A DNA stretch of 56,236 nt, filler included, from Bipalium vagum (lineage: Eukaryota): the NCBI GenBank assembly GCA_037834085.1. It is 3 parts of 3 records of this genome, joined end to end, with 100 filler letters (N's around TTAATTAATTAA, not from the genome) between each part and the next. Parts side by side here need not be neighbours in the genome. Positions count along the whole stretch, not along the records: positions 38,734 to 56,236 come from JBBMKC010057783.1; 2 more parts are not named here. One strand, given 5' to 3'. The translations under genes and the position numbers were made by a program. The notes below the pieces were generated by a model. The model saw nothing but the letters and a program-made list of their open reading frames with translations. It did no database searches and had not been told where the DNA came from. How positions within the stretch are numbered: position 1 is the stretch's first letter; each line of letters opens with the position of its first letter. Positions 1 to 56,236 of this stretch are shown here, one piece after another.

Positions 1-1512
1 CTCCTATTTAATTCACTTCTTTCTGAGAAGTTGGTGAGCTCAAATAATTAAACTTTATTAATTTAAACAAATAAGTCGAGGCGGCATAATACCCCAACAA
101 TGTCTTACATTCATATTTGTCCATTTTCAAAAATAGATTTATTAAAAATATTAAAATTGATCTTATAAAACAAAATAATTTACTGAAATCAATATTTTTT
201 TATATTCATTAATTTAGAAGATCGTTCTTTAAAATAAGCATATAAATTATAACATATTATATGACATATAATATAATAAATAATATAAATATATAAAATA
301 ATATTTAAAATAGGATACATAATATACATAGTACATAATAAAAGTATATAACATATAATATATATAATATCAAACTATATAATACACAATAAATAATATA
401 AAAAAAAATAAAAATAAAATTTTACATAATACATAATATATCATACACAAAATGCATATGTATATTTAAAAGTGCATTTCATTATAAATATTAATAATAT
501 TTTTATAATTTATGCAAAAATAAATATATTAAACATATTTTATATATATAATAACATATATAAATATTGTTAATAAAAGCTGTATGGAATATATTCGCCT
601 AGTGCGGAGCGATGTGCATTAATATTGATAAAATTATTTATTATTAAGCGAACGCGCTTTGCAACACGTACTGAAGAGCTCGCAAGTTATGGGGTTTTGT
701 GAAGAGGCTCTCCTTAAGGAATTAAAAATAATAAAATGTTAATTGGAAATAATACGAAGTCATTCAAGCGTCAGGCTCAATTAAGTTCAATCAAAAGCAT
801 GACTGCCTCACCAGTGAATGTAGGGACGCTCTTTCGAAGGCCTCCATTGTGAGATCTTAAATACGTCATGGAAAGGAAAATGAATAATTATTTTCACAGA
901 CCTTTTCAAAATATATCACTTGCTCAGCGCAGGCAGTACGTGATAATATATTTCAATATCTCAATTAATAAATAAATAAAGTAAAATGAGCAGAAAATAT
1001 ATTTCGCATTTTTCCACGGTCAGTGATTACGATGGAAATGAGTTTAATTGGCATTTACTAAGGGAAATGTCACTTAAAAATAAAAAAATAATTATCATTG
1101 AAATGTTTTATCGAATATTTTAAATAAAATATTTTATTTAACCCTTAATTAATGGTCAGATGTTTCTCCACTGTCCTCCTATCTTAACAGCCTTCGAGAA
1201 CGAAGATGTTTAGGAAGGTTCACGTGGAAAACTAACAATTTTGGGATCTGTTCATGTCCATTTTAGAGGGCCGGAAGAGCGATTTAAAGAACTTTCGAAA
1301 ATAAAATGATGGAATTCATAAAAATGAACATAACCTTTGGAAACAATTTTTTTTCATGAAGATTAAATCAGCCAATCTTCAAAAATTACACTAAAATAAA
1401 TTGATTGTGAAATGATCTTAACACCATTGTCCTGTGTGATGAGGAATAATATAAGTGAACATTGGTCACTAAATATTTTCTTGATTTCTTAAAACCAATT
1501 TGTCTATATCTA

Positions 1513-2704
1513 CGAGGACTGTTCGTAAAATAATGAGAACAAACAAAGCTCTGCTTAGGTTTTAATTAACTAACAATGCATCATTATTATTCTGATTATG
1601 CATAATCTATTTATAGTTTATCGATAGTTGTATGTTGTATAATTGATTTGTTATGAATGATCTATAATATCTGTTTTGGTTGACTGATTTAAAATTCTAA
1701 TTTTATCAAAAATTGAGAGGCAAAGGTATATCAATGACAACAAGATATAAATAAGAATTTACTTGTTGTAGTTGGGATTATTTTCGAAGTAGCTCTCCGA
1801 AAAGGTTAGCAGGAAAATAAAGACAACTCGCATCTTGGTAGACCTCTCACTGCGTAATGGTTGAAAAAATGTAATCATAAAATGTTAATCATAATTCTTT
1901 GATTACCATCCGTGATATTGAGGACGAAACTTGAATCGGAATAGGAAGCATCCATGATATATTGTACAATCAGTTACGACTCAGGAAGGTTTGTTCCGGG
2001 TGGATACTACATTTGATCACTGAATCGCAAGAAGAAGAATGACCGAAAACCTGCCCTTAAGTGCTTAATTGTTTCAGACGAATAGACAAAAAATCACTAC
2101 TTTAAATTGTTAGAGGTGATAAACTTGGATAAACTATTTTGATCCCAAAGGAATGTATCCAAAAATATGATCTGGATTTCTGAAGGGGATCATCCACCTA
2201 AGTTGGAAAATCATCGTAAATAACGGGATAAAATGAGGTATACAATCTTCTTTAAAAGGTCAAAGTCGTCTTACGCAAATTTCAATTCTTTTGAGTGCAG
2301 CATTCATATATATTTATTATTACAATAGTCTTCAGTTTTATGTGAAAGATATGTAAGCCGACAAGTATGCAAACAACCATGATAACGCAATGGTTTAGAA
2401 ATCACGCTTTGATGGATTTCTTGGAACATCAGAGAATATTTCTGATATGCACCCACCTTAAAGGTCTGGCCTCTATAAGTGACTTTTGGTTGCCTGGTAG
2501 ACTGAAAGATCACGTTGGTGGATATACAAAGATATGAAAGTCATTTATTAGTATATAAAACATGTACGTAATGGTAAAACCGTTTAAAAAAGGATATAAA
2601 TACTACTGGGTACTACTTTGAACAAATGCAATACTTGTTTTAATTGTGTAATTTATTATGAAATTTTGGAAAGCGCGCTCTCATTAATTTTCGAACAATC
2701 CTCA
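1513..2704 (+). mobile_element. Degenerate full-length mariner (DD34D) element, ~1.19 kb
   Basis: TIRs: CGAGGACTGTTCGTAAAATAATGAGAAC (1513-1540, preceded by TA) and its inverted copy at 2677-2704 (23/28 match). Internal broken frames read GSIHDILYNQLRLRKVCSGWILHL (WVPHEL-like), IVxGD..W..YFDP and a HPP...DFWL-like segment. Confidence 0.85.
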
Positions 2705-4109
2705 AATATATACCCGATGGGCAAAATCAATGAAATGATTAAGATTTTGAGAGAAAACGATATTTTAATTTTCTGCCTTCGAGTAATATATATTGATGTA
2801 CATTGGCAAATTGAATTCAGTTGAGTGATTTTCCAAGAACCAATTAACAGAAGATTATTAAATTATTTATTAATTATTATTATTTCTTGTTATTATAATT
2901 TATAATTTATTAATATTTTATAATTATAATATTTCTTGTTATTATTAATTTATAATTTAAAATTAAGATTATTAAAATTATTATTATCATTATTATTATC
3001 ATGAAAGTTCTAATTTTACTAAAATGTGAAAAACAAATATATAATTTTAGCTTTGATGTAGAATGTTAGATAAATAGAATTTTCTGTCTAAAAATGAAAG
3101 TCATTTAGTAGAGTCTCGCTAAGTGTTCGCCCTCGGAGATGGGGATGCCCAGTGAGACTGAAGCAATTAATCTGTTCCCATATTTAACTACATGTCAGCC
3201 TACCACACAACGTCTTCATCTTATCTCCATCATCCTCTTGATTCCAATGATCAAATAGTGATTAGGTGCAAGGAAATTCTGCCCTACCACCATTCTATGG
3301 TGCAGCACCTTTATTTCTAGAAATTATCATCATAGAATGCATTCTCTGTGATTCTGTCATCAATAATTGCCAAAATAATTTGACACATTCAATTAAAACA
3401 AATTAATCAAAATGGAAAAATCAGATTTTTGATGTTGAAATTGATTTTAATAAGAAATAATCAATAATTATTCGTTTTTTAATTTATTAAATTTATTTTA
3501 AATTAAATTAAATTAAAAAAAATAAATTTTTAAGAATATTTATTTTAAATATTAAAAATTATATTAAAATATTTTATTAATTTTTGATAATAATTTGTTT
3601 TAATTAATTTATTAAAAAATAATAAAAATCTTTTGTAATTCTGAAAATTCATATAAAAATAAATTTCGTCATTAAATTATTAAAATGAAAGAAGTAATGG
3701 AAAACCGAATAAAATGACATTCTAAAATTATCCGAAGGAATTGGTTTATTAAGAAAAACCCCAATAAATATAAAATACTTTAATGTTCATTCGTTAAAAA
3801 TAGCTTTCAATTAAAAATATTTTATTATTAAAAAAATATTGGGCATTTATTATTTTTAATGTGACAAAATGAATAAAAACTGCAAATAATTTTTATTTGG
3901 CCTCCACGGAGGATATGGAAAGTCACAATCACGTTTTTGGTCACAATCACAACATTTCCATTCTTTGTCACGTAATGATATTATTTTATTTTATCTTATT
4001 TAAAAATCTTTATACCGCCGGTTTTAAATTGGAGAAACAAAGTAAATCAGGAATAAAATGGACAAAAGATATATGTTATCAGTGACAAATGATATATACA
4101 GTAAATAAA

Positions 4110-4508
4110 ATAGAGCAGTTTTCTCTGTATTTCTATTCACTCCGAAAAATCCTATGGAGGATATCCTGATGCTGCAAGAACTACAGGGTAAATTTAACTC
4201 TTGAATCATAATCATCTGATTTCAGCTGCATTTTAAAAGATTTTAACTTCTTTTCTTTTAAAATTCGTTGAACCAAGACAGGTTGAATATTAGTCTCCCT
4301 TAATAATCCTCAAATGGATGTCTTATCATCCATATCAGAAATTGAACGACATTTCTAGTTTCTCCAAACTTTTTCACAAGTTTGAATAATGCGTAACAAT
4401 TACATGGGTCCTTAATTAAATTTCTTTGGGTTTGACATCCACAATGGCAACATTAAGGGAATTTCCTTTATTATAATTGTTAGCAGCTAATTCAATAAAT
4501 TCAGACAT
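4110..4508 (-). mobile_element. Decayed Tc1/mariner-superfamily (DUF4817-type) transposase N-terminal half
   Basis: Broken frames give VKKFGET, VQRILKKR..KSFKMQL and DDYDSRVKF...QHQDILHRIF, typical of the HTH-to-first-Asp region. Confidence 0.5.
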
Positions 4509-5772
4509 GATTTCAAAAATTTTATTATTCCAATAAAAATAAAAATACTTAAATAAATTTCCTTAAATTAATAAATTTAAATAGTGTCTCTTTTATTATT
4601 TTTTTAAAAAGATATTTTAAAATTAACTAATACATTAAATTAATGAATATTCATATTGGATTTTAAAACGGACACTTTATAAAAATTCAAAAATATGTTC
4701 AAATACTCACAATAATAATATCAAATTAAATCAATTTTCAAATATAGATTCATAACTAAATTTAAAATATTTGTTATCATTGATTCATTTAAACAAAACC
4801 TACTCTTGTGCCCTTTCTAAAAATGTACAGATAACAAAATTTTTTTTGAACAAAATTGACAGACCACAAATTTTTTCCCTCGGTTTCCACACATTGGTGA
4901 ATATATAAAGTATAAATTCGATTATTACTAATTAGATTTATAACGTTAATTTTCTTGAAGAAATTCTGATTGGTTAATTATTAAAAATACTAATTAAATT
5001 ATTGGAGAGATAGGTTTAATTAGTATTCGTTATTCAATTATATGTGAGATTGAAAGTCAGATTCAAGTTTGGAGATTATTATAAATAAATTATTGTTAAT
5101 AATAAATTCAAGATGATTAAAAACAATTTAATTATATTCCTAGAATTAAAAAAAGAATATTCTATGTATTAAATTTAATAAAAAAAAATTGCCAAATAAA
5201 CAAAAATGAATTTTTTAATTTAATAAACTATAATAAAAATCTGGTTTAATATAGGGGTTGGCAAGTAAGGCATTTGTGGTTACTAATATTGCCAACTTAA
5301 TTGGTTGATTATTTGACATTGGCATATTTGACATTCCTGACCTGTCATTTTTATTAATAATAAGATAAGACCAAAGCAAAATAAGATATTTTAGTAATTC
5401 CGATAATTATTTAATCAAACTTCTTTAAAAAGTGACCACACCTATTATTTTTTATTATTTAATTTTCCAAACTTTTTCAACATTTATTATGCCCTTTTTA
5501 TTTACAAATTATACAGTAAAATTTTAACTAAAATAATCAATAACCATTAAAAACTGTAACTTATAAATATTTAATAATATTATTAATTTTTTAAGTGTGA
5601 GATCTTATTTAAAAAAACATCTAAACTAATTTTTAGAACCACTCCTTATAAGCATAATATTTTAAGAGTCAGTTTTTTCTGTTTGCTAATTTACATATTT
5701 CTCCTGTCTAAAGTAATTTTTGTAAGTTGAAGAATATTAATCGAATGTTTTAATTAATCAATTATATTTAAA

Positions 5773-6055
5773 ATGGATTTATTTGAAATGCGCATCATTG
5801 TGAAGTATGAGTTTTTACTGCCCGAAACATTAATAATGTATTTGGCTGCAGTGTTACTACTTAGCAAATCTTACAGATAATTTGACCTTACAAATAAACC
5901 ATGTCGTCCATAATCAAAGGTCCTCAGTGACGAATTATAGACCATTGTTAAGGTTGACTAATTTCAGAGTACCTATAAATTTTTGGTGAAGTTTGATATC
6001 AGCAAACAAACTTTTTAAAATTATTTAGGTCAAATAGGAAAGGGGAAAAAGTTCA
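5773..6055 (+). mobile_element. Mariner transposase N-terminal remnant
   Basis: MDLFEMRIIVKYEF..TARNINNVFG, FDLTNKP..RP, DEL..IV and YLGQIGK.KK, with stops and deletions. Confidence 0.65.
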
Positions 6056-7189
6056 TTATCTCTTAAGAAAATATATATTAAAAATAAATAAACTTAATTT
6101 AATAATATATTTAAATATATTAAATAATAATAACAATAATAATAAATAATAATTTAATCTAAATTTAAAATAATTTTATTCAAATCGAAAGAATAGACAA
6201 TGAATTGCTCTCTGAAATAAATTAATAATAAAATTAAGAGAAAGACGATAAAGGAGAATTAAATAAATAAAAATTGTAATATATAAGGAGGGGATGATGG
6301 ACTTGAACAAGAATCTTAGAGGCATGGTCCAGCTTGTTTTCCGCTGTCCTCACATTAAGACTAAGCAAATGATGAAAAAAAATTGAAAAGTGAGCAACGA
6401 AAAATTTTAAGGATGGACCTTCAAAGTTCTATTATATTTTATTATCCTTATTAATACTGGTTAAAAAATATAAAATAAAAATATTTTTGAATATCAATTT
6501 CGATTTAACAATTCCGAAATACACAGGCCTTCATCCATGCCACCATTTGATACGTCTCCGTGCACTCCAATTGTTGAGAGGAGGCGAAAATAAATGGCAA
6601 AGCAAATGATCACAACAAAATTATCCTTCTTTTGATCTCATTCAGTTCATTGTACTTTTTGATCTTCGTCGTCGTTCACACGTCCAAAAGGGAGGCTGAT
6701 GCCATTTAACTGATAAGCTTATCTGATCACTTCGTGTTTGACTGGATTAACAATTAAATGTTCACTGGTTTCACAAATTACTCCATTCATAATTTATTAT
6801 CAGAGAAAGATTATGGTTTTACATTAGGGGTTTAATATTCATAATTGATAGAAAAAAAAATTTTAAACCTGTTTTTGATAAAATAAATAATTTTATTATT
6901 TTTCATAAACTAATCTTCCATAGTATTACAAAGTACTAGGGGGTTACATAGGTCTTTACTCTCTATTACATTTCTTATTTTTTATAAATGATATCAGTTA
7001 ATTTTTATAATTAATCATTGTTTTACTGAGGTAATCGATACAATTTTTATCGTAGATTTTAAATATTTGTATCATACTTTACGAATTTTTATTATGGTAC
7101 TTTTATCTCTTTTAGATTATAGATGAAAAATGTACTCTTAAATCAGAAATATGATTCACTGGAAATAATAACACTATAATAACAATATT

Positions 7190-7440
7190 TGTGCTGTTGA
7201 AAGAAATGAAATTGTCAGCTTAAAGACGGTAAAGAACTGAATTAAGAGATTCAATCATGGGAACACGAGCCTCGATGATCAGCCACAGTTTAAGCGATCA
7301 ACCATTGTTGGTTCCGCTGTCGTGTGCTTGGCTATCGAATCCAATCCAAGCATAAGTACAGGCAGATTATTTCTCGACATTTGTACATCCAATGCAACCA
7401 TACATCCAAAGTTGAAGGAGCTTGGGAAAGTCAACAGGCC
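7190..7440 (+). mobile_element. Mariner transposase HTH remnant
   Basis: SLKTVKN*IKRFNHGNTSLDDQP and AIESNPSIST...ATIHPKLKELGKV. Confidence 0.6.
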
Positions 7441-7629
7441 CTATAAAGCATTGATCTCTCAAAAAAAATAGGTTGTTGAACATTATATTTAATATTTCAT
7501 TTTTGTTTGAATAAACATTTTCTACTGGATTCTCCAAAATTTGACATTGAAAAAAACATTTTTTCCACTCAGTCCATTTTTCAGCTCCAGTTATCAATCG
7601 ATCAAGAAATGGACTAGCTTATAATTGGG

Positions 7630-7995
7630 AATTATGTGCAGTACAAATGGTAGTTCTTTGAATTCTATTCTCGTTTATTAATTTGTACGAAACCTAAAAT
7701 AAATAGTTTAATGATCTTCCTGATATTTTTAAATGGCTTAAAATAGTTTTCTGATCGCAACCATATGTGATTTGAGGGGATTAGGTTCAATGTATACTCG
7801 CACATGTGATCATCAACTACAGTTGGTGCTTCTGATCTTGGTTCTAAAAATCACAATTACCATTTGCAAACTTTTCAAATCAATTCTGACATTGACACAT
7901 TAATGGCATCTGAATATATTACACAATTGTCCTTTGTGCAATCGTTGCTTTGAAACCACTCTTAAATTGTAAAGGCATGCATTTTCAAATATGGA
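7630..7995 (-). mobile_element. Mariner transposase N-terminal remnant
   Basis: FKSGFKATIA, QCQN*FEKFANGN, PTVVDD, QKTILSHLKNI and NRIQRTTIC. Confidence 0.6.
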
Positions 7996-10499
7996 CCTTT
8001 ATGAAATCCTGTATATTTAGACTATAAATTTAATAAATATTTAAAGATCAATACTTTTATAAATTAATCAATAATTTTAAATAATTGCAATTTATCTATA
8101 TCACAATTAAAAAAACTTACAAATATGATATTAAAACCTTATTCCTTAACATGATATAATATATATTAAAAACATTTATAACCGATACACAATTTTTACA
8201 TATTATATCAGGGAAACATGGTTCAAAATAAAAGTCATGAAAACATAAATTAAGAAACATAAATTAAAAAAATGGAAAAATAAATTAATGACTTATCTAT
8301 GGGTCCAACATAAAATTACCAAGAAATAATGTCAAGTACTGGGGATAAAGTTTCTCTCGAAATATTAATAATGATAGAGATCAAAATCCCTTTCTCACAG
8401 TCTTCACTGAGACACAACATATAAACAGATATTAGACTGCACCATTTATTTTTATTCCTCCTAGGAGAAAATATTAAAATTTTCATGGCTATATATAAAA
8501 TAATATAAATTATCTTTAAAACACATTATCCTTCCCTTTCCGTGTGAGAAAATGATAATTATTGACACAAATAATAATCTAATGGAATAATATATTAACG
8601 ATACCCCATGGGGACATTTTACAGTAAAAACGTTGCAGTGACATTTTGGATCTGTAATAAAATTTCCTATAGATATTTTTCTAATTAGTCTTTCAACAAA
8701 GTTTTATAGTATAATATAATAATTATAATCACAATAATAAATATATTATTAATAGTTATATTTATAATAATTAGTATTATTTATTCCGATTTAAACGGAA
8801 CTGCATAAAACAGGGGAAAAAATTTAAACATTTAATTTTTTTATTACTTAGGCAGTATTGATCTGCATAAAAATGAAAAGGAAGTAAGCAGTTATCACAA
8901 TGTCACCAATGAATCAGACTTCAGTAATTAATTTCAGCCAAAATGCATTCCAAAATCAAACTTTACATTCAAAGAATGTGTTGATATCAGTTTCATGGGA
9001 TATTTATGGTAGTTTTGATTTTTTCAACAAGTGAAACAATCAATTAGGATATTTCAGCGATTACGCGATGTTTATTATGTAGTATCATACTTTTGAAAAC
9101 AATTGATAAAAATTACACTTTGAAAATTTGTTTATACGGGTTAAAAGTATATTTAATTTGGGTAATTTTGAAATATAACGGTTATTCGTTTTTCTATGAA
9201 AGCAAAAATTTTAATTTTTTTACAGAAAACCAAATTTGAAAATTTTCAGGAGGTGACCAGACAGCGAAGCATAAGTCTGAGGACGACGAATGCATAAAAA
9301 ATTGACCATAAAATAACTTTCACTGGTCAACAGACAGCATCCATGATCATGTCAGATCACATGAGTCTTATAAAATTGTTGGGTCTGTCCAAGAGCACAA
9401 CCTGAAGGATTGATTATAAGAGCCGTAAAAAGGGTCAGAGAACCAATAAAATAATAATGACAGTAATAATAATAAAACAATAATAGTAATAATAATACAA
9501 AATTATTAATTTTAATTAAAACCACTTTAAAATTGTAAAAGTCAAAAGAAAAACCTGAGGATTACTATAAATATTTTTGAATTTCCGAAATAATTTCGGA
9601 TATACTCAAAATAATTTATAAAACTTCAATTGGAAATTGAAATTTAATTAAAGAGTATTGATTCCAATTAAGTAAAATCAATTAATTCAATGACCACAAA
9701 AATTTAGTATATCAGAAGAAGGATTTATAATTATAATTTTAACTCCCAAGATGAAGTTAAAGCAAACTTTTGATTGAATTAAAGTTATTTGGAAAACGTG
9801 AAGATATTTTAAAAAAGTTAAGGTTTTTGTTTGAAACGCGGTGCAGGTACTTTGATTTGATTTTTCGAAAATTACATTGCAGAATAATGTTCGGACTCAT
9901 AACCAGAAGACTACTTTTAAGTGAACCGTAAGAGCTCAGCTAATTGTCCAGGGATCTGAGAACGACAAAAGTGCTGCGATTGATTGATTTAGTTTTTATT
10001 TTTTGTTTATTAACTTATTAAATGATTATATTGGAAAGAAGGTTCTTAATATTTCTTCGAAATTTCCCAAACAATTTTATCAAAACAGATACGAATCAAG
10101 AAAAATGAAAAGAAAAATAATTTCCTCGACCAGAGGCAATTTTATTATATACAATCTTCATCTGTTGAAGAGAAAGATATGAAGCAGTTCGTACCCATAA
10201 TATTTTATCTTGTTTTTAAATCAAAGACTATAAGTAATAAAATAAACAGTAAAAATCTTTTAATGCTTCCTCCTCCATATCTTAAAAGCCGCCACGGTTT
10301 CCATGGAAATATATAAATAAAATATTTTTAACCTGAGCGACTAAGACCAATTTTTTTTACCATTATCTTCATAATAAAACTAAAGTAATATTCCCTAATA
10401 TTAAGGTGAATCCAGGGTTCTTGAGTCTTTAGAACAAAAAATGAAACATATATTTAAGCATAACAAAATGAAAATCAAGTTTCAAAATAAATGTCGTTT

Positions 10500-10790
10500 G
10501 ATTCGATAGTCTGAATCAAATGTTTTGTTGCCATGTCTGTACGAAGCCTTGTCCTTGGAATTGAAGACTTCCTATCACCCAGTTTTGACATCCTCTAGAT
10601 TATTGGATTGATGTCCTCGAAGAAAATGTGTCATTGTCCAGAAAAGGTAATAGTCAGATGGCGCAAGGTCTGGGCTATAAGCTGGATGCGGTAAAAGTTG
10701 TCCACTCAGTTTTCTGACTTTTTCCATTACCTTTCTGGCCATATGTGGTCTTGCATTGTCTTGCTTTAAATACATGCAACGGCATTATCA
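10500..10790 (-). mobile_element. Mariner (DD34D) transposase catalytic C-terminal fragment
   Basis: ORF 10575-10775 contains QDNARPH and HPAYSPDLAPSDYYLF. Confidence 0.9.
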
Positions 10791-10829
10791 AATTAGTGTT
10801 TGGTAATCTTTCAAAAAAAATCAGGTAAC

Positions 10830-11078
10830 ACCTTTGAACATTTTATTAATCTCCATGTAGGATTTTCCGTCTTAAACAGAATTATTACTTGTCTATCAAA
10901 ATCTGATAATTGTTTTCCTTCTCGCATCAAATTAGCTGTCTAAAAAATCAATAATTATCAAATGATAAATAATGAAATTGAATGTATAATGACAATAATT
11001 AATTTTTTTGAAATTCATGTATATTTGTTGTAAATATATTGTTTTGAAATCTCCCGGTTTTCGGATGACCACCTTGTA
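10830..11078 (-). mobile_element. 5' end of a Tc1-like element (TIR plus start of HTH)
   Basis: The minus strand reads TA-CAAGGTGGTCATCCGAAAACCGGG at 11078-11053, followed by MREGKQLSDFDRQVIILF. Confidence 0.4.
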
Positions 11079-12703
11079 GTACTAAAACCATATATCCTTA
11101 TAAAAGTATTACTTTGGCTACAGGCGTCTTACTCTGAAAAGGGATCGAAGTCAGCTCTTAAGAGAACATTATTCGTTAAACGAATAAATATAACGAATGA
11201 GTAAAATGCTTTATTATGCACTTTTAATCGACTGTTAACTGAATAATTCTGCCAATCTCCTCACAGGACAATCTCCTTCCTGCCGATTATCCGGTCAGTA
11301 ATTATTCTCAGCAAAATCCTATCTTATCAGTGAAAAATAATCCTGGTTACAGTTTCCTCACAGAACATTGACAGAATTCGAAAAACCTGATTCCTTTTTG
11401 ATAAGATCGTGATTAACCTTATTCGTTTTTGCTCTTGAACGCAGGTTCATGAAAATTGGTACGTGACAGATCTGTGACTTTTTGAATGTTCTGGTGGTTT
11501 TATTATTTATTTAATTTTAACTGTTTTAAACGTCAAAACAAATAAGTCGACATTTTCAGAACAATCAATGTTCAAAATATTCACGGTTGCCTTTGTTAAC
11601 TTCATGTCATATGAAAGAGAGTTGATAAATCCGATCTCTATGCGCTACTTTTGAATGTGATAACGGCACTTTTAATAAAAGTAATGCTGGATCGAGCTTA
11701 ACGGGTGATAATCCATTTGACCAATCATCGTGGTTGAAGACCCTAACTCATATGTATTATGAGGTGTTTTACTTCATTGATGGTTGGTCAGAATTTTCTT
11801 CTGGATTTTAAAGTTCTCGTTAAACGTAATATACCCATTTCTCATTACCAATTATATATTTTATAAGTTGAATTTATTGATTTTTGTCCTTCATGTGACT
11901 CTATTTTCTCTTTTTTCAATCTTATTAAGGCAGGAAAAATATATATTTTACGTCTAAGAGGTCTGCCAAGTTCTTCGAGGTCTGAGAAGTCTTTGGAGCA
12001 TATATATACTCTCTAAACCACTGTACTACCAATTAACATGTGTCTATCACAATGAAGTATTAATGATTGGTTCTAAATGGTTAAATAAAAACCATTAAAT
12101 ATCTTAGTATACATTAGTAAACCTCTCTTAAATACATAACTCCAATATTCATCTCTTAATTCATAAAGAACGTCGAGCATCACACAGTAGTGTTCGACAT
12201 CCCGGAAACGTAGGGTCTCCTACCAAAAATAAAGACTATAGTAAAAACTGAATTAAAAGAACATGAGACAAATAAACATTACAGCGAAGACACAAAATAT
12301 TCTATGATTCTACTGTTTCCATCATGGAAAGAATATTCTTTCTGTCGCCATTATTTTCGTGAAACCAATTAATAGTTTTGCTGTCAATTTTCGGGAGGAA
12401 TCCCACAGTAATTTATCCCTTCCGGGGAGCAAAGTCAACTGGAACTTTAATTTTGCAATCAATCCATTCTGTACTAATTAAATAAACGAATAAATAAGAA
12501 ATAGATCGAAATTCCAAGACATCCGCAACGGAAGCGAAGCGACGGACGACGAGATGAGACCGAGGCTAGGGACAAGTTGGCATAATTAATCCAATTTGAG
12601 ATTAATGTTGAATGACAGAAAGTAAGGGGAGAGCCTAAAAGTAAAGTTCAGTTCATTCTGTTTTTGTGGAGAAACTATAAATAAAATCATCAATAAAGTT
12701 GTC

Positions 12704-13711
12704 CTAAGAAGTGGTATTGTTCGAATTGTCTTTGGGGAGGCTTTTCAAGCCGGTTATGCGCTGTTTCCGACTTGACTTCCGCTTGATTACCGCGTACAAA
12801 TAAGCGATAAAATTCATTATGGAGTCCAAAGAGGACAGAATGTTAACGATATCGGCCAAGTTTTCCACTATATAACGATACTCCGTCAGTTCTCTGTACA
12901 TACTGATATAGTAGATTATGTAGCAAATGCTTTTCGGTATTTCACAGAGCGTGAAAATAACGCAGAGCATCAGAATGGTTTTCGTCGGCGACGGAGCTCT
13001 CAACTGGTGGACATCCAGGAACTGTTCATTTCTCTTTCGAACCTCATTAATCAGGAACACGCTGTAAAACAGGATAATAAATGTCGGCAGCAATCCGAGC
13101 ATGAAGGAATAAAAGGGAATAAAGTAGTAATTGTAGCCCATATTCATTGACATTTGTTTTCTGAGGAACATCACATTTCCCGTTTTATTTTCTATATCTA
13201 TTTTCGAATCAAACATCTTCGGAATCGTCAATATGAACGCAATGAGAAGAATGACAATTAATCCGTACTTAACTCGCTTATTACCATAGGCCTGACTTCG
13301 TAACGGTTGACTGACCACCTGAAAACGCATCCAAGCTATGAAAGCAATCATCCAGTTTCGAAGAAAAAGAAAAACGCGATAAATATTGCGCAAACCATGA
13401 TGGATGAATTGAGCCCCTACCCATGCCAGAAACGAGTTTGAAACCTTCTTCTTCATGAGATAAGTAAAATAAAACCAGAGTTGAGTGATGAGAAAGGACA
13501 GCCCATAAATCGTTTCGATCAGAGACAAAACAAATAGAAGAAGGATGAAGTTCCCTTTGGTCTTGATGAACCGGAAATAAAAGGCCGAGAAAAGATTGAG
13601 GATAAATCCAATGAATACGATCACCAGGACTATCGACGTGAGATAGATCTGAGCAACACTGATGATTTTCGATGTCGTTTGGTTGCCTGGCGAAATGTCG
13701 CTGGTATTCAT
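12704..13711 (-). CDS. Class A (rhodopsin-like) 7TM GPCR, orphan FMRFamide-receptor/Srw-like type, 335 aa, intronless CDS
   Basis: Seven hydrophobic segments; N-terminal sequons (NTS, NQT); TM1 GxxxN; TM3 RNWxxxxIAxxRF..V..PL; TM5 LLP; TM6 CEIP; TM7 DSIMNFIAY; basic C-tail. Confidence 0.92.
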   Translation of the reverse strand: MNTSDISPGNQTTSKIISVAQIYLTSIVLVIVFIGFILNLFSAFYFRFIKTKGNFILLLFVLSLIETIYGLSFLITQLWFYFTYLMKKKVSNSFLAWVGAQFIHHGLRNIYRVFLFLRNWMIAFIAWMRFQVVSQPLRSQAYGNKRVKYGLIVILLIAFILTIPKMFDSKIDIENKTGNVMFLRKQMSMNMGYNYYFIPFYSFMLGLLPTFIILFYSVFLINEVRKRNEQFLDVHQLRAPSPTKTILMLCVIFTLCEIPKSICYIIYYISMYRELTEYRYIVENLADIVNILSSLDSIMNFIAYLYAVIKRKSSRKQRITGLKSLPKDNSNNTTS

Positions 13712-14449
13712 AATATTCTACTTAATAATGAAAGTCTCACCAGTGTCATTCCCATTTGCCTGCATGTCGAGGGGAAGTCTGACAACCAAACATTTTGTCA
13801 AATGAATTCCATTTATTTGGTGTAGAGCGTCGAAAATCTGATAAATAAAAAATAATCAATTTCTTCAATGAAAAAAAATCCAAAGACAATTCTGAATCTT
13901 TTGTCGTCGACAAATTCGGGGGCATAATAAAATATAATAAAAGAAGAAAAAGAAAAAAATTATTATTTTAATTCTGAAAGAAAAAATAAAAATCATTAAT
14001 CAATAATTAAACATTTTTTAAGATGAAAAGGAAAAAAACGATTATCAGGGTTTTAAAAAATAAAATATTATTAAAAATAAAAAAATAATGTGAAAAATTT
14101 TAATGATTTTTGAAGAAATATAATATATTTAAGATATTATTATTATTATTATTATTTATTAAATAAGAATAAATTAATGGAAAATACTGATTGATTGATT
14201 ATCAATTTTCTTAACCTCTCGGATGTACTTTCGTGTCACTAACATTTCGATCAAGTATATATACGAACCACGTGATCCGAATTTGCTGTTCCTCCCGTTC
14301 TGTCTTACTACTGTCAAAACCAAGCTCATGTTCCATATTAGTAGGTGAACAATCCAACGGTTTTCGAATTCTGAAATTTGCAATGATGGTAAGAAACATC
14401 TAATTTCATATAAAATAACATTCTCAGGCAAGAGCAGAAATACTTATGT

Positions 14450-15010
14450 TGAGAAATCAAGTTTTGTATGTATCATACCCAGAAAAAATGGCTAATGAAT
14501 GTTAAGGGGTTGTACCTGTTCAAACAGAAATAACGTAGAACATTTAATTGTTGACAAGTTTTAATATTTTTTTCACATCAAATTTAAATTGCTGTCCAGT
14601 TTTAGAGTGCTATAAAATGCAGATTATAGCGGGGTATTTTTGCACGATTCATAACATAAACATGTAACACACTCGCAAATTCAAAAAGGGTTCTCGATGA
14701 TCCTTCAATTAGAAATCAATCTCAGATCTTTTCAGAAAACGAACAGCTCACTTCAGCTCGTTCAATTCAACACATGTCAGAAGTAATTTATTTTTGAATG
14801 CTCCCCGTTTTTCCATTGAAACAAGAAAAGGTTTAATTACACACTTCATTATTGTTCCAATTACATCATTGATGGAATTGCGTCATTTCTGTCAAAATAT
14901 GCATCAGTCTCAGGTTTAGAATCTTCGTTTATATCTTGAAAGCATTATATCGTGGTTGCTTTAAATACCTATTTCAGCTTTTCAAAAGCCACTTCTATTT
15001 CTAATACCCT
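14450..15010 (-). mobile_element. Highly decayed Ty3/gypsy pol fragment (RT-RNase H linker, RNase H, possibly integrase zinc finger)
   Basis: EVAFEKLK*VF...ETDA, then EL..LK*AVRF and KDHR (TDH-like), then DVKK.IKTCQQ. Confidence 0.5.
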
Positions 15011-15379
15011 TACCATAATGTACAATACAACTGGTGAGAACCAATATATCGTTCATATTAATGAATTCAACCTTTGTCCTTATCGTATTTTTGATAGGTG
15101 TATGTGAATTGCATCCCAAGTTAATTAACTGTTACTATTGTATTATACTCATCGTCACCAGTCTTAGGCAGGTGAAATTTATTAAAGAAAACGTGATGAG
15201 TTCATAAATTAATTTTTGTTAAGCAAATGAATTAAAAGTAATTTGTTTCAGAATAATTAGTCAATTAATATATGTGAAATCTATATTTCTTGTTTTAATT
15301 CATCATTATATTAATAATTAATTATTAGTATATTAATTATTAATCATTAATTATTATAATAATTATTTTAAAATTTACA

Positions 15380-15622
15380 ATGAGCGCCAGACATGAAACA
15401 TGCCAATTTGAGAGAGGTCGTATTGTTGGGTTATTAGAAGATGGTTTCTCGCAGGTTGAGGTAGCACAACGAGTTTGGCGATTCGAGTGTGCCGTCCAAT
15501 GTATTTGGAATAAATGGAAAGAGACACATACATGTGACAACCTTTCCAAATCTGGTAGACCGCGATTAACAGGCAATAGAGATGATCGCATGTTAGTCAA
15601 ATCGAAAAAAATCATTTTGTAA
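15380..15622 (+). mobile_element. Tc1 transposase N-terminal HTH fragment
   Basis: FERGRIVGLLEDGFSQVEVAQRV and SGRPRLTGNRDDRML; truncated. Confidence 0.8.
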
Positions 15623-16185
15623 CAGAAAAATGAAACTTAAAATAATTTAAATAATTAATTTTTAAAAGAAAAAGTACAAAAATGTCAGGTAAAAAACATT
15701 CTTTTAGTCAAAGTTCAATATATAGACATTTTTCAGATGATGGAATTAACCCATTTATATGTGTAGGTCGCTTTCTTTGTTTCCGTTGTCTATTTAAAGA
15801 AAAGAGTGTGGGTGTCAATTCTGGTTGGTAGAGAAAATGATGTTTATGTCATCCATCTCCTAATCACAGTTTGATTTTCCCAATGGCTAATGAGATGACT
15901 GATTTTGAAGAAAATTAATTACGATCAATATATTTTTAGCTTCATCTATCTTATTATCCATTAGTTATGTGCAATAAGTAAAAGAAAATCTCATCGTTAC
16001 ATATCACTACATTTTATTTGATTTGATAGAATATTTAAAAGTAAAGTATTTCTAATTTTCTGGTTTTAGTTACAATTTTTTAACACTTCGAAAAGTTTCG
16101 GTGTTATTGTTAAAATAAATATTGAACATCGATCTATTTTGATTTTTACATCTCATTATTATTGAATAAAATTAAAATTATTTTC

Positions 16186-16320
16186 GGATCTATTTCGGTA
16201 GATGTACCACTTTTTGACGTTTGTTTTAATTCATCAAATAAAGCAGCTTTATTTGTATATGAATTTGATTATTAAAAAAATATATTTAAAACTTGATGGT
16301 ACATCTACCGAAATCCATCC
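16186..16320. repeat. Small MITE-like inverted-repeat element (~135 bp)
   Basis: Perfect 18-bp inverted repeat ATTTCGGTAGATGTACCA (16192-16209) / TGGTACATCTACCGAAAT (16297-16314), extended outward by GGAT/ATCC. Confidence 0.7.
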
Positions 16321-17109
16321 TTATTTTTTTTACATTTGCTATTAATTATCATTCTCATCTTTTCTGTCACTGCTTAGAGAGAAATCGTTTTCCCACGGTT
16401 TCTTACTCAAGGAATCCAGATCACATTTTTTACTGTTTTAGGTATCTCGACTGATCAGTTTATTATTATTACTTAGCTTGTTTTAGAATTTCCATTTTTT
16501 ATTATTTTGAGTGATTAATATTTTGAGAACATTTTTATTAATATTGTTTTAAATGAGAACAATAATCTTAATAAACGATCTTACATTATAATGATAATCA
16601 TAAATATAATAAAATTAGGTGCTATTAATAATTCATCTTGAGATGGATAAATGAAAGGGGACATAGATAATGACAGGATAATTAAATAAATTATTTAGAC
16701 CAGTAGAATGCGTTTGAGCTGAGCTCTCGGTAATACCCCCGTACTCCATTGGTAAATGAAAAAAATAAAAATAAAGGTAAATGAATGACAAGAAATTTAG
16801 GGAGATGAATGAACGAGAACTACCTTTTTCACCAAGTCGAATGCGTTCAAGCTGAGCTCAACCAAAACTCCTATAATTATATACTATTGCTACTATAATG
16901 GCTTTATACAGATGTTATTTAATGGTAATAAATGAAGTGACAATAAATAAGTGTGTGGAGACTCAAGAAAAACTGACTTATTTATTTAAAAATTGATCAT
17001 TAAACTCTGAAATTTGTGATTTTAATAAAAGTATTAAAAAATGTTTTTATTTTCGTTATTTGTAAAAATAGGAATCTTTAAAATGAATAAATTTGAGTCC
17101 TAACAAACA

Positions 17110-17119
17110 ATTATTATTA

Positions 17120-17160
<41 letters not shown>
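17110..17160. repeat. (ATT)n microsatellite
   Basis: Nearly pure ATT run. Similar short runs occur at ~21914-21941 (ATT) and ~36475-36498 (CTA). Confidence 0.9.
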
Positions 17161-17162
<2 letters not shown>

Positions 17163-17378
17163 ACAAATTAATTATTAAACAAAGAAAATACATAAAAACT
17201 AAAATTAGAAAACACAAGGTTTCTAAAAATAGAAACCTAGCAAAAAAATTATAATATAAATCTAAATATGGAAATAATTCAAAGAAGAAAATTAAAAAAG
17301 GAAAAAATTAAAATATAAAAATAAAACTGACCTGAAAAATAGCATATAAAAGGGAAGTTGAATTTAGAATTAAGGACA

Positions 17379-17469
17379 CGAAAATATTCCATAAAAACAT
17401 TCCACAAAAACATTCCACGAAAATATTCCACGAAGATATTCCACGAAGATATTCCACGACAATATTCAT
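17379..17469. repeat. Minisatellite, 7 x 13 bp (consensus CGAAAATATTCCA)
   Basis: Units: cgaaaatattcca, taaaaacattcca, caaaaacattcca, cgaaaatattcca, cgaagatattcca, cgaagatattcca, cgacaatattcat. Confidence 0.9.
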
Positions 17470-17789
17470 ATACAACGATAATCAGCAGTCATCCGGACTT
17501 TGGAGCAAAAATAACCCTTGTCGGAAATTTCGGAATATATATAAAGGCGCGTGACAACGAACGGTTAAAGACAATCAGATATTTCAAAACAAAACATTCG
17601 TTACCAGTCAATTTAATTTCAAAACCTGTTACCGTAAAGCATTTCAATATCCAACCAATTTATGCCCATTTCAACAGTAATTTTTATTATTAATATTTTA
17701 TAAACTATTATCTCTGGTAGACTATTACGGTTTATACAGATAATTTAAATTTAACATAAATTCATTCATTCTCCCGATAAGCACTATTT

Positions 17790-18300
17790 TATAGGATTAT
17801 CTTTCTTTTTTCTTCTCATCCTCCATTCTTCTCTTTTTGTTTAAGATTTGCACAACGGTTAGGGTTGGCAAATCTTCTTAGGACCTTACCAAAAGTTACA
17901 GGATAACTGTGAAGGATTTAAAGATTCTTATTTAAAATCTCTTTGTAAATTCACATTTTTACAAATCAAAATATTTGTATTGGAATTTTAATTGTTTTAA
18001 TTTGTTCCGAATTACAGGCCATAAATCCTTCTGATATTTAAGTAGTTCATGTTAAGTAACCTTTAAGTCTTTTATCGATTTGTTAAAGTTTGAATTTAGT
18101 CACTTTTAGGGAAACTTAACAAGTGAATAAAATTTTGAAAAGCCAAAATGAAACGAAGACACTTAAATAAAATTTTTAAGAGTGCGGAGGATCGGAAATT
18201 CTTCCTTTAAACCTGTTAAAAATTGTCGGCAATTCAGTAGTGATGTTGTACTCGAGGATAAGAATCTGTGTTTTTATCTTTATATAAAACAGAATGCATA
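17790..18300 (-). mobile_element. Decayed Penelope-like retroelement fragment (RT C-terminal/thumb region)
   Basis: Clearly homologous to 46400-46660 (shared 'cacaacggttagggttggcaaat...actgtgaagga...agattcttatt' and 'ccttctgata'). Broken SV.Y...TDSY motif. Confidence 0.45.
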
Positions 18301-18826
18301 GAACAGAAAGCCAAACAAAATTTTTATGGTTTTTTAAAAAATTTTTAGTTAAGATTATATTAGTTAAGATTAAAGAGAGGCAACCACGAGTACAATCATT
18401 GTCTAGTAATATATTTTAAAGAACATATTACCAAATTATGGAATTAGCCTTCGTCATTTTATACTTTATCACAATTAACTTGGGTTGTTAGTTTAACGTA
18501 CACAAAGAAACAAAATTATTATAAAGTTATAATAAGCTTTTATTTTTTGAAAAATAAATTCGTTTTAAAATGGATCTTTTAATGGATCTTTTAAATGGAT
18601 CTTTTTTTTTAGAAAATCTTTAAAAAAATTGATAAGGAAAAAAAGAATTCAACCTGTAATCAGATATGCGATTTCTACGCTTTCAGTAGGAAGTTAATCT
18701 TGTTTAGACATTTAAATACTACTTACATCATTAATCAATACAATAAAAATAATAATTATAAATATAATTTACATTTGATCTTCAATTTTGGTGCAATTTT
18801 TTAAATCTCTAAAAACGAGTAATAAA

Positions 18827-20170
18827 ATGACCAATCAAAACAATTTTAATTTTTATTGTGAGGTATGTGATAAACACTTTGAATGGCATACAGCTTTAAT
18901 AAATCATTTAAATTGGGTTTTGCCTTACAAAGCTTTGCTGAATCAAAAATACTTAAAAATGAAATAAATACAATTTTAATCTATAAAGCGAGAGACCCAT
19001 TATAAAGATTAGCAAATATATTTTCTGAAATATATTCAACATCACTTTACATCAAAATTGAAAAGTTAGAATTATTTCATTAAATATTTCGTTGATCTTC
19101 AAAATCACTGCAGGTTTTTTGTCAAGGTTAATGTAATATTTCTTATGTTATACAGTTTTTTAGAATCCAGATTTAAATTGTTTTTTTTAATTAGATGAAC
19201 ATTTTATGGGAGCACTGTGACTTAAATAGTGACTACTTTCGTTAAATTCAATTAAAATACTATATAGTTACAAAAGTAAAGCTGAAAATTATATTATTAC
19301 TTTGAAATAATAATATTACTGAAAATAATATTACTTTGAGATTAAAATTATTTAAAACAAAAACAAAATTCTTCAGCTATATCAAATGAGATCCAAATAT
19401 TTCATCCAATTTTAAATTATGAATTAGGTTTTTACTTTATTTTTTTTCATTTAATTCTATATTTAATATTAAGAAAATAATAATAATAGAATTATTTAAA
19501 TTCAAAAGACAAACTATATATAAAAGATCATAATATTTAACACGGAAAGAATATGAAATAAACTAAATTTCTAAGTTAATAGAAAATGAATTTAAATATG
19601 AATAAACTATGGAACCTTTTAAAGATAATGGGAATTATATAAAAATAAAACCAAGTCAATTTTTTGTAGATTGCATATTGCTATTTTTGAAAGGATGTGA
19701 ATATACAATTAAAAAGCAGAGTGCATCGGTAAAGGTTTTAGGGTTAAAAGTTTTTAAAAAATAAAAAGAAGGAATACATTATTATTAAACAAGTTGATAT
19801 TACAAATATAAATAGAACTCTGATTAAATTCAATAGAGTTTAAGTTGCATATTCTTAATAAATGTGGTTAATATAATGGAGAAAGAACCGGTGTAATATG
19901 TGACTTTTAAGTAATACAACTAAGAAAAAATAGATAGTGTATTGTTGAAAGACCCATTTTCCAATTTATTATCCAGTAATAGTAAAACGGATTACATTCA
20001 GCAAATGTAATTCAGCACCTGATTTAATTTAATTAAGTAAATTTGTCAATGGTAGGGGTACAGTTTCCATATAACAATTATTAAAAATTTCGTTACCAAG
20101 GTGAGATAAGCTGAGAAACGCTTTTAATATTTACCAAAACGTGGATGAAAAATATCAGACCCGCACAAAC
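18827..20170 (+). pseudogene. Possible decayed element: N-terminal zinc finger plus tyrosine recombinase relic
   Basis: ATG 18827 MTNQNNFNFYCEVCDKHFEWHTALINHL (CxxC-x12-H). At 19875 NGERTGVICDF, then SKT (HKT-like), and AFN..QNVDEKY near 20120-20155. Many stops. Confidence 0.4.
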
Positions 20171-21308
20171 ATGGTTCAGACAGGTGCGTTGATCGAATTA
20201 AGCAATCAGAAGAAGTAGAACCAATTCTAGAAAATTTGGTGGACAAAATAATCTATTTTTATTATTACTGAAGATCTTGTTAAATGAGTAATTGTTGTCT
20301 CGATGATCTTCTAAAACTCAATAATAACAAATCGATACATAACCCAGTTGAAGGAAAAAAACCGAGCTTGATTTGTTAATAATAATTATAGTGTTATAAT
20401 TCTCCACTTATCAAAGTTCGTCCGTCAATATTAGCACAACCAGTACATAGTTATCCGACCAATGCCACAGGGTTTTTTGCCTGACAGTGGTTAGGATAAA
20501 CAATTGATCAATGGAAAATTGAAGGTTCAAATTAATGATGGCTGTCAGTTGATTATCATATACGACTGAAACCAGATTGAAAGGATCAAGTAGTTTGCAA
20601 GTGTTTGTATAGATAATTTGAATCAATCGTCGCTGATCATGACAAAATTTCACAGAAATGACATCCATCCCGACGAGGTTTATTCAAAAATCGAATTACT
20701 TCATTTGTTTGAAACTGTAATCATCATTTGTCTGTAGTCTATGGGAAAAAACATCCATCCGTGTTTTTGTGAAATCAATTTTTAAATTTCCGTAATGAAT
20801 AAATACTGCTGAGATTATTCTTTTTCTAATTACAATGAAAAGTAAAGTAATAAATTGCATAAGAGTTGTTCAAATTAAGTTACATAAAATAGACTAAAGC
20901 TCAAAAACCATAAAATACAGTTAACACATTAAACAATAAAATATATAAGAAACAGAGACAGTTGACGTATAATACAAAGAGTTTAGTTTGATAATCCAAC
21001 TTAGTTTGCTCATTAATATATGGCACGAGGTATGCTCACAAATTTTAATATTGAAATTTTAAACTTCAACCCAAATTAAATAATTGGATAAATGAATATT
21101 TAAACAAATTCTAAACCGATTTTTAAAGATACTATTTAAAGATACTATAAATCATTTTATCTTTATAATTTAGAAAAAATGAAGAAGTATGTAATAAAAA
21201 ATAACCATAATTCTGAATTTAAATATTTAGGTTAAGATAAAAATTTTATGAAATTGATTTTCAAAAATATTCTGAAAATCTGAAAAAAACATTGACTTTT
21301 TTATAAAA

Positions 21309-21408
21309 NNNNNNNNNNNNNNNNNNNNNNNNNNNNNNNNNNNNNNNNNNNNTTAATTAATTAANNNNNNNNNNNNNNNNNNNNNNNNNNNNNNNNNNNN
21401 NNNNNNNN
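21309..21408. other. Artificial scaffold linker N44-TTAATTAATTAA-N44
   Basis: Exactly 100 bp; the core is a palindrome with stops in all six frames; identical to the linker at 38634-38733. Confidence 0.97.
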
Positions 21409-21913
21409 TCTTCTTTTAAATCTTTATTCATTTAATCAGAGATGTTTCACTTGCAAACCCAAAAAGATCTATTCTTGCGTCGAGGAAATTCCTGGATAAG
21501 AAGTCCACATTGGCGTTTGGAATCACCTAAGGTTCCAGGAGCTCTGTGCAAAGGATTTTATGAACATCAATGAAATAAATTAGTAATATATTATTGATTT
21601 AGAAGTCATTATTGAATTAAAAATATACGACCGGAGACGACGGTCAATTGTTCTCTGGATATTTACATAATGAATTAAAGTTTCATTTAATGGTTTCATA
21701 CAATGGCTGCATTTCGTTCCATTTAACAACTCCAAATGTAATGTCAGCACGAGACCTACAATAAGTTTTACAATAACAATAACGACAGTATTACCATTAA
21801 TAATAACAAAAATGAAATTGGACATAAAACATTCAAGGAATAATGATTCTAGGCTTAAGAAAAATAATTTTTAACGAAATTCCGTTCTCAAAACCGATTT
21901 TTAACACAAAATA

Positions 21914-21946
<33 letters not shown>

Positions 21947-22036
21947 TTGCATTTGACTGCTAAGTTAGAAATGTGCGTTTTCAGGAGTTAGTTTATATCG
22001 GGGTTGAAATTCCGTTAAAATACAATAATTCCGAAT

Positions 22037-22741
22037 TTTGTTTAAATATATGTTGTCATGGTTATGGTATTTTAAATTTTTGTTTTAATGCTATAAAAGT
22101 ATGTCAATTTAAATTTTTATAATAATATCAAAAGTAATAAATAGTACAGACTGTTTCATAATTAGCTCAAAACTCTAAACTTGCTTTAAGAAGTCAAAGT
22201 AGTGAGCAATTATATTTATTTATTACATACAATAACAAATGAACATGCTGTTATAATAGATGCTCAATCTCGTTACCTTCTTCCTACAAAACACGCTGAA
22301 GACGAAATGATAAATTTGGCGGTACACTTTTGTTATCTTCTGTGTAACATGCATCTGAAATGGCTTTAAATTCAGCTGAGTATGCATTATTCGGGAAGTC
22401 TTGATATAGGAGTGTTAGTTTCGCGTGAAACATCTCGTCCAGATGACGTTGGATTACTGCTCGACGAATGCAAATGCTGCACTACTTTGGCAACTGCTTC
22501 AGAGCGTTCATGTTGGGTGCTTAATCTGCCTTGACCTTTCTTATTAATATAATTAGGGGTAGGGTTAGGTTTAAGGTAAGAGTATAACTATGGTAAAGAG
22601 AAGAATGTGGGCTAGAACTAGAATTGTTTTATAGTTGATTTTCGTCTTTTTGAGGTATATTATTATTAAAATACAATTAATTTTTTATTTAAAATAAAAG
22701 GTTTTAAATAACGTAACCATAACAACATAATATTAAACAAA
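22037..22741. repeat. Old inverted-repeat-bounded non-autonomous element (~705 bp)
   Basis: 22037-22076 vs reverse complement of 22702-22741 match 33/40; internal degenerate TTAGGG-like tract at ~22553-22577. Confidence 0.5.
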
Positions 22742-24094
22742 CTAGAGAATTGAGATTTTTTCATCGAAACAGATCCGATGTGGAATTCGTTGGCCGTATC
22801 TATTTATTTTACCAATGAAATGTAAATGATTTGCTCAAACACCTCTCAGTAATTTCATGAGTATTTTGTCGAGAATCTGTCTCACTGACTTCTTTTAACT
22901 CATCATCTACTGTTTGAAAACGTTTTCCATGCCGATCATCTCTCAGATCGATATTTCCATAAATTAAATCGTTGAATGTATCTCCTACATTGACCATTAC
23001 TAATAAAAATGTCACCAAACACATCGCAAATTGTTCGATATGATTCAGCGGCCATCTTATCTGAAATACAAATGCGAAGTTTTGGTCATCCATATTTCTA
23101 AGTTCATTTTTCAACTGAAAATAAAGGAAATAAAAGATAATGTTGATAAAAGTATTATAAATGAGACAAATATACACCATAACATTTAAAACACGCGGAT
23201 GTTTATGCAAAAATAAATTTTATTCATTAAAACGCGAATTTGTCACTTAACAATCTAATATTATTACATTTATTATCATTCTTACCGTTATGGTTATTAT
23301 TGTTAATATTATTATTATATTATTAGTAATAGTAATAGTAATCGTATTGTCCTAATTTTGTCACTCTTCAAACCATTTTCCTATCAAAATATTTCGTATT
23401 TTCTCCTAATTCCATCAAATAATTTCTTCAGGTTTCCATTGAAAAATTCGTAGGAAGCTGATATTTCGTTCTTATTTTCTGCTGGTTGATCCTATCAGAT
23501 TTCCATAAATCATATCGAACATTAAAAGATAAATTTACATACCCCATAATGCTAGATGAGATATCTGGATCACTTGAAGTGGAGAATTGGGAATATTCAT
23601 CTCAATTATAAAGTTAAGATGGTGAAGATAATACTCCATCATTTCTCGTACGATCATAAGAGCAATTTGGAATTTGCAGGCTAATTTTTGATAATTTCTC
23701 TTTTCCATTGGTTTTGATAAATACTAATTCGAGAATTATCGTTTTATATTTGGGGAGATTTGGTGTGGATTTTAATTATTTCGTAATAGCTTGACAATTC
23801 CTGGTGGATGCAATATAATTTATCTTGTATATAGTTTATCTACATTAGACCCAAGTTCCCATGTCCCATATGTTGCACAAAGAACTAACTTTGTGAATCC
23901 TTTTACATGAGGTCTATGGTTCGAAAGTAATTCTGAATAAAAGAATATATGATGAATATTCTGAATTCATGGATTTCTGTAATCTCTGCTAGAGACTATC
24001 AACCTCAAAAAATTTCATACGGACCAAAAAGTTTACATAATCGCGAGTTAAAAGGCTTTAAGAAATTTCAGTGTGTAATTAAATATTCGCTTTA

Positions 24095-24265
24095 TTGAAT
24101 TGCAGTAGGACCTAACTGGTTTGAACAAGATTGGCCAGTCTAAAGATGTTTGCATCTGGGCAGAGTTGGAGTGATCAGCTAGAAACTCGAAAGATGGGGA
24201 GCTACGCTTGTTCAGGTTTAAATTAGAAAAAACACTATTGCAAGACCGCCTCAGTTCTGACGGGC
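24095..24265 (+). mobile_element. BEL/Pao integrase C-terminal (DUF5641-like) remnant
   Basis: IAVG...LHLGRV...SKDGELRLFRFKIRKNTIARPPQF resembles the WxLGRV...GxDGxVRxVxVKT...RP motif. Confidence 0.5.
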
Positions 24266-24451
24266 ATATACATGGTCTAAATAAAAGAATTTGGAAAGAA
24301 GTGTCTTCAATTTTAAAGGTGATGAATCAAAAGTTTGGTTACGAATAACTCATCACAAAATCCGTCAATAATTTATTTAGCTTTTGGAATTTATTTTAAA
24401 CGTTATAACATAAGTGACTTCAATCTCACAAAGGATTTAGAATTTTATTTA

Positions 24452-25280
24452 CAGGGTGTCCCATAAGTCTCTGTGGAAAGTAAACTTAATTATCTTTTTA
24501 TTAAATTCAATCGATTGAAATTTCTATTTCTATAATATTAAAGTATGTAAGTTTACGTTTTGTTTAAATATTTTAAAATTAGATTTAGCAAATGCTGCTT
24601 GATTTGAAGTTAAGAATCAAAATTGTAATTTTAATGGCCAAATTCAACTCAATTTGTGCTGTTAAACGGAAATTAAATGCTGAATTTGGGAAAACCTCAC
24701 CAAGTGAAAGTGCTATGAGAAAGACTTTTCATCGTTTTTGTGAGATTGACTCGGTGGAAGATCATGAACGTTCTGGAAGACTAAGACTGATCACTGAAAA
24801 TGAAGTTCAGTAAATGAGTGAAGTTACTGAAAGTGACCCACAATGCATGGTTCGATTTGTTGCAACCACCTGCTCCATTTCGCAAACCCATTAAATTATG
24901 AGAGAACAATTATCATTGATACCCTTTAAGGTCCGTTTCACCAAGGAATTACATGAAGAGGATTTGCAAGACAGAGTAAAGATGTGCAAAACCCTGGTCC
25001 CAATGTTAGAAAATTTGGATAATCAGGAAAATATTTTCTTTTCAGATGTAACGTTTTACCTAAAAGGATTAGTAAATAAACTTAACGTCAGAAAGTAATG
25101 CACATGTTACTTTTGAAACTGCTAAAAAATCCCAGAAGGTAAATGTTTGGTGTGCTTTGTCAAAAAATAAAATTACCGATCCGTATTTCTTTGAAGATGA
25201 GACTGTTAATGGCAAAAATTATATATAAATACTTCATGACTATTTTATGTTTGAAGTGAGGAAAATGAGCAAAGTACGGT
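24452..25280 (+). mobile_element. 3'-truncated Tc1/mariner-superfamily element (DUF4817-type transposase pseudogene)
   Basis: TA-CAGGGTGTCCCATAAG left end; ORF pieces 24592-24813 and 24898-25098 (RSGR, IFFSD.TFYL.GLVNK.NVR); then KVNVWCALS and PYFFEDETVNG.NY. Confidence 0.85.
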
Positions 25281-26491
25281 CTAACCCCACTAACTTTTGG
25301 AAGTCATCCACTTAAGTTTACGTTTTTAAACTTAGTATGAGTATCCTTAATATTAATGATCAAGGTTAGATACTGCTTATGTATGACAAATAGTAATTAG
25401 TTGAGGAATACAAGTATTTATACTGATATTAACTACTGAATAGTACATCATCTTCAATATAATTTTGAAATTAAAGTGTGAAAATGTAATCAAAAATTTA
25501 AATGTAAAAAAGCTCTTAAAGTACTAAAAATGAAATTTTAAGTCGAAAGAGTCTAACATTTAATGATTATCATATCATTTTACAAGTGCAATATAGAAAA
25601 TATATAAAATAAAAGAATACTAAGTATAAAATGATATGAATTCACCAATTACTTGAGATATTACTTACGCTAGTAATTAGATTTCGAAAATGTAAAGCAA
25701 AATAATTTTCCTATTTAAAGTCACTTTAAAAAAATAACTATAAAATAGTCTATTGTCAACTAAATATTTTATGTTGTGACAATTTTGTTTGAAAATTAAT
25801 GTAGACAGACAACTGAATTTTATGATTCTCATATCCTCTTGTAATATGAGTAAAGCATAACAAAATCTTTTTCTATAATAAAAAATAATTTAGTAAGATG
25901 ACCACAGATATGACATTATTCTTTTTCAATTATATCATTAAGTATATGGTGGTCTTAAGTAAAGATTTTTTAAATATTAATTCGACCTCGATTTAGACCC
26001 CACATATATTTTATAAAATTGAATTTCTCTTCAATTTCCTTAAAATATATTGTCAACTTCTAAGTACCAGAAAAACTGGAAATTATTTCAATTCTTTTGC
26101 ATAATCTAAATCAACCACCTATAAAAAACCTTACACAATTCAACACTCATTTCACTGGATATCGTAATAACGATCGATATTGGTGAAAAATAATATTAAT
26201 AAAGATAAATAAAATCAATTGTGTTCGTCTTGGCATTAAAATAAATCTATATACATGAGGTCAAGGTCAATACATCATTGGAAAATGTGATTCTAAAGCA
26301 AAGACCAACCATTACCTCACGAAGCAGGTCGATCTGGGAACGGAAAGGATAAGGAGTTTTGGAGATGTCACGTAAAAAGAAACACCGGCCGAAGACAGCT
26401 CGCGACAAAGACATAGAAAAAAAGAGAGACAAAAGAAATCACTGGTGCACGCCGGAAGTCAAATGACGGTGGTAAAATGGAGAAAATCAAT

Positions 26492-28733
26492 TCAATCAAT
26501 ATCGCCACTTTGCACATTTCGATGGTCGCTGTCGTCGAAAGAGTATTTCATGTACCGTTGCAGCTCAGAATCGCAAAATTTATCAATACTGGGCCAAAGA
26601 GGCAAATGAAGTTGGTGAAGTTTCACATTGCTCCGCAACAAGCGTGATGAGTTACAATTGGATATATTCCCACTGTTTCCGTCTGTGCGTGCTTTATTGC
26701 CTGTGGAACCTGGATCAATAATAATAATTGTAATAATAAAACACTAAAATACAATATAATAATTATAATGTCAATAAAATAATTATAAATATGAAAAATT
26801 TTTATTTAATAATAATAATTAACAAAATAAAATAGATAATAATTGATTTTTTAATTAAGAAATTCAATTAATCAAAGATTGTATAGAAAAAATAAGGCAA
26901 CCCTTAGCGGAGGAGTCAGGCGGAGCGGACATGGTCAAAGAGTCTTTACTCATGCTGAGATGCATCATGATTTGTCGGGCGATAGGATTGGACTCGCGAC
27001 TGGTTATGTTGACGATCGATTTTTGCAACGACCACAGGGATCGTTTTGGAGGTCTGATGGAGAATTTTTTGTGAGTGAAATCGAATTTGTCAACAGCAAC
27101 GTCGATGAGTTCCGTTTTCGGTTCCCCTTTCATTTCGAAACACGTCCTGATCAATTCCAGGAGAAACGAGCAGGAGTTGCAGGAAGAGATGGAGAAAGAG
27201 CAATTATTAATTAATTATAATTATTAATAATGATATTAACAATTAATAACAATAAGAAATAATAATTTTAATAATTTACAATAATAATTATGATAATAAC
27301 AATAATCTCTAAAGTAATCAATAATAATGAAAATCAATAAAAATCTGAAATAATAAAAATCAAAAAATAATTGATAATTATTAAAAAGAATTATAATTTT
27401 TTCATGCGAAAAAGAAAATCAAATTTAATTAATTATTATCATTTGAAAAAATGAAACCTCAATTAAACGTTTGAGAAAAAAAATCAATATCACTGTCATC
27501 ATTCACTTACTTTATCAAACTGTGATCCAGTCGATCACTGATTGGCTGACTGTTTTCATTGACCGATGTGACCCCAAAATTATGATCAACGACTGATCGA
27601 TCGGAAGAACGCTTTCTCCATGACGACGAAGACGATTTACCACCACCACCACCACTACCACCGGAACCGATCATTTTTGTCTGTTTCTTCATCTGATGTA
27701 CGGCATGTTCGTCCGAAGAACCATTGCTCGTTGCACCAGTCGTCAATGACGTCGTCAAGTGCGAAGGGGTCACAACGGTCGGATTACCGGAACTCAAATG
27801 GCAAATTCGCAACTTGATCTTGGGAGAGCTCTCTACGATCGGTTGCGGAGCCGAATTCATGGTACAACCTGTTGCTGTCGGTGGCGTAACCAAGTTCGTG
27901 ATTGCTGGCTGTATCGTTGTCAAGGTCGTAACAGTTCCACCTGGAACTGTTAATAAACTGGCAGTTCCAATGTGACCCGTTGACGAGTTTGTAGTTCCAC
28001 AGTGAACCGGGGTCACCGTTGCGTTCCCTGGTGTTGGACTAAGCTTGGAACCCGCATCACCGATAATCTGACGACGACTATTGTAATGACGAATCGTTGG
28101 GCGTCCAGACTTGCTCAAAGCGACGTTGAAAAGCGCTCCGATTCGATTTTTTCCAAGTCCCGCAGCAGCAAACCAGGGACCGTCATAGTCAAGACTGACG
28201 CTCTTGTCCGGTTGCAAATAGAGCGGCGCCGATGGGTAACAGAAGTTTGAAGGTCGGTGGCTCAGGTAAGTTTCGAAGATCGTTAACGGACACTTGTCCT
28301 TTGCGTTGGGTGTCTCGTAAATGGTCTTGGGAACGAAGCGCGTGTTGAAAACGGCTCTGGACCCGTTGCTACTGGTTCCGGTTGGGTTTCCTGTGTTGTG
28401 ACTGTTGAATGAACGATTAAACAACATTTTCTTGATCGGACCTTCCTTGTCGACGATTATGTTTCCCAAGCATAACTTTGCGTGGTCGGTGCGACTGCTG
28501 ATGCCGAAATAGTGGGAAATGTAGAACCAAACAGACACTAAGATTTCTTCTGGTCCATAGTTGCCCATAGCTTTAGATTTCCATAAATTCTCGATTATTC
28601 CATCGCTGTACAGATTGTTCAGATCATCGTTTTGCATTTCGCATTGAATTTGAGAGGAAATGTTTGATGTTGTTACAATTATTAATTGACTGTCGTCCGC
28701 GTCTTCACTATCTGAATTGTCGTCTGATTTCAT
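26492..28733 (-). CDS. Crypton-derived DUF3504-domain protein (QRICH1/ZMYM2-4/KIAA1958-type domain), ~561 aa; exons 28733-27511, 27146-26902, 26709-26492
   Basis: DUF3504-like motifs: LW...MG...PEEIL.SVWFY...YFG....DH..L, CPL.IF..YLSHRP, PLYLQP, WF....LGKNRIG. The ORF-track 'stop' lies inside a perfect GTAAGT donor at 27510. Both introns are GT-AG with matching phases (2 and 1) and give one open 1686-nt frame. The second donor (GTTGCC) is weak. The frame is also open 15 codons upstream of the ATG up to a TAG acceptor, so an upstream exon is possible. Confidence 0.82.
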
Positions 28734-30184
28734 GCTGGAAATATGTCCAGATATTTTGGCGTTACTTATTTCAGGCCACTAAGGGGTAGTTAAATATAAA
28801 AGCGAAATGAAATTAAATTTTCAGTTTAATGACCAAGTTTAATAATTCTATTTCAAAAATGCACCAATTTTAAACAAATGTTTATCCCAAAACGTCGGCG
28901 TAAAAATTAGAGTTCGTATAATTAAAAATAATAATTAATATCTAAGATCGAAATCTAAGATTTAGAATTATTCAAAAATATTAAAAAGTATTAGTAAATA
29001 ATTTTTAAAATTTAATCAAATTCTACATAAAATTTTTTAATAAAGTAATTCATTTTATTTTTTATTCATAAAAATGTTTTTAATCTTTCATAAAAAGTTT
29101 ATATTTATAATTAAAGCTACAAATGTTAAGTGATTACGTAATTAAATTTCATTTACGTTCCCTAGTGCAAACAAATATATTTTGCCGAAAAATAATAAAA
29201 TTATCACTATCATAAGACAACCAACCAGCCTTGAAATAGGTAATTAAATGCTTTATGATTTTTATTTATAACAGGTTATTCTAGCTCTTATTGATTTTTA
29301 TATAGTTTTTTTTACCCTAAAGTAAAAATCCATAATAATAAACTATCGATGAAAAAATAAATTAATAATTAATAATCATTATAAATTTTTAAAGGCACAT
29401 AATTTCCTGTGTTGATTGATTTCATATTCAATTAAATTTGAAAATAACTAATATACTGACTTCCAAAATAGTTAAATTTTTTAAAAAAGGGCTTAAAATA
29501 TCGTTATTTTTCATCGATTGTGCTTTTTATTATCTTTTCTATTAATCTGGGATAATTAGTTTAGTAAGATAGGAAGTAGAAAAGTGTATTTGTGTTTTGA
29601 CCGTGGTGAGTTTGAAAAAATTACTGACATGTTTAATTTTTCTGTTGGAAAGAAATAAATTTTATTATGTAATCATGTAAGTTTTTGCCGATAAATCAAT
29701 GAGTGGACCTAATCACAATTACTGAATGAGTCAGATTGGGTTTGGTTTATATTGTATTAGCAAGTTGTTGCAATGTCAATTCCTTTAATAAATAAAACTG
29801 GGAAGTCATTTAAAAATATTTCAAAATAAAAATAATCAATGAATATGTGAAGATCGTGTCCAGGTGAAATACAACGAGGAGCATAAAAAACAATGGTGCA
29901 TTTATCTAACTCTATTTTTTGTTTCAAAAATTTAATTAAATTTTTTATGTATGTGTTATATACGAGATACCAATGACTTATATTTTGGTGATCCAATTAT
30001 TATCTTTTTTGTAATATTTGTGGTGATCGTGTCTGAGCTGCAGCTAGATGAGGTCCTTCCTAGAGACAAAGATTCATGCATGTAAAAAAATTGATTTTAG
30101 ATAATTTGATTTTAATTTATATTTTATTTAACATTATATTATTTCTGGTAAAAAGAAACTTATTTATTTTGTGATTAAATAATT

Positions 30185-30860
30185 CTGTCTTAGTGTATTG
30201 ATTTTATTTATTGTGTGAAATGTAAAAGCGTTTAAATTTTTTGGAATCAGATTTAGCTTATACCAATTGATTAGAAAGATTATCCATCAATCGATGTGTG
30301 TTTTTATGTTGCTCAGATGGCAGTCTGAAACAGGTATTACTACCGTTTTGGCAGCCAATTAAAGTTGAGAGTTTGACAGATTAACGATAAAAGTAGAATA
30401 ATACTTGGGTCTCATAAACCTCTATATATTTTTGGAATGATTATTAATAATTATAAAGTTAAATTAATTAAAAATTAATTCTGCGACAGTTGCTGTTATT
30501 AATAATAAGCAATTCGATAAGAATTAATCGATACAAATAATTAACATTCTTTTTTACTTGTCTCTGTGAGTTGATATTTGTTTGCAGTTTTGGTGAACTC
30601 GACGACAAAAATGTTATTCTTATCACAGAGACTCTTGACTTACTGTATTCCTAAATTTTATTATAATTTAATAAAATTGTAATCGTTATTTAAAAATATA
30701 CTTTAGTGGTGTTATATCGTCTTAGCAAATTTTTTTCATTTTTGTTGGTGTGAAATGTAGTACTATAAGTATCTAAATCTGTTGGAGTCAGATTTAAGTT
30801 ATCAAAGCCGATTAGAAAGGTGAGCTGTCAATCAACCTTTTGTATATTTTTCGTTGCAAT
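30185..30860. repeat. Diverged direct duplication (~130-bp alignable blocks, 535 bp apart)
   Basis: gtcttag...gtgtgaaatgta...ttggaRtcagattta...gattagaaag...tcaatc...gttgc at ~30187-30311 and ~30718-30857. Confidence 0.65.
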
Positions 30861-32244
30861 CACTACAGTCACTCCTCAACACTCAAACTGCTGTGCAGGA
30901 TATTCGTGATCATCCACATAATTCTTATATAGTTAATTTCAATATTATTTAAGGTCTCTCACTGGACAGTTAATCTGTCAATGACGACGTACATTTTTCA
31001 ACTAAATATTACAAAAAAGATTTTATTTCTAAAATATTATGAAAAATAAATTTATTATAGTTCTAATTAGTCTACTACTAATTACTTGTCGAATGATCTA
31101 AACTTTACCGAAAACAGAATTTCAAATACTGAGACTTCAATCGAAATCTTTAAATTAATATTTTTATTTAGTACCAAAATTTGATGATGTTCACATTATT
31201 TTTATAATTTACAGTAAGAGACAATTCTCACATATTGATCTGACAAGTCTAGAATGCAAAGTTGATAGTTAGAACAATAAGTCAAGTGTATTTCGTCTTT
31301 AGAACAGTCAGAAAAAATGTATTAAAAAGTAATTTGAAGACGACTTCTTAAAAATATTCAAAGACAAGGGAACTATTTCTAAATCACCATCTGAGTGATA
31401 AATACAAAGTGAAACTCCAGATATATTTTAAGTATATCCCAGGTGATTATTCACAAACCATTTTCTTATTTCTTTCATGCTCATCATAATCATTTATTTA
31501 AAGCACGATACACGGTTATCAAAATTTTAACTTAGTTGACCTCTATCATTTATAGTTTTTAATTATATTTAACAACTCATCATATTAAACTGAATTTGTA
31601 TTAATTTATCCTGGAAACTATGCACCTGACACTAATAGAAATAAACATTCCATTTTTTATCGTGGTTCGATATTTATGATTTTCTACTTCCACTTTTCAA
31701 CAATTGGTCTTTACATAAAGAACATTCACATTACGTAACCCATTGTCTCTGACTTCCAAAAATCAGTAGCGTCAATTTATAAGAAACTCATTTTAAAAAT
31801 AATCGATCTTAACATTTTACATGTCCATTATAACTTCAATTTAAAATCATCGCCAAGATTTGATAGATCACTAAAATCTTTCAAAACAATTTTAACAATT
31901 TTAAGTTTTTAGGAAGTCTTTTTAATTAGTCGATTTTAAAATATCGTGTTAAAAAATATCGGTCATTAACAAAAAATCCATTTATATATAAAAGTTGCAA
32001 TATCCGTCTTTGCTATCACTTTCCGTCATTGATTTGTTTATCGATTTCAAGTATAACAGTGTAAATATTCTAAAATCGATGATAATAATGACGGGAAAAA
32101 AGGTTCCATCAAAAAATTTCCTGATAAATCTCAATCAATCAATAAATACAAATAAATAAGAATCACACCACTTCACTGGTCGATTTCATTGTTTGGTTGA
32201 CTGACCACAAACGCATACGGAAAAAATCAATAAATCGTTTTTTC

Positions 32245-33414
32245 TCACATCAATAAACACTTCGAAGGTGACGCCGGTGTGTCAGAGGAAATGTGTCCCG
32301 ATCTGGCTGCTGTCGTTGAAGGAGCTTGCGCAGAAACGGGCTGAGAATGGTCGTTCAGAGAACGTTGTATCGCCAGCGCCAAATTATAATCCTCCTCTTC
32401 TTGTCGTTTTTTTCGATCGATTTCATTGTTTCGTTCCGAATTTGAACTCTTAAAACAAAAAAACAATTTAATTAATAATCGGTCGATAGAAAAATAATAA
32501 AATCATTATTTAAATTGAAAAATCAATATTGATAAAATCTTTAAAATAAGCCAATGGAAATTTTTAAGAAATCTAATTGGGTAAAATAAAACTTAAAAAA
32601 ATCAACAGTCAATTGAAGAAAACCCCAATTGGATAAATATGATACAATTAAATATTTTCAAAATTGAATATTAAAAAAATTTAAAATTGATTAAATTTTA
32701 AAAATGAATCAATAAAAATACTGAAAATTTAATTGTTTAAACTAAAATTTAAAACTAAAAAAACGATATATTTAATAAAAATCATTAAATAATTATAAAG
32801 ACTAGTGATTTTATTTTTTATGTTGGAAGAAATCAATACCATAACCATGGGAATGAGAATTACTTTGATCTGAGAAAATCGAAGTTGGCTGAATTTGCCA
32901 CAGTCGTGATCGACCTCCAATCGATGGCGCAGACAGAACGATTTGTGACAGCTCCCACAGACGATCTTCATCGTCTCCCTCGTCTTGCACCGGGCCACGG
33001 AACACTTATTGCTGAAGATCTTCAAAAGAGAAGCAGGACAAGAACAAGAGCTCGTGATCGAATAGTTAAAATCAAAAATCGATTATACTTTTCCTTTCAT
33101 CGATTTGGCGGGTTGAGACGTGCAGTTGGAGAGAATGTGGTTTTCCACGAATACGTCCGGTGGCTGATTACGGTCGCAGGGAATTGGCACTCCACACAAC
33201 GGACAGGCGGGGATTTGGAAATTGGTCGCGCTGGGACAGCCGTGGTCTTCAAAACGGAAGTGGTCTTTGCAAAACAGTTTCTGACACTGCTGACATTTTA
33301 TGGGTAGAAAATCTGGAAGGAAGTTTGTTGATTTGTGTTTGAATTGTTATAATTAGTACCTAACTGTCGACAATCGGACTTTGAACATTGAGCTCCAAGA
33401 TCGGGAAATTCCAT
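32245..33414 (-). CDS. ZFAND2B: AN1-type zinc finger protein 2B / AIRAP-like, 212 aa; exons 33414-33360, 33312-33089, 33019-32864, 32448-32245
   Basis: [25 protein letters not shown]..C...FCKDH (AN1); PACPLC..PIP......PD..V..HI...C (UBZ-like); second AN1 ending FCLRHR...DHDC; UIM EEEDYNLALAIQRSL; CaaX CLLM. Three GT-AG introns (47, 69, 415 bp) with consistent phases. Confidence 0.93.
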
Positions 33415-34827
33415 TGCAAAAGGTATTATGAAATTAATATATTACAAATAGATTTTTAAATATGAAGAGTTATTTAGATTAGATAAACAAACTTATTTTA
33501 CTACAGTATTTTGAGATTTTATGAATAATCACTGAAAAATACTTTTATTAATCTGCATAATTTATTATTAGTTAATTTATTTTTCAATTTTTTGCTACAA
33601 TTACTATCCTTGATTAATTTATTTATAAAATAATAACGGTAAACTATTGAAACAAGAAAACTATAACTTAAACAAACAATTTGTTTTGTTGAGATAACAC
33701 ACTGATGATCCTTATTACTGGGGCCCTTAAAAAGGTAACTTAACATTAAATATTATTTAATTTTTACAATTTTTCAGTATAATTAAGGTTTTAGTCAAAT
33801 AATTTTTATTTTTCTAAATTAATTAATATTTTTTGTTTTCTAGAAGTACAATTTCGATGACCCACTGATAAATGGAATAGCAACTGTGACTTTCTATTGG
33901 CTACGGGAGTTAAGGTCATGGAGATTCCTTTCAGGGAAAATATATCTTCAAAACGCACTAATATAAAACATGGTGAAATTATAATTATTATCAGAATGCC
34001 TTTAAACATCTCGGAATTAGTATAAAGACTCTTAATCTGTACAATCAATACATATTAACATCGTATAAATTATCGATCTGCTCTTTCTCTTTATTTCTAC
34101 TGTTGATATTTGGAACATTTTAATCAACTTATGAATTCAGTCTGACTCCAAAAATTCTATTGATTGTAATCACTACACGAGACCATAAATGTTTTTTATT
34201 TTAATTTTTAATAATATGAAAACTGATTATAGTTCGGGATTTCACTGGGTCTTTCACTCTAGTTAATAACTTGTTGGACTATAATTGAATTAAAATCATC
34301 ACAATGAAACTGGATTCTCTCAACAAAATGATACACAATCAAAGTCAATAAATGATTCAAGTTTATTAACGTGATACGATAAAAATATTCCAAAATCTGA
34401 TATCAAAAGGTCAATGGATCAATGTAACTCAAACAAAGTAACAAAAAAAATAAATAAATGTAAACCAACATTCAATTTAATAAATAAATAAATGTAATTG
34501 GTTAATGAATCGAATGTACAGGATCAAATGATTAATTGTCAATGACAAATAGTTAATAAAAATGTTTTGATTATTATTTAAAAGAAAAAAGCAGTTAACG
34601 AGTAACCGATAGGTGGTGATGGGTCATTGGGTCGTTAGATGAGCCCAATTTGTTCGCTCATAAGCAAGATTACATAAAATAAGAAGAATTATAATAAGTA
34701 AATTATTTTAAAAAAAAAACCATTACTCCAACCAAGTTCGAATCAAAGATTCAACTACAATAATATATTTTACGGAAAAGGTGGTTAACTGATTATATTA
34801 CATCAGTACATATTACTCAAGTACATA

Positions 34828-36425
34828 CACTACCGTCGGAAAGTATTTGTACACCCTTCTTAAAATGCAAAATGATAAATTTTTCTAACATAGTTAAATG
34901 TTTTCTTTAAAAACCAATTGTAATTGTAAATTTATTAGGATCCTTACATATAGATAACAATGGAACACAAAGATAATAAATTTTACAATATGAATTTCTA
35001 CATTTTAATTTTTATAAAATTTAGCTAAAAAATATTTTTAAAATCTTTATCATTTTATTCGGATATAATTAAAGCAAGTAAAGTTAAATTAATATTTTTA
35101 AATTACTGTTAATATAAATTAGTTGAAAAGCCAATTTCTTAATTAGTTCATTTTTGATTTTGTCTAAGTTGGGATTTAAAAATAAGTAAGATTTTTTAAA
35201 ATAATTTTAATGTTGTTTAATAATTTTAATATATTAAGGTATGGTTAAAACTATTGAGATTTCGCTGGAGAAAAGGTGTATGATTATTTCCCAACATAAA
35301 ATGAATATCAGTGCTCGTCACATTGGCAGGAATTTAAAATTATGGCATACCACAATCAGCGCTATAATAAAGAAATACAATGATACCGGTATTATTAAGA
35401 ACAATAAAAGAGCTGGACGACCAAGAAAAACTATTGATACAGAAGACCGTATAATTATAATAACGAACAAGTGTAATAGACGTCTAACGGCATCAGAAAT
35501 TGCCTCTCACATAAACCATGCCGGGAAAGAGGTATTAGCGTAACAACGGTAAAAGACCGGCTCATAAGGCCGGTCTATTTGGAAGAATTGCTGCTAGAAA
35601 ATCATTACTTCGGTCTAAAAATAAGAAGATAAGATTGAAATGGACCAGGGAACACCAAAACTGGTTATCCGAAGACTGGTGTCAGATACTTTGGTCGGAT
35701 GAATCGAAGTTTGAAGTTTTTGGATCTAGAAAGCGTGTATTTGTTCGCAGGTCTTCTGGTGAGAGGTTCTCAGATCAATGCATAATCCAAACAATGAGGA
35801 GGAGGATCTGTTATGATATTGGTTTGTTTTGGTGGTCCATCATTAAGAGATCTAATCAAAATTGATGGGAAACTATTCAATGAAGGCTATAAAAACATAT
35901 TACGAAGTAACGCTATTCCTTCTGGACTAAGAATTATCAGCAATAATTTTACTTTTCAACAAGACAATGATCCCAAACATAAAGCCAAACTATGTCAGGA
36001 TTATTTGAAAAATATGGAAAAGAAAATTATCATAAAAAATGATCTGGCCCTCTCAATCACCTGACCTTAATTCCATAGAGTTACTATGGGATGAATTGGA
36101 CCGAACTGTTAGAAAAACCTACCCAAATTCACAGAAGGATCTGTGGCAGAAACTCTAGAACGAATGTGTAAAAATTAAACCAGTTACCTTAAGAAATTTA
36201 TTAGAAAGGCTATGTCATATGATCATTGAAAAACAAGAAGGTTACATGGATGAAGCTTCGGTTAAATGCTTAATTAGTTATTTTAAATTTTTCTTATGTT
36301 ACTATGTATGGTAATTATCAATAAATATGTGTTGAAAAAATCTTAACTTTTATTGGTTTTTTGTAAAAGTTGTTAGAGTTCAAAGTTATACTTAAAGGGT
36401 GTACAAATACTTTCCGACGGTAGTG
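34828..36425 (+). mobile_element. Full-length Tc1 (DD34E) transposon, 1598 bp, with frameshifted transposase from 35241
   Basis: Perfect 31-bp TIRs CACTACCGTCGGAAAGTATTTGTACACCCTT (34828-34858 / 36395-36425); TA on both flanks; GRPRKT, WSDESKF, FQQDNDPKH and SPDLNSIELLW motifs spread across several frames. Confidence 0.97.
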
Positions 36426-38633
36426 TATATTTTATTCATCATGTTTTTATGCTATGTTATGTATTTCTACACTGCTACTACTACTACTACTACTACTATT
36501 GTTAAGATTTTTTTGTAAAAAAGCTAATATCAATATAAAATGTTTAATTGCTATCCGATTTTTTTAATTTTTTCAAAGAGTTATTACAATTATTTATAAT
36601 TAATTAATGACATTTATTTTTAATTTCCATAATTGCAATAAAAACTGTCTTATTTTCATTAAATTAGCTCAGTGTCAAAATTTCTACCACTAACCCTGAG
36701 AACCCAATAACCTAAATTTATCAAAATTACATTGTTTAAGAAACTGAACAGAATTTCAAATTATTACAAGAATATTATTATTTTCCATATCCAAATTTGA
36801 CAATGAATCGTAATTTATCATTAATAATTTTTTAAGTACTTAAAAACAATAATATCCATAAAATGTTATTAAATGGACATAAAATTCAACTAATTTTACT
36901 AGAAAAATTTTATGTTTAATAAAATTTTCAACTTTATCAGTATGCTTAATATTCAACGTAAGTTTATATTTGATTTTTAAAGTTTCTGTACGTAAAAATA
37001 TTTGTCGAAATTAAATTTTAAATCATAATTAAACTTTTCACGAAAAATTAACAATTATATACGAGATTATAAACGATCACAATTTTCAAATAATTGAAAT
37101 ATTTAAATTAAATGAAAGCATTAGTTTAATTGAATTAATCAGAAATAGATTAAATAAATAGCAGCACTATCCATTTGTAATTGATTTAATTACTTCCAAA
37201 AAATAATTGGTAATCTAATTTAAAATTTTAATTTCGATTTAGTGTTTGTTTAACTGCATTGATTTTATCAACGAGAATATAGTTTTTCAGGCACTTATAT
37301 AAACTCTTGTATTACATATTGCTGTCGAGAATTTAGTTCGTCCTTAAATTTTGTCAAATCAAGTTTTGGGAAGTACTATTTGACATGTCAAATGCCAATA
37401 ACCTGGTAAGATTATGGTTCATTTTTGATTTAACATTATGGCCATTTCAATCCATTTTAACTGTCATTTGCTTTGAACAAAAAGTACACCATGGTTTTCT
37501 GTTGATTTGGTTTGATGGCCAGTGTTGTTGTAACAGTTTTCAATATATATACATATATTGGAAGCCGTTTCTTGTCTAATTTGTCATTGTGAGATGAAAT
37601 TGTCCAAATTCGCTTTCCATTACTTAAAACGAGAGTTTTTTCGAGAGTTATTCAAATGAAATGGTCTATAATACCAGGAAATAGAGAAATCACAAGCGTG
37701 TTGCTCAAAGAGAAATATACAGAGAGAAATTAAAATTCTTGAAAGGGAAAGAATATATTTTAGATAAACGAATGTTCTCAATGAGAGTTTGTCCTTACCT
37801 CCATTGATTTAAGTGGAAAATTTTTTTTCTAATGATATTATCATATTTATTAATAATAATAATATTATTATCATTTTTAAAATCATTAATATTAATATTA
37901 TTATTTATTAATATTAATATTATTTTTAATATTATTAATTATTATTATTATCATTATTTTTAATAAATTATTATTATTTCTTTTAAAAAATTATTAATAT
38001 TAAAATTATTATTATTATTATTATTTAATAATATTATATTTTCAAATATTTATTATTATTAATATTAATAATTATTATTATTATAATTATTTTTAATTAA
38101 TTATTATTAATAATATTGTAATAATAACAATATTATTATTATCTAGTTATTATTATTTGTTTAGTTATTTTTACAAATTCTATTTAGTGATTTTTTTTTT
38201 TCATGAAATTTTCTTAAATTTTGATCGATTTTAAAAAAATATTATTTTGATTTGTCAGATTATTAAAAATCAAAATTATTGATGTTCATTTTCGATTTTA
38301 TTAATATTTGTCACAATAAATGAAATCACTGTGACATTGAGTTAAATATGTATTGATTAATTAGCCTAATTTATTAATCTTTTTATTTTTTTTAAACACG
38401 TTTTTTAATGTTGGAATTTTTATTTTGTAATTAATTATTTCTTTTTTTCCTGTTTTATAATTATCAAAAAAATATTCAAAAGAATTTTTCAGTTTTCTAC
38501 AGAGAAAAAATTAAATTAGTAATAAAAAAAGATTTCTGAAAATTATAAATATATTTAAAATTAAAACAATATTAAATAATATTAATAGGTCTAAGATACA
38601 GGGTCTTCCAAAAGAAGCATTACTACTTTTAAC

Positions 38634-38733
38634 NNNNNNNNNNNNNNNNNNNNNNNNNNNNNNNNNNNNNNNNNNNNTTAATTAATTAANNNNNNNNNNN
38701 NNNNNNNNNNNNNNNNNNNNNNNNNNNNNNNNN
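38634..38733. other. Artificial scaffold linker N44-TTAATTAATTAA-N44
   Basis: Same 100-bp structure as 21309-21408. The preceding contig ends just after a TACAGGGTCTTCCAAAAG transposon-end-like motif. Confidence 0.97.
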
Positions 38734-38987
38734 ACGTTAACTATCGTAAAATTGGTCAAGCTCTTTTTTATCATATGTCCCAAAACAAGAGTAACTTCGT
38801 TTCGTGGAGAGATGTGGCTCAAAATATTTTTAATGAAAAATACCATTATAACAAGAAAATGAAAAGATGCTACGGAAATGGGTTGTGCGAAAATTTTCTT
38901 AGTGTAAATAATTTTTAATAAATAAAATCGGTTGTGGTTATCATGAGCAAAAAAGGCAAGGGGTTTCCAATTTAAAACACAGACCAA
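38734..38987 (-). mobile_element. Possible hAT (DUF4371-like) transposase remnant
   Basis: LAFFAHD resembles LAFRGHD, and SHISPRNEV..LGHMIKK resembles YxSPxIQNE. Confidence 0.35.
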
Positions 38988-39329
38988 TTCTACTATTATA
39001 TTAAAAAGTAGAATCCATATTCAAGGTAACATTACCAATATCAGTCTTTGATAATGGATAATGAAAGCCTTTGATGCTCATGATCATTTTTTTATATTTC
39101 CTGAAATAAAAATCATTTTTCTCAAAGGCCGGATTCGACCAGGCGAGCTCGGTGGGCTGCGGCAAGGCGCAGTGTTTTGGAGATGTCTATGGGAAAAACT
39201 ATTCTACCTTATATTACTGTAATTTTTATCCAATGTAAGAATATTTGATTTAATTAATCCAATTGAATATTTGATTTAATTAAACCTAAATGCTTAAAAA
39301 ATTTAACAATGCTCATGGAAATGAAATTG

Positions 39330-39676
39330 GTGGATCTTGAACGTTCTGTGTTGTTATTGCTGTTATGGGTCGACCACCGATAGGTCTGACTGCAAAGTCG
39401 CCAGTTCTTTGAATCGTTTAACAACATTGTACGCATTTCTTTGTTTGAATCCATTTGTGCGAACTATGTCGGCAGTCTTCATTCCAGCCTTGTGCAACTC
39501 ACAGATGGTCATGCGTTCGTGTTCACGGTTCATAACTAATTAATCTAAAGACATTCAAACAAATTAAAAAGTTGTATCAGATCAACGTTTTTCGAAGAAA
39601 TCAAAACTGTAAATCGCTTAAACAAAAATTTAAAAATCAATGAAAATAAAATTGCAACAACTTTTTGGCCACCCTG
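39330..39676 (-). mobile_element. 5' end of a Tc1/mariner-superfamily element (TIR plus HTH)
   Basis: CAGGGTGGCCAAAAAG end at 39676-39661; ATG 39533 MNREHERMTICELHKAGMKTADIVR...YNVVKRFKE, frameshift, then RPIGGRPITAIT. Confidence 0.7.
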
Positions 39677-41779
39677 CATATCTTACATATACAATGCGAC
39701 TTTTATTTTGGGCCACAATATTTCAAAAGTGGTCCAATATTAGAAGTTAAGACATAAAAAGGCTATGAAACGTGCTTATATGAACTTATGGATGTAATAA
39801 TAGAAATTAAAAGATTCTTTATTGCAAAGTTGCTTGGCAATATTATATTTATCTTCATATGATAATTTTTTTACTCATTCCTGATTTTGAAAATGTTATA
39901 CACGAAAATATTATTAAAACAAATTATTAAATTTTTAAACAAATTATTGACATTTTTGGACCAAGAATTTTATTTCTTATATGAAAATATCGAGAAATAT
40001 GATAAGTACAAATTATTGGTCCAAATATGGAGTTCGGTTTGATTATAGAAGTGTTTCATTTCAGAAATTGGTCCAAATTGCACTGTAGCTTAATGACAGT
40101 AAAACTGTTATTAATTGTTTCCGATTTTGGAGGTAGGGCTAAGTCGAAAAACTAAGATCATTCAAATGTATTATAAAACCCTATCTTTTTAATATTCTTT
40201 TCATTCTGATTTTATTGGACACATTCTATTTTTATTATTGATCTGAGGAAGTAATGATAATTCTGATGTTATTTATACAGATAATACCTTTTTCTTTATA
40301 TTGTTACCACCAATCTACAGCTATCAACCCCAACAATAATTAGCATTTATGTAATGGTATATAATTTTTATCAGGAAGCCTGAAAACGTCCCAGTTTTCA
40401 TTGATAGCAGTACTAGCAAATGTCATGAGTGTTATATTCTCCAGCCAGATAAAAGGTTCAAATGCGATAAAAGTCGCCTATGCGGTAATTAAAATTTCAA
40501 GAAAGGTTTATATTTTATCTTTGTTTTATTTTAGAACATTGTACCTTCAACGAGCCGGGATGTATTGGACTTGGTATTCGTAATTTTTCTATGATATATA
40601 ATGTCTTTCAATTTATGTAGAAGACCTAAGAATTCTGACTAATATTGGAATTCCTTGTCCCTATAATACTACCACTTACGACATAAAGGTTGGTCTTTGT
40701 GATGCTGCCAAATCCGGCATCCCAATGTCATCGGAGCTTATACAATTCTTGAATAGAAGAAAAGGGTGATTTGTTTTAAAATCACACCATTTTTAAATTT
40801 GTAATTTAGAGTCTGAAGTCTGGGAAACATTTAGTCTGAAAAAGAAATTGTTCCTAATAAAATAATTACTATAACTTGCTAATCTTTCTTTTTATTCATT
40901 TCAAGATTTAAACAAAAAAATAAAACTACCAATTTTTGTTTGATTAATTAAGATTTTAAAAAACATATTCCGTAGGTTTGAGATGATTGGTTGACTGAAT
41001 TTTACATAAGGATATACACAAGAGTAAATATATATGAACATCAAAAGTTACTGAATTAAGAGTTGAAAAAATATTTTTAAAAATGGTATTTTAAGCAATT
41101 AAACTTCATTTATTTTTGAGGATTACCTTGAGCTCGGCAGGTCTTTTGTCGTTGTGAATATTTAAACATATTGTAGAATTTTAAAAGTTTTATAAAGTGC
41201 TCAATATTTAAAATGTGTTTTATTACATTTTAAAATCTTTATAATAAAGGCACATTATATTAATTTATTGATTTTGTGAAATTTGTTTAAATATTATTTC
41301 TCTTTATGAATGAAACTGTCTCAATTTGTTGAAATCACAGCTAACAGTCGTCAAATATTAGTTTCATTTTTTTGTTTAATCATTTAATGTACAAAAAGGG
41401 GTATCATTTTATCGTTGTATTTAATATTACACAAAAACCAATATTTCTGAAAATTATTAATGATTCTTCTCATTGATTATAATCAATAATAATTATCAAT
41501 ACTTTCCTGAGCTCATAAATTTCAGCTATCTTACTAGAAATCGGTTTTCTTCTGTGACTATAATTGAGAAATGAATCGAAACATCGCTTCAGAACCTAAG
41601 TACTCGAAAAGATTATTGATACCAAATTCAGGGTAGTGAGTTCACGGTTGTATAGATTTTTTCTTGATAAACGGATATTTAATGTTTGCAAAGTTGAAGG
41701 GACACTATCTAAAGACCTATTTTTCTTATATGACTACATCTGATCTTATTATTAGTAAAAACTATTCGGAAACTTTGGA

Positions 41780-42010
41780 AAATAAATAATGAAATCCTTC
41801 GGCAACCGTACAACACCCAGACTTAGTTTCGACATATTTTCGTGATATTGATGGTCTATCGAATCTTTCGGCCTTAAAATACTTCCGAGAGATGGGAAAA
41901 AGTTATGATAGATTAATCTATTTTTATTAAAAAAATATATATGCTTTAAAGTAAACCTTCACAAATTATGAGAAAAGCCTGTGATAACCAGTCGAAAGGA
42001 TCACTATTGC
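41780..42010 (+). mobile_element. Highly decayed mariner C-terminal fragment
   Basis: EILRQP...PDLVSTYF resembles E.L.HPPYSPDLAPSDF. Confidence 0.35.
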
Positions 42011-42772
42011 GACAATTCGAAGAATATACTTAAAAGAAATGGAAATTAAAAATTTTAAACCAAAATAAGAAAAAAGATCTATATTATATTTTATTCAAGC
42101 ATGAACAATTCATTTCTAAAAAGATTTGATTGTAAAGGTCTTACAATATAAAGAATTAAATAAATTGGAAAGGAAAGAATTAAAGAAATGTTTGAAAAAA
42201 TTAACGAAACGCAACTAATATTAAAGGAAAAATTTCAATCCTTGGTCTTTAACTGAACAATTAAAATAAACGGGGTTGGTTTTCAGTAAATAGTTAATTA
42301 TTTACCATTTTTTTATGAATGACCTTCCACTCTTGAACTAATGTTTTAATTTTACATTTTTAGTCTCACCTAAGAGATTTACTGATAAAGTATGAGTCAA
42401 TGAGGCTTCTAATGGACTCCGCTTCATTAAAAGTATTGCTTTCAACGAATTATATCAATGACATAACAATTAAACAAATGAGATACGGATGCGTCAAGCC
42501 CGCTGAGTACAAAGACCATGAAAGCATGCCACCAAACGATCAATAATTTATTCTGAGTGACAAGAAATTTGTTTTTCTTTAAAACTAAACATGTTTATGA
42601 TAAATATATCTTCAAAAAAATATATGAAGGTCATAAAAACTTTTTATTGGTGTGATTAAAATAAATTTTAATGAATACAATAGTTAAACCAGGAAAATAA
42701 TAAAAAAATACAAAATCGTTTCTAATTTAAGCTCAGAAAACTTAAAGAATTATATAAACGGCAAATGATATC

Positions 42773-44762
42773 CTAATGGGTCAGGGTTTTACAAACGAGT
42801 GTGAGGAGCAAGGTTGATTCTTCGTCCTCGCTGGACGTGGAATGTTCTGTCAACGAAAACAACTGGGACATTTCGTGATTGTTGCTATTGATATAAAAGT
42901 CGTTGATGGTATCCATTTCGGAATGGAAAAGAGTTGTTTTCATGGATTCGGGGTTCGATGGATTTTCTGTGCCATAAGTACTGGAAGGTTGCATATTTGA
43001 TGTCGAATCGATGGTTTTCATCATTAATTCATTACTGACCGTTAAACTGTTTAAGTTGAGATTGAAAAGATCCGAATTCCTGGACAATATATTGATCGGA
43101 TCACAATTAATTTTTTCATTTGTTCTGGGCGATTGTGATTGGTTCTTCGAATTGAAATTCAAATCCTTGAATTTCGAAAGGAAATTAGAAACATTCGATT
43201 CTTCATTGTCCGAATCGTCATCTTTATCGTCACTGTCTTCTTCCTGCTCCTCACTATTTGTTTTGTTAAGCTTTTCAGTCGGCTTGAAGTTGTATTCCTC
43301 TCCTTCTGCCGATGCATCGGATTCTTTCTGAATTTCTCCAACCAAACTTGTCTGCAGTAATTTGGTATCAATCGAAACCTCTTCATAATCTTTGGCCAGC
43401 ATTGCCAAGTTGTACAGAGCCTCACAAAATTCGCTTTCTTCCAAACCCTCTGACACGAACCAATGTACAAAACTCCGTTTTGCGTACAGCCGGTGGAATT
43501 TCTGGGCCAGCCTTTGCCAAATGATGCTGATGGAAGAGGAATTTGTCATCATCACCACGCTGCTCTTTGTGTCCCCCATGTAGCTGTCCGGTAAAATAAG
43601 AGGGGGCTTATTCACAATTCCGACTTTAAATCCTGTGGGACACCAGTCTACGAAGTTGTATCGACGACTTGACTTTATTTCCGATAATGTGGAAAAGACC
43701 TCACAAGCGTTCACCAGGCCCCGATACACCAGTGAACAACTTAAATATTTCCCACTGAACGGATCACATTTCACCAATTGGTGGTTGATTTCAAACACAG
43801 ATTTGGTGATTTCGGCCAGACTGTTTTCGTCTCGGTCCATCTTGAACTCGTTTCCCAAAGGAGCAAAACTGACGAGAGGAAAATGTATTCTTGGATAAGG
43901 CACGAGATTTGTCAGAATTGCCTTAATGTCATTGAACATATCACTGCTGAATCTCGAGGATGCTGTTATACCACTATTGACTTGAGCGAAGATTCTGTTG
44001 ATTGTTGTCATTGTGGGCTGCTTCACAAACAAAATGTTGCATGAAATGTCAAACAATGCTTCGTTATCAAGTATTAGCCCAATATCACATTCCTCCATAC
44101 AAAAATGCTCTCCCAATATACTATTATACGGGCCGACGACACAGCTATCGAAATGAGGTGAAGGATGAATGGGTAGCTCAAATGTTAAAATCTTCATGTA
44201 CTCCTCCAATATTTCAAAAATTATGGGTGTAAGACCGGATCCGGAACCACCAGCCAGCGACCTGTAAAACAAAATCGAGTTTACCAAATCACACGATTCA
44301 ATCTCTTTTCTCAAATGACTTTCAATCGTTTGATACAGCAATCGACCTATTGTGTTAAATGCTCGAGAAAAATTTCCCGAACTATCGTCCATGCCATTAA
44401 TCAATTGGAAAGGATGGTAAAGGTTTCTATATGACCCTGTTCTTAATTGGTCTAGAAATATCCAACAATTAACTATTTTAATATTACATTACAATTACTA
44501 AGAACAGTTGGCTCCAGATCAATGAAAAGACCCCTAGGCACAAATTGTCCACAATGGGATTCTGAGAAAAACGTTTCAAATAATCTGTCACTTCCGTGTA
44601 TTCCGTCACTCATCTTTCCGCTCCTATCAATTCCGTGCTCGGCACATAACAATTCCCAATTTGAAAAGCCTATCTGGTTACCGGCTTGTCCGATGTGAAG
44701 AGATAAAATCTCTTTCTGAAAATAAATGTTTTCACATAAAAACCTTCAATCAGTATTACCAT
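42773..44762 (-). CDS. Highly divergent alpha-tubulin-like protein with long C-terminal extension, 632 aa; exons 44762-44760, 44715-44499, 44451-42773
   Basis: M|KEILSLHIGQAGNQIG, WEL.CAEHGI, VPR..FIDLEPTV, AGGSGSG, DNEA, TNLVPYPRIHFPL, FVDWCPTGFKVGI, YAKR.FVHW, DYEEV. ATG-only first exon, as in many animal alpha-tubulins. GT-AG introns of 44 and 47 bp; uninterrupted 1899-nt frame. Confidence 0.93.
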
Positions 44763-44989
44763 TCCTTTCAAATTCAAATTATTGATTAGATTGAAAATCA
44801 ATAAAAAGTTAATTAATAATTAATAATTTCTATTTCCTATTTTCTACAAGCTTTTCTATCAAGATATAATTGAATTTGTAGAAATTATTATTTCTTTTAA
44901 TGAGAATAGATTTTCAGCACAACCTATGTATAAGATTGGATGAAAGTTCTACAGCTTTTCATTATATTTATGTATTTTTGAGTATTTCA

Positions 44990-45190
44990 AGGACTTGAGA
45001 ACTTGTTTCGAAGCAATCCACTCATTTTACCAGTTTTTGTCATCATAATTCTTGAAGCTCTGGTCAGACAGACTAAGGTCTATCGACTGATCATGTCATG
45101 GTTAGATTTATCAATATTTGGTGAGTACAGTGGATTGGGTAAAACCTCCAATACAATCTTTAGCATTTCTATGATAGGTTTAGCAACTTA
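44990..45190 (-). mobile_element. Mariner C-terminal remnant
   Basis: VAKPIIEML...EVLPNPLYSPNI, LSDQSFKNYDD and WIASK. Confidence 0.65.
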
Positions 45191-46399
45191 GTACTCACAG
45201 TATGTATATCTAACGAGATTTATAAAAATAATTTTAAAAACCTACTAAGAAATCATAAATATATTTATTTTATTATTTTTATCACAAATAATCCTCCACA
45301 GAGTTTCAGGAGATTTTGGAAATAAAGTTAAACATTTCTTTGGTATTTTCATAGTTAGGAAAAAGAAAATTCGGTATGATAGAATTATGGACCTCAAAGT
45401 CATCTGTGGAGACTGCGAAAGAACTAAAAATTTTTGTGATTAAAACATTTTTGCAAAAAAATTAGACAATTTGTGAGATTAATTAATAAAGCATCTTTTT
45501 ATTTGTTATGTTTAGTTTTTATTTATTTTCATATTCACGTAAAATAAAAATCTCTGAGAAATTATCCTAAATGTTTATATTATTATTATTATTATTATTA
45601 TTAATATCATTATTATTATTATAAATTAAATTATTTCAAAAAATAAATTAAATGTGTAATTTAAAAATGGATAAGCTGACTTACTAAACATATAATTCAT
45701 AGTTAAAATAATTAAAAAAGGAATAAAAAAATAGGTAAAAGTTTAAATTGGAACAACATAGTTTTAAAAATAGTATGAGTCTGAGTTTGAAAAATATTTA
45801 AGGTCAGCATAAGATTGACGAAAGGCACAAAAAATTAGCTTCATCAAGCTTAAAAAATTTAAGGTCAATAAGCACCAAACATATTCAGACAGATAACAGA
45901 GTCAGATTTTACAAGCATAAACAAAAATTGGACGCTATAAATTGTAAAATATTTACATTCCAAGAACATCCTGTGTAACGCGGAGTACATAAGCTCAATC
46001 ACAAGTATTCTAGGGACTCATTGCAAAATCAAGTTTCAGTGTCATAAGAAAATTTGGTTAATTTTATTATCATTACTATTATCATCTCTTTTGATATTAA
46101 ATTGCACAAGATATATATATATTGGATAAAAGTCAAAAAAACTTTTTAATTCTAAAAAATTTAAAAATATCATTTTTAAATATCTAAAATTTTTTTTTAA
46201 AATTATTTTTTAAAAATAATTATTTTTTAAAAATATTAATTAAGGAAAACATTAATCATCTATTGATTTCTGCTTTCTCCATTTTGTGAATTAATTTCTG
46301 GTTTATTAAGAATCAGTAAATAAAATATATAAAAAATATACATCAAAATCAGTCAATCCAATAATCACTAGTCCTTAGCATTCAGAATTTTCCTTTTTT

Positions 46400-47050
46400 A
46401 TTCCCATCTTTTTTCTCCTTTTGTTTACACAGCGGTTAGGCTGGTAAATTGTCTCAGGGACTTTCCACAGCTTACAAGGCAACTGTGAAAGGAATTCCAG
46501 AGATTCTTATTAACCTTATTTGTAATAATTACTTTTAGTTTTTACCAATAAACGTATTTATCATTAATCGATATGTTCTCAATTTGCTTTTATTGTGTAG
46601 TTTTCTGTTATTTTGTCCCCATTAGTTTCGAATTAAACTCTATAAAACCTTCTGATAGCAAATATTTTGTTGAGTTACCTAACGTCCCAATTCGATATTC
46701 TTAATCCAGATATTCTTACTCCAGATTTTTTGTAATAACGTGTTCAGTTCTATGAATAAGCGCTGTGACATGATTATTAAGAATAAGGTGGGACAAATAA
46801 TTATTAAGAACAAAATGTTGTTACTAATTGTTTGTCTGTTTAACATAAATATATTCGTACCGATATTTTTTGTGTCACATATTTTCAAACTTTTCTAGTA
46901 ATTATGCTTATATTTGTAAAACAAACTATTTTCATCCTCTTGTTGTTTTTAAATATGCAGCATACTTAGAAACAATGGCCTATATATCTCTAACAATAAT
47001 ATTCTAACGATTTTTTCTTTAAATGTTATTTTATTATTTGCATTATAATC
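46400..47050 (-). mobile_element. Decayed Penelope-like RT fragment
   Basis: In order: V.DI.AIV (YVDD-like), EDENS, Y.KQTN (YRKPT-like), ALIHR; homologous to 17790-18040. Confidence 0.5.
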
Positions 47051-47269
47051 GTATGGATAATTATTGGAGTAAGTGCATATAGGTAATTTAAACAAAGGGG
47101 CCCAAATGATATTATCATACCAAAAATTCAGTTTAAATTATGAAAAGTATAATAAGTTATGTAAATTTTAAATTTTCACCGTAAAACAGAAATCATAAAA
47201 ATGAATTGTAGAGTTATAAAATAATAAATTATAATTAATCAAATCCTGCCATCTTTGAATTAATGTTAT

Positions 47270-47660
47270 ATAAGTGATTTCCTGTTAAAAAATGTCTCGC
47301 TGAGCTTTTAATGAGCTTCTCGACCCTGAAAGTTTTCCCGTTCAAGGAATTCTGTAGCGGCTAAAAATGAAAATTATAACGTAAGTAAAAATTTCTATAC
47401 ATGGAAAAGATTTCCAAACCTTAATATCAATTTTCTTATGATCAATGATATGAGGCCAGATAACATCGTTTTTGTATACATTGTCCAAAGGATTTACTTA
47501 TTACGAGTGCTTTTTGAGTACTATATTGTTCAATGTTATTTTAACGAGTATCATCATTTTCTAGATGTGCAATCCTGCTTTTCTGACGTCTTCCAATGTT
47601 ATAATCTTTTAAGAACCACATTTCAGTGAACAACTCATTTTTCATTCTTCGTTACCAATT
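47270..47660 (-). mobile_element. Internally deleted mariner catalytic-domain remnant
   Basis: LVTKNEK*V..NV (VTGDEKW-like), KAGLH, .PHI and LQNSLNGKTF. Confidence 0.6.
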
Positions 47661-47899
47661 TTTTCAAAAACGTGTGTTTTTATATTGGTTTATACTACAT
47701 GTTGAAATACGTTCCAATAAATTAGCCCTTGTTAAACTAATGCTTTTTAACTTCATTTAATTTTAAAATATTTTCTTCTTCTTCACCAACACATCTCTAT
47801 AGGACTATGCAAATCTTAAGGTGCGGCTAAGATTATGAAACATTTTATATAATTCAGTTGCTGATAGTTAATCAGCAGGTTTATTGTCTGAAGTGTTGT

Positions 47900-48900
47900 A
47901 AGTATTAATAGTGCCCCTTTAATCTTATCCGTCCACATATTTGATACACTCAAAGTACTATAATACACTCAATAATTGTTATTTCTATTAAGGTTGGCGA
48001 TTTCTCCTTGATATCCTGAGATTGCCGGGGGATTTAATATGAAATCCCTTGATATTGCTCATGGAACTTTAATATTTTGTTCTTAATTTGACTTACATTA
48101 CGTGTTTTACACTGGAGAGCTTTATTATATGCGTACAAAGTTTCAGTACGTTTTATAAATTAATGTCAATACTAAGAAAGAAGAAAATTTATTTACTAAA
48201 AATGTTTTTGTTTCGCATTCAATAAATATGTTTTGAGAAAAAATACCTGATTCGATTATACGATTAGTAAATTTTGTTATTTTTAAAAATTTTTAAGCTA
48301 AAAATCAATTACATAAAAAGGTTAAGAAATAATAAGAAAATAGAAAAGTAAGAATGAGAAATAAAAAATAAATTATTTAACACATAACCGAAAGGGGTCT
48401 GCAGAAAAAGTGAAACAGTTTTTCTTTTTTGAAAGTATTTTCCTATAGAAATGGCAAGTGCTACACCACGAAAGACAGTATGAACACCACAGAAATTATT
48501 AGTATCTTTACGGGATCTGATAAATCTGTTTTATAAGCCCACCACTACTAGGACATACCACTGGAACACTTTCCTCTTGGGAGTTCTGTTTAATCTTTGT
48601 TTGGAAGACACCTAATTTCAGAGGACTGAGTCGAATCCATTCATTTTGGTTTCTTTTAATTGACATTTTAACAGCTGCAATATTTCTTTTACACCACACA
48701 TTTCTTGGTCTTCTTGGAGTTGCAACATTCATAAGTCAATGTATTTGCTCAAAGTTTTGCACCAGACATTTCTCTGTTCTTCTAATCAGTTGACAGCCAA
48801 AATTGGTTTTAATACGCTTTTATTTTTTTTTCATTGAACGGGTACTTTGGTAATAAATTTGAATTATTTGAAATTATTGTTCATTTGTAAATTGATGCAC
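47900..48900 (-). mobile_element. Fragmented DUF4817/rosa-like transposase (N-terminus 48900-48590, C-terminal trace ~48040-47900)
   Basis: HQFTNEQ*FQIIQIYYQSTRS, RPRNV....NIAAVKMSI..N.N..IR....LG, then EIA.L near the end. Confidence 0.6.
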
Positions 48901-49767
48901 ATTCAAAACGGTGAACATTAATAAATATATAAACGAAATGTTAAAACAAATGAAATTAAATAAAAGTTTATATTCAAAATAGAAAATGCGTCTTCCTTAA
49001 TGAAAAACTCTTAATAATATCCATATTACTTGTTATTATTATATTATTATTTAATATATAATTTTTTTTATAAAAGTAATTTTATATATTTATTTTAATT
49101 TAGTTATCATTATTTTTTATTTATTTATGATTAAAAAAATTAATTAACTTAATCAAAAAAATTTATAACAATAAAATGTAAATGTTTTTATGAGTAATAA
49201 AAGTTTTGATTTGATTGCTAATCTGAAACCAACTAGATGAATTTGCTAATTGAACAGAGGAATTTTTGATATTGATTTTTTGATTAAATTGTTGATTACT
49301 GATAACTAAAATTATTTCTTTTCCCTCTTTGACTCTGACTACCACATAAACAAAGGGAATTGACAAGGATTCCTCAAAACTCGAATTAGCAAGCATTCTA
49401 AAAAAGTAGATTAAGAAAAGTATATAATAACTTAGCTAGTTATAAAGAAAAAAGGAAAAAATGCTAAGAAAATGAAGTAAATAAAAAAATCTCAATAAAC
49501 ATTGTGTGATATAAAATACAACCGTATCTTTAATTAAAAAATCGGTTCTCATCGTGTTCAAATTCAAAAATCTTTTATTGATTCAAGAGAAATTGGTAAA
49601 AACGATTAAGGAATAAATAATAATATAGAAAAAAATTTCGTTTCAATAAAAAAATAATTTATACTATTCAAAAAACTTAAAATATTAAAATAAAAAATAA
49701 TGCATCTGTTTTGAAAAAAGTTTGCATTTAAAAAAAGCCTCCTTCAAATTTTTATATGTATAGTATA

Positions 49768-50690
49768 CGAGGGTGGGTTGAAAAGTTCAGTGATACAATA
49801 AAATCGAAACATAAACAAATTTATTTTTCAATGTTGCCTCCTACAAGCTGATCAAACTTTATTAAAGGTTTCTCAAAATCTCACTATTTGACGAAAATCT
49901 TTGTCCATCGAGAATTTTCTTCAGGTTTCTGACGGGGCCAGATTTGGAGAATTAGATGGGTGTGGAATTAATTAATTAAGTGCAACTTTTTAAATTTTTC
50001 CCTTGAAAATTTACATGTGTGAGCAGGTGCATATCAAGGTTGAAAAAATTTGTTTACTCGACAGACCTGGACATTTCTCACGAATATGCTGTAACAGCTT
50101 ATCAAGTTGGTTTGCGTAATATAACACAGTTATCGTCTTATCTTTTTCAAGGCAGCCCATAAAAATAATACCTTTAGTAACCCAAAATACGGTAGCCAGA
50201 ATTTTTCCTGACGAGTGAACCGTTTTCGCCTTCTTGGTCGCTGGTTCATCCTTTGCTGTTCATTGCGTTGATTGAATTTTTGTTTTCGGCGGATAATAAT
50301 GAAGCCGGATTTTGACCACAGTGATAAATTGATTGAAGAAATCTGGATGATGTCGTAAAAGCTGCAAACACTGCTCTGAAGTTGCCACACGATGTTTTTT
50401 TGATGTGGCGTTATCACACACGGTACCCATCTTGCACACAGCTTTTTCATACTAAATTCTTCATGCAAGATGTGATGAACACGCTATTTCGAGATGCCTG
50501 TAGCTTCAGCAATCTGAATCAATTTTAATCTACGGTCTGTCAACACGATTTCTTGAATATTTTCCACCATTTCCTCGGAGGTTGCTGTTTTTAGTCTACC
50601 AGATCGTGGTGCCTCTTTAATGCTCACACCACCCTGATTAAATTGGCAACCAACTCGTAAACGTTTTTAATGAGGGTGAAAATTCAACCT
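49768..50690 (-). mobile_element. 5'-truncated mariner element with right TIR
   Basis: TA-CGAGGGTGGGTTGAAAAGTTC terminus at 49768; PRSGR, HEEFSMKKLCARWVP and PHPSNSPNLAPSE motifs. Confidence 0.85.
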
Positions 50691-50756
50691 TCACATACGT
50701 GTGGACTGATCTGACCACTGAGCTACATTCCCAGACTAATTTTCAATTTATCTCAC
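50688..50756 (-). repeat. Truncated second copy of the tRNA-derived repeat
   Basis: GGGAATGTAGCTCAGTGGTCAGATCAGTC...GTGAAGG plus the same upstream flank (GAGATAAATTGAAAATTA) as the 52967-53062 copy. Confidence 0.7.
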
Positions 50757-51169
50757 AGCAATGAATAAAGAAAGTGTATGTTAACTTAAAAGTATTTTGT
50801 TGTTGATTATTTGTATTGTTAATTTAAAAGTGCCCGTAAAAACAATTTTTGCCCGTCATAGTAATTTAGAATGTACTCTTTGGTACTAAAAGATTGGGCA
50901 CCATTGGTCTACACAGTCCTACACTGTTTTACACGATGTAAATGGGAAAATGCTATTTCATTTTCAATATAGTCCAGGCTTAGCTAGATTTTTATTATTT
51001 CGAGAAATAATATAAAAGGAGTCGGTTTAGATTGTTTTCCCTTTTCAAATATGGCTCATTTCTAAACCGTTACACTTTTACAATACAGTTTTAAAAGATG
51101 AAAATAATTAGAGCCCTTAGAGTGGAATGGTGTTCATATAGAATAATGTAAGGGTACCCTGTTAGTTTT

Positions 51170-51370
51170 CAAGTAAATATTTGGTACCATTTTATTTATA
51201 TGAGCATTTATAATATTTTTATTTTTTAAAATAATTTTCGTTGTTTTATTCATTTTATATTGGATAAATCAAGTGATAAACATGAACCTAGGACTTTGAA
51301 ACGTCACCTAATATCTAGGAAAATAATGATAACAGATCTTCATATTTGCAGATGACTCTAGCTTATGATT
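51170..51370 (+). mobile_element. Possible RTE-type LINE reverse-transcriptase remnant
   Basis: ITDL/IFADDSSL (FADD motif) with one frameshift. Confidence 0.4.
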
Positions 51371-52852
51371 ATGAGTTTAAAGTTAAAGTAAGATTTTTAA
51401 AAATTTTATTTAAAATGAAAAATTATAACAAAAAAGTTTAAAGTACTTTTCCTTCTTTCAACTTGGATATATAGGGTTGCTATTTTCGATTTACATTCAT
51501 CCCTATAATGAGATTAAATGAGGTTATTATTATGGTGGAATATAAAAAATAATCGAAGAAAGTAAGAATATCAAAACAATAAAAGAAAAGCCATAGAAAG
51601 TCTCGATGTAATAATCAATAGGTGGTTTCAGTAGAAGCATGTTTTACTATCCGCAGGTGATCCCATGAGTAGTAAACGAAAACAGAGAAGATATCCCTTA
51701 TCAAAATTACTTTACCGAAAGATTCAAGAAATCTGTTCGATCTGTTGATACAGTACTTACCAGAGCTGGATCATTACTTCTTCTCTGCCTCAATGAAATT
51801 GGATTTATCAGTTTTAATTAACTTTATTACTGTCTCTTCTCAGAATGAGTTAATCTAGAGAGAAGAAAGTTGTGCGATTTCTGAATAGATATTACATTTT
51901 ATCAACATAATCTTCATATCTCCAATCAATTATATATATCCTAAATATTTGTGTCAGATAGTAATAATAAAGGGCCTACTGACAACATATAATCCACCCC
52001 TCTAATAATAATATTATTATTATACTCAATTTCAATAACCCACCATTAAAACATTACAACTGAAACATTGAGATTATCAAATATATTTGATCGAATTGCA
52101 CTAAATAAATATATTTATATGGAAAGAATCTAGAGATGTCACGAGCTGATGTGGGTTGTATTCTCACAAAATACTTTCCCACCGAACCTTTGTAAAAATA
52201 TTCAAATATAATATAGATCAAAAGAAGAGATAAAAGACAAATCTTAAGAATTTTATAGAGGATCTCGATTTCTATCTAGTGCGCCTTACAACGGGACGCA
52301 TGACTAAATGTTGTCATGGTCTGTCATTTGATATCTCTTGTGGAAACAACTTGTCAATGAAGATACATTATAACGATAATTTCATTAATGTTGTCCTGTA
52401 AAAAATACCGATCTGTTTTATTACGTTTATCAATTTACATTTATATTTGCCAAAAAATAAATAAAATGAAATTCTTTCAGATTTTATCACTGTAATTATT
52501 CTTCAAGAGTAAAATTTCAAATAATAAAGGGAAAAATGAATTGTGAAAATATAAGTTGAAGCATAAATATAATTTTGTTTTAATTTTTACATTTTTTAAT
52601 ATTTTCAAAATTATATTTTTTAAAATAGAGAGTTGGATATATCAATAATTTCTGGGACTAAAAATGAATCTAAAAAATTTTTTTAAAAAATTTCCCCCAA
52701 AATATTATTTTTTAAAAATACAAAAATAATTTTTTTTCATTAAAATCGTATTTTAATACTAACACAAGAACGACGAATTATATTTATTATTATATTGAGT
52801 TAAAGCATCCATAATAGTTTCAAAACTGAAAGGAAACAATATAGATTGTCTA

Positions 52853-53427
52853 TTAGGTTGTCAAAAGTGTTTAAATGTTTGCCATTCATTTTATTTTCTA
52901 AAATCAGGTATCAATTAGTTTATCTGAATAATAAATATTAATTATATATTAATGGGAAGATTAATAGAAGATACCGGGATTCGAACCCGGAACCCTTCAC
53001 AAGAATAAAGACTGCTCTGACCGCTGAGCTACATCCACCGATTAATTTTCAATTTATCTCGCATCCCCCCCTTTAGAGCTCACATCCATATCCTTAACCG
53101 TCCCGAGTCTCTTACTTCCATTTCTTTCACATTCCTTTACTTTTCGACATTCTAGAACTTGTCCGCTGGTTGGTGTCCTGGTGTGGTCACAATGTTAATC
53201 TGTTCAGTATTATCGAGAAGAAATTCCATAATAAAAAAAATATATCTAAAAACCCAATCTTTTGTTCCTGTGCTGATTATTTAAACAATAATCATTCATA
53301 AATTTAATTATTTCCTTTACATAGTACTGTCCTTTTCAAAATTCTGCTGCCAAATAAATTATGTTGATTAATTCAAACAAAAATATTTTTCCAGTTTAAT
53401 AACGACATTAATTTTTTGACAACCTAA
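52853..53427. mobile_element. Mariner-type non-autonomous element (MITE), 575 bp
   Basis: TA-TTAGGTTGTCAAAA (52851-52866) and TTTTGACAACCTAA-TA (53414-53429): 14-bp perfect TIR with TA flanks. Confidence 0.75.
52967..53038 (-). pseudogene. tRNA-Ala-like pseudogene / tRNA-derived repeat, 72 nt
   Basis: GTGGATG-TA-GCTC-AGCGGTCA-GAGC...CCGGG-TTCGAAT-CCCGG-TATCTTC. D and T arms and A/B boxes are intact and the acceptor stem mostly pairs, but the anticodon stem does not pair. Confidence 0.75.
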
Positions 53428-55553
53428 TATTAGATTCCAGCCATTCAATACAATTTTACTTTAATAGAATCTTTCTATGTCTGAAGTACTATTTTGGAAT
53501 ATCTGAAAAATTATAAAATTTTAAAGCCAAAATGTTTCGAAAATTTTTTATCAAATATATTAAAGTAATTTTCAAAAAAAATTTAAAGAAAAATTGGTTT
53601 TTAAAAAATGCATCAAAAATATAGTTCATATTTATAAAATTAAAAAGGACCATAATATTATCTAATAATAATATATTATTATTAGATCTAGGAAATTATC
53701 TGCTAAATAAAATAATATAAATAAATTTATGTAAAATATAAAATTATTAAAATTTAATAAAATTCCTACTTATTTTTATGAAAATTTTTTAAAATTAATA
53801 CAAAAACTATTAGTAAAAATAAATGCACATATAAATTATAACGTCGCGGAATTAGTGGGAAAAAAGTTAAAGAATATTAATTTAATGAAAATGACGAAGG
53901 TATATATTGAGGTGATCATTGTATCATCTGGAATCGTTCATAATACTTTAGAATTTGATATTATAATGGGTCGTCGAAATAAATCCGGAACATTTTCAAA
54001 GTTATATGAAAAGGAAATCATTATAATCATTATAATTGTTTTTGTTTAAATAAACTAATTTATCAATAAAATAGATTAGCTAAACTTGAATTATTTAATA
54101 TTAATTTTGGATTAAGAATAGAAACGAAGAACGGCATTATTGTAGTCACTTTGAACCGGAATAAAGTCAAAAGAAATAATTCAATGGTTTATCAGTTGGT
54201 CAAAAGGTTTATTGAGACAAAGGACACAGTAAACGCCAAAATAAAATGTCACAATATATGATCTGACCGCAAAAGAAATGATAGAAAGCAGATAGGACAA
54301 GATAATGCCACCTCAATTTTCCAATTTGATCTCAAAGTGGATGACATATATCGTTGTGTTAGATAAGGTTGTAAAACCGTGGATGAACGAAATAATTAGT
54401 AGGTGACAATATTTTTTTCAGCAAGACTCTGATCTTACCCATAAACCTAGGTAAAAATAAGCATTGCTTTACGGAAATCTACCATACGTTGATCATCCGA
54501 TTTATATTCACCTCAGAGATTTGACTGTATCCTCTCTATTATTACCTATGGGGTGTAGTTGAGTCATAAGTTAATCAAAAACCTGCTAATTTTTATTGTA
54601 ATAAAATTAATAGTTTTTTATATGCACGTCCTTTTATTAAGATTATAGATTTTCTGGATTTATCTCCACGAAAATCTATAATTAATCTCTATTTTAAAAT
54701 ATTTTATACCTTTAAGTGATTTTACAATTTTTCATGTTTCTAATCATAGTTTGAAGGGGTCTTCGATGTCGTTGAAGCTTATGGGATTGATACAGTGAAA
54801 ATGGCATTCAAAAATATGAAGGTTTGGTTGTAAATGATCTTAACAATTTTACTATTCTTTTAAAAGATGGCAAAAAAGAAAATGAAAAAGAATGGATTTG
54901 AGTCGCCCAGTTGTTTAATGATCTTAACGGATGTTGATTTGCTTATTAAAAATAAAGAGACAAATGTAAAATATGTTTAAATCATGAAATCATTGACCAA
55001 CTTTCAGAAAGTTCTATTCAGCTGTAAGATAAACAACATCTCTTATGTTATGAGCAGTTTGTGCAGCAGCGTTTATATAGGAATCATTGTTAGCTACAGG
55101 GGTGAAGATAGCTACATCAGCAAATGCATAATACTGAAGTCTCAGTACAGGAAATCCAACCACATCGTATCAACAATCAGGGATAATTTGATGGTAAATA
55201 CTTTTAAATACATTTTTTGTTTTTTATATTATTAATATAAAATATAATATAATAATAATAATTAATAATAATAACTTATAATTTTTTTATAATGCAACTG
55301 GCCATAATTAAGAAGTTTTGCGAAAATATAATGTAGCATGTCATACAAAGAGCCCAGAGTTGCAAGGTTGCCAGAGGCGATCGTTTGAATGACATCTTTT
55401 TGAATTGTAAATGTTTGTACCGTCTGTATTTACATAAAATTATAAATTGAATTACTGAGCTTTTTAATTTATTTGTAGGGAGCAAAAACGAATGAAAGTA
55501 ATAAAGGTTCTTTTTATGGACGAATGATAAGTACACACCTGTTTAAATACATA

Positions 55554-56236
55554 CTGGGTGTTCAAGTTAAACGTTCATAAATAAAAGCGTAATATTTTTT
55601 ATGCTGTAAAGTTTTATTTAAAATAAATTTATTTGATCGAATAACCTTTATTGGGGATTTAGTAAATCCTACTTTATATATAAACTTATGTTGTTTAAAT
55701 GCATAAATAATGACAATAAATAAATGTACGTGTTTAAAATTAAATTAAATTTTTTGATATGTCTTACATATTATCAAAATCGGATAAAATTAGGCTGGTA
55801 GAGCTATTTTTTAAAACTGAGAGTTTCGCTGAAACTCAGAGAATATTTTCAACCGAAAAAAAATAAAACGAAAGAGTGACACGTCTTCAATACAGCAAAT
55901 AAGAAAAGTTATTTTTAAATTCCAGCAAACTGGTTGCATTAATAAAGATCACAATGTGCGATCTCCTAGAGCTTCAGAATAGAAAAGAAAGGATATTGAT
56001 ACTGTTTTACACCAGATGAAAGCAGAGGGAACATCTACGAGCATAAGGAAACTGATTTCTGCTTCAGGTTCCTCTATTGGATTAGTTCACACGTATCTCA
56101 GACGTGAATTGAAATTATTTCCCTATAAAGTTACAATTGGACAGTCTCTCTCAGACAATCATAAGTCAAATCGTTATGCCTTTTGCAAACGGATGCTGTC
56201 AAATATATCCAAGGATGATACATTTTTATCCCGAAT
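55554..56236 (+). mobile_element. Left part of a Tc1/mariner-superfamily (DUF4817-type) element running off the window
   Basis: TA-CTGGGTGTTCAAG end; ATG 55759 MSYILSKSDKIRLVELFFKTESFAETQRIF, frameshift in an A-run, then KFQQTG, STSIRKL, LRRELKLFPYKV and RYAFC. Confidence 0.8.

Follow-up and report, generated by a model that had tools for sequence, protein, structure and literature searches.

The minus-strand gene at 26492-28733 of the window, by which we mean the whole analysed stretch of 56,236 nucleotides from the Bipalium vagum assembly (GCA_037834085.1), is best explained as a single-copy domesticated Crypton recombinase, likely the orthologue of a three-domain protein of neodermatan flatworms and likely a nuclear adaptor. 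We assign this reading a probability of about 0.65. Membership of the gene in an old flatworm family, here called family A, is very probable on sequence comparison, and the surprise lies less in the gene alone than in the family that it revealed. Kojima and Jurka (PMC3212892) describe four animal Crypton domestications, of which only WOC is placed in flatworms, with no sign of several families in invertebrates. Flatworms now appear, from their sequences, to hold WOC together with families A and B, that is, two Crypton-derived families beyond WOC. Two more families conserved in both free-living and parasitic flatworms would increase the domestication count and show repeated reuse of DUF3504.

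Gene model and copy number

The gene lies in the second part of the window (21409-38633), which is contig C70078 (17,350 bases) of a fragmented assembly (272,664 contigs). On the minus strand, the frame from 28778 to 27510 is open and unbroken for 423 codons, and the predicted coding exon 1 within it (27511-28733) encodes an acidic start, the DUF3504 domain and a Ser/Thr/Gly/Pro-rich tail, as judged from the frame, Pfam and a codon model. A sequence-only reading of the same DNA had proposed two introns. The junctions at 27511/27146 and 26902/26709 are indeed both GT-AG, and predicted splicing across them gives an open 561-residue frame that ends with a TGA stop at 26492. Codon use, under a model trained on seven other coding stretches from the same genome, favours the proposed frames: predicted exons 2 (26902-27146) and 3 (26492-26709) score highest in the proposed frame among all six (0.71 and 0.50 bits per codon), and predicted introns 1 (27147-27510; GTAAGT...AG, 19% GC) and 2 (26710-26901; GT...AG, 12% GC) score -1.1 and -1.0 bits per codon. 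One plus-strand frame across exon 2 is also open (0.54). Assignment of exons 2 and 3 to a plus-strand gene was considered and dropped, given that the best-scoring frame is the minus one and the introns are rich in T on that strand. Exon 2 contains a SUMO-site-like MKGE and a SIM-like LIDV, both of them pattern matches only. The first donor, GTAAGT, includes an in-frame TAA, and an unspliced 408-residue form is therefore possible.

Because the frame is open from 28778, directly after a pyrimidine tract and AG acceptor (28779-28800, minus strand; AG at 28780-28779), the 5' end of the gene as modelled is provisional. A second AG, at 28736-28735, is found directly ahead of the ATG. The 15 in-frame codons that precede the first ATG (28734-28778) are possibly coding, with 0.385 bits per codon over these 15 codons only. 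The acceptors ahead of the open frame would imply either a 5' exon or spliced-leader addition. According to PMC12582326, the flatworm spliced leaders reported so far all end in ATG. Our guess is that a spliced-leader ATG would fall in frame at 28778. No convincing upstream coding exon was found in 28800-32200, the best candidate scoring 8.9, compared with 27-42 for the inner exons and 5.5 for the short first exon of the ZFAND2 gene that lies beyond; an upstream exon encoding MYM fingers appears improbable. The ZFAND2-type AN1 zinc-finger gene itself (33414-32246, minus strand) has four exons and is located 3.5 kb upstream on the same strand; a ZFAND2 search intended to place the lineage gave no match. 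Past the stop, splice signals outline a possible 18-base exon (26316-26333, minus strand), with a pyrimidine tract and AG before it and GTAATG after it. A search of the 1.1 kb that follow the stop revealed no AATAAA, and the contig ends about 5 kb beyond the stop.

The gene is present once in the assembly. A search with its domain gave a single match at E<=0.01 (3/3 candidates scored), and DNA searches found exons 2 and 3 each to be unique. Depth over 27527-28400 at 85% likeness was about 20, from one contig, as compared with about 29,000 on a mariner relic 2 kb away. The Pfam family search yielded four places from six candidates, namely the focal gene, a short exon and another dead gene in two copies, and intact catalytic motifs were seen in none of these four when their frames were read. 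In a word-indexed homologue search (232-741 residues), not one of 189 candidates scored.

Three COX1 types are present in the assembly (L019, L020 and L021), two of which read best under the flatworm/echinoderm mitochondrial code and are 79% alike; the third is from a non-flatworm animal. In L019, AAA occupies the aligned positions of the NTSFFDP and GVN motifs at which the remaining COX1 types encode Asn. Many nuclear pseudocopies of COX1 were also seen. The assembly, therefore, represents a mixed sample. Together with the neodermatan best matches described below, the code usage indicates a rhabditophoran flatworm, and the tree position of the assembly's sequences suggests a triclad.

The DUF3504 domain

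A DUF3504-like core had been proposed at about 28583-28075, and Pfam places a DUF3504 (PF12012) match at about 28592-28131 with E 4.5e-19 (69.5 bits, cut-off 29.7). Family searches, a structure model and fold matches identify the same segment (28131-28592, minus strand, uninterrupted by an intron) as a dead tyrosine-recombinase catalytic domain. The two altered motifs lie where the sequence-only reading had put them: FGISS at 28508-28494, in which the first catalytic Arg is replaced by Ser, and HYNSRR at 28088-28071. The latter belongs to GRPTIRHYNSRR (28071-28106), in which the His of the HxxR box is replaced by Asn. In the alignment, 106/127 Crypton-type rows have R at the first catalytic Arg; the focal gene has S there, all 16 domain-1 and domain-2 rows of the parasite proteins described below have G, and their eight domain-3 rows have E. 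HxxR is found in 70/127 and GH..Y in 58/127 of the Crypton-type rows, many of which are truncated, and the focal gene has neither. Of the R-H-R-Y tetrad it keeps the second Arg alone; this Arg and the basic residues of the GKN[KR] helix are kept in the focal gene and in most domain-1 rows. Where the helices carrying the catalytic Tyr would be, there is a low-complexity tail (27513-28049) that matches no Pfam family over the cut-off and has a single basic patch, RKR, at residue 373 of the 561-residue model. The Pfam match and the motif census thus agree with a Crypton-derived, catalytically dead gene.

The domain is N-terminal, as had been noted, and searches of the gene's frames against Pfam revealed neither MYM fingers nor a BTB domain; a Q-rich region is likewise missing. 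None of the five assembly matches to PF25561, the core-binding/QRICH1 domain, is on the focal contig, and none falls in the focal frame. The core-binding domain and the catalytic domain together make up the clamp with which recombinases hold DNA. Active Cryptons differ from the focal gene in possessing an R-H-R-Y tetrad and a core-binding domain and in being multi-copy. The domain would have come from elements of the kind of CryptonA and the fungal Glomhoppers (PMC3212892 and PMC13465315), whose FG..., CP, RP, YLQP, W and GKN motifs are kept in the focal gene. The earlier remark that no element ends are recognisable stands as an observation, the repeats near the gene being AT-rich and attributable to chance, but it is uninformative because animal Cryptons lack terminal repeats (PMC3212892).

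The predicted structure of the domain (pLDDT 83) points to a kept tyrosine-recombinase catalytic fold. Its top match is QRICH1 in Zincore (PDB 9HJT, entitled 'Zincore (SEPHS1:QRICH1) binding to ZFP91 on DNA'), with Z 15.9 and rmsd 3.1 over 148 residues and a Foldseek E of 6e-8; this closest solved structure is 18% identical in sequence. Further matches are Cre (Z 9.5) and XerD (Z 9.2), followed by XerH, topoisomerase IB and Ndc10 (Z 7.3, rmsd 4.0, 138 residues). QRICH1 as the top structural match is expected of any DUF3504 domain, and a common fold shows no function. A complex prediction with two copies of the domain scored 0.00 and gives no verdict either way.

Family A, family B and WOC

Among 1.84 billion proteins, the ten best of 381 matches to the focal gene are all neodermatan. 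The best-match genera are Schistosoma, Fasciola, Paragonimus, Spirometra, Trichobilharzia, Heterobilharzia, Dicrocoelium, Clonorchis and Calicophoron, and fragments were added from Echinostoma and from the monogenean Protopolystoma (VEL31197.1). In single-domain comparisons, neodermatan sequences match with E 3e-27 to 4e-23, the best non-flatworm match being 1e-16. The sequence-only reading had envisaged a domestication particular to the gene's own lineage; that view is contradicted by the orthologues kept, with three such domains, in trematodes, cestodes and a monogenean.

Five full-length family A proteins of 1,757-2,996 residues (Schistosoma japonicum KAH8858263.1, Fasciola gigantica TPP64031.1, Paragonimus KAF7262206.1, Spirometra KAL7055639.1 and Trichobilharzia CAH8860943.1) each carry three DUF3504-type domains, with long linkers of low complexity between them and an insertion in the second domain. 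Pfam found nothing beyond DUF3504 and no MYM finger in these full-length proteins, and automatic annotation accounts for labels such as 'Zinc finger MYM-type protein' on family A entries. C2H2 fingers at the start of the Spirometra protein P0156 were set aside as part of what we take to be the tail of a retrotransposon that the gene model joined to the protein, and family A therefore lacks a true zinc finger in the rows examined. Like the focal gene, the parasite proteins combine dead DUF3504 domains and long low-complexity stretches with the absence of PF25561 and MYM fingers. The focal model, in contrast, has one domain and 561 residues, and it lacks both the N-terminal helix of the parasite proteins and the four-helix extension that follows their domain 1. 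The extension consists of confident helices at 462-542 in the S. turkestanicum model, a position at which the focal gene is of low complexity; a fold search with a parasite model of 667 residues gave weak matches (best Z 5.6) and was uninformative on it.

Sequence identity between the focal gene and the parasite domains is 32-39% for domain 1, 26-30% for domain 2 and 23-27% for domain 3; with Crypton-type rows it is 17-31%. The focal gene also has in common with parasite domain 1 an extension of the form G.P..R..N..R (block 408-457, E 6e-9), into which the altered HxxR box described above fits. Domains 2 and 3 are absent from the 17-kb contig and were not found in the fragmented assembly by three single-protein searches, which matched only the focal gene and family B. 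From sequence, the three-domain build appears to be a new arrangement of DUF3504. In the open-access literature searched, no description of either flatworm family or of a three-domain DUF3504 protein was found, and the main text of the Glomhopper paper (PMC13465315) does not mention flatworms.

For phylogenetic analysis, 169 domains were aligned, and trees of 61, 36 and 28 rows were built from sequences hand-picked to span a FastTree tree; four family B candidates without the anchor motif and four more failing the pattern were left out. The 61-row tree joins the focal gene to domain 1 with support 98/86 and to all three domains with 98/94; the corresponding values in the 36-row tree are 97/88 and 94/95. 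The grouping with domain 1 persists (98/99) when domain 2 is dropped. When domain 3 is dropped, only the wider clade keeps its star (100/98 without domain 3 and family B). Overall, three of the four trees place the focal gene with domain 1 and leave domains 2 and 3 outside that group. A grouping of the focal gene with family B is rejected (p-AU 0.036), and one with domain 3 is borderline (p-AU 0.05). Sequences from the B. vagum assembly branch outside all parasite rows in the 61-row tree. Resolution is poor at the deep branches of the DUF3504 domains, and the branches of the focal family are long.

Family B combines PF25561 with a dead DUF3504 domain, contains introns, and has orthologues in 20-odd fluke and tapeworm entries, to which it is 44-49% identical (clade 100/100). 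Its two copies in the assembly, at L011:613-1329 plus L010:8665-9378 (C210829) and at L016:1221-1878 plus L003:1165-1914, are 90% alike (L004/L011 and L003/L016) and are either paralogues or from two flatworms in the sample. Some of the fluke and tapeworm family B entries carry C2H2-like motifs.

WOC/ZMYM/QRICH1-type exons were identified on two short contigs (L015:212-1827 and L005:100-363) by Pfam and by alignment to QRICH1. L015 matches PF25561 (E 5.7e-15) and aligns weakly to QRICH1 residues 514-558; L005 holds the successive part, the end of PF25561 and the start of DUF3504, and aligns to residues 553-621 (E 1e-6). L015 also has a Pro/Val-rich exon, which we take to be of the kind found in ZMYM proteins. 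Given the mixed sample, these exons may stem from an organism other than that of the focal contig. Searching with a degenerate WOC-core pattern yielded three matches, equal to the control, none of which was a WOC exon. A phase-0 intron occurs at the same place in family B (the L011/L010 junction) and in the WOC-type exon (the end of L005), one residue beyond the Pro that comes after the LG motif; this common position may hint at common descent. The focal gene has no intron there.

Kojima and Jurka (PMC3212892) describe ZMYM2-4, QRICH1 and WOC as Crypton-derived DUF3504 genes and report WOC fragments in Schistosoma and Schmidtea. In WOC, ZMYM and QRICH1, the dead DUF3504 domain is C-terminal and follows PF25561, with MYM fingers in addition in ZMYM and WOC, whereas the focal domain is N-terminal and accompanied by neither. 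By eye, the schistosome WOC row printed in Additional file 4 of that paper differs from all three family A domains, and the WOC signature of the five printed rows (an FNTK start, no GKN and a VKEI end) is not seen in the focal gene, which keeps GKN. The same source treats KIAA1958a/b and KCTD1 isoform b as separate domestications reported only from vertebrates; like the focal gene they have an uninterrupted DUF3504 domain in one exon, and KCTD1b differs from it in carrying a BTB domain. We consider it highly likely from these sequences that the focal gene is separate from WOC. The earlier view that it is not an ordinary WOC or ZMYM orthologue is most likely right, as the WOC-type exons are separate and the gene is unlike the published schistosome WOC. 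A tapeworm 'zmym3' (PMC6821492) was not accepted as an orthologue of the focal gene, as its supplement gives the annotation GTF2I-related.

More dead DUF3504 proteins were found in other animals (P0116, P0151, P0145, P0186 and P0064), among which P0116 and P0151 have almost the same domain sequence. P0064 contains three tandem degenerate domains that show no relationship to family A in the FastTree analysis, and domain multiplication may, therefore, have occurred more than once.

Alternative explanations, possible function and neighbouring loci

One could envision that the gene is a recently decayed Crypton copy in which the splice signals arose by chance. This is very improbable: the 423-codon frame is unbroken, codon use is coding-like, there is one copy with no intact sister element found, and the family-specific changes are common to the parasites, so that the conserved orthologues largely refute it. 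A more serious alternative, which we nevertheless regard as unlikely, is that the three-domain protein is ancestral and our model partial, domains 2 and 3 residing in further exons beyond the contig or having been split off or lost. The grouping with domain 1 alone in most trees would place the triplication before the split of the focal lineage from the parasites, and the unexplained acceptor and donor at 26333-26316, together with the lack of AATAAA after the stop, would fit it. Yet exon 3 ends in a stop, a triplication confined to the parasites is not rejected (p-AU 0.095), and the searches with domains 2 and 3 recovered neither, though domain 2 is highly conserved (58-68% identical among the parasites). 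It is similarly doubtful, on balance, that an older domesticated gene, be it family B, WOC or a KIAA1958-like gene of lophotrochozoans, was duplicated to give family A, which lost the core-binding domain afterwards. Families A and B as one clade are not rejected (p-AU 0.23), similar dead single-domain genes exist in other animals (P0116, P0145 and P0151, with FGISS in P0145 too), and the poor resolution of the deep branches leaves room for such an origin. The best trees, however, separate A from B and place B, not A, with P0145 (96/72 and 97/87). Moreover, the focal gene is nearer to Crypton-type rows (mean 26%) than it is to family B (23%), keeps the Crypton GKN that is missing from B and from the printed WOC rows, and lacks the intron common to B and the WOC-type exon. 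An independent domestication, as first proposed, is likely; the qualification comes from the p-AU value for A plus B and from trees built without any WOC, ZMYM, QRICH1, KCTD1 or named KIAA1958 domain.

A different question is what the dead domain would do. One possible hypothesis is that it serves chiefly as a DNA-binding structural protein at centromeres or other repeats, the three domains of the parasite protein giving avidity. Yeast Cbf2/Ndc10 is described as a Crypton-derived centromere protein (PMC3212892), Ndc10 is among the fold matches, and the basic GKN[KR] helix residues and the second Arg are kept. Cbf2/Ndc10 and Gcr1, which derive from CryptonF, resemble the focal gene as dead recombinase folds reused by the host; they differ from it in being fungal, in descending from another Crypton group and in having a GCR1_C DNA-binding domain. 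The Ndc10 score, however, is within the range of general recombinase-fold matches. With the core-binding half missing, strong DNA binding by one domain seems less likely than a docking role, and we judge an Ndc10-like function improbable. An adaptor or transcription role is favoured over it and seems somewhat probable by analogy; the nuclear chromatin-regulator role suggested earlier likewise draws on relatives and fold.

Under the preferred reading, that of a single-copy domesticated recombinase with an adaptor role, domestication would have preceded the split of the focal lineage from the parasites, the core-binding domain would have been lost at or after domestication, and two further domain copies would have been gained by the parasite protein. 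The focal protein would neither cut nor move DNA. Its dead catalytic domain could offer another nuclear protein a surface to dock on, in line with the place of the corresponding QRICH1 domain in Zincore, perhaps with weak DNA-backbone contact through the kept GKNR helix, and the disordered Ser/Thr-rich tail could recruit co-regulators and take phosphate or SUMO. Zincore is cited as a zinc-finger co-regulator complex in PMC13538652, and other DUF3504 genes are described as transcription or chromatin regulators in PMC3212892, PMC9023290 and bioRxiv 2024.06.14.599007. In Mesocestoides, proliferating cells show raised expression of one DUF3504-only protein, which is listed as a parasite stem-cell marker, and differentiated cells show raised expression of another (PMC11732142); neither is assigned to A, B or WOC.

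A bolder and quite tentative extension is that flatworms tamed Cryptons twice more beyond WOC and that family A, having kept the dead catalytic domain alone, tripled in the ancestor of the parasitic flatworms into a covalently linked pseudo-multimer holding DNA or chromatin partners. The one-domain gene would then be the surviving ancestral form, possibly a stem-cell regulator without a human orthologue. A one-domain form in a group that is tractable by RNAi makes the poorly known function of DUF3504 directly testable. Schistosomes, liver flukes and tapeworms would share a conserved, putatively nuclear protein for which humans have no clear orthologue, a point of interest for the study of parasite stem cells.

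The remainder of the window contains decayed Tc1/mariner-type elements at 24450-25300 (very high copy), 35238-35862, 10578-10784, 50014-50666 and 55983-56234. A divergent tubulin gene (44745-42776, minus strand) matches Pfam Tubulin and Tubulin_C and has an acidic, Asn/Ser-rich C-terminal extension of about 170 residues. An intronless, rhodopsin-family GPCR gene that is peptide-receptor-like (13717-12707, minus strand) matches 7tm_1 and Srw.

Follow-up and report, generated by a model that had tools for sequence, protein, structure and literature searches.

The question raised by this Bipalium vagum locus is why the reading frame of a tubulin should run on for 200 codons beyond the end of the tubulin body, and what kind of tubulin carries such a tail. 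The window, by which we mean the whole stretch of DNA of 56,236 nucleotides (filler included), joins three parts; the analysis deals with positions 38734-56236, which are one piece from JBBMKC010057783.1. Labels of the form L### denote alpha- and beta-tubulin loci of the same genome and P#### denotes protein records. Statements credited to a paper by its PMC number refer to the sections of that paper that were covered.

Gene structure and assignment

The gene lies on the minus strand, where one frame is open from 44488 to the stop codon TAG (42773..42775). From GT-AG boundaries and the reading frame we infer two short introns, of 44 nt (44716..44759; GC 0.25) and of 47 nt (44452..44498; phase 1, at residue 76). 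Exon 1 would consist of the start codon ATG alone (44762-44760). Exon 2 (44499..44715) specifies the N-terminal part of the tubulin GTPase domain, as recognised by Pfam (PF00091, E 6.4e-15) and by tblastn against the paralogs; judged by eye, the K40 position is without lysine. The body continues in exon 3 to the end of helix H12 (43376..44451, with DYEEV at 43390-43376), and the predicted product is a tubulin of 632 residues with a computed mass of 71.5 kDa; a product stopping at an internal GEEY would have 51.9 kDa. GC is approximately 0.39 before the stop and 0.2 past it, and candidate polyadenylation signals, found by consensus match only, lie in 42643..42672 (ATTAAA 42672, AATAAA 42648). 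The stretch is contained in a single contig of read set X1 with zero differences, although X1 may be the source of the assembly and so is not independent. After splicing, residue 2 (44715-44713) would be Lys, not the Arg of the MREI/MREC autoregulation motif, and with Lys at this position the protein may escape tubulin autoregulation.

Judged by its sequence, the gene product is an alpha-tubulin by descent. Pfam families PF00091 and PF03953 are both above cut-off, the predicted model matches microtubule chains with a TM-score of 0.75-0.78 over the target, and in trees that use beta as the outgroup, built without gamma-, delta- and epsilon-tubulins and without apicomplexan alpha3, the protein falls within the alpha sequences. 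The body shares 44% identity with a canonical paralog; with the closest relative, P0038, identity is 78% (253/326). The tubulin signature GGGTGSG is degenerate (AGGSGSG, 44234..44254), and AGGSGSG appears in the delta/epsilon-tubulin table in the covered part of PMC10056924. Delta-tubulin was therefore considered, by comparison with PDB chains; the best 60 of the 69 PDB matches at E<=1e-80 are all alpha chains, at ~44% identity, which speaks against that assignment. Canonical alpha-tubulins of the TUBA1 type (L018-L022) have the same fold, domain order, H11-H12 face and intron at residue 76; unlike the 632-aa tubulin, they possess Glu254, GGGTGSG, Lys40 and a free terminal EEY 15-16 residues past H12.

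No other recognisable gene was found in 38734-56236. A broken mariner-type transposase occupies 50011-50666 (PF01359, E 2e-16 at 50014-50259), and a possible second transposase remnant, with no Pfam match, lies at 39254-39539, near 39300. Other parts of the window hold an intronless rhodopsin-family GPCR (7tm_1, Srw; 12707-13717) and an exon with DUF3504 (27510-28778).

The tail as coding sequence

The initial annotation described 200 codons past DYEEV in which GEEY (43303-43292) is followed by 172 residues comprising an acidic block, low-complexity sequence, a second acidic patch and a hydrophobic end, and all of these motifs were recovered at the same places. The acidic block maps to 43196..43255. 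As regards a possible encoded mimic of polyglutamylation, another of the functions originally suggested, this block is much weaker in P0038 and the tails of several paralogs are basic. The block is followed by a Ser/Asn/Thr-rich linker (42836..43195), predicted to be disordered, and by a terminal module (42776..42835).

The tail is open in 0/20000 base shuffles, with 9 and 17 stops in the two alternative frames. It is homologous to the tail of P0038 (z 6.3, 0/500 shuffles), the middle taken alone being weakly conserved (z 2.1, 16/500 shuffles). We reject a recent stop-loss into the 3′ UTR on grounds of composition and homology. The tail could also be imagined to be untranslated, if splicing had gone unnoticed, if polyadenylation came early or if the assembly were wrong; this is extremely unlikely, since GC3 is coding-like (0.46 in the tail and 0.46 in the body, with a GC of 0.26 in the 3′ flank), the GC content falls past the stop, the tail contains no AT-rich GT-AG intron candidate of 25-89 nt, the P0038 tail is homologous, and each of the 16 paralog tails of at least 100 aa for which a flank could be measured exceeds its flank in GC. 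These observations support the view that the tail is real coding sequence, old, and retained in a relative, and by the same sequence measures it is very probably translated. P0055 is open through both intron positions and on into a 284-aa tail, and its sister P0053 starts with intron-like residues, which suggests that P0055 reflects a spliced transcript bearing a long tail.

AlphaFold2, applied to exon 3 with a 34-row alignment, gave a tubulin body, a helix at 369-384, a disordered tail, with pLDDT below 50, and at the very end a second helix, at 549-564 (pLDDT ~58). Pfam recognised no family in this tail, nor in those of 8 relatives with long tails. A built-in spacer or anchor, one of the functions originally suggested, is possible for a tail that is real coding sequence, kept in a relative and predicted to be disordered.

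The internal GEEY motif

GEEY (43292..43303) had been read as the normal alpha-tubulin terminus, left behind an ancestral stop-loss that was retained, and perhaps exposed later by proteolysis as an end for the tyrosination cycle or for CAP-Gly binding. We regard this history as very unlikely. GEEY is not at the canonical place: canonical paralogs ending in E(E/G)Y stop 13-17 residues past DYEEV and GEEY ends 28 residues past it, that is 11-15 beyond. Nor is the motif conserved. P0038 reads EGEAG at the aligned place, with AEY a few residues further on, GEEY is absent from the four other subclade members as well, and EE[YF] is present in 0/5 of these tails; the extension as such aligns with that of P0038. 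Among the 33 members of the clade described below, none ends in E[YF], and an internal EE[YF] occurs in two, the 632-aa tubulin and P0089. In the members from flukes, tapeworms and a monogenean the tail is short, of 4-15 aa after H12 in 10/11, and carries no EEY. Given these ends, a terminal EEY that could have become masked was probably already lacking in the clade ancestor.

In favour of the stop-loss, GEEY does follow H12 by 28 residues, and shuffled sequences seldom contain the exact motif: its frequency is 0.0005 for this tail, and one copy was seen across 35 long tails where shuffling predicts 0.094. EE[YF] is not rare by this measure, 3.2 being expected in the same 35 tails and 2 seen. 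A free C-terminal EEY/F, required of a ligand of the tyrosination cycle or of CAP-Gly domains, is absent, the EEY being 172 residues internal. With good confidence we take GEEY to be incidental.

The terminal module

The last residues of the tail form an acidic run (patch 42835-42815) followed by a 13-residue hydrophobic predicted helix (42814-42776), in a position matched in six relatives. An acidic run and then [ST]-[LI]-[ML]-x-x-L-[IVS], no more than 15 residues from the stop, is common to the 632-aa tubulin, P0038, L007, P0048, P0053 and P0055. Of all 11-mers in the tail, that of the terminal segment ranks first for hydrophobicity in the 632-aa tubulin and in 3/5 relatives, and second in a fourth. 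In leave-one-out scoring, four sequences lie beyond all 500 shuffles and P0038 is reached by 12/500; for the 632-aa tubulin 129/500 shuffles reach the score, with the best site still at the end, and a four-sequence profile is equalled by 468/1000 shuffles. Because of these weak results, what ties the 632-aa tubulin to the module is the placement of the segment and the link via P0038, and not the score of the protein itself. L011/L062 (580-aa tail), which belong to a different branch of the clade, have the pattern at their last residues (23/500 shuffles), the best of 35 untrained tails and the sole untrained match among 97 long tails screened. No new carriers of the motif were found in the best 150 of a profile search over 1.84 billion representatives.

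A tail-anchored membrane protein, with its hydrophobic span of ~18-20 residues, was rejected, only 13 residues following the acidic run and these including an internal Lys; a peripheral amphipathic helix may be present instead. An AKAP-type RIIa-binding helix was likewise rejected, the strict form of what we take to be the AKAP consensus being found in 0/7 tails. A relaxed form, generic for amphipathic helices, is found in 5/7. When the final 34 residues were modelled in complex with an RIIa-domain dimer from the same genome (alignments not used), the score was 0.03, which weighs neither for nor against binding. This genome contains 14 RIIa-domain matches above the Pfam cut-off, exceeding the few PKA regulatory subunits expected. 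A resemblance to the katanin-binding helix of CAMSAP3 may be considered, but the 632-aa tubulin fits it poorly. The terminal helix is likely to be a docking site for a protein or a membrane.

Residue 254 and the GTP site

The codon GCA at 43919..43921 places alanine at the position of the catalytic Glu254, a residue which triggers GTP hydrolysis on the neighbouring beta-tubulin and which, to our knowledge, is regarded as invariant. This was seen in alignment to the solved alpha-tubulins of PDB 7SJ9 and 7YSQ, and the top PDB sequence match, 7SJ9, is itself an engineered E254A chain (PMC8764682). Microtubules made with E254A nucleate both readily and strongly and are free of catastrophe (PMC7018511), those with E254Q are stable and hydrolysis-deficient (PMC11893814), and loss of Glu254 is lethal in yeast (cited in PMC7018511). 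Of the features of GAP competence, the 632-aa tubulin has Asp251; Glu254 (Ala) and GGGTGSG (AGGSGSG) are absent.

At the 18 positions that we take to form the N-site, the protein is identical at 8, versus 12-17 in most other divergent paralogs; P0038 is identical at 7, with four positions missing from this partial record. The M-loop, defined from a presumed set of positions in the same manner, keeps 5/17, and that of P0038 is mostly lost too. E183G and Y224M are common to both proteins. The outer H11-H12 face is kept at 10/14 positions, and the interface stretch WCPTGFK is kept.

A flatworm clade without Glu254

The 632-aa tubulin belongs to a clade of 33 sequences that includes flukes, tapeworms and the monogenean Protopolystoma, all named members being flatworms. 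Support is 0.999 in FastTree (98 rows, with four sequences skipped for a missing anchor, including P0048) and UFBoot 95 in IQ-TREE (41 rows), values which long branches may inflate; P0279 was placed by its 90% cluster and the rest by tree. None of the 33 has Glu at positions 252-255, and residue 254 is A, V, I, T or a deletion. In L007, P0048, P0053 and P0055 one residue is deleted from the T7 loop-H8 segment at the catalytic position. Among named non-flatworm matches, a set that leans to canonical proteins, Glu is present at 199/204 pattern sites, the other five being mis-hits or broken records.

The Fasciola hepatica member (A0A4E0RB94, D915_006002) has Val254 and keeps 16/18 N-site positions. 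Since other clade members keep most N-site positions but are without Glu254, the glutamate appears to have been lost before the N-site eroded. Neodermatan members are without the long tail, from which it follows that the long tail and the loss of Glu are separable.

The alpha-tubulin family of the genome

The exon-3 protein has at least 77 matches in its own genome, of which 63 were examined (52 alpha-like and 11 beta) and 14, mostly fragments, were left out; these counts may be too high owing to haplotype duplicates. At 37/52 alpha-like loci the tail extends more than 30 residues past H12, and overall tails span 3-580 aa and are mostly unalignable. Glu254 is kept at 21 of the 52 and absent from 31, where it is represented by Gln (15), Val (7), Ile (4, one via a deletion), Asp (2), and Ala, Thr and Ser (one each). 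Long tails accompany 28/31 Glu254-less loci versus 9/21 loci with Glu254 (Fisher test, p 0.0004), a figure that ignores kinship and is descriptive only, kin sharing both traits.

The Gln254 loci (L024, L025, L029-L034, L037-L040, L047, L049 and L050) have tails of 40-177 aa, and those that were scored form a separate group (FastTree 0.936), which suggests on the sequence evidence that Glu254 was lost at least twice. Two of them, L030 and L033, have tails of 42-43 aa ending in a strongly hydrophobic stretch that is possibly a membrane anchor. The tail of L029 has tandem Lys-Met-Ser-x-Asp units, and L062 (L062:1744-4626) has repeats of ~35 aa.

A long tail is usual in this alpha-tubulin family. 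L043 (533-aa tail), which keeps Glu254, aligns with P0126 (555-aa tail) at z 48 with many conserved tail motifs, although no Pfam family was found in either tail. The fluke and tapeworm records P0191, P0242 and P0250 have tails of 185-524 aa, and that of P0182 is likewise long. Neither the long tails across the family nor the Glu254-to-Ala change had been remarked upon in the initial annotation. A match to exon 2 within the flank is lacking at 8/16 loci (L007, L008, L009, L012, L013, L016, L029 and L062), for which longer introns, contig ends and N-terminally truncated genes are the alternatives.

Comparison with known systems

The nearest known case is alpha3 of Toxoplasma gondii (TGME49_231400) with its coccidian homologs, which like the 632-aa tubulin have no Glu254 and have an unusually long, poorly conserved tail (PMC10056924). 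It has been proposed, from sequence, for non-dynamic microtubules (PMC10056924). Alpha3 differs in being apicomplexan, with one gene per genome, a tail of ~40-48 aa and loss of Asp251 as well (PMC10056924), whereas here the gene is from an animal, the tail is of 200 aa with a predicted terminal helix, Asp251 is kept, and 31/52 loci are without Glu254. Loss of both Asp251 and Glu254, by which the coccidian alpha3 proteins are defined, is thus not found in the 632-aa tubulin, and the relation between the two is likely one of convergence.

The substitution is the same, at the same position, as that of engineered human E254A, and E254Q and E254D are matched by Gln and Asp at other loci of this genome. 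Engineered E254A, E254N, E254Q and E254D are single mutations in canonical tubulin (PMC7018511, PMC8764682, PMC11893814); the natural protein, by contrast, is 44% identical to the canonical paralog, with N-site and M-loop eroded.

D915_006002 and its fluke, tapeworm and monogenean relatives share the clade, the absence of Glu254 (Val or Thr) and the lack of a terminal EEY; they differ in their tails, which are of 4-15 aa except for one record with 43, and in an intact GGGTG signature. These relatives are annotated merely as "tubulin alpha chain." D915_006002 is listed separately from alpha-tub1 to 5 in a marker table (PMC11484910), and five Fasciola alpha isotypes with 72-95% identity have been described, residue 254 being unmentioned in the part covered (PMC3820024). 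A limited literature search, with subscription journals and bioRxiv supplements outside its coverage, found no prior description of a Glu254-less, long-tailed alpha-tubulin in flatworms. The kind is already known from sequence analysis, through Toxoplasma alpha3.

Proposed function and alternatives

D915_006002 is a testis marker (AUC 0.916; PMC11484910 supplement). However, 17/21 of the Fasciola alpha-tubulin marker rows among the matches listed there are testis (PMC11484910), and testis expression therefore does not single out the clade. Fluke sperm have 9+"1" axonemes and parallel cortical microtubules, according to published abstracts. By analogy with the Fasciola member, expression of the 632-aa tubulin in testis or sperm is probable, and its entry into microtubule lattices is somewhat favoured; once in a lattice, it would very likely be hydrolysis-dead. 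The cortical microtubules of sperm are unusually stable.

Our overall reading, to which we assign an even chance, is of a hydrolysis-incompetent, long-tailed isotype that stabilises sperm microtubules. The protein would dimerise with beta-tubulin and co-assemble into microtubules of the testis or spermatid; each copy would leave the adjoining beta-tubulin GTP-bound, and the lattice would be stabilised. The tail would project from the lattice as a flexible spacer, with the acidic-plus-hydrophobic helix as its constrained docking end, and the protein, with no free terminal EEY, would stand outside the tyrosination cycle. What we infer in this reading is testis expression, from the Fasciola member, dimerisation with incorporation, and stabilisation, from engineered E254A, a mutation that was tested in otherwise canonical human tubulin, from which the 632-aa tubulin differs at 56% of positions.

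The chief rival is a non-polymerising or capping pseudo-tubulin, in which the fold would serve as a scaffold that sequesters beta-tubulin, caps ends or templates a sperm structure, Glu254 having decayed as unneeded. The state of the N-site (8/18), the AGGSGSG signature, E183G and Y224M shared with P0038 and the M-loop (5/17), on the presumed position sets, are what such a protein might exhibit, as is the freedom with which residue 254 varies in the clade (A, V, I, T or deletion), and the eroded N-site and M-loop may leave the protein unable to polymerise. We nevertheless think this explanation unlikely: the Fasciola member, with 16/18 N-site positions and no Glu254, indicates that the loss of Glu preceded the erosion, the separate group of 15 Gln254 loci looks like selection on position 254, and the outer motor-binding face is retained. 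Relaxed selection in a large redundant family, with tails and Glu loss as tolerated drift without a dedicated role, has in its favour the number of alpha-like loci (at least 52), the mostly unalignable tails of 3-580 aa and the weakly conserved tail middle (z 2.1), and the same alternative was raised for Toxoplasma alpha3 (PMC10056924). It is quite improbable, given an intact frame of 632 codons, a body 78% identical to P0038, orthologous tails that persist between sources (L043 versus P0126, z 48) and a clade maintained in flukes, tapeworms and a monogenean.

Returning to the stabilising isotype, a wider and more doubtful proposal, offered as speculation, is that flatworms reserve a large set of genes for the alpha-tubulins of their sperm cortical microtubules, and that these proteins are naturally hydrolysis-dead, residue 254 being Ala, Val, Ile or Gln after at least two losses of Glu. 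Such a set would amount to a genetically encoded, permanent GTP lattice in which the long tails act as spacers and the terminal helix tethers to membrane or partner. The locus is then of interest less for its buried GEEY than for its terminal helix and residue 254. If the proposal is true, these proteins would be natural versions of the engineered E254A/Q mimics of the GTP cap, and the 632-aa tubulin would be a candidate component of the cortical microtubules that lie parallel to one another in flatworm sperm. The clade occurs in flukes and tapeworms and is strongly unlike host tubulin, which would bear on parasite fertility, and in an animal family where most of the alpha-tubulin genes examined are without Glu254 it would be the choice of isotype, rather than MAPs or modifications, that switches off dynamic instability.

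What the first reader, a model, noticed from the sequence alone, without database searches (positions are those of the whole stretch)
43890..43945. Intact alpha-tubulin gene naturally carrying Ala at the catalytic Glu254 position (predicted GTP-hydrolysis-dead subunit)
Seen: the protein reads NDIKAILTNLVPYPRIHF where canonical alpha-tubulin has VDLTEFQTNLVPYPRIHF. The ungapped register puts Ala (GCA, 43921-43919) at E254, with D251 kept. Established: alpha-E254 is the residue that activates GTP hydrolysis on the neighbouring beta-tubulin, and engineered E254A yields hyperstable GTP-lattice microtubules. Inference: this is an open 632-codon gene with clean splice sites, so it may encode a built-in microtubule stabiliser or 'GTP-island' seeding subunit. 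It could serve a specialised stable structure such as flatworm sperm cortical microtubules or 9+'1' axonemes, or it may be a non-polymerising regulator.
Basis: partly seen in the sequence, partly recalled or inferred. Interest (0 to 1): 0.88.

Follow-up and report, generated by a model that had tools for sequence, protein, structure and literature searches.

The report
Flatworm alpha-tubulin lacking its catalytic glutamate
This is an intact, selectively maintained alpha-tubulin-like gene that carries alanine where alpha-tubulin normally has the glutamate that triggers GTP hydrolysis in microtubules. It belongs to an apparently undescribed gene family, found across flatworms including major parasites, in which that glutamate is always replaced by valine, alanine or isoleucine.

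Summary
On the minus strand lies a 3-exon, 632-codon alpha-tubulin-type gene (ATG 44762-44760, stop 42775-42773). GCA at 43921-43919 encodes Ala at the position of alpha-E254, and D251 is kept.

It is not an error. An independent Logan contig of the only run holding this DNA matches with no differences. A related species has an orthologue with Ala at the same site and the same intron positions, and the core is under strong purifying selection (pN 0.14 against saturated pS).

The main new result is that the gene is not a one-off. It sits in a well-supported clade (bootstrap 98) of 27 flatworm alpha-tubulin-like proteins. Named members are cestodes (Echinococcus, Taenia, Hymenolepis) and trematodes (Fasciola, Clonorchis, Opisthorchis, Paragonimus). 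Unnamed members closest to the window are probably free-living flatworms. Position 254 is Val (20), Ala (4) or Ile (3), never Glu or Asp. One genomic run holds five paralogues.

By analogy with engineered E254A/N/Q tubulins, these should be hydrolysis-dead alpha subunits that stabilise microtubules. Polymerisation, expression site and function are untested. The window's lineage also has a changed nucleotide pocket, no K40, no acidic tail, and a 196-residue extension ending in a conserved motif. Apicomplexan alpha3-tubulin is the only natural precedent I found.

The parts
44760..44762 (-). Start codon; coding part of exon 1 is the ATG alone, followed by donor GTAATA
   Evidence: With M1 the N-terminus reads M-KEILSLHIGQAG, which puts G10/Q11 at canonical alpha-tubulin numbering. 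Clade relatives start MKEV/MREV/MHQV. The extent of the 5' UTR is unknown.
44716..44759 (-). Intron 1, 44 nt, GT..AG, phase 0 after codon 1
   Evidence: The orthologous contig L001 begins with GTAAGA...TTTCAG directly before the same exon 2.
44499..44715 (-). Exon 2, 217 nt (codons 2-73 plus the first base of the next): T1 loop GQAGNQ, shortened H1-S2 loop without K40, T2 loop DLEP
   Evidence: (Pfam Tubulin, 25.8 bits for this piece alone, below the 33-bit cut-off). L001 exon 2 has the identical length of 217 nt.
44452..44498 (-). Intron 2, 47 nt, GT..AG, phase 1
   Evidence: Same position and phase in L001 (46 nt). Acceptors are seen at the same place in paralogue contigs L002, L006 and L009.
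43364..44451 (-). Exon 3, tubulin core (alpha residues about 76-438): T3 DDSSGNF, T4 AGGSGSG, T5 VVGPYN, T7-H8 NDIKAILTNLVPYPRIHF, M-loop, S9 FVDWCPTGFKVGI, alpha-type S9-S10 insert, H11-H12
43919..43921 (-). GCA = Ala at the position of catalytic alpha-E254
43928..43930 (-). GAC = Asp at the position of alpha-D251, retained
   Evidence: D is present in 26 of 27 clade members.
42830..43363 (-). C-terminal extension, first ~178 residues of 196: acidic, Ser/Asn-rich and weakly conserved; it replaces the usual short acidic tail ending in Tyr
   Evidence: No Pfam family and no Atlas relative. Against the orthologue pN is 0.50 and pS 0.79, yet the frame is open over a similar length in both species. 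GC is 0.41 against about 0.26 in flanking DNA.
42776..42829 (-). Conserved C-terminal end motif: an acidic patch, then S/T-L-L-x-x-L-V/I-x-x-T (EDEESTLLLTLVCKTLTH)
   Evidence: All seven long-tail relatives end alike (P0037 ...EPSILINLISMTLMN; P0051/52 ...SLMESLIRLT; P0056/58/60 ...SLMEELIRIT). The helix prediction comes only from a low-confidence model.
42773..42775 (-). Stop codon TAG
42642..42647 (-). Probable polyadenylation signal AATAAA, about 125 nt after the stop
   Evidence: Read. It is a consensus match only, with no transcript evidence.

Best explanation
The gene encodes a functional, divergent alpha-tubulin paralogue of a flatworm-wide subfamily. In that subfamily the glutamate that activates GTP hydrolysis on the neighbouring beta-tubulin (alpha-E254) was replaced long ago by a small aliphatic residue (Val, Ala or Ile) and has stayed so.

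Shown here: (1) the gene is intact and alpha-type; (2) the replacement is real; (3) it is shared by all 27 clade members, from tapeworms and flukes to the unnamed relatives closest to the window; (4) the tubulin core is under strong purifying selection.

Inferred from engineered human E254A/N/Q tubulins: (5) the protein pairs with a beta-tubulin; (6) it enters the lattice with its T7-loop/H8 face on the exchangeable GTP of the dimer below; (7) it cannot trigger hydrolysis there. That interface would stay in the GTP state, and the microtubule, or the patch holding this subunit, would be intrinsically stable.

The subfamily also lacks K40 and the acidic, tyrosinated or glutamylatable tail. Such microtubules would therefore also escape the usual tubulin-code enzymes. 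In the window's sub-branch the tail is replaced by a 196-residue, probably disordered extension ending in a conserved short motif, most likely a docking site for an unknown partner. Which cell type or structure uses it is unknown.
For: Gene model and Ala codon. No assembly slip.

Alpha identity:
- All 60 PDB hits listed are alpha-tubulin chains, at E 7e-105 to 1e-100.
- Identity is 44% to canonical alpha against 30-32% to beta, and the alpha-specific 8-residue S9-S10 insert is present.

Clade:
- IQ-TREE careful search gives UFBoot 98 / SH-aLRT 98 for 27 rows; window+P0037 get 100/100.
- Position 254 is V20/A4/I3 with no acidic residue; D251 is present in 26 of 27.
- Named members: Echinococcus, Taenia, Hydatigera, Hymenolepis, Rodentolepis, Clonorchis, Opisthorchis, Fasciola, Fasciolopsis, Echinostoma, Paragonimus, Calicophoron.

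Selection:
- Orthologue L001 has the same intron positions and phases, and Ala at 254.
- Core pN is 0.143 against pS 0.94, with 282/362 residues identical.

Lattice-relevant surfaces kept within the clade: S7 (TNLVPYPRIHF), S9 (PTGFKVGI invariant, including K352), H11-H12, T3 and T4 loops. N-site residues Q11, D69, E71, D98, N206 and N228 are invariant or nearly so.

Probable transcripts of two clade members: intron-less full-length contigs from run SRR21676451, while their relatives in a genomic run have the intron.

Engineered precedent: alpha-E254A, E254N and E254Q human tubulins block hydrolysis and give stable GTP-lattice microtubules (PMC7018511, PMC8764682, PMC11893814).
Against: - No experiment or transcript for this gene; no RNA run of this organism was found.
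- The elements that make lateral contacts are the least conserved parts of the clade: M-loop, H3 and the H1-S2 loop. The window's M-loop shares only 18% with canonical alpha, so normal 13-protofilament assembly is not assured.
- The window+P0037 branch alone has changed four residues that contact the non-exchangeable GTP (N101G, S178D, E183G, Y224M), plus G142A and T145S in the signature loop. This may weaken nucleotide binding and heterodimer stability.
- D251 is kept, and a residual or partner-assisted hydrolysis cannot be excluded from sequence.
- The structure prediction was unusable (pLDDT 41).
- Loss of an acidic residue at 254 is not rare among divergent alpha-like tubulins: 28 of 145 representative clusters. 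It may mark proteins that have left the canonical lattice role.
Confidence: 0.6

Rival explanations
1. It is a non-lattice alpha-tubulin-like regulator. It binds beta-tubulin or microtubule ends (for example as a capping, sequestering or nucleation-site subunit that holds a GTP-state longitudinal contact) but does not build the microtubule wall. The long tail recruits other factors.
For: Lateral-contact elements are the least conserved, while longitudinal faces and H11-H12 are kept. The window lineage has an altered N-site. It has a 196-residue extension with a conserved terminal motif. The family is expanded to at least 5 paralogues in one genomic run, which suggests specialisation.
Against: H11-H12, the outer surface read by motors and MAPs on a lattice, is among the best conserved parts (0.78 within the clade). 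That makes most sense for a subunit exposed on a polymer. Neodermatan members have no extension at all. M-loops and H1-S2 loops are variable in many bona fide tubulins.
Confidence: 0.22
2. It is a polymerising alpha-tubulin whose lattice still hydrolyses GTP at a useful rate. D251, a bound water network or a co-evolved beta partner would compensate, so the substitution tunes dynamics rather than abolishing them.
For: D251 is kept in 26 of 27 members. The residue at 254 is constrained to V/A/I rather than drifting freely, which shows selection on this site.
Against: In human tubulin, E254A, E254N and even the isosteric E254Q block hydrolysis although D251 is intact (PMC7018511, PMC8764682, PMC11893814). 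No other acidic residue lies between 252 and 256 in any clade member.
Confidence: 0.1
3. It is a sequencing or assembly artefact, or a decaying pseudogene.
For: No transcript evidence for this gene. The only run that holds it is probably the source sample.
Against: There are zero differences to an independent short-read contig at depth about 24. The 632-codon frame is open in DNA of 26% GC. The orthologue has the same Ala, the same introns and pN/pS of about 0.15 in the core. The whole clade lacks Glu.
Confidence: 0.02

Closest known systems
Canonical alpha-tubulin (e.g. human TUBA1A/TUBA1B; flatworm canonical alpha P0094)
   Same: Same fold and domains (Pfam Tubulin + Tubulin_C). 44-47% identity. 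Alpha-specific S9-S10 insert. T7-S7 motif TNLVPYPRIHF. S9 FVDWCPTGFKVGI. D251. H11-H12 largely kept. Intron after codon 1 and in codon 76; from memory these are also the vertebrate alpha-tubulin intron positions, which I did not test here.
   Different: E254 is Ala. No K40. N-terminus MKEI instead of MREC. No acidic tail and no terminal Tyr; a 196-residue extension instead. T4 is AGGSGSG instead of GGGTGSG. N101G, S178D, E183G and Y224M in the nucleotide pocket. The M-loop is almost entirely different.
Engineered hydrolysis-blocked human alpha-tubulins E254A, E254N, E254Q (PDB 7sj9 and relatives; PMC7018511, PMC8764682, PMC11893814)
   Same: A non-acidic residue at the catalytic position with D251 intact. 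The chain I take to be E254A is the single best PDB match of the window's protein.
   Different: Those are point mutants of an otherwise canonical tubulin and are made in vitro. This is a natural protein about 55% diverged from canonical alpha, maintained by selection in a whole phylum. Its polymerisation has not been tested.
Apicomplexan alpha3-tubulin (Toxoplasma and coccidian relatives; PMC10056924)
   Same: A natural alpha-tubulin isotype predicted from sequence to lack GTPase-activating function. It has an unusually long C-terminal tail and an altered N-terminal regulatory motif, and is proposed to stabilise polymers.
   Different: Alpha3 replaces both D251 (Thr) and E254 (His/Gln), whereas the flatworm clade keeps D251 and uses Val/Ala/Ile. 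The tails are unrelated. The two arose in different eukaryotic supergroups, so an independent origin is likely, but no alpha3 sequence was in my tree. The apicomplexan tail is 48 residues, against 196 here and almost none in parasitic flatworms.
Other flatworm alpha-like paralogue groups without Glu254 (Paragonimus westermani KAF8569058.1 = P0159; Fasciolopsis buski KAA0189647.1 = P0265)
   Same: Divergent alpha-type tubulins of flatworms with a non-acidic residue at 254 (Ala, Gln).
   Different: They fall outside the 27-row clade on long branches. P0159 also lacks D251 (Asn).

Membership tests
Alpha-tubulin (tubulin superfamily, alpha class) | Tubulin/FtsZ GTPase domain followed by the tubulin C-terminal domain | tested here: met
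   Pfam PF00091 1.1e-26 and PF03953 1e-34 on the exon-3 product; PF00091 also on exon 2, at 25.8 bits against a 33-bit cut-off.
Alpha-tubulin (tubulin superfamily, alpha class) | Closer to alpha than to beta or other classes | tested here: met
   All 60 listed PDB hits are alpha chains, E 7e-105 to 1.4e-100. 44% identity to alpha against 30-32% to beta. Placed inside the alpha-like radiation with beta as outgroup. Gamma, delta, epsilon and zeta sequences were not included in the tree.
Alpha-tubulin (tubulin superfamily, alpha class) | Alpha-specific 8-residue insertion in the S9-S10 loop | tested here: met
   The window and clade members align ungapped with alpha 361-368, while two beta-tubulins show an 8-residue gap.
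Alpha-tubulin (tubulin superfamily, alpha class) | Catalytic pair D251 / E254 in T7 loop-helix H8 | tested here: not met
   D251 is present but E254 is Ala. The whole clade is V/A/I at 254.
Alpha-tubulin (tubulin superfamily, alpha class) | Tubulin signature [SAG]-G-G-T-G-[SA]-G in T4 (pattern recalled from PROSITE, not checked against it) | tested here: not met
   The window reads AGGSGSG, with Thr145 replaced by Ser. 25 of 26 other clade members keep GGGTG[SA]G.
Alpha-tubulin (tubulin superfamily, alpha class) | Full set of N-site GTP contact residues | tested here: inconclusive
   Q11, D69, E71, D98, S140, G143, G144, G146, N206 and N228 are kept. N101G, S178D, E183G and Y224M are changed in the window and P0037 only. 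Binding itself is not testable here.
Alpha-tubulin (tubulin superfamily, alpha class) | K40 acetylation site and an acidic C-terminal tail ending in Tyr/Phe | tested here: not met
   The H1-S2 loop is 2-3 residues shorter and has no Lys at 40. The tail is a 196-residue non-canonical extension ending ...CKTLTH. Parasitic clade members end a few residues after DYEE.
Hydrolysis-dead alpha-tubulin (functional class defined by engineered E254A/N/Q) | Non-acidic residue at 254 | tested here: met
Hydrolysis-dead alpha-tubulin (functional class defined by engineered E254A/N/Q) | Forms a heterodimer with beta-tubulin and polymerises | not testable with these tools
   Only indirect: longitudinal faces and H11-H12 are conserved. 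Complex prediction was not run; the AF2 monomer model was unusable.
Hydrolysis-dead alpha-tubulin (functional class defined by engineered E254A/N/Q) | GTP retained at the E-site of the polymer; stable, EB-decorated lattice | not testable with these tools
   Needs biochemistry.
Apicomplexan alpha3-tubulin | Both D251 and E254 replaced (T and H/Q), MPREI N-terminal insertion | tested here: not met
   D251 is kept and the N-terminus MKEI has no insertion. Features of alpha3 are taken from PMC10056924.
Flatworm E254-less alpha-tubulin clade (defined here) | Monophyly with the cestode and trematode proteins annotated 'Tubulin alpha chain' (for example CDS39805.1, THD23391.1), and V/A/I at 254 | tested here: met
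   27-row clade at UFBoot 98 / SH-aLRT 98; census. The trait's own columns were not removed from the 361-column alignment.

The most novel reading that the evidence does not exclude
Flatworms carry an ancient, phylum-wide subfamily of naturally hydrolysis-dead, tail-less and K40-less alpha-tubulins. It has one copy in parasitic lineages and at least five in one run of a close relative, probably a free-living flatworm. These subunits build, or seed, microtubules held permanently in the GTP-like state and invisible to the usual tubulin-code enzymes. They would be a natural counterpart of the E254A/N/Q tubulins that laboratories engineer to mimic the GTP cap. The window's sub-branch adds a long disordered arm with a conserved terminal docking motif for a dedicated partner.
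Probability: 0.4. Interest if true: 0.8.

Novelty: new variant of a known kind. Interest (0 to 1): 0.7.

Why it matters
Alpha-E254 is the residue that couples assembly to GTP hydrolysis, and so underlies dynamic instability. Mutating it is lethal in yeast (my recollection) and is the standard laboratory way to freeze microtubules in the GTP state.

A gene family that has lived without this residue since before tapeworms, flukes and the window's own branch of the clade diverged would show how an animal uses constitutively stable lattices. It would also give natural, evolution-optimised material for GTP-lattice structural work.

The family is present in Echinococcus, Taenia, Fasciola, Clonorchis, Opisthorchis and Paragonimus. 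[quoted passage not shown] In all the records I saw these genes are annotated simply as 'Tubulin alpha chain'.

About one in five divergent alpha-like tubulin clusters in public data lacks an acidic residue at this site. The phenomenon may therefore be general and overlooked.

Tried and rejected
- AlphaFold2 on the exon-3 product with the 21-row alignment A1 gave mean pLDDT 41 and pTM 0.30. This is too poor for any fold search or for judging the tail, so no fold search was run.
- The second homologous-protein search, with the clade profile, was swamped by fused canonical alpha-tubulin models and added only one member, P0279.
- Only one sequencing run (X1) holds the locus and no RNA run was found, so expression of this gene could not be tested. 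Read laying could only show a Logan contig.
- dN/dS proper could not be computed. Synonymous sites are saturated between the window and the only orthologue (pS 0.88-0.94), so I report pN and pS only.
- Nine literature searches found no paper on this flatworm clade, nor any mention of six accession numbers of its members. The library lacks most subscription journals, so this is not proof of novelty.
- The tail had no Pfam match and no Atlas relative (best 0.78).
- Complex prediction was not run. Only shallow alignments were available for the window's split product and for beta-tubulin, and a pass between two tubulins would hardly have changed my odds.
- The exons were searched separately by reference.
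- The pseudogene and sequencing-error readings are rejected for the reasons given under rival explanations.
Full report
OBSERVATION

The piece 38734-56236 is very AT-rich: GC is 0.21-0.33 outside genes. One block, 42734-44733, has GC 0.39-0.41.

That block holds a minus-strand gene. A 543-codon ORF (42773-44404) and an upstream 59-codon ORF both hit Pfam Tubulin, and the large one also hits Tubulin_C.

Reading the DNA gives a clean three-exon model:
- ATG 44762-44760, followed at once by donor GTAATA.
- Intron 1, 44759-44716 (44 nt, ending TTTTCAG).
- Exon 2, 44715-44499 (217 nt).
- Intron 2, 44498-44452 (47 nt, GT..AG, phase 1).
- Exon 3, 44451 down to the stop at 42775-42773.

I reached that number by arithmetic.

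An AATAAA lies about 125 nt past the stop.

The segment in question reads FNDIKAILTNLVPYPRIHF, and GCA 43921-43919 is the Ala. HMMER aligns the exon-3 product to PDB alpha-tubulins at E about 1e-104 with no gap in this region. The top hit, 7sj9_A, reads DLTAFQ where canonical alpha has DLTEFQ; I take it to be the engineered E254A chain. Mapping on a canonical flatworm alpha (P0094:1-440) gives D251=D, T253=K and E254=A.

A Logan contig of the only public run holding this DNA covers 42700-44900 with zero differences at k-mer depth about 24. That run is probably the source sample. It rules out an assembly slip but is not a second individual.

WHAT IT IS

The protein is alpha-type:
- All 60 PDB hits listed are alpha chains.
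- It is 44% identical to canonical alpha and 30-32% to beta.
- It carries the alpha-specific 8-residue S9-S10 insert that beta lacks.

It is, however, far from canonical alpha. The first database search showed that its nearest relatives are not canonical alpha-tubulins (44-45% identity) but a set of divergent proteins. These include unnamed Logan/MetaClust/ENA sequences at 56-69% identity, and proteins from trematodes and cestodes at 47-50%, all annotated simply 'Tubulin alpha chain'. In the alignment every one of them has Val, Ala or Ile where canonical alpha has E254.

I then ran an exhaustive HMMER search of 1.84 billion cluster representatives and built trees with beta-tubulin as outgroup. 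A quick 148-row tree and a careful 72-row IQ-TREE run agree:
- The window pairs with P0037 (100/100).
- It lies in a 7-row subclade of long-tailed proteins (100/100).
- That subclade lies in a 27-row clade with UFBoot 98 / SH-aLRT 98.

The clade census at position 254 is V 20, A 4 and I 3, with no Glu or Asp. D251 is present in 26 of 27. The trait's own columns were not removed, but they are a handful of 361 columns.

Named members:
- Cestodes: Echinococcus granulosus and E. multilocularis (CDS39805.1), Taenia solium (TsM_000890500), T. asiatica, Hydatigera, Hymenolepis diminuta/microstoma/weldensis, Rodentolepis.
- Trematodes: Clonorchis, two Opisthorchis species, Fasciola hepatica (THD23391.1), F. 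gigantica, Fasciolopsis, Echinostoma, Paragonimus, Calicophoron.

Cestodes and trematodes form sister groups inside the clade. The unnamed sequences branch around them, as expected if the gene predates the split of parasitic and free-living flatworms. I could not name the window's species. Its base composition and its nearest relatives fit a free-living flatworm.

IS IT UNDER SELECTION?

P0037 lies on a 2-kb Logan contig (L001, run SRR33002330). The contig is genomic and has introns at the same two positions and phases as the window: exon 2 is again 217 nt and intron 2 is 46 nt. Between the two orthologues:
- Synonymous sites are saturated (pS 0.88-0.94), so a true dN/dS cannot be given.
- pN is 0.143 in the core, with 282/362 residues identical, and 0.179 in exon 2. 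That is strong purifying selection.
- In the C-terminal extension pN is 0.50 against pS 0.79, so constraint there is weak. Both species nevertheless keep it open at similar length and end it with the same kind of motif.

The same genomic run holds four more clade members (P0052, P0056, P0089, P0097). If that run is one organism, the subfamily has at least five paralogues per genome in that relative, which is probably a free-living flatworm.

Another run (SRR21676451) holds full-length, intron-less contigs of two members, P0060 and P0279. Their close relatives in the genomic run show the intron acceptor at the expected place. The intron-less contigs are therefore most simply mRNA-derived, which is indirect evidence that clade members are transcribed.

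No RNA evidence exists for the window's own gene.

ANATOMY RELEVANT TO MECHANISM

Across the clade the best conserved parts are:
- S7 (TNLVPYPRIHF).
- The T3 and T4 loops.
- S9 (PTGFKVGI, invariant, including K352 at the longitudinal interface).
- H11-H12, the outer surface that motors and MAPs read.

N-site residues Q11, D69, E71, D98, N206 and N228 are invariant or nearly so. This is what one expects of a subunit that still binds a structural nucleotide, contacts beta-tubulin on both longitudinal faces, and is displayed on a polymer.

The least conserved parts are the lateral-contact elements: the M-loop, H3 and the H1-S2 loop. The window's M-loop shares 18% with canonical alpha.

No member has K40. 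None has the acidic, Tyr-terminated tail: parasitic members stop a few residues after DYEE, and the 7-row subclade carries long extensions instead.

The window and P0037 alone have further changes in the nucleotide pocket (N101G, S178D, E183G, Y224M) and in the signature loop (AGGSGSG).

The 196-residue tail has no Pfam or Atlas relative. All seven long-tailed proteins end with an acidic patch followed by S/T-L-[LM]-x-x-L-[IV]-x-x-T.

MECHANISM, AND HOW SURE

Established knowledge: alpha-E254 completes the exchangeable site of the beta-tubulin below it and activates hydrolysis. Recombinant human E254A, E254N and E254Q tubulins block hydrolysis and give stable GTP-lattice microtubules although D251 is intact (PMC7018511, PMC8764682, PMC11893814).

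A protein with Val, Ala or Ile at that site, and no other acidic residue from 252 to 256, should therefore be unable to trigger hydrolysis.

My best reading, at about 0.6, is a hydrolysis-dead alpha subunit that co-assembles with beta-tubulin. It would produce intrinsically stable microtubules or stable patches, which would also lack the usual modification sites.

Only four steps are shown: the gene is real, it is alpha-type, it lacks the glutamate, and it is conserved. Dimerisation, polymerisation and lack of hydrolysis are inferred.

The main rival, at about 0.2, is a non-lattice role such as capping, sequestering or nucleation-site binding. The diverged lateral elements and the altered N-site of this lineage favour it. 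A compensated, still-hydrolysing tubulin gets about 0.1, and an artefact or pseudogene about 0.02.

COMPARISON WITH WHAT IS KNOWN

The only natural precedent I found is apicomplexan alpha3-tubulin. It was described from sequence as lacking D251 and E254 (replaced by T and H/Q), with a long tail, and was proposed to stabilise polymers (PMC10056924). The flatworm clade keeps D251, uses aliphatic residues, has unrelated tails, and is an animal lineage. An independent origin is likely, but I had no alpha3 sequence for the tree.

No paper on the flatworm clade turned up in nine searches, including a search for six accession numbers of its members. The Fasciola tubulin-isotype paper describes alpha isotypes 72-95% identical to each other, which is not this family. 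The library lacks most subscription journals, so absence is not proof.

Loss of the acidic residue is not unique to this clade. Among the 145 non-beta cluster representatives nearest to the query, 95 have Glu, 19 Asp and 28 a non-acidic residue. Two further flatworm groups are among these: Paragonimus P0159 with N251/A254, and Fasciolopsis P0265 with Q254.

The finding is thus a new, old and broadly distributed variant of a kind that has been noticed once before. It is not a wholly new kind of system.

VERDICT

It is also less unique, because recurrent loss of E254 in divergent alpha-like tubulins is visible in public data and has an apicomplexan precedent.

Interest is 0.7.

Not done, and why:
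- The AF2 model was unusable.

Noticed in passing
L001, L002, L006, L007, L009 (all Logan contigs of run SRR33002330): One genomic run holds five different members of the E254-less clade: P0037 (the window's orthologue), P0052, P0056, P0097 and P0089. The subfamily therefore appears expanded to at least five paralogues in that flatworm, and the window's genome probably has more copies elsewhere.
   Followed up: partly
P0159 (Paragonimus westermani KAF8569058.1), P0164/P0265 (Fasciolopsis buski KAA0189647.1): Two further flatworm alpha-like tubulin groups outside the clade also lack Glu254. P0159 has Asn251/Ala254 and is 647 aa; P0265 has Gln254. Both sit on long branches.
   Followed up: partly
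proteins P0121-P0264, census: Among the 145 non-beta 50%-identity cluster representatives nearest to the query, 28 have a non-acidic residue at the E254 position (Q 9, V 4, A 3, S 3, H 2, K 2, and one each of G, L, N, Y, I) and 19 have Asp. Loss of the catalytic Glu looks recurrent among divergent alpha-like tubulins; the taxa are mostly unknown.
   Followed up: partly
window 42776-42829 (-), and the C-termini of P0037, P0051, P0052, P0056, P0058, P0060: All seven long-tailed proteins share a short motif at the extreme C-terminus: an acidic patch, then S/T-L-[LM]-x-x-L-[IV]-x-x-T. The roughly 180 residues before it are barely alignable. It is probably a docking helix for an unknown partner.
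   Followed up: partly
window 50011-50627 (-): Several short ORFs in different frames (…KEAPRSGRLKTATSEEMVENI…, …MKKLCARWVPCVITPHQK…, …TITVLYYANQLDKL…) look to me like pieces of a frame-shifted mariner-type transposase, in a local GC peak (0.38). Pfam gave no hit at E up to 0.1 for two of the pieces, so this rests on my recognition only.
   Followed up: partly
window 52965-53039 (-): A tRNA-like element. Rfam tRNA scores 37.5 bits (gathering score 29), but ARAGORN cannot assign an anticodon. It may be a tRNA pseudogene or a tRNA-derived repeat.
   Followed up: no
L008 3' end (1545-1580): The Logan contig carrying P0279 ends in CTGTCTCTTATACACATCT, which I recognise as a Nextera adapter. The contig end is therefore library sequence, not genome or transcript.
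   Followed up: no
C-termini of P0089 and P0279: These two orthologous medium-tailed clade members share a different conserved C-terminal end (…R-S-x-S-V-N-E…W-S-K-S-(S)-C-[LF]). Different sub-branches of the family appear to have evolved different terminal motifs.
   Followed up: no
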